Shown here one piece after another: positions 1 through 26,103 of a DNA stretch of 26,103 bases; within the stretch, counting starts at the first letter, position 1, and each line of letters starts with the position of its first letter. This DNA is from a virus (Duplodnaviria; Caudoviricetes), in IMG/VR virus record IMGVR_UViG_3300017754_002221, positions 1 to 26,103 of that record. One strand, written 5' to 3'. The position numbers and the translations under genes were made by a program. The notes under the pieces are model-generated. The model saw nothing but the letters and a program-made list of their open reading frames with translations. It made no database searches and had not been told where the DNA came from.

Positions 1-36
1 AAGAAGAAATAATGTTGGATTTATTAATAGCAAATT

Positions 37-462
37 ATGAAGGTTGGGAAAAGTTTGAAAGAAAATACACAAAGAAGAGCAACTCTGAAAAATAGAATTG
101 AAGATTTAGAAAATCAAATTTTACTATTGAAGAAGTTTGCCCACTATGAGCAGTACTTTTCCAAGCTAAAGAGAAAAAGAAATGACTATATAGTTGAGAT
201 GAGAAGACTACTTAGTAGAGAAATGTATGGAGAAGGTCTTAGTAAATCTGATATAGGTAGAGTTCTTTGTAAAGATCATAGCACTATAATCCACATGCTT
301 AAAACTGATGGTTCTACTGAAGTAAATAAAGTAGTTTCTGCTAATTATAAGCAGTGGATAAAAGATGGAGTATATCCGCATAGTATTTTTATTCTTGTGC
401 CTTCTTATTTACATAAATCTGGTAACCGAACTGCTCTGTCATATAAACTAGTTGAATTATGA
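37..462 (+). CDS. Protein with a DnaA domain IV-like helix-turn-helix
   Basis: GLSKSDIGRVLCKDHSTIIHML resembles the DnaA C-terminal signature (SLxxIGxxFGxRDHTTVxHA). The N-terminal half is coiled-coil-like and there is no AAA+ domain. Confidence 0.6.
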   Translation: MKVGKSLKENTQRRATLKNRIEDLENQILLLKKFAHYEQYFSKLKRKRNDYIVEMRRLLSREMYGEGLSKSDIGRVLCKDHSTIIHMLKTDGSTEVNKVVSANYKQWIKDGVYPHSIFILVPSYLHKSGNRTALSYKLVEL

Positions 463-827
463 GAAAGTTTATTTTTATAGTATTATTGCTATTGATTAGT
501 ATAAGTACTAAAGCGCAAGTTATCTTGCAAAGTTATTCAGCAGCAAGGGCTGAATGGAGTGAATTTTTAGGTGACTGGGTCTGGGGTGAAAGATCACCTT
601 GTACTGTAACATTTAGAGTAACTGAAAATGTAATTGAAGCAGATGATGTAGCTCAATCTACATACTATGTGTACTCAGAATATCTTGTAGAAAAATATAA
701 AAATGCATGGAGAGCAGTAGATGAAGATGGTGAAAACTGCATGGTAGGTATTATTACAGAACCTAGCATGCCTTCCTTTCTTTATGTAATGTATGAAAGT
801 GTTATGTTTAAATACTTTATCAAATGA
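459..827 (+). CDS. Exported hypothetical protein with Sec signal peptide
   Basis: MRKFIFIVLLLLISISTKA|Q has a basic n-region, a hydrophobic core and cleavage before Gln. ATGA overlaps with both neighbours. Confidence 0.75.
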   Translation: MRKFIFIVLLLLISISTKAQVILQSYSAARAEWSEFLGDWVWGERSPCTVTFRVTENVIEADDVAQSTYYVYSEYLVEKYKNAWRAVDEDGENCMVGIITEPSMPSFLYVMYESVMFKYFIK

Positions 828-1231
828 AACTTAAGACTTGTGACATATGTGGTGAAGAAAAACCAATATGGAAGAGTAGTGGAACCGGGGGATTACGGTA
901 TTGCCAATATTGCTGGAGTTGCCACAAAAGCAAAGATAAAGATACACAGAAACCAACAAACTCTGTTATCCCCCGTGTTTCTGCTAAAAGAGCAAAAAAA
1001 GATGCTGAGTACAGCAAGTTAAGAGAAAGATATCTTACAGAGAATTTATTATGTATGATTAAAGTAGGTGGTTGTACACATAATGCAACTGATATACATC
1101 ATACATATGCAGGATCTAATAGAGATGCTTTTTACTTAGTTCAAAGTACTTGGAAAGGAGTATGCCGGAATTGCCATGACTGGATTCATGCTAATCCAGG
1201 TGATGCTAGACTAATGGGATGGTTAAAATAA
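824..1231 (+). CDS. HNH-family nuclease with N-terminal Zn finger
   Basis: N-terminal CxxC...CxxC; C-terminal C-x6-C...DIHH...CRNCHDWIH His-Me finger pattern. Confidence 0.7.
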   Translation: MKLKTCDICGEEKPIWKSSGTGGLRYCQYCWSCHKSKDKDTQKPTNSVIPRVSAKRAKKDAEYSKLRERYLTENLLCMIKVGGCTHNATDIHHTYAGSNRDAFYLVQSTWKGVCRNCHDWIHANPGDARLMGWLK

Positions 1232-1237
1232 TTATTT

Positions 1238-1327
1238 ATGATAAGAGATGATATTCAAGCAGCAGCACTTAAAGCTACTGAAAATGAATTTAGATGTGGG
1301 TTAGCTCTTGCTACAGGTTATTTGTAA
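1238..1327 (+). pseudogene. Stub of the displaced 5' end of the SF2 helicase gene (29 aa)
   Basis: MIRDDIQAAALKATENEFRCGLALATGYL* aligns without gaps to the helicase N-terminus MSREKIQEEALKATEGQHRATIVLATG (15/27 identical). Similarity ends in the middle of Walker A. Confidence 0.85.
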
Positions 1328-1351
1328 ATTTAATAAAATTTACTATCTTTA
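1321..1351 (+). promoter_or_regulatory. Bacteroidota-type promoter for the GIY-YIG gene
   Basis: TTTG(1321-1324)-N19-TATCTTTA(1344-1351), one mismatch to TTTG-N19..21-TAnnTTTG, just upstream of ATG 1356. Confidence 0.5.
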
Positions 1352-1355
1352 CTTT

Positions 1356-2141
1356 ATGAAAATAAGTAAAGGCTTTGGATATAAGAAATCTGGTATTTAT
1401 TGTATCAAAAATATAGTAAATGATAAGTTTTATATTGGGAGCAGTATCCATATTTATTATAGATTAAGGAGGCATAAGTCAGATTTGATAAAAAAAACAC
1501 ATGCAAATCCTATTTTATAAAATGCTTATAATAAATATGGTGCTGACTCTTTTGAAGTAGTAATTTTAGAGGAGTGTTCTAAAGATATTGTATTACAAAG
1601 AGAACAACATTATATTAATACTCTTTTGCCAGAGTATAATATTACAAAAGAAGTTGTAAACAATAGGTTATCACTTGAATCAAGGTTAAAAATATCAAAA
1701 ACACTTAAGGAAAAGATAAAAAAAGGTTTGATCACAAATCCCTTGAATCTTGATAAACAAAAGGAAGTCATTATTTATGATGCTGATTGTAATTGTATTG
1801 ATAAATTTTCTTCACAAAATGCTGCAGGTAGATATTTAGAAAAAATTTATTCTGAATTTTCATTTAAATCTGTTAATGCAATAGTTAATAAAAAATCTAG
1901 GAATAGAAGAGGAAAATATAAAAATCATTTTATTCTTTATCCTAATGAGCTATGCATAAAAGATGTTATTAGATCTGATGCTTTTAAAATTTTATGTATA
2001 GATCTTAATACAAATTCTACTGTAATTTATAATAAAACTAATGATTTAACTAAAGCTGTAGGTTGTTCTCCATCTGCTGTATTAGCAGCTTTAAAAAATG
2101 ACAGATTACTACTAAAAAGATATAAATTAACTAAATTATGA
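1356..2141 (+). pseudogene. GIY-YIG homing endonuclease (I-TevI-like) with one in-frame TAA at 1518-1520
   Basis: GIYCIKN...FYIGSS...R...H; reading through the stop gives HANPIL*NAYNKYG...FEVVILE...REQHYINTLLPEYN. Track ORFs 1308-1520 and 1626-2141 are the same frame. The C-terminal segments resemble NUMOD/HTH DNA-binding modules. Confidence 0.9.
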
Positions 2142-3238
2142 GTAGAGAAAAAATACAAGAGGAAGCTTTAAAAGCTACTGAAGGTCAGCATAGAGCTACA
2201 ATTGTACTTGCTACTGGTGTTGGGAAGACTTTAGTTGGTCTTCTCCACCTTGAGCGGGAGTATTCACCTCTAAAGAATATATTAGTTGTTGCTCCTAAGA
2301 GATCAATTATTGCTGAATGGAGAGTTCAAGCTATTAAGTTTAAGAAGGATAGATTCTTGTCTAATACTACTTTTACAACATACTTAAGCTTGAATAAACA
2401 TGATCCATTAGAGTATGATATTGTTTATCTAGATGAAGCACACAACTTGTTAGATAGTCATAGAGGATTTCTAGAGAACTATCATGGTAAAATTCTTGGT
2501 TTAACTGGTACTCCACCTAAAAGAAGTGATTCTGAAAAAGGGAGAATGGTTAATGAATTTTGTCCAATGGTATATGAGTATGTAACTGATGATGCTGTTG
2601 ATGCTAAAATTCTAAATGATTATAAGATAATTGTTCATGAGTTAAGACTTGGTAATAAAGATAAAAACGTAAAAGTTTCTACTAAAACCGGGGGATTCTA
2701 TACTACTGAACAAGCAAATTATCAATACTGGTGTAACAGACTAGAGACTGCTATGGGAGCTAGCTCTGTACAGATGGCTAGGATCATGAGAATGAAAGCT
2801 CTAATGGCATATCCTAGTAAGGAAAAGTATGCTAAACTTCTATCAGAAAGCATTAAATCAAAATGTATTATATTTGCCAACACACAAGAACAAGCAGATA
2901 GAATATGTCAACACAGTTATCACAGTACTAATAGTGAATCAGAAAGCAATCTAATGGCTTTTAAAAATGGTGACATAACTAAATTATCTTGTGTCCTTCA
3001 GCTTAGTGAGGGGGTGAATATTCCAAATCTTAAACAAGGTATTATACTTCATGCATATGGTAATGAGCGTAAAGCTCAGCAACGTATTGGTAGGCTTCTT
3101 AGATTAAGTCCAGATGAGACAGCTACTGTACATATACTGTGTTATATGGATACTGTAGATGAGAAATGGGTAAAAGATGCTCTTGAAGATTATGATAGCT
3201 CTAAGATAACTTGGAAAGACTTTAATATTAAACTTTAA
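2138..3238 (+). CDS. Superfamily 2 (DEAH, ResIII/UvsW-like) DNA helicase
   Basis: Motif I LATGVGKT, II YLDEAH, III GLTGTP, V LSEGVNIP, VI QRIGRLLR. Confidence 0.92.
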   Translation: MSREKIQEEALKATEGQHRATIVLATGVGKTLVGLLHLEREYSPLKNILVVAPKRSIIAEWRVQAIKFKKDRFLSNTTFTTYLSLNKHDPLEYDIVYLDEAHNLLDSHRGFLENYHGKILGLTGTPPKRSDSEKGRMVNEFCPMVYEYVTDDAVDAKILNDYKIIVHELRLGNKDKNVKVSTKTGGFYTTEQANYQYWCNRLETAMGASSVQMARIMRMKALMAYPSKEKYAKLLSESIKSKCIIFANTQEQADRICQHSYHSTNSESESNLMAFKNGDITKLSCVLQLSEGVNIPNLKQGIILHAYGNERKAQQRIGRLLRLSPDETATVHILCYMDTVDEKWVKDALEDYDSSKITWKDFNIKL

Positions 3239-3735
3239 TGCGTACTGAAAAAAACACAATTATTTTAGTGAGAGCTCTTGTTAAGCTTTCCGGAGCTCTT
3301 TATGACATTGACTGTCTAAAAGAATCAAGTAAGTATAAGTTCCAGATCAAAAAAGATCTTGATACATTTCAACCCTGGTTAGAAGAATATATTAGAGAAC
3401 CTATTACTACTCTTACTAAAGCTGATTCTGAAACACTGATGACTCTTATAAATTTATTTACTAGTTATGAAGAAACTGTCTTTGTAAAGAATGGCTTTAA
3501 TACTTGTGTAAATTTATTTTTAGCAAAATGTCACTCTGCTTTAAATGATTTAAAAGATCTTGATAAGCAACATAGTACATATGTAAATAAGCTATCTGTT
3601 AAACTAGAAAACTTATTAAGTGCTAAGTATTTTAATCAGTATACTGATTATGTAGATCCAGATGGTAAAACCTTTAGTGACATAATTAGATTCATGGATG
3701 ATGAAGGTAAAAGTATAATAATTGGAACATTGTAA
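3238..3735 (+). CDS. Hypothetical protein
   Basis: 165-aa ORF coupled to the helicase by a TAATG overlap; no motif recognised. Confidence 0.7.
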   Translation: MRTEKNTIILVRALVKLSGALYDIDCLKESSKYKFQIKKDLDTFQPWLEEYIREPITTLTKADSETLMTLINLFTSYEETVFVKNGFNTCVNLFLAKCHSALNDLKDLDKQHSTYVNKLSVKLENLLSAKYFNQYTDYVDPDGKTFSDIIRFMDDEGKSIIIGTL

Positions 3736-3767
3736 TTTTTTTAGTAACTTACTTTAAAATTATTACC

Positions 3768-4016
3768 TTGGAAAATACACATCAACTAATTTTACATAAT
3801 GATGATGAAAACAATTATCTATATGTAATAGCTATTTTAATGCGTTACTGTAATCATGATAAAGAACAAGCTGAGCAGTGTGCTGTAATCACAAATAATG
3901 CTGGCAAATGTGATATTAAACACGGTAACTTTTTGGATATCCTAGAACTTAAAACACAAATAGAAGATCTAGGGTTAAAAGTAGAAATGCAAGACTATGC
4001 AGGTAATATGTATTAA
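3768..4016 (+). CDS. clpS: ClpS-like ATP-dependent Clp protease adaptor
   Basis: LILHNDDEN...VIAILMRYCNHDKEQAEQCAVITNNAGKCDIKHG matches the Bacteroidota ClpS pattern (LxNDDxN...CxHxxEQAEQC...GKCxVKxG). TTG start. Confidence 0.85.
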   Translation: MENTHQLILHNDDENNYLYVIAILMRYCNHDKEQAEQCAVITNNAGKCDIKHGNFLDILELKTQIEDLGLKVEMQDYAGNMY

Positions 4017-4257
4017 TTCATCTAACAAACCAAAGCCTATACCTATGCATAAATGGATAGAGGAAGGTACAGTTTATACTATAGAAAGATTAGTTAGAAT
4101 GAACATTCAACAAAATAAACTTGGAGTAGTATTAAAAGAAATTGATCTAGATGAATCTTGTTTTCCCTATTTCTACTTTGATGCTGATAGATTTGCACCT
4201 GTTCAATTAGTTAAGCAAAAAGAAGAAGTTTCTGAAGAAGAACTTATGGAAATCTAA
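3997..4257 (+). CDS. Hypothetical protein (small beta-rich domain)
   Basis: 86-aa ORF overlapping the clpS end, with an acidic tail. Confidence 0.7.
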   Translation: MQVICINSSNKPKPIPMHKWIEEGTVYTIERLVRMNIQQNKLGVVLKEIDLDESCFPYFYFDADRFAPVQLVKQKEEVSEEELMEI

Positions 4258-4281
4258 ATCTTAAAAATTTAAACTTGTATT

Positions 4282-4485
4282 ATGAAATTTGAAAGAATAA
4301 GTGGCTGTGCTACATTATTATTCTGGTTATTATTCATCATTGGTTGGTTTATGAATATTTATAGATTGACTAAATGTGATTTTGATACACCATTAAAAGT
4401 AGAAGCTACAAGAATAGTTGGGGCAATTGTTGCACCTATAGGAGCTGTAATAGGTTATATGGATATTAAAGATGGCCAAAAATAA
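4282..4485 (+). CDS. Small membrane protein (2 TM)
   Basis: Two hydrophobic segments: LLFWLLFIIGWFM and IVGAIVAPIGAVIG. Confidence 0.7.
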   Translation: MKFERISGCATLLFWLLFIIGWFMNIYRLTKCDFDTPLKVEATRIVGAIVAPIGAVIGYMDIKDGQK

Positions 4486-4834
4486 AGCATATTCTAAAGT
4501 GCGTTTAAAAAATGCACTTAAAAAGATAAAACCTGAAGATCTTGATGAGTTTAGATTCCATATGAATGCTGGTTCATCAGTAATTGAGATATCAAAAAGA
4601 TTTCAGCTGTCTTATGCTTATGCTACAATATTGTTTTTAGAATTTTCAGTTCATGAAAAGAGATACCAAAAAGTTATGGGCAGTAAGACAGAGCCTTATT
4701 ATCATACTGAAGATGGATATCAAATTCCTGAGTATAGAATTCAGGATCTAAAGAATCAAGAGTTAAAAATTTATAAAAGACTAGAAGATGGGAAAGATGA
4801 AAGAACTCTATATAGAGATAATGGAGAAGAATAA
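4472..4834 (+). CDS. Hypothetical protein, possible HTH
   Basis: GSSVIEISKRFQLSYAYA is HTH-like. Confidence 0.6.
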   Translation: MAKNKAYSKVRLKNALKKIKPEDLDEFRFHMNAGSSVIEISKRFQLSYAYATILFLEFSVHEKRYQKVMGSKTEPYYHTEDGYQIPEYRIQDLKNQELKIYKRLEDGKDERTLYRDNGEE

Positions 4835-4967
4835 CTATGAGATGCCAGATGGATTTAAATTATCTGAGTATCTTATAAAAAAGGAAATGGAAACTGCAGA
4901 ATGGAAAGAATATGAAGAAAAATTTAGAAAACGTCAGGAAGATAAGAAGACTAAAAATGCTGAGTAA
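4788..4967 (+). CDS. Small charged hypothetical protein (59 aa, not in ORF track)
   Basis: Read manually: MGKMKELYIEIMEKNNYEMPDGFKLSEYLIKKEMETAEWKEYEEKFRKRQEDKKTKNAE*. It fills the gap after 4834. Confidence 0.65.
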   Translation: MGKMKELYIEIMEKNNYEMPDGFKLSEYLIKKEMETAEWKEYEEKFRKRQEDKKTKNAE

Positions 4968-5052
4968 AAAGCTGGTATTAGAAGTTAATTTTAAAAGATC
5001 AAATAAAGTTTACAGTAAATTTGTTGCTGTAAATAATGAAGAAGGTGACTAA
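4957..5052 (+). CDS. Possible 31-aa ORF
   Basis: MLSKKLVLEVNFKRSNKVYSKFVAVNNEEGD*; overlaps both neighbours in the tiling style of this genome. Confidence 0.35.
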   Translation: MLSKKLVLEVNFKRSNKVYSKFVAVNNEEGD

Positions 5053-5233
5053 TTTTCTAAAATATTTGATAATTTGGATAAGCCAAAACTTAGCTATTCC
5101 ATTTTGGATGGTAGGACATGTACATTTATCTGTAAATATTTATGAAGATGTATATGAAATACTAGCCTCATTTGGTATGAATATTATAGTAGCTGTTGGG
5201 TTTTATTTAGACTATAAACAAACACCTAAATAG
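5036..5233 (+). CDS. Small membrane protein (2 TM)
   Basis: Hydrophobic segments YLIIWISQNLAIPFWMVG and ILASFGMNIIVAVGFYL. Confidence 0.7.
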   Translation: MKKVTNFLKYLIIWISQNLAIPFWMVGHVHLSVNIYEDVYEILASFGMNIIVAVGFYLDYKQTPK

Positions 5234-5243
5234 TTTACTATAT

Positions 5244-5318
5244 GCTCCTGTAATTTAACGGATAAAATTCATCTCTTCTAAAGATGCTATGGGAGTTCGA
5301 TTCTCTCCGGGAGTACCA
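5244..5318 (+). tRNA. trnR: tRNA-Arg (anticodon UCU)
   Basis: Cloverleaf: acceptor GCTCCTG/CGGGAGT, D stem ATTT/AAAT with A20, anticodon stem CATCT/AGATG with loop CT-TCT-AA, T arm GGGAG-TTCGATT-CTCTC, encoded CCA. Confidence 0.93.
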
Positions 5319-5351
5319 ATCATATGATTGACTATTAATGATTAAAAACAA

Positions 5352-5882
5352 ATGATTATGAAAACAATTCAAATTTCTAAAGTTGTAATGCATGGTGCAT
5401 TTATTCTGTTACTATCTAAAGTATTATCTAGTTACACTGAACCTAAAGCACCTGTTGAAGTAAAAGTTATTGAGAAACTTGTTCCTCAAAAAGTTGAAGC
5501 TGTAGAATTTTCAGAAGAAAATCTTCAGCTGTACATGACTGAGATAAATCTAAAATTTAAGCATATTGTTATGGCTCAAGCAATGATTGAGTCTGGATAT
5601 TTTAAGTCTAAAATATTTCAAGAGAATCACAATATGTTTGGAATGAAGCAAGCTAAGTCTAGGCAAACTACTAATATTGGAGTGAATAGAGGACATGCTA
5701 AATATGCTTCATGGCAAGATTGTGTATTAGATTATGCTTTATATCAAGCTAGATATTTAAATAAAGTTAAGTCAGATGAAGAATATTATGATTATCTTTC
5801 TAAAAGCTATGCAGGAGATCCTAATTATATTCAAAAAGTTAAGCATTTGGCTAATGATATTCTTAGCTCTGGTAATATGTAA
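5352..5882 (+). CDS. GH73 glucosaminidase (peptidoglycan hydrolase) with N-terminal signal/anchor
   Basis: AQAMIESG (catalytic E), NMFGMK, YASWQDCVLDY, YAGDPNY; hydrophobic N-terminus. Confidence 0.85.
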   Translation: MIMKTIQISKVVMHGAFILLLSKVLSSYTEPKAPVEVKVIEKLVPQKVEAVEFSEENLQLYMTEINLKFKHIVMAQAMIESGYFKSKIFQENHNMFGMKQAKSRQTTNIGVNRGHAKYASWQDCVLDYALYQARYLNKVKSDEEYYDYLSKSYAGDPNYIQKVKHLANDILSSGNM

Positions 5883-5899
5883 CTTAATATTTAAGGAAC

Positions 5900-6010
5900 A
5901 TGAAGAATGATCAAGAGGATAACTTTAAAGAGGGCTTCATTCAAGGAATCCCTGTCGGTATGATTATAGCATATATAATAATGCTAATTCTTACAGAAAT
6001 AATATATTAA
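5900..6010 (+). CDS. 36-aa single-TM protein (not in ORF track)
   Basis: MKNDQEDNFKEGFIQGIPVGMIIAYIIMLILTEIIY*; fills the gap between genes. Confidence 0.55.
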   Translation: MKNDQEDNFKEGFIQGIPVGMIIAYIIMLILTEIIY

Positions 6011-6020
6011 ATCTTTAATT

Positions 6021-6464
6021 ATGAAAAAATCAAGTAGTGCCTTATTAAGGCTAGTATCAATGTGTCTTATTGTTTTTATAACAGGTAACTCTATAAATGC
6101 TCAGATAGTTGTAAAAGAATCAAAGAGTGAGGAGATTTATAAAAGCGTAGGGGGTCAACATAAAATGTATAAGATGGGGCTAGATAGTACATCTATGCAA
6201 TATGTTTTCTATTTTAGAGATGCTCAGTATAAGCAACTTATAGACTATAAGTACTTTTCTTTTAAATCATTAGATGAAGTAAAGCAGTTCTTTGAACTTG
6301 TTATTAAAGCTATTGATGAGAAAAAAGAATTTGAGTTATTAGTTGGTAAGTCTGCTGTTGCTATCCACAGTTCAGGAACATCTGCTATGATATTCTTGGA
6401 TGGTGGATATTGTATGATGAATAAAAAGCAAGCAGAAATCTTAATTCAAACAGTATGCGGGTAG
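6021..6464 (+). CDS. Exported hypothetical protein with signal peptide
   Basis: Hydrophobic N-terminus ending ...NSINA|QIVV. Confidence 0.72.
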   Translation: MKKSSSALLRLVSMCLIVFITGNSINAQIVVKESKSEEIYKSVGGQHKMYKMGLDSTSMQYVFYFRDAQYKQLIDYKYFSFKSLDEVKQFFELVIKAIDEKKEFELLVGKSAVAIHSSGTSAMIFLDGGYCMMNKKQAEILIQTVCG

Positions 6465-6649
6465 AACTTTTATTAAATGGTACAACTAAGATTGTACTCA
6501 TTCCAGAAAATGATATAGAAACAGCTATTCTGGCTAATGTTTCTAAAGGAGATGTTGAAGCTACTATGATAGCTCAGCATACTCAGATTCTTGATAAAGT
6601 AATTCAAGATGGTTTGGTCATAGCACCAAAAGTAAATAGAGGTGAATAA
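6455..6649 (+). CDS. Hypothetical protein
   Basis: 64-aa ORF ending immediately before a terminator-like hairpin. Confidence 0.65.
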   Translation: MRVELLLNGTTKIVLIPENDIETAILANVSKGDVEATMIAQHTQILDKVIQDGLVIAPKVNRGE

Positions 6650-6650
6650 C

Positions 6651-6680
6651 AAAGGAGGGTTAGTTCCCTCCTTTATTTCT
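6651..6680 (+). terminator. Probable intrinsic terminator
   Basis: AAAGGAGGG-TTAGTT-CCCTCCTTT followed by ATTTCT. Confidence 0.65.
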
Positions 6681-6689
6681 ACAAAATAT

Positions 6690-7100
6690 ATGATTACAGA
6701 TATTAAGATAATTAATAAGAGAAAAAGTTTGTGTAAAAAGATAGTTGATGAGCATTTTGAAATTAGTTTAGTTTCAGATAGAAATGCTAACTATCTATGG
6801 TGGATGTACAAAGAAGGTTCTAATCAAGGAATGTATAGACCTTTTATGATCAATTCTGAACTAGATCTTCTTGAGGAACTTAAATTGATAAATAAGGATG
6901 AGAGAGAATCATTAAATAAAATGTTTAGCTCTGAAGATGAGGATAATGTATACATTGCTCTTTTATCACTTGAATCATTCAGAAAGAAAAGAATTAAACT
7001 ACATGGTAAATTTGATTCTTCTAAGCAGGATGTATCAGATGAATTTAGAAAGTATGTTACATCTTATCCTAGTAAATTATTATTAAACTATAAAAAATGA
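6690..7100 (+). CDS. Hypothetical protein carrying the shared MxxSEDxDN motif
   Basis: Start moved to ATG 6690 because the track start (6642) runs through the hairpin. Contains ESLNKMFSSEDEDNVYIA. Confidence 0.7.
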   Translation: MITDIKIINKRKSLCKKIVDEHFEISLVSDRNANYLWWMYKEGSNQGMYRPFMINSELDLLEELKLINKDERESLNKMFSSEDEDNVYIALLSLESFRKKRIKLHGKFDSSKQDVSDEFRKYVTSYPSKLLLNYKK

Positions 7101-7354
7101 CAAAAGAAGAACTAATAGACTTTGGCTTTGAGCTTGAGAATGTTACTGTAGAAGATAGTGGTAATAAAAATCCATATTATTACTACAGCTTTAAAGTAAT
7201 AGATAACATGATACTGCTAAGTACTGACAGTGATTTGGTAAAGGATAATGAGTGGAATGTTTATTGTTATAATAATGAACTGATAATTGATTCTATGGAA
7301 GACTTAGAGTTGTTTGTTAGCTTAGTAAGAAGATTTAATAAAAACTTTAAGTAA
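7097..7354 (+). CDS. Hypothetical protein
   Basis: 85-aa acidic ORF with ATGA coupling. Confidence 0.7.
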   Translation: MTKEELIDFGFELENVTVEDSGNKNPYYYYSFKVIDNMILLSTDSDLVKDNEWNVYCYNNELIIDSMEDLELFVSLVRRFNKNFK

Positions 7355-7355
7355 T

Positions 7356-7730
7356 ATGTTTTTAGGAATTTTGAAGAAGAAAACTTCTGGCTTAGCATAT
7401 CATACAAAGAAAGAAAAGATGGCTTATGATTTATTTATAAGCAAGATAAAAGACGGAGAAGAGGTAGAAATCTTTATGGCTATTAAAGGTAAGAAAGCAA
7501 ATCTTGCTCAGATATCTAAAGTACATGCTTCTATAAGAACAATAGCCTTAGAGTTAGGTTATTCTTTTGAAGACATGAAACTTATTATAAAGATGCAATC
7601 TGGTCTGTTCTTTGAAGCAGAAGATGAAGCAATATGTAAATCATTTGCTGATTGTACAAGTGAGGAAATAAGTTTAGCTATTCAAGCATGTAATGAAGTA
7701 GCTGAGAAACACGGGATTATTCTTGGGTAG
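7356..7730 (+). CDS. Hypothetical protein, possibly NinB/Orf-like recombination mediator
   Basis: QISKVHASIRTIALELGYSFEDMK...KSFADCTSEEISLAI loosely resembles NinB-type proteins. The function is a weak inference. Confidence 0.55.
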   Translation: MFLGILKKKTSGLAYHTKKEKMAYDLFISKIKDGEEVEIFMAIKGKKANLAQISKVHASIRTIALELGYSFEDMKLIIKMQSGLFFEAEDEAICKSFADCTSEEISLAIQACNEVAEKHGIILG

Positions 7731-8031
7731 GTTCTACATAACCTTCATCACCAGGTTCAAGAACTTCTTTCTCAGTAAATAAATCATTATCAATAGCTTT
7801 TTTCTCAATGTCAGTAACCATTATAGTAATAGTAAAGAACACTTGTTGAATTTCACTCATTTTACCATAGTCACCAGTCATCATAGATTTAATGCCTTCA
7901 TCTGAACGCTCATCATCTGACATATTTTTAAATAAATATAACAGTGCGCTCTTAAGCATCATATAATATGATTTGTTGACTGTTGTATCTATAAGTGAGT
8001 CATCCTTTAGTTCTTTTATTTTTACTGCCAT
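7717..8031 (-). CDS. Lone minus-strand acidic hypothetical protein (104 aa)
   Basis: Start reassigned to MAVKIKELKD (8031). It fills a 330-bp gap with no long + ORF, and local base skew is inverted. Confidence 0.8.
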   Translation of the reverse strand: MAVKIKELKDDSLIDTTVNKSYYMMLKSALLYLFKNMSDDERSDEGIKSMMTGDYGKMSEIQQVFFTITIMVTDIEKKAIDNDLFTEKEVLEPGDEGYVEPTQE

Positions 8032-8047
8032 AAGAAATAATTTTACA

Positions 8048-8055
8048 CAAAAATA
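8048..8055 (-). promoter_or_regulatory. TAnnTTTG -7 element for the minus-strand gene
   Basis: Reverse complement is TATTTTTG, 16 nt upstream of ATG 8031. No -33 TTTG at canonical spacing. Confidence 0.45.
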
Positions 8056-8062
8056 AAAAAAT

Positions 8063-8776
8063 ATGAGTACAAAACTTGATATTGAGGACATTAAAGAAAA
8101 AATCCATGCTAAACTCAAACCTTCTGGTTGGGATAGAGTATTAAGAGGTTTTATATTTAGTAAAGAGTTTGAGACAATAATTCAAACACTAGCTAAACAA
8201 TCTAAAGATGGAAAGAGATTTACTCCTACAATGAGAAACTGGTTTAGGGCATTTGAAGAATGTCCTTATGATCAATTAAAAGTAGTTATTGTAGGACAAG
8301 ATCCATATCCAGGATTAGATCAAGCTGATGGGATAGCATTTAGTTTAAAAGATGCTCCAGTAATTCAACCTAGTTTAGACTATATGCTCAAAGAAATAAA
8401 CAAAACTGTTTACAATGGAGTAAATGCATCTAGAGATAAAGACTTAACAAGATGGGCTAATCAAGGTGTATTGCTTATTAATATTGCTTTGACAACTACT
8501 ATAGGTAAAGTAGGTCAACACTATCTTGTGTGGAGACCGTTTATTGCTTATCTATTTGACTGGTTGACCTGGTATAATAACGGACTTGTTTACATCTATA
8601 TGGGTAAGAAAGCTGAAGAATGGGCTGATGCTGTGAATGATAACAATTATAAATTCTTTACATCTCATCCAGCCTCAGCAAGTTATAATAATTTAGAAGA
8701 GTGGGATAGCAAGAATGTATTTGTAGAGACAAAAGAAATCTTGAAAAAGAACTATAACTTTGAAATAGAATGGTAG
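8063..8776 (+). CDS. ung: Uracil-DNA glycosylase, family 1
   Basis: VVIVGQDPYP, GIAFS, WANQGVLLIN, SHPASA motifs. Confidence 0.95.
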   Translation: MSTKLDIEDIKEKIHAKLKPSGWDRVLRGFIFSKEFETIIQTLAKQSKDGKRFTPTMRNWFRAFEECPYDQLKVVIVGQDPYPGLDQADGIAFSLKDAPVIQPSLDYMLKEINKTVYNGVNASRDKDLTRWANQGVLLINIALTTTIGKVGQHYLVWRPFIAYLFDWLTWYNNGLVYIYMGKKAEEWADAVNDNNYKFFTSHPASASYNNLEEWDSKNVFVETKEILKKNYNFEIEW

Positions 8777-8777
8777 T

Positions 8778-9371
8778 ATGGAAGATATATTTAATAAACT
8801 AATCAAGCTTAATCTAACTCCTAATCAGTACTATTTACTTTACTGTAAGAAGAATAACATAAATCCAGTATTGAATATCAATATAAGCATTGAATATGCA
8901 AGGTTATTAAATGCTGAATGGATTGATTCTAATAATGAGCTTACTAGTAAATCAATAATACTTGTACAGGAGCTAGATTCATTCTTTAAAGTATCTAAAA
9001 AGAAGACATCTAAGCAAGTTTTAGGTGAGGATTTCCTTCTAAAGATTGATGAATATTTAGATATTTTCCCTAAATTTAAACTTCCAAGTAACAAATATGC
9101 TAGATCTGATAAAAAGAACTTAGAGACAAACTTTAGATGGTTCTTTGAAACACACAATTATTCTTGGGATACAGTATTAGAAGCAACAAGGCTTTATGTA
9201 AATGAATTTGAAAGACAAGGTTATAAGTACATGAGAACCTCTCAGTATTTTATAAGGAAGCAGAGTTCTGCTGAAAGATCTTTTGAATCAGAGTTAGCTA
9301 ATTATTGTGAAGCATATTTAAGTGGCAGTACAGATTATAGTGAAAATCATTTTAGTGAAAGGGTAGTGTAA
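8778..9371 (+). CDS. Hypothetical protein, candidate replication initiator/helicase loader
   Basis: 197-aa ORF just upstream of the DnaB-like gene, with a wHTH-like N-terminus. The function is inferred from position only. Confidence 0.55.
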   Translation: MEDIFNKLIKLNLTPNQYYLLYCKKNNINPVLNINISIEYARLLNAEWIDSNNELTSKSIILVQELDSFFKVSKKKTSKQVLGEDFLLKIDEYLDIFPKFKLPSNKYARSDKKNLETNFRWFFETHNYSWDTVLEATRLYVNEFERQGYKYMRTSQYFIRKQSSAERSFESELANYCEAYLSGSTDYSENHFSERVV

Positions 9372-9544
9372 TGGGGAAATTAAAATTGCTTACTATATCA
9401 ATAATTGGTAGTATAATAGGATACTATGTTATTGATTTATTTATTATTGATGTGAGTATTATTCAATACTTATTAATTGAAGTTGTTGTTTCAGTAATAC
9501 ATTATATGTATCAAAAAGCTAAGTATGAAACAATAAATATATAG
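9371..9544 (+). CDS. 57-aa membrane protein (not in ORF track)
   Basis: MGKLKLLTISIIGSIIGYYVIDLFIIDVSIIQYLLIEVVVSVIHYMYQKAKYETINI*; TAATG-coupled and fills the gap exactly. Confidence 0.7.
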   Translation: MGKLKLLTISIIGSIIGYYVIDLFIIDVSIIQYLLIEVVVSVIHYMYQKAKYETINI

Positions 9545-9546
9545 AA

Positions 9547-10551
9547 ATGGATAAAGCTGAATCAAGAAAGAAAAAGTGGAATAGTCAAAGAGAGGGATTC
9601 CAAGAATCATTAAAGTACTTACAGGGCAGGATGTCAGGTCATATTAAAAGCCTTAAGACTCCCTGGCCTAAGTTTAATGATGCAACAACTGATGGTATAG
9701 AATGGAATACTTTAACTGTTATTGGTGGTAGACCTGCTAGTGGTAAGACATTGATTGCTGAACAGATTGTACGTGAATCCTTTCCTCTAAATCCAGGGGA
9801 AAACTTTAGAGTATTACAGTTTCAGTTTGAGATGTTAGCTAGAACTTCTGCAATACGTGAGTATTCCAGTGTTATTGGTAAATCCTATAAGTACTTATGT
9901 AGTGCTGATGGGAAGTTATCAGATTATGATTTACAAAAATGTTATGATTACGCAAAAGAGAAAGTAAAGTATCCAATAGATGTAGTAGAAACTCCTTGTA
10001 CTATAGATGAATTTAAGGAGATAGTTAGGGATTACATGCACTTTCATGCAAAATATGATTCTGAAGGCAATATGATTTTTCCAAAAGTGCTGATTACTAT
10101 AGATCACTCTTTGTTATTTAAGAAAGCACCATATGAGAAAGATAAGCATGATATGCTTAACAACTTAGGTGAAGCTCTTACATTACTAAAAAGAATGTAC
10201 TCACTTTCTTTTATTGTTTTAAGTCAGCTCAATAGAAATATTGACAACCCTGAAAGGAATGAAGAAGGTAAATATGGTAATTATGTACTTGAGTCTGATT
10301 TATTCGGGGCAGATGCTTTGCTTCAGCATGCGGATACTGTAATTGGTATAAATAGACCGGCTAAGCAAAAGATTAGGTTTTATGGTCCTGATAGGTATGT
10401 GATTGAAGATGATAGGGTAATAGTATTACATTTTCTAAAATGCAGAAATGGGGACACTAGACTTAGTTTCTTTAAAGCTGAATTTGAAAAGATGAAAATT
10501 GTTGAAATGCTTACCCCTCCTCAACAGGAGAAAAGATTAACAACCAAATAG
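9547..10551 (+). CDS. dnaB: DnaB-like replicative helicase (SF4 motor domain)
   Basis: GGRPASGKT, ITIDH, LSQLNR, DLFGADALLQHAD, KCRNG. Confidence 0.92.
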   Translation: MDKAESRKKKWNSQREGFQESLKYLQGRMSGHIKSLKTPWPKFNDATTDGIEWNTLTVIGGRPASGKTLIAEQIVRESFPLNPGENFRVLQFQFEMLARTSAIREYSSVIGKSYKYLCSADGKLSDYDLQKCYDYAKEKVKYPIDVVETPCTIDEFKEIVRDYMHFHAKYDSEGNMIFPKVLITIDHSLLFKKAPYEKDKHDMLNNLGEALTLLKRMYSLSFIVLSQLNRNIDNPERNEEGKYGNYVLESDLFGADALLQHADTVIGINRPAKQKIRFYGPDRYVIEDDRVIVLHFLKCRNGDTRLSFFKAEFEKMKIVEMLTPPQQEKRLTTK

Positions 10552-10558
10552 TAAATGT

Positions 10559-11104
10559 ATGAGTTTATCAACTAAGAATCCTTCTATTAATAGACAGGAG
10601 AAGACAGAGGAGCTGATTAAATATCATGATTGGAAATTCAAAATGATTCAAGAAGAAAATCCTTTATTCATTCCTAAGTGTGCTTACACACCTAAAGGTA
10701 AACATGAAACACATATTGGGTTTTTTCAAAGTGAAGTAAAGAAAGGTAGAGACATATACACTGAATTTACAAGCATTGACCTTGATCCAGAAGATCCAAA
10801 CAGAACTCTTTACAAGTGGAGATTTAACCCACATTATGAAGAAGAGTATGATAAAACAGAACCAGCTCAAAATGGGCATTACAGGTATCTAGTTCCAGTA
10901 TCAGAATTAATTAAGATTGAAGTTGAGACAAAGTCTGAGCAAACAAGCTTATTTCCTGACTTTGATGAGATTATGGATCCAGATGCTGATGCACCATTGA
11001 ATCAGATTACTTTAAGAGATCTTGCGGCTATCTTGCTGAAGAAACCTGTAAGTAATAAAAAATGGTTAAATGATATAATTAAATCAAAGGTATCATGGGA
11101 ATAG
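10559..11104 (+). CDS. Hypothetical protein in the replication operon
   Basis: 181-aa ORF between the DnaB-like helicase and the ATPase. Confidence 0.75.
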   Translation: MSLSTKNPSINRQEKTEELIKYHDWKFKMIQEENPLFIPKCAYTPKGKHETHIGFFQSEVKKGRDIYTEFTSIDLDPEDPNRTLYKWRFNPHYEEEYDKTEPAQNGHYRYLVPVSELIKIEVETKSEQTSLFPDFDEIMDPDADAPLNQITLRDLAAILLKKPVSNKKWLNDIIKSKVSWE

Positions 11105-11844
11105 TATTGCCAACAACAAAGATGGCTCCTGAATTCAAGAGTCCTAAAAATCTTATTATCTTTTCTAAACCTAAGATAGGTAAAACAAGTTTATTATCAA
11201 CACTTGATAATTGCTTGATCCTTGATTTAGAAGGAGGTACTAAGTATCTGAACGCTATGAAAGTAGATGCTAAATCCTTTGAAGATATCAAAGAGATTGG
11301 TAAAGCTATTAAAGATGCAGGTAATCCATACAAGTATATTGCTGTAGATACAATTACAGCTTTAGAAGAAATGGTTATACCATATGCTGAACAACTTTAT
11401 TCTAGAACTCCAATAGGTAAGAACTGGTTCAATCCAGGAGGAGGTAAAGAAAAGTATGGTAACATACTTGGTTTGCCTGAAGGTGCCGGATATTTCTGGA
11501 CTAGACAAGCATTTACAAAAGTTATGGAATATATTCTAACTTGGGCTCCTTATGTCATATTTGTAGGTCACGTAAAAGATACTCAGCTTGAAAAAGCAGG
11601 TGGTACTTTTTCTTCTATGGATTTAGATTTAACAGGTAAGCTTAAGAGAATTACAACTTCTAATTCAGATGCTATTGGGTATCTATTTAGAAAAGGTGAC
11701 AAGAATATTCTCAGCTTTAGAACAAATGATGATATCTCTTGTGGAGCTAGACCACCACATCTTAAGAATCAGGAAATAGTAATTTCTGAAGTAGATGAGA
11801 ATGGTGAGTATAAAACTTACTGGGATAAAGTATTTATTGATTAA
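11095..11844 (+). CDS. Sak4-like (AAA_24) P-loop ATPase / recombinase
   Basis: FSKPKIGKTS, LDLEGG, AVDTIT, FVGHVKD, SDAIGY; followed by an SSB-like gene. Confidence 0.85.
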   Translation: MGIVLPTTKMAPEFKSPKNLIIFSKPKIGKTSLLSTLDNCLILDLEGGTKYLNAMKVDAKSFEDIKEIGKAIKDAGNPYKYIAVDTITALEEMVIPYAEQLYSRTPIGKNWFNPGGGKEKYGNILGLPEGAGYFWTRQAFTKVMEYILTWAPYVIFVGHVKDTQLEKAGGTFSSMDLDLTGKLKRITTSNSDAIGYLFRKGDKNILSFRTNDDISCGARPPHLKNQEIVISEVDENGEYKTYWDKVFID

Positions 11845-11863
11845 CAATTTAAAAACAAACAAA

Positions 11864-12544
11864 ATGGCTTTAAGCACAACAAATCTTGCATCTGAAGGTG
11901 GTTCTGGACTACCTAAAACAATTTCACCAGGAAATTATACATTAAAGTTGAACAGTCTTTCTTTGGAAGATTTCAAATTTATTCCAGGTGCTAAACATTT
12001 AGTAATGAATGTAGAAACTGAACCTATTGATGGCTTTGAAGGCTTTATGATTGATAAAGACAATCCAGAAGCTGGACATCATGCAGGGCAAATTGGTAGA
12101 GTAAAAGCTAGCCAATATGCATTTGCAGATGGTCAAACTAAAAGTGGAGTTAAGGTAGAAAGAGATAAGTCTTTGATGATTTTTCTTAAGAACTTGACTA
12201 CTGCATTAGGGGCTCAAGATTGGTTTCTTTCTCAAGATAATAAGCATGACACTATTGAAGAGTTCATTGATGCTTTTAACAATGAGAGACCATTTGAAAA
12301 TACATATCTAGAATTCTGTATTGCTGGTAAGGAATATGAAGGTAAGAGTGGATATACTAATTATGATATGTGGTTACCAAAAGGTTCTAAAGGAGTTTAT
12401 TCCTTTTCACCTAAAGGAGGTTCTGTAATGGAATTTAATGAATCTGAACATCTTAAGAAAATGGAGGCCAAGCCTGTAGAATCTTTTGGTGATGATGATT
12501 TTGAAGTTCCGTCAAGAGCTGCTTCTGACTTCAACCTAGACTAG
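11864..12544 (+). CDS. Putative single-stranded DNA-binding protein
   Basis: Start reassigned to MALSTTN after an A-rich leader. PGNYTLKL strand, acidic C-tail (FGDDDFEV...DFNLD), position after Sak4. Confidence 0.65.
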   Translation: MALSTTNLASEGGSGLPKTISPGNYTLKLNSLSLEDFKFIPGAKHLVMNVETEPIDGFEGFMIDKDNPEAGHHAGQIGRVKASQYAFADGQTKSGVKVERDKSLMIFLKNLTTALGAQDWFLSQDNKHDTIEEFIDAFNNERPFENTYLEFCIAGKEYEGKSGYTNYDMWLPKGSKGVYSFSPKGGSVMEFNESEHLKKMEAKPVESFGDDDFEVPSRAASDFNLD

Positions 12545-12549
12545 TAAAA

Positions 12550-12586
12550 TAGTGAGGGGGAGTTAGAAATAGCTTCCCCTTTACTA
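12550..12586 (+). terminator. Hairpin / probable terminator
   Basis: TAGTGAGGGGGAGTTA-GAAA-TAGCTTCCCCTTTACTA with a GNRA loop; weak U-tract. Confidence 0.65.
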
Positions 12587-12600
12587 TAAAATCTATAATT

Positions 12601-13581
12601 ATGATTTCTACAAAAAATATTATCACTTCTTCAAATGATATACCTTCAGAGTGGATATTTGAGTATTATCTGAATCTTAGAGAAAAGCTGATTGGTCAAG
12701 ATGTAAGAATACATTCTGTATTTAGAACTGAGCGTACTCCATCTATGTTTGTTTACTTTAATGTATCTACTAATGATTATAGATACAAAGATTTCTCTAC
12801 TGGTAAACAGGGCTCAGGTATTAGTATGGTAATGGAGTTATTTAATCTTCCTTTTAGTGAAGCTCTAAATAAGATTACAGCAGACTATGAAAAGTTTATA
12901 AAGGATAATCAGTATCAGTCTGGTAAGATTCATAAGATACATGATAAATATAAAGTTGTAGATTATGAAATCAGGCACTGGAATTCTTTTGATAGTCAGT
13001 ATTGGTCTTCTTTTCACATTGGTTCTAAGATGTTAGATCTATATAACGTATCTCCTATCTCTTATTTTACTATGCAGAAGAAGGAGCTAGATGACAGCAT
13101 TACTTCTCTAACATTTAGAAAAAACTATGTCTATGGTTATTTTAGAGAAGATGGTCAGTTGTATAAAATCTATATGCCTAAGAATCCGGATAAAAAGTTT
13201 ATCAAGGTTCAGAATTATATTCAAGGTACAGATCAATTAAAGTATAATAGTAATTACTTAGTAATTACAGCTTCTTTAAAAGATCTAATGGCTTTCAGGA
13301 GATTAGGTATTTCTAATATAGAATGTATTGCTCCAGATAGTGAGAATAGTATGATTCCAGAAATAGAGCTTAAAAAACTGAAGAAGAAATATAAATCTAT
13401 AATTACTTTATTTGATAATGATGAGGCTGGTATAAAGTCAATGGAAAAATATCATGAGAGATATGGGTTTAATTATATTAAATTCAATATTGAAAAAGAT
13501 ATTTCTGATGCTGTACGTGCTGTGGGAATAGATAAAGTTAGAGAAGAGTTATTTCCTTTATTAAAAGAAGCAATAAAATGA
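12601..13581 (+). CDS. DNA primase (Toprim) with degenerate Zn-binding domain
   Basis: ERTPSM...YKDFSTG primase N-domain pattern, LFDNDEAG (DxD), KDISD. Confidence 0.85.
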   Translation: MISTKNIITSSNDIPSEWIFEYYLNLREKLIGQDVRIHSVFRTERTPSMFVYFNVSTNDYRYKDFSTGKQGSGISMVMELFNLPFSEALNKITADYEKFIKDNQYQSGKIHKIHDKYKVVDYEIRHWNSFDSQYWSSFHIGSKMLDLYNVSPISYFTMQKKELDDSITSLTFRKNYVYGYFREDGQLYKIYMPKNPDKKFIKVQNYIQGTDQLKYNSNYLVITASLKDLMAFRRLGISNIECIAPDSENSMIPEIELKKLKKKYKSIITLFDNDEAGIKSMEKYHERYGFNYIKFNIEKDISDAVRAVGIDKVREELFPLLKEAIK

Positions 13582-14003
13582 ATTGGATATACAACAACGT
13601 GGAATTTAATGATAACATGATTCCAGAAGGAGCAGTAGGTTTTATCTATGAGATGTCTGCTATTATAGACGGTAAATCTGTTAGGTATATTGGTAAAAAG
13701 AACTTTTTTGCTAAAATTAAAAGAAAGCTAGGGAAGAAAGCTTTAGCAATGACCACGGATAAAAGACTCAAGAAATACAGACTTGATCTTAGACCAGACT
13801 ATGAAAAGTATTACAGTAGTAATAAAATCCTTAAAGATGCTCACAAAGCTGGAGTTATCATTAAAAGAAAGATGCTTATGATATGTTACTCTCAAATGGA
13901 ATTAACATATCAAGAAGTAAAGCACCAGTTTATCTATGAGGTGCTTGAGAAAGAAGAATTCTTAAATGGCAATATACTAGGCCGCTTTTACAAAACAAAA
14001 TAG
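13578..14003 (+). CDS. GIY-YIG (Seg-like) nuclease, single domain
   Basis: GFIYEM...RYIGKK, YYSS, ELTYQE, FLNGNI. Confidence 0.75.
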   Translation: MNWIYNNVEFNDNMIPEGAVGFIYEMSAIIDGKSVRYIGKKNFFAKIKRKLGKKALAMTTDKRLKKYRLDLRPDYEKYYSSNKILKDAHKAGVIIKRKMLMICYSQMELTYQEVKHQFIYEVLEKEEFLNGNILGRFYKTK

Positions 14004-14005
14004 TT

Positions 14006-14410
14006 ATGACAGAATTAGAAATGACAGGCCTTCTTATTAAGTTGGCTGACCATGGTGTGACCGGAATTAAAATACATTATGATGGTTCAGGAGATAGTGG
14101 AGCTATAGAAGAAATATGTTATACAACTGATCCTTGTGCTAGTCCAAGTGATGTAGATGATAATGTAGAAATCTGGGGTTCAAGCTATAGTCTTTCAAAT
14201 CTTGATGAAACAGCTTATAAAGCAATTGAAAATTTTGCATATGAGAAACTTCTAGAAGATATAGAAGATTGGTATAATAATGAGGGTGGCTTTGGAGATA
14301 TTAGTATCTGTGTACCATCTGGTAAATATATGATTGATAATCATGTTAGATATTATCAAACAGAGGACTACCAGCATGAGGGAAGTTTACTTACTAAATC
14401 TGTAGAGTAA
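14006..14410 (+). CDS. Acidic protein, DUF6878-like
   Basis: YDGSGDSG and DWYNNEGGFG motifs (family recalled from memory). Confidence 0.65.
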   Translation: MTELEMTGLLIKLADHGVTGIKIHYDGSGDSGAIEEICYTTDPCASPSDVDDNVEIWGSSYSLSNLDETAYKAIENFAYEKLLEDIEDWYNNEGGFGDISICVPSGKYMIDNHVRYYQTEDYQHEGSLLTKSVE

Positions 14411-14757
14411 TGGCACATCCTTGGGATCATGCAAAGTCCAGTTCTAGAAAATGGGGTGGAAAACCAGAAGAGTATTTACAATACCATGAGTGGTTTGATG
14501 CAACAAAGGCCTGGATAGGACATTCTAAGCATAGAATGTTTAGACATCACAGTGAAGGTATATTTGAATTGGAAAAAATCTTTGGAGTAAGCTTTGTAAA
14601 CTCCGTAGGAAAAACTGTATATACAAGATATATTGGTGAGCAGCATGTAAAGGAAGATTGCTTTGGATATATTCCTAGTGCAAAAGAATGGGTAAAGGCT
14701 TTAGAGTCCGGCAAACCTGAAGAATGGATGATTAAAACTTTAAAAATTGAAGACTGA
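14410..14757 (+). CDS. His-rich protein, DUF6915-like
   Basis: MAHPWDHAKSS...WGG...HEWFD...HRMFRHHSEG...EQHVKED (family recalled from memory). Confidence 0.7.
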   Translation: MAHPWDHAKSSSRKWGGKPEEYLQYHEWFDATKAWIGHSKHRMFRHHSEGIFELEKIFGVSFVNSVGKTVYTRYIGEQHVKEDCFGYIPSAKEWVKALESGKPEEWMIKTLKIED

Positions 14758-15044
14758 TGGAAAAAGTAAATAACATATTTACAGTAGATTCTGTAATAGA
14801 AGAAGGTAATTACATAAAAGTAACTGGAATATATCAGATACCTGAAGGTTTACCATTTGAAAGAGGTGATATACTTACTGAAGATAAGTATAATGGTCAT
14901 CAGATTTATGTAAGTTTTAGTGGTAAAAGTGTTGATTCTGATAAAGATAGTTTGACACTAGATACAAAAAGTATGCATCCAAAAGTTACAAAAGAGTTGA
15001 TAGATATTATTCCAGGAATGATGTTATTTAAAATTGAAGACTAA
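14757..15044 (+). CDS. Hypothetical protein ending KIED
   Basis: 95-aa ORF bounded by the junction repeats. Confidence 0.75.
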   Translation: MEKVNNIFTVDSVIEEGNYIKVTGIYQIPEGLPFERGDILTEDKYNGHQIYVSFSGKSVDSDKDSLTLDTKSMHPKVTKELIDIIPGMMLFKIED

Positions 15045-15235
15045 TGGAAAGAATAGATCAAATTAGAGAAGAAATAGAAGTTTTAATTAATCAAGCTATT
15101 GAACTTTTAGAAAAAAACTATGATATGGACAATGCTGATACTGATAATCCTGCATACATGACTATAATGGACTTAAATGGTGCATTAACAGAATTAGAAT
15201 ATTTAAATGAAGAAGGATTAAAAACTGAAGACTGA
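15044..15235 (+). CDS. Small acidic helical protein ending KTED
   Basis: 63-aa ORF bounded by the junction repeats. Confidence 0.7.
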   Translation: MERIDQIREEIEVLINQAIELLEKNYDMDNADTDNPAYMTIMDLNGALTELEYLNEEGLKTED

Positions 15236-15627
15236 TGATTCTAGAAGTAAATGATTTAGAAAATATTCTGAAGATGTTAAATTCAGAAGATAAAGACAAC
15301 TCATATGTTGCTTTTAAAGCACTTGATTCATATGAGTTCAAAGACACAGATGTTAATAAGTTACTTTACTTATATAAGTTTAGCCCCTATTCTAATCAAC
15401 AATGGAGTGAAAACTGTGAAAAAGCTTATAAAATACTAGAAACTTGTTCGGATTTAAGTAAACCAATTACATATGCTGAAGCATTAAATATAATGGTTAA
15501 TAATAATGCTGAGGAAGATATTCTTAATATGTTTTTAGAAAAGCATACTAAACTTCTAACAGGAACACTAAGAGCTTTAGGGTATCCTGCTGATAAGATT
15601 GAGTTAAGTTTAAAACTTAAGAAATGA
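15235..15627 (+). CDS. Helical hypothetical protein with the shared MxxSEDxDN motif
   Basis: ENILKMLNSEDKDNSYVA near the N-terminus. Confidence 0.75.
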   Translation: MILEVNDLENILKMLNSEDKDNSYVAFKALDSYEFKDTDVNKLLYLYKFSPYSNQQWSENCEKAYKILETCSDLSKPITYAEALNIMVNNNAEEDILNMFLEKHTKLLTGTLRALGYPADKIELSLKLKK

Positions 15628-16937
15628 CAAGAGAAGATCTATTAGGTAAAGCAAGTAAAGACTTAATGTGGAAAGAGCCCTTCTTCGGGTTCTTTCTTAT
15701 TATGTTGAATAAAATTTGGACAAATAGAGTTCCTACTGCTGGTGTAAGTAAGAATGGTATTAATTACCAGTTAGCCATTAATGAAAATTTTTGGTGTGAT
15801 CTTACTGATGACTACAGGATAGGACTCTTGAAACATGAGCTATTGCATATTACAAACTTTCATCTAATGCAATATTTTAATTTTCCTGACAAAAGATTAG
15901 CAAACATTGCTATGGACATGGAAATTAATCAATATATTGAGAAAGGTTATCTTCCTAGTGATGAGATGACTAAAGATGAGTATGATTCAATAGTTGAAAA
16001 TGTAAAAGAAAAAGTAAAGAAAGGATTAGAAGATTGTACTCTAGATGAAAATCAGGCATCTCAACTAATGAAAACTATACCAGTACGTGGTATATTCATT
16101 GAAGACTATCCTGATTTGAATTTAGAGCTTAAAGCAGGTTCTAGATATTACTATGATAAACTCAAGGAAGCAAAAGATAAGAAAGATAAAACTGGTAGCT
16201 CTGGTGATGAAAATTTTGACCAGCTATGTGATCAGCTTGATTCTGGTGATTCTAGTGTTCCTGATCATAGTACTTGGGAAGAGTTTGAAAATCTACCTGA
16301 AGCAGAAAAGAAAATTATCCAACAACAGTTAGATAGAATTCTTTCTGAAGCTGCAGAACAAACTGCCAAAAAACGTGGAACAGTTCCTGGAAATATATCT
16401 GACTATTTAATAACTCTTGATAAACTTGAGAAAGCTAAGTTTAATTGGAGAGCTTATATTAGAAGATTTACAGGAGTCTCTACTAAAATCTTTACTAAAA
16501 AGATCCGGAGAAAAGAGAATAAAAGATATTCTGATAATCCAGGTCTGAAGATTAAAATGAGACAACATATGTTGCTGGCTATAGATACTTCAGGTTCTGT
16601 AAGTAATGATGAGCTTAAAGAGTTTATGAATGAGATTACCCATATAAATAAGTGTGGTGTTGACATCACTATTATTCAATGTGATACAAACATAAAATCT
16701 ATAGCACCTTTTAACCCAAGAGAAGAATTTAAAGTACATGGTAGAGGTGGGACTGAATTTGATCCCGTCCTTGAGTATTATAATGCTAACTTGAAAAAAT
16801 ACACAAGCTTAGTATATTTCACAGATGGAGAATGCTATACAGAAGTAAAGCCAAAAGCTCCAGTTCTGTGGGTGTTATCTGAAAGATCTAGTATGAATGA
16901 AAGCCTTCCAGGCAAAGTGATTAAACTTGAGTTATGA
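15624..16937 (+). CDS. DUF2201-type putative metallopeptidase + vWA domain protein
   Basis: HELLH zinc motif followed by NIAMDMEINQ; C-terminal MIDAS IDTSGS, GRGGT, FTDG. Confidence 0.88.
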   Translation: MTREDLLGKASKDLMWKEPFFGFFLIMLNKIWTNRVPTAGVSKNGINYQLAINENFWCDLTDDYRIGLLKHELLHITNFHLMQYFNFPDKRLANIAMDMEINQYIEKGYLPSDEMTKDEYDSIVENVKEKVKKGLEDCTLDENQASQLMKTIPVRGIFIEDYPDLNLELKAGSRYYYDKLKEAKDKKDKTGSSGDENFDQLCDQLDSGDSSVPDHSTWEEFENLPEAEKKIIQQQLDRILSEAAEQTAKKRGTVPGNISDYLITLDKLEKAKFNWRAYIRRFTGVSTKIFTKKIRRKENKRYSDNPGLKIKMRQHMLLAIDTSGSVSNDELKEFMNEITHINKCGVDITIIQCDTNIKSIAPFNPREEFKVHGRGGTEFDPVLEYYNANLKKYTSLVYFTDGECYTEVKPKAPVLWVLSERSSMNESLPGKVIKLEL

Positions 16938-17119
16938 TGCTTACAGTAGAATATTTAGTAAAGTTTATTACAGAAAAAGTAAAAGAACATCCTGAATTAA
17001 AAGAAGAAATAATGGATTTTTATTCATTATGTCTCAGTGAGATAGAGGATGGAGGTGCTGAATACCATGAAGTTGGTATGTGTATTAATGATATAGAAGA
17101 ATTAATTGAAGAAAAATAA
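16934..17119 (+). CDS. Small acidic helical protein
   Basis: 61-aa ORF between the vWA and AAA+ genes, with ATGA coupling. Confidence 0.65.
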   Translation: MMLTVEYLVKFITEKVKEHPELKEEIMDFYSLCLSEIEDGGAEYHEVGMCINDIEELIEEK

Positions 17120-17124
17120 AAACT

Positions 17125-18297
17125 ATGAGCCAAGTAAAATTAAACATTGATGAATTGAAAGACTTTTTAGGTCACATGATTAAGAATAATCAGCATATCC
17201 AAGCAAATGGTAAAATTCCTGTTGCTGTAAATATTGAAGCTGATGCTGGTGTTGGTAAGACATCATCTATTGGTCAAGTTGCAAAAGAGCTAGGATTAGA
17301 TTTTGTAAAGCTTAATCTAGCTCAGATAGAAGAATTAGGTGACTTAATTGGTTTTCCTGTTAAAGAGTTCTTGGTAAAAAATGCAGAAGGTAAAGAAAGA
17401 TGGATTGTAGAGCATCAGATTGCTGCTGCCCAAAGAGCAGGTTATGGAATTGTAGATAAGAGAATGTCTCACGCTGCTCCAGAATGGATTCAAGGTAAAA
17501 GTGAAGGTGGTATATTGTGTCTTGATGATTACACTAGATCTGAGCCAAGATTTATGCAAGCTACTATGGAGTTAATTGACAGACAAGAATATATCTCTTG
17601 GAGTCTTCCTAAGAACTGGCATATAGTTTTAACTACTAATCCAGACAACGGAGACTATAATGTAACTAGCTTAGATATTGCTCAGAAAACTAGATTTATT
17701 TCTGTTGAAGTAAAGTTTGATGAAAAAGTATGGGCTAAGTGGGCTGAGTCAGTTGGAATTGACGGTAGATGTATAAACTTTCTATTGATGAATCCAGAGA
17801 TAATTACAAGTTCTGTAAACCCTAGAGCAATTACTACTTTCTTTAACTCTATTAGTTCAATAGATAAGTTTGAGAGTGAGTTGCCTTTGATTCAGATGAT
17901 TGGTGAAGGTTCAGTAGGGTCAGAAGTGGCATCACTGTTCTCAATGTTTATCAATAACAACTTGGATAAAATTATTTCTCCTGAAGATATAATGAATAAT
18001 CCTAATGAGGCATATGTTATTGGAGCATTGAATAGTTCTGTAGGGTCAGGTGATAGCTTTAGAGCAGATATCTCTAGTGTAATTGCTACTCGTTTGATAA
18101 ACCACTGTCTTATTCATGCTGAGAAAAGTCCAGTAACTGATCTAATGGTTAATAGACTTACAAAGCTTGTAACAGACTGTAGTTCATTCAGTGATGACTT
18201 GAAATATTACATGGTTAAAGAAATTGTAAACGGTAATAAAGTCAAGTGGTCTAAGCTGATGTTAAACCCGCAGGTAGTCAAGATGACTGTCAAATAA
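17125..18297 (+). CDS. MoxR/CbbQ-like AAA+ ATPase
   Basis: Walker A DAGVGKTS, GDLIGFP, Walker B ILCLDD, LTTNP sensor, LDIAQKTRF Arg finger, NPR; adjacent to a vWA gene. Confidence 0.88.
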   Translation: MSQVKLNIDELKDFLGHMIKNNQHIQANGKIPVAVNIEADAGVGKTSSIGQVAKELGLDFVKLNLAQIEELGDLIGFPVKEFLVKNAEGKERWIVEHQIAAAQRAGYGIVDKRMSHAAPEWIQGKSEGGILCLDDYTRSEPRFMQATMELIDRQEYISWSLPKNWHIVLTTNPDNGDYNVTSLDIAQKTRFISVEVKFDEKVWAKWAESVGIDGRCINFLLMNPEIITSSVNPRAITTFFNSISSIDKFESELPLIQMIGEGSVGSEVASLFSMFINNNLDKIISPEDIMNNPNEAYVIGALNSSVGSGDSFRADISSVIATRLINHCLIHAEKSPVTDLMVNRLTKLVTDCSSFSDDLKYYMVKEIVNGNKVKWSKLMLNPQVVKMTVK

Positions 18298-18352
18298 AAC
18301 AATGGTAAAACAGTTCCCCATTAAACGGAGCATAACCTTAAATTAAAACAAT

Positions 18353-18384
18353 GATAGGGCGGTAATTAAGCTGCCCTATCTTTT
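18353..18384 (+). terminator. Intrinsic terminator
   Basis: GATAGGGCGGT-AATTAA-GCTGCCCTATC followed by TTTT. Confidence 0.75.
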
Positions 18385-18397
18385 AAAATTTATTAGT

Positions 18398-19540
18398 ATG
18401 TTAAAAATGCTTTTAAGAATTGATCTTAGTGATCAAGGTAGTTTTTTTTCTACAGAAAATGTAAGAGATTTGAAGTTAGAGGCTTCAATAAAAGTACTAT
18501 ACGGTACAACTGATTATACTAGTTCTACTAAGAATTTATTTCCTAATATGATTACTAGCTATACTCCAACTCAAAATGATACATTCTTTTTTGCTCCTGG
18601 AGTTGTAATCCCAAGAGTAAAGTTAAAGGACATCTATACTACTCATGGTATTAAAAGTGTACGTAATCCATCTTCAGCTAATAGAATATTTGTTGGTGCA
18701 AAGACAATGGATAAATTATTAGATACTCAATGGTTTTATTTATGTGAAACCAAAAGTTTTTTAGATTTTATAACTTACTATTATGAATCAGGTAATTTAG
18801 ATGAATATGATTATAATAAATTAAAAGATGCTCTTGAATTTTATACAGAGGCACACGTATTATGTACAAGTTTTACAACAGGTAGAATATTACAGAATCA
18901 AAGATTACCTTATCAAGTACATACTGATTGTATTAGTGGATATAATAGAAGTGTTAGTTTACTAGATGAAGAGCATCAAGAACTATATGAGTATATTAAA
19001 GATCTAGTAGTTTATGATGAGACAAGCTTAGCACCTTATATAAATGGTCCAGATGCAATAGTAATTGATGCTCAGGTAAAAGAAACTCTTGCTAGTATGT
19101 TAGGAAGTTCAGACAATGAGAACTGGACTGTTGCTATGGAGATTATGGCAAATTGTAACTATGAGGAAAGTTTATTGTATCTAGTAGATTTACTATATGA
19201 TTACGGTAGTAGAATTGAAACAATGCCTTCTAAAAATCATGTCAATTTCAAAACTCTTGCTACTTATTTAGGCTTGAGAACCAATGATTTAGATATCAAT
19301 AAAGATGAAGCTATCAAAATACTTATTGATAAAAATGCTGTTACTTCTTTTAATATGCAACACTTTTTAGATAAGTTTAAAAAAGATGTTACTTATAGTA
19401 AGTATTTTACTGTTAAGGCTGTCACATATACAGAAGAGATAGATAAGTTATTGAAAGAAGAATTGATTTCAACTATTAAAGAAGATTACAAACCAGAACC
19501 AGAATCAGAATATGGCATTGACAACAACATCTTTAATTGA
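18398..19540 (+). CDS. Hypothetical protein with a BRCT-like segment and the shared MxxSxDxEN motif
   Basis: FFAPGVVIPRVKLK...GIKSVRNPSSANRIFVG is BRCT-like by pattern. Contains ETLASMLGSSDNENWTVA. Confidence 0.7.
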   Translation: MLKMLLRIDLSDQGSFFSTENVRDLKLEASIKVLYGTTDYTSSTKNLFPNMITSYTPTQNDTFFFAPGVVIPRVKLKDIYTTHGIKSVRNPSSANRIFVGAKTMDKLLDTQWFYLCETKSFLDFITYYYESGNLDEYDYNKLKDALEFYTEAHVLCTSFTTGRILQNQRLPYQVHTDCISGYNRSVSLLDEEHQELYEYIKDLVVYDETSLAPYINGPDAIVIDAQVKETLASMLGSSDNENWTVAMEIMANCNYEESLLYLVDLLYDYGSRIETMPSKNHVNFKTLATYLGLRTNDLDINKDEAIKILIDKNAVTSFNMQHFLDKFKKDVTYSKYFTVKAVTYTEEIDKLLKEELISTIKEDYKPEPESEYGIDNNIFN

Positions 19541-20537
19541 ATCTGAAGAGATTCAGAGATTCTATAGTGAGAAATTTTATTTCAGCTATAGCAGTATTAA
19601 TAAACTAATGTTTTCTCCTAGATTTTTTTATAATCATTATATATTAAATCAAAGAGAGGACAGTGTTGATGCACATTTGGTAGCAGGTAGAGCAACTCAT
19701 TGCTTATTATTAGAGCCAGAAAGATTTGATGATGAATTCATTGAGCTTCCTGGTAAGATTCCTACAGATAGTAATAGAGTTATTATTGATCACATCTTTA
19801 ATACTCATTACTTACCTATGCAAAATGATGCTGTTACATTAGAAGATTTTCCAAATGAGATTATTGGGCAGTTACTTGTAAATAATCTTTATCAAAGTCT
19901 TAAAACAGATACTCAAAGAGTAGATAAGATTCTTACTGATAATAACAAAGAATATTTTGAGTTCTTGAAGAAGAAACAGGGGAAGACTATTATTGACTCT
20001 AATATAAAACAACAAGCTCAAACTGTTGTAGACTTGTTGAAAGCTGATGAGAAAGTCTCTGCTTTACTGCAACTAGGCCATGATAATAGTATGGGTGTTA
20101 CAGTGTATAATGAGCTTGCTCTCAAGATTGATTTAGATGAATATGATTTTGGGTTCAAAGGATTTTTGGATAATGTTGTTGTAGATGAAAATATCAAAAC
20201 AATATTTATCAATGACCTTAAACTAACCGGCAAGTTGATTCAAGATTTTCCTGAATCTGTTAAGTATTATAGATATGATATCCAAGCTAGTATTTATGCG
20301 GGCATGGCTTATCAAAAATTTATTGCTGATAGAGGGGATGCAGCTGAATGGAAGATAGTATTCACATTTGTAGTAGTAGACAAATACAATCAAATCTATC
20401 CATTTCAAGTTTCTGCAGAAACATTAACCATGTGGGAGACAGATTTCTATGGTGTTGTCACTAAAGTTGACTACCATTATCGGCACAGAGATTATGGTTT
20501 ACCGTATGAGTTAGCAATTGGTAATGTAAAATTGTAA
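19512..20537 (+). CDS. PD-(D/E)XK exonuclease (RecE/ExoVIII, DUF3799-like)
   Basis: SYSSINKL, GRATHCLLLEP, KGFLD, NDLK, YRYDIQASIY. Confidence 0.85.
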   Translation: MALTTTSLIESEEIQRFYSEKFYFSYSSINKLMFSPRFFYNHYILNQREDSVDAHLVAGRATHCLLLEPERFDDEFIELPGKIPTDSNRVIIDHIFNTHYLPMQNDAVTLEDFPNEIIGQLLVNNLYQSLKTDTQRVDKILTDNNKEYFEFLKKKQGKTIIDSNIKQQAQTVVDLLKADEKVSALLQLGHDNSMGVTVYNELALKIDLDEYDFGFKGFLDNVVVDENIKTIFINDLKLTGKLIQDFPESVKYYRYDIQASIYAGMAYQKFIADRGDAAEWKIVFTFVVVDKYNQIYPFQVSAETLTMWETDFYGVVTKVDYHYRHRDYGLPYELAIGNVKL

Positions 20538-20541
20538 TCAT

Positions 20542-21108
20542 ATGGCAATAGATGCGCTTTATAAAAGCTATTTTCAAAAATCCAAGGTATTATTATATCC
20601 GCTCCTTGGAATCAAAAGAGGTGCAATAGCAATTCCTGAACAGACTTATTTGTCTTGGGATGGGTTCTATAAAACCGAGGATATAAAATTAATTGCAGTT
20701 TATCCAGCAAGAACAGATGTTGAGTATTTGAAGTTTGAGAGTAAAGTCTTACTTAATCACAATAGAGTATGTGATTTTGTTAAGCTTGATGAAAACCAAA
20801 ATATATTCACATTTGATTTATCTGATTTAAAATCTGATTGGGATAAATTCATGGAAGGTAAGTACAGTCAAATGAATGAAGATTTAAGGCGCAAAATCAG
20901 AGATCATTTTGATAAGAATACTAGTACTTATGTCTATGTAGACAGTTATCTTTTTCCTGAGAAATATTTTTCATTATATGCAGACTTATTAGGAGCAGAT
21001 GAAATTTTATTAAGGGAAGTTGGTGAGCTATGCAGTAAACCAGACCTAGATAGAGAAAACTTATTTGCCACAGTAGTGGATTTGGAAAACAAAAAAATTC
21101 TAGGTTAA
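20542..21108 (+). CDS. Hypothetical protein
   Basis: 188-aa ORF following the exonuclease. Confidence 0.75.
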   Translation: MAIDALYKSYFQKSKVLLYPLLGIKRGAIAIPEQTYLSWDGFYKTEDIKLIAVYPARTDVEYLKFESKVLLNHNRVCDFVKLDENQNIFTFDLSDLKSDWDKFMEGKYSQMNEDLRRKIRDHFDKNTSTYVYVDSYLFPEKYFSLYADLLGADEILLREVGELCSKPDLDRENLFATVVDLENKKILG

Positions 21109-21112
21109 TTTG
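21081..21112 (+). promoter_or_regulatory. Bacteroidota-type promoter
   Basis: TTTG(21081-21084)-N20-TTAATTTG(21105-21112), one mismatch to consensus, upstream of ATG 21139. Confidence 0.5.
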
Positions 21113-21138
21113 TAAAACAATATTTAAAAACCAACATT

Positions 21139-21519
21139 ATGAATTACACAGTTGGAAGCAACATGCTTCTTATAAAATCTACATGGAATGAGGGAGAAAC
21201 ATTTAGATTATTACCCTTATCAAGTGAATGCCCTTATGTAGAATGCATATGGGATCCAGGAACAAAAGTCTTTGTTATCATTAGCCGTATAAGTAAAACA
21301 ACTTTACATATGCTACCTAAGCTAGATGATAATGGTGACCCAGCTCCATTAAAAACTAAAAGAGCAAATGGAAGACTTGTCAAAGAAGAAAGAAAAACAA
21401 TTGAAACTTTTCAGGAATTCTATGTTGAGGATCTAGATGCTATTGAATCTATAGTAGATTTATTTGCAGTTAATGCTGATAAATTTGACTATAAAGCATT
21501 CATGCAAGATAAAAAGTAA
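21139..21519 (+). CDS. Hypothetical protein, probably its own transcription unit
   Basis: 126-aa ORF between a promoter-like site and a terminator. Confidence 0.75.
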   Translation: MNYTVGSNMLLIKSTWNEGETFRLLPLSSECPYVECIWDPGTKVFVIISRISKTTLHMLPKLDDNGDPAPLKTKRANGRLVKEERKTIETFQEFYVEDLDAIESIVDLFAVNADKFDYKAFMQDKK

Positions 21520-21543
21520 TCTACTACTACTTTTTGATTTAAT

Positions 21544-21571
21544 AGGGAGGTGTAACAGCCTCCCTTTTTTT
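21544..21571 (+). terminator. Intrinsic terminator
   Basis: AGGGAGG-TGTAACAG-CCTCCCT followed by a T-run. Confidence 0.8.
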
Positions 21572-21582
21572 AACCTAATTAT

Positions 21583-21891
21583 ATGGAACAGGAGAATGTG
21601 TTAATTGCAGACATGGAACATACATTTGTTGAGTGTCTTGATACTGCAAAAAAGAAAAACCATGACTATGGAGCTGGAATAAAGGATCCATATGCTAACT
21701 TTAGGAACTCAACAGTTGCTGGAGTGTCTGTAGAAAGAGGAATACTTGTCCGCATGATGGATAAAGTCTCTAGAATTTCTACACTAATTGATAAAGAATC
21801 TCAGGTTAAAGATGAATCTATTCAGGATACACTTATGGATCTTATTAATTATACAGCAATTTTGAAATCCTATATCAAAAACAAAGATTAA
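21583..21891 (+). CDS. DUF1599 / nucleotide-modification-associated all-alpha protein
   Basis: KKNHDYG, DPYANF, VRMMDKVSRI, ESIQDTLMDLINY. Confidence 0.8.
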   Translation: MEQENVLIADMEHTFVECLDTAKKKNHDYGAGIKDPYANFRNSTVAGVSVERGILVRMMDKVSRISTLIDKESQVKDESIQDTLMDLINYTAILKSYIKNKD

Positions 21892-21906
21892 TTATGGCAA
21901 CACTAG

Positions 21907-21942
21907 TTTTATAGTCAAAATTTATTATATTTGACTATAAAA
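21907..21942 (+). promoter_or_regulatory. Perfect 13-bp inverted repeat overlapping a TATATTTG promoter element
   Basis: TTTTATAGTCAAA(21907-21919)-10 nt-TTTGACTATAAAA(21930-21942); TATATTTG at 21926-21933; ATG at 21949. Confidence 0.7.
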
Positions 21943-21948
21943 AAGCTT

Positions 21949-22515
21949 ATGGAAACTTTAATATGTACTAAGTGCGGTAATGAAAAATCAATTACTGAGT
22001 TTAGAAGAGACCAACACAATCCTACAGGTTATCATACTCATTGTAGAACATGTTTTAACATATCTCAAAAAGAATACAGAGAGAAAAATAAAGAACATGT
22101 TAATAATTATGCAAAAAATTACTATAAAGAGAATGCTGAAAGGATAAAAGCTATGCGTAAACTCAGAAAAGAAGGTAAACCAACTGTTGAACTTCATTCT
22201 AAAAAATCTTTTGACTCTCACTCTTATAATACAAGAAGCGGTTGGAAAAAAAGAAAAGAATTGTCCTGGAAACAAAGAGGAATGGTTGATATGACATATG
22301 ACTTATATGAACAAATGCTAATAAATCAGAATAATAAATGTGCTATATGTAATATTGAACATTCTGATACTAAAAAGTTACATGTTGATCACTGTCATAA
22401 AACTGGTAAAGTAAGGGGTTTACTTTGTAATAATTGTAATAATGGCATGGGTAAATTAGGAGACTCTATTGAAAGATTAGAGATAGTTATTGATTATTTA
22501 AAACAACATATATGA
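21949..22515 (+). CDS. Endonuclease VII-family (His-Me finger) free-standing endonuclease
   Basis: QNNKCAIC...LHVDHCHKTGKVRGLLCNNCN; N-terminal CxxC...CxxC finger and basic helix. Start reassigned to ATG 21949. Confidence 0.88.
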   Translation: METLICTKCGNEKSITEFRRDQHNPTGYHTHCRTCFNISQKEYREKNKEHVNNYAKNYYKENAERIKAMRKLRKEGKPTVELHSKKSFDSHSYNTRSGWKKRKELSWKQRGMVDMTYDLYEQMLINQNNKCAICNIEHSDTKKLHVDHCHKTGKVRGLLCNNCNNGMGKLGDSIERLEIVIDYLKQHI

Positions 22516-24506
22516 GTCGTTCCCATTATGTCATGGATTATGAAACACTTTCCAATTGCTTTATTGCTTGCTTTGAGAGTGTAAGTAGTGATACTAAAGA
22601 AGTATTTGTAGTCCATGATCTCAAGAATGATATTGTAGAGTTAGTAGAGTTCTTAAATAGAAATATAGACCTAGATGAATGGCATGTAAGCTTTAACGGT
22701 TTAGGTTTTGATAGTCAGATTACAGAACATATATTAAGAAATCAATATCAGTTATGTGAGATGTCTGGTTCTGATATTGCTAGATGGATTTATGATAAAG
22801 CACAGGATATAATTCAAAGACAAAATGAGGAAAGATTCTTAGAATTCAATCCTTGGGATATACAAATTAACCAGGTGGATGTATTCAAACTTAACCACTG
22901 GGATAATCCTGCTAAAAGATCAAGCCTCAAATGGATTCAGTATACAATGGATTGGCCCAACATTGTTGATATGCCAATACACCATAGTAGTGAGATAAAA
23001 ACATTAGAGGAAATCCAGCAAGTAATTTACTATTGTCAAAATGATGTTAGCTCTACTAAAAAGATTATGCAGCTTAGTAAAAGTCAAATACAACTGCGTA
23101 AGACTTTAACAGATGAGTATAACATAAATCTATTTAGTGCTTCTGAAACTAAAATTTCTAAAGATTTATTTCTCCATTTCTTGAGCCAGAAGATGGGTCA
23201 GAAGAAATCTGAAATAAAACAGCTTAGAACTAGAAGGGAAGAGATACATGTAAAGGAAATCATACTAGATTATGTAAGTTTCAAATCTGCTACCTTTCAG
23301 AAATTACTTAGTAAGTTCAAAGATATAATTGTATATCCTGATCAAACTAAAGGTGGCTTTAAATATTCTATACAGTATCACGGAGTAAAAACAGATTTTG
23401 GTTTAGGCGGTATTCATGGTGCCAGACAATCCGGAATATATAGCTCAAATGAAGATATGATCATTATGACATCAGATGTTGTAAGTTTCTATCCAAACTT
23501 GGCTATTAGGAATAAATGGTCTCCAGCACATCTATCTAAAGAAGATTTCTGTGAGCAGTATGAATGGTTCTTTACAGAGAGAAGAAAGATTAGTAAGAAG
23601 GATGTTAGAAATTATGTATACAAGATCATATTGAATTCAACCTATGGTCTCAGCAATGATGAAAATAGTTTTCTATATGATCCGGAGTTTACCATGAGAA
23701 TCACTCTTAATGGTCAGCTTAGTCTGGCTATGTTATATGAGATGATTACAGAAGGTATTCCTGGTTCTATACCACTTATGCAAAATACAGATGGTTTAGA
23801 AACTATGATTCCTAGGGGTTATGAGCAAAAGTATTATGATATATGTAAAGAATGGGAAGAACTTACCAATCTTGAACTAGAGCATGATACATATGAGAAG
23901 ATGATTATTGGAGATGTTAATAACTATATAGCGGTTAATACTGCTAAGACAGTTAATTTTGATACAATCTTGGGAGTAAGAAATGAGAATCCTCATTATC
24001 CCACAAGAAAAATATCTCCAGATGTATATGAATATAATGCTGTAAAATGTAAAGGTAGATTTGAGTTTACTGGTTTAGCTCTTCATAAGAACAAGAGCTT
24101 CCTAGTAATACCTAAAGCTATCTTCTATTATTTTGTACATGGTACAGATCCAAAAGAGTTTCTAGAAAAACAAACAAATATATTTGATTTCTGCGGGGGT
24201 AAGAAGATAAAGGGGGATTGGGAATTTATAAAGGAATCAGTTGTAAATGGTACTCACAAAAAAGAAACTCTTCAAAAAACAATCAGATATTACGTTTCAA
24301 ACAAAGGATCTAAGATTATCAAGTATAATTATTTAGACAGGAGAGTAACTCAGATAGAAGCTGGCAAATGGTTACAGACTCTGTTTATTGATTATGTAGA
24401 AAAAGACATGGCTGATTATGATTTGAACTATGATTATTATTTAGAAAAGATTATGAAAGAGATACATAATCTTGAACCAGTTAAAAACCAATTAAGTTTA
24501 TTCTGA
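22512..24506 (+). CDS. polB: Family B DNA polymerase with 3'-5' exonuclease
   Basis: ExoI DYE, ExoII FNGLGFD, ExoIII YCQND; motif A DVVSFYPN, B KIILNSTYG, C NTDG. Confidence 0.95.
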   Translation: MSRSHYVMDYETLSNCFIACFESVSSDTKEVFVVHDLKNDIVELVEFLNRNIDLDEWHVSFNGLGFDSQITEHILRNQYQLCEMSGSDIARWIYDKAQDIIQRQNEERFLEFNPWDIQINQVDVFKLNHWDNPAKRSSLKWIQYTMDWPNIVDMPIHHSSEIKTLEEIQQVIYYCQNDVSSTKKIMQLSKSQIQLRKTLTDEYNINLFSASETKISKDLFLHFLSQKMGQKKSEIKQLRTRREEIHVKEIILDYVSFKSATFQKLLSKFKDIIVYPDQTKGGFKYSIQYHGVKTDFGLGGIHGARQSGIYSSNEDMIIMTSDVVSFYPNLAIRNKWSPAHLSKEDFCEQYEWFFTERRKISKKDVRNYVYKIILNSTYGLSNDENSFLYDPEFTMRITLNGQLSLAMLYEMITEGIPGSIPLMQNTDGLETMIPRGYEQKYYDICKEWEELTNLELEHDTYEKMIIGDVNNYIAVNTAKTVNFDTILGVRNENPHYPTRKISPDVYEYNAVKCKGRFEFTGLALHKNKSFLVIPKAIFYYFVHGTDPKEFLEKQTNIFDFCGGKKIKGDWEFIKESVVNGTHKKETLQKTIRYYVSNKGSKIIKYNYLDRRVTQIEAGKWLQTLFIDYVEKDMADYDLNYDYYLEKIMKEIHNLEPVKNQLSLF

Positions 24507-25702
24507 TGCCAAGAAAGATAAAAGACGTAACAAAAGATTATTTAGTAAATGTTCCTCTGCCAAATCATGCAGATACATATACTGTAATATCACATCAATC
24601 AATTATTGATTATGCATATACAGAACTTGCAAATCACGGTTTCACCGTTGTAAGTGAAGAATATCGTGCTACTCACGATGGTCAAATAGCTCAAGGAATA
24701 CATAAGCTTCAGTTCAATTCTGATCCTGAAATGTCTTTAATGTTTGCCTGGGCTAATAGTTATAACAAACAAATTAGATTTAAGTGTGCTATAGGTGGTT
24801 ATGTTAATAATAACAAGACCGTAATGATTGGAGGTGAAATGGGAAGCTATGCTAGAAAGCATACAGGTACAGCAGATGCTGATACAATTGCTTCTATGAA
24901 GTCTCAGATTACTAATGCACAAATGTATTATACTCAGCTTTTGTGGGATAAGGATATGATGAAAACAATCTTTATCAATAGCAAGAGACAAGCTGAGTTA
25001 CTCGGTGTTCTGTTTGCAGAATATGAAATTCTAAATACAGAACAAGCAAGTATTGTAAGACAAGAAATGGATAAGCCTAGCTTCTTCTATAATGGTGGAT
25101 CAGATACCTTATGGGCTTTCTATAACCATGTCACTGTAGCACTTCAACAATCTCATCCAAGAAGTTGGATGGAGGATCAGAGAATGCTACACTGGGTTAT
25201 TACAAATGAGTTTGATTTATCTGCACAACCTGCAGTAGATATGGCACCAGTAGAAATTACAGAGCCTTTACAGGATCCTTTGTATGAAGTACCTAATCAG
25301 ACTAACATCTTAGATCAGATTGAAGAACTTGAGCAAGCTCAATATCCTCTTACTCCAGATGATGCTTTTGATACAGAAGCTGCTCCAGAACCAACAGAAG
25401 AGGAAATAGCTGCTGCTAATAAAGCTTGGGGTATAGAACCACAAGATGAAATTGTGCAATATACTGATCCAGTAGGTAATACATTTGAAGCTCCTATAGT
25501 TGAAGAAAAATCTTTTAATGATGTATTAGGAGAGGCTATGATAGCAAAGGTAAACTTTGTAGAGGTAGCAACTCCATTTTCTTTAGAGCCTACACCAGAG
25601 GATGTAGAACAATATGAAAAAGAAATGCAGGATGATTTCTTATCTATAGGATTTAACTTTGATTTAGATGATGATAATGAAGAAGGAAGTGACTTCTTCT
25701 AA
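24506..25702 (+). CDS. DUF932-like protein with a long acidic tail
   Basis: YTVISH, ANSYNK, RKHTG, TLWAFYNHVT pattern; about 155 aa of E/D/P-rich C-terminus. Confidence 0.7.
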   Translation: MPRKIKDVTKDYLVNVPLPNHADTYTVISHQSIIDYAYTELANHGFTVVSEEYRATHDGQIAQGIHKLQFNSDPEMSLMFAWANSYNKQIRFKCAIGGYVNNNKTVMIGGEMGSYARKHTGTADADTIASMKSQITNAQMYYTQLLWDKDMMKTIFINSKRQAELLGVLFAEYEILNTEQASIVRQEMDKPSFFYNGGSDTLWAFYNHVTVALQQSHPRSWMEDQRMLHWVITNEFDLSAQPAVDMAPVEITEPLQDPLYEVPNQTNILDQIEELEQAQYPLTPDDAFDTEAAPEPTEEEIAAANKAWGIEPQDEIVQYTDPVGNTFEAPIVEEKSFNDVLGEAMIAKVNFVEVATPFSLEPTPEDVEQYEKEMQDDFLSIGFNFDLDDDNEEGSDFF

Positions 25703-25740
25703 AGATGCTGGTATGTACGTACTAGTTTTAAAATGACAAC

Positions 25741-25774
25741 AAGGGAGGACTTTCGGGTTCTCCCTTTTTTTTTT
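25741..25774 (+). terminator. Intrinsic terminator
   Basis: AAGGGAGGACT-TTCG-GGTTCTCCCTT with a long T-run. Confidence 0.88.
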
Positions 25775-25785
25775 AAATTTGATTC

Positions 25786-26103
25786 ATGAAAAAACAATTA
25801 GAGGCAGTAGAAAAATTCCATGATGCTTTCGGACAAGAGAATGGAAAATATCCTAGACCATTAACAATAGAAGAGTATGAACTTAGATATAAGTTAATGG
25901 CTGAGGAGAATTATGAATATAAAGAAGCATGTGAAGCTAATTCACTAGTAGAAATTGCAGATGCATTAGGTGATCAGTTATATATCCTCTGTGGAACTAT
26001 TCTTAAACACGGTATGCAACATATTATAGAAGATGTATTTGATGAAATACAAGCTAGTAATATGAGTAAACTAGGTGAAGATGGTAAACCTCTACTTAGA
26101 GAT
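25786..26103 (+). CDS. MazG-like / PRA-PH all-alpha nucleotide pyrophosphohydrolase (dUTPase-like), 3' truncated by the window
   Basis: Read manually: MKKQLEAVEKFHDAFG...LMAEENYEY...VEIADALGDQLY...EIQASNMSK; ExxE...ExxD metal motif. Confidence 0.88.
   Translation, partial: MKKQLEAVEKFHDAFGQENGKYPRPLTIEEYELRYKLMAEENYEYKEACEANSLVEIADALGDQLYILCGTILKHGMQHIIEDVFDEIQASNMSKLGEDGKPLLRD

Follow-up and report, generated by a model that had tools for sequence, protein, structure and literature searches.

Double-strand-break homing is known for GIY-YIG endonucleases (PMC2988022). In phage T4 the Seg genes are intergenic, with cut sites hundreds to thousands of bases from the nuclease gene (PMC2988022; PMC2330249; PMC13565253), and two of these papers disagree on where SegE cuts, either within uvsW or in the intergenic region. 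In the genes-in-pieces arrangement, described for mobE in nrdA of phage Aeh1 and for mobA in the topoisomerase gene of T4, both halves of the interrupted gene are expressed and reassemble (PMC2988022). Mobile endonuclease reading frames of fungal mitochondria, on the other hand, make hybrids of the genes they enter, as described for atp6 of Allomyces macrogynus and for atp6, atp9, cox2 and nad3 of Glomus; target-end duplication by such endonucleases, mentioned in an earlier note on the DNA studied here, is known from this work, the duplicated ends being foreign C-terminal ones (PMC3630166). Two further reports, in the sections available, describe C-terminal duplications alone (PMC4019555, PMC6279837), and N-terminal duplications in mitochondrial genes of Tremella fuciformis are ascribed to intron mobility (PMC8393795). 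In the main texts searched, which were largely open-access, we found no description of a phage endonuclease that keeps a 5′ stub of its target gene in place and supplies a replacement start.

The locus considered here lies in an entire 26-kb phage contig (26,103 nucleotides; hereafter the window), and all of its features are on the plus strand. We hold with good confidence that it contains an intron-less 900-bp insert, composed of a predicted promoter, a GIY-YIG gene and foreign helicase codons 1–27, which is placed in the Walker A motif of a helicase gene and probably spreads by homing. It is likely to do so selfishly, between freshwater phages, leaving the helicase unbroken and requiring no splicing.

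The helicase start is present twice, as a stub (1238–1318) and as a replacement 5′ end carried by the element (2138–2218). The two copies align without gaps at an offset of 900, with 53/81 nucleotides and 15/27 amino acids identical. By comparison, no other ungapped 81-mer on the two strands of the window exceeds 41 matches, and when 52,046 six-frame positions were scored over 27 residues with BLOSUM62, the runner-up reached 19, versus 68 for the pair; the homology pointed out in the earlier note is thus far above the controls. Between the copies lie 37 noncoding nucleotides (1319–1355) and then a single GIY-YIG frame, the stop of which overlaps the helicase ATG as ATGA. The stub frame ends at a TAA (1325–1327) supplied by the element, leaving an upstream piece of 29 codons that is redundant to the full-length gene downstream. 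The element spans 1319–2218 or, equally, 1316–2215, since three letters fit either side (joint 1315 to 2216), and the insert junction falls inside helicase motif I, between the residues ATG and VGKT. From VGKT onward, the resident helicase body occupies 2219–3238. The downstream gene encodes a 366-residue SF2 helicase with ResIII and Helicase_C domains (Pfam), is full length, and can be aligned from residue 1 with the helicases of element-free (empty) alleles. XPB/Rad25 proteins are closest in the PDB search; UvsW, also an SF2 helicase, is not among the PDB hits at E 1e-5. An HNH-like gene (824–1231; PHROG HNH, E 1.5e-9) forms a conserved flank outside the element and is found upstream in empty and occupied loci alike. 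The best helicase matches among cultured phages, at 33%, are from Flavobacterium phages, and the host is therefore likely to be a member of the Bacteroidetes. The element itself was not found in any cultured phage by helicase and nuclease searches.

Evidence for an insertion comes from natural alleles without it. Four public runs, each from a different study (X1, X2, X3 and X6), supplied contigs that were compared with positions 700–3400 of the window. In X2, X3 and X6, which represent three studies, one contig each connects 1315 with 2216 across a gap of exactly 900 bases and has a stub-side overlap of 80 letters. The stub part of the X3 contig departs from the window at 4 letters, and the body (2216–3400) differs between the window and the empty alleles of X3 and X6 at 23 of 1185 nucleotides. 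Depth is zero in X2 and X3 across the bins from 1337 to 2064, and within the element X6 shows slight depth only at 1792–1973, while the contigs of X1, possibly the sample from which the window came, span the element and are occupied. Because the joined contigs keep the stub and lack 2138–2215, the stub is the native start of the helicase, i.e., the recipient phage's original codons 1–27 joined straight to the body, and 2138–2215 arrived with the element. The restored helicase that the earlier note obtained by removing 900 bp on paper therefore exists as stub plus body in three of the four runs. The same note expected the empty helicase to start right after the HNH gene; the stub-type start is present, but in two empty alleles 1019 other bases separate the two genes.

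A second set of runs (X1, X7, X10 and X12) lists no 1315–2216 joint. One X12 contig, which begins at 2207, carries 15 loose letters that are identical to window 1292–1306; this is too short to count as bridging and at most hints at compatibility with an empty allele. X7 holds near-identical pieces of the element (1454–1613, 1669–1819 and 2154–2304), and the occupied allele is therefore present in a second study. Short contigs in X1, X7 and X10 resemble 2144–2187 with 2–3 differences per 32–35 letters; too short to count, they hint at a possible donor lineage of the replacement start.

Direct repeats 900 bp apart could also result if the 5′ end had long ago been duplicated in tandem in one lineage and the empty alleles had arisen by later deletion between the repeats. 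Such loss is possible in principle, but in each of the three joined contigs the crossover lies within the repeat's last three bases, with the whole stub kept, and not in the longer identical blocks. Together with the distribution of the element described below, this makes the duplication extremely improbable.

The GIY-YIG gene runs from the ATG at 1356 to the TGA ending at 2141 (261 codons; Pfam PF01541, E 2.9e-13) and encodes an I-TevI-like catalytic domain, the family profile matching that of I-TevI (PDB 1mk0) at E 4.7e-17. Residues Y15, Y26, G28, R36, E83 and N95 are invariant in all nine aligned relatives and present in the window copy; R36 and E83 align with R27 and E75 in I-TevI numbering. 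In the C-terminal region, which in GIY-YIG homing endonucleases is a modular DNA-binding part, residues 136–162 match NUMOD1 at E 0.029, a match that falls short of the Pfam cut-off. The nuclease matches in cultured phages mostly cover the catalytic domain. In this assembly, codon 55 (1518–1520) is an in-frame TAA. However, position 1518 is C, giving a Gln codon, in both covering X1 contigs, which hold all of the depth, and in X7; Q55 is also invariant in the nine aligned relatives. On the basis of the C in X1 and X7, we regard the TAA as either a minor variant or an assembly error, codon 55 not normally being a stop. A dead nuclease was considered and is rejected in view of this open allele, which also removes the need, assumed in the earlier note, to repair the TAA before any use of the enzyme. 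The frame is open in all 21 relatives, and the dN/dS ratio is 0.00–0.24 in 11/11 pairs over the first 100 columns, which cover the catalytic region, and 0.00–0.74 over the remaining nuclease columns (11 pairs; dS is saturated for the window and L058). The nuclease is under purifying selection.

To place the window among its relatives, IMG/VR was scanned with the helicase and with the nuclease, and duplicate contig fetches and 5′-truncated loci were dropped, leaving 99 distinct contigs with a readable helicase 5′ end, the window included. Seventy-five are empty, 62 of which extend 1 kb or more upstream, and 22 carry this nuclease family, an over-count of occupied contigs since the nuclease was itself searched for; of 42 loci from the first scan with the helicase, 3 carried it. 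The remaining two contigs are L024, with a stub and no nuclease, and L029, with another element. The family keeps to this site. All 21 nuclease relatives in IMG/VR, at 54% identity or more, overlap the ATG of this helicase as ATGA, just as the earlier note had observed in the window, whereas the helicase is near none of 59 weaker GIY-YIG hits. A second viral scan, with the nuclease alignment, returned the same 21 contigs and no further member. A stub of 26–27 codons is found in 16 of the 21 relatives; four contigs end 25–359 nt upstream of the nuclease, where a stub call is impossible, so that insertion after helicase codon 26–27 holds for the window and for 16 of the 17 assessable relatives. 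The exception is L062, in which the stub is absent and the nuclease purely intergenic. Conversely, of 18 contigs with a full stub of this length, 17 carry this nuclease family (window included). In a metagenome scan of 32 loci, many of them too short to judge, two start copies occur only in L201, the window's own contig. By our own grouping, the relatives and the window form nine element lineages. Their replacement starts are 57–79% identical in nucleotides between lineages, among the 25 pairs listed, so the single MSREK-type start expected on all element-bearing alleles is not seen; each lineage has its own.

Three further observations concern other loci. L029 has a different nuclease with a stub of 7–8 codons. 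An endonuclease VII-like gene before the DNA polymerase of the window (21931–22515) has no stub. One contig, hit as L111 and L253, was set aside as a probable paralogue.

If the replacement start is imported, the stub should resemble the starts of close empty alleles and the replacement should not. The informative pairs are elements with an empty allele at 86–98% body identity, distant lineages that lack a close empty allele being uninformative. In these pairs, the stub matches the empty start at 81/81 positions (L045 with L030), 80/81 (L055 with L192), 80/81 (L056 with L187) and 71/81 (L025 with L028), as compared with 49–65/81 nucleotides for the replacement against close empty alleles. Between L025 and L028, 29 of the first 81 nucleotides differ, all within nucleotides 5–74, and the bodies are 98% identical. 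Comparison of elements with one another gives the complementary picture: L025 and L045 are 99, 100, 90 and 86% identical in nuclease, replacement, body and stub, respectively, the corresponding values for L055 and L056 are 99, 98, 84 and 91%, and L059 and L062 share 94, 99 and 81% in nuclease, replacement and body (a pair with no stub comparison). By these identities, the replacement start travels with the nuclease onto different helicase bodies, as the earlier note had proposed in describing a chimeric helicase with a diverged 5′ end brought from another phage. Nuclease identity nevertheless tracks body identity (Spearman 0.72 over all 66 pairs), and movement is therefore mostly among near relatives.

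Occupied alleles are scattered over a tree of helicase bodies (79 distinct rows, residue 36 onward, with identical rows and bodies below 280 residues excluded and L029 scored as empty). Occupancy of 18 rows requires 12 changes, which may be gains or losses, and 11 of them are forced by well-supported branches. Shuffled occupancy labels give a mean of 16.4 changes, and there is therefore some clustering of occupancy. At least 11 changes, 75 empty contigs of 99, and near-identical elements on different bodies all speak against the single ancient tandem duplication considered above.

As noted above, the nuclease is a separate frame, and its own start and stop place it, as far as the sequence can tell, outside any intron or intein. 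A putative promoter precedes it at 1321–1351, with TTTG at 1321–1324 and TATCTTTA at 1344–1351, 4 nt before the nuclease ATG. This prediction is based on motif conservation: the two blocks recur at equal spacing in 10 of 11 lineage representatives (L062 is without the upstream block), and the strict two-block pattern has a single occurrence in the window. We take the motif to resemble the Bacteroidetes −33/−7 promoter consensus. A sigma-70 scan of the window gave 7 sites versus 7.1 expected and none before the nuclease, the sigma-70 model being uninformative for this host group. Thus, of the statement that only a promoter and a GIY-YIG gene lie between the copies, the nuclease frame (with 37 nt besides) is borne out directly, and the promoter is predicted from the conserved motif, the sigma-70 scan being blank there. 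It is plausible that helicase expression depends on the element by way of the ATGA overlap. Such dependence would not be absolute, because L024 has lost both the nuclease and the downstream promoter block.

Splicing of the stub to the body is unlikely. For a self-splicing group I intron, one register-preserving U...G join is available, at 1319/2219, but it would turn Val28 of Walker A into Phe, and only 37 nt of the insert are noncoding. Rfam returned no intron family, with three chance-level hits on window 1000–2500 and six loci also scanned; it is a weak control alone, having also missed an insertion in the same gene in L042. Two 12-nt core-like motifs of that L042 insertion are matched in 10 elements with, at best, 3–5 and 2–4 mismatches, and neither Rfam nor this core-motif comparison found a group I or II core. 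We accordingly give a group I intron next to no credence.

Some alleles of the element carry cargo or have lost the nuclease or the stub. Extra ORFs are present in L025 and L048, and nine small ORFs lie between stub and replacement in L024, from which the nuclease is missing. The sole Rfam hit among six loci is to a tRNA in L025, for which ARAGORN made no call. These alleles are what would be expected if the helicase 5′ end were a recombination hot spot at which cassettes are exchanged independently of the nuclease, each bringing a spare gene start and the nuclease being passive cargo; the different nuclease and short stub of L029 can be read in the same way. Yet in L024 the replacement ATG is fused to a retained stretch of 38 nt that is identical to the promoter region of the L049 element, and because of this remnant it is best read as a later deletion of the nuclease. 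The earlier note would have taken relatives with both copies and no endonuclease as evidence against homing; such a case was found once, in L024, and the remnant gives it this other meaning. Moreover, 17 of the 18 full-stub contigs carry the one nuclease family, and that family is at no other site and keeps its catalytic residues. Nuclease-independent exchange is consequently very unlikely.

Stub ends vary among lineages between nucleotides 78 and 82, with several different following sequences, which implies that the left junction was remade more than once; differing left junctions also mean that stub-based homology cannot explain every transfer. Remade left junctions favour a SegE-like origin with non-homologous left ends. 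This leads to the possibility that an ordinary free-standing nuclease upstream converts the 5′ end of the recipient gene, the stub being a by-product of fresh non-homologous left joining where the upstream genes are too variable to pair. In accordance with such a scheme, gene content upstream of the locus is highly variable, the cargo-bearing alleles keep an apparent older junction remnant ahead of the promoter, the nuclease of L062 is intergenic with no stub, and segE of T4 is located between inh and uvsW, the latter being listed as its target (PMC2988022). By contrast, a stub-to-nuclease spacer of 37–38 nt recurs in the divergent window, L053, L055, L058 and L059, and L055 and L056 have a common junction sequence, yet their stubs match different empty alleles; both features fit a fixed junction inherited through homologous repair. 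We regard fresh left joining as an unlikely general account. It departs from an end-replacing homing element only in how the left junction forms, and it may describe the element's origin. L062 and L024 have the appearance of stages in a single life cycle.

For the homing element that we prefer, the following course of events is proposed. During co-infection, the nuclease would cut an empty allele at or next to helicase codons 23–29. The left end would pair with the donor stub, or join with little homology, the right end would pair with the donor Walker A and body, and the element would be copied in. The recipient's own first 26–27 codons would be left as a new, dead stub, and the body of its helicase would be fused in frame to the start supplied by the element and translated through ATGA coupling to the nuclease. 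The left junction would escape re-cutting through loss of the downstream half-site, and the right junction through divergence of the replacement from the recipient, at about 20–40% of the first 75–84 bases. Later decay by nuclease deletion, stub loss or capture of cargo at the left junction would give the variant alleles.

The position of the break can be bracketed from recombination tracts. L055 and L056 share an element, but their stubs differ up to nucleotide 66, each fitting its own empty allele, and recipient DNA therefore survives at least that far. Element-specific bases stop at nucleotides 74–84, and where two bodies carry a common element, their first difference is at nucleotides 87–135. 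These limits would put the break near helicase nucleotides 67–87, at the insertion point. We note that the replacements of L055 and L056 differ at nucleotides 54 and 56 just as their stubs do, a pattern that simple repair does not explain and that could come from patch conversion or from selection for a good match with the body. No one base distinguishes every replacement from every stub. At codon 25, Ala is enriched in replacements, being found in 10 of 12 distinct ones and in 6 of 55 empty alleles, counts that ignore kinship, but it is also found in 3 of 11 stubs, including that of the window; a Gly-to-Ala change at codon 25 is therefore no universal rule for resistance. Inspection of the codon table by eye for an I-TevI-like cut motif, CNNNG, gave no consistent pattern.

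A wider generalization is tentative, and we lean slightly against it: besides introns and inteins, there may be a third general way of sitting harmlessly in an essential phage gene, in which the element cuts its own insertion point in conserved codons near the gene start, swaps the N-terminus at each round and gains cargo at its left junction, such as small ORFs and tRNA-like sequence. The class would include at least three independent elements, at helicase codon 26–27, helicase codon 7–8 and codon 18 of a thyX-like gene. If so, they would act as a gene drive, reshuffling N-termini and moving genes throughout an entire family of phages. For the element of the window, matched alleles from natural populations indicate how a selfish nuclease can be accommodated in a phage replication gene, at its most conserved codons, with the help of neither an intron nor an intein. 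The mechanism is directly open to testing in vitro, given a precise empty site, a naturally intact enzyme and nine lineages spread over many helicase backgrounds. Such elements also create chimeric N-termini that mislead annotation and gene trees.

Set against the described systems, the element has its nearest phage counterpart in T4 SegE, with which it shares a GIY-YIG gene that has no intron or intein, lies beside its target and co-converts neighbouring sequence (PMC2988022). L062 even has the plain intergenic layout of the T4 Seg genes. The other alleles differ from Seg genes in that the element sits inside the target reading frame, has a precise, intron-like empty site and leaves a stub behind. 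Like mobE and mobA, it is a free-standing endonuclease in a critical part of an essential phage gene, with no splicing (PMC2988022); unlike them, it is followed by a full-length helicase, and the 29-codon upstream piece is redundant. The Tremella genes resemble it in that partial replacement by foreign sequence gives an N-terminal duplication (PMC8393795), but no intron was found here. The design also parallels that of the fungal mitochondrial hybrids. There, an endonuclease gene lies inside a conserved gene and is accompanied by a second, foreign version of one end of it, and the native end that was displaced, unlike the inserted one, agrees with relatives free of the element (PMC3630166); both features are found here. 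In the fungal hybrids it is the 3′ end that is exchanged, with the nuclease after it (PMC3630166), whereas in the phage element the 5′ end is replaced and the nuclease precedes it. The phage element further differs in bringing a predicted promoter, in coupling its stop to the host gene's start, and in having a phage as host. The principle therefore has precedent, and the matched alleles, intact enzyme and bracketed site make this locus a strong test case, bridging Seg-type intronless homing and fungal gene-end replacement. In sum, the insert works like an end-replacing homing element, outside the intron, split-gene and strictly intergenic Seg classes, and is the mirror image of the fungal mitochondrial elements, acting on the 5′ end of a phage gene instead of a mitochondrial 3′ end.

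The same helicase gene carries a second element in the related IMG/VR contig L029 (1968-3402), where a stub of the displaced original start, a GIY-YIG gene, an ORF and the helicase follow one another in that order. The stub is 7-8 codons long, the GIY-YIG gene is distinct from the nuclease of the main element (~30-35% identical), and the ORF preceding the helicase encodes 193 aa. Relative to L028, an IMG/VR contig whose helicase locus is empty of the element, the L029 helicase differs mainly at nt 5-13.

Contig L249 (2939-4291) holds a start-replacement element in a gene other than the helicase. A stub of 18 codons is followed there by a GIY-YIG gene and then by the affected gene, presumably thyX-like, which begins similarly to the stub and whose start lies in an ATGA overlap.

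At helicase motif VI, L042 carries a 1.1-kb insertion (4303-5398) with a GIY-YIG-like ORF inside and two motifs that we take to be group I core-like. The insertion, which Rfam missed at the gathering score, probably represents a genuine intron within this helicase gene.

Between the HNH-like gene and the helicase start, at window 1232-1236, the empty alleles in contigs of the same phage from public runs X3 and X6 contain 1019 additional bases; in many of the IMG/VR relatives a ParB-like gene occupies this position. Further endonuclease-like ORFs, recognized by eye, adjoin the HNH gene in L057 (956-1702), L062 (1301-2161) and L045 (358-1338), which suggests a hot spot of such genes upstream of the helicase.

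Elsewhere in the window, an endonuclease VII-like gene (21931-22515), preceded by a promoter-like motif, shares an ATGA overlap with the beginning of a gene that, by eye, resembles one for a polymerase. It is possibly another free-standing homing gene; a search for a stub at this gene found none. Genes for a VWA/metallopeptidase-like protein and a putative MoxR-type AAA ATPase, both judged by eye, adjoin one another at 15624-18297.

Small ORFs with a common 11-nt terminal repeat occur in L024 (2005-3952), in L025 (1666-1827) and upstream in L046-L048. The repeat is also common to the end of a tRNA-like sequence in L025, which scored 40 bits with Rfam and was not called by ARAGORN. Seven copies lie within the L024 insert, in an arrangement like that of a cassette array.
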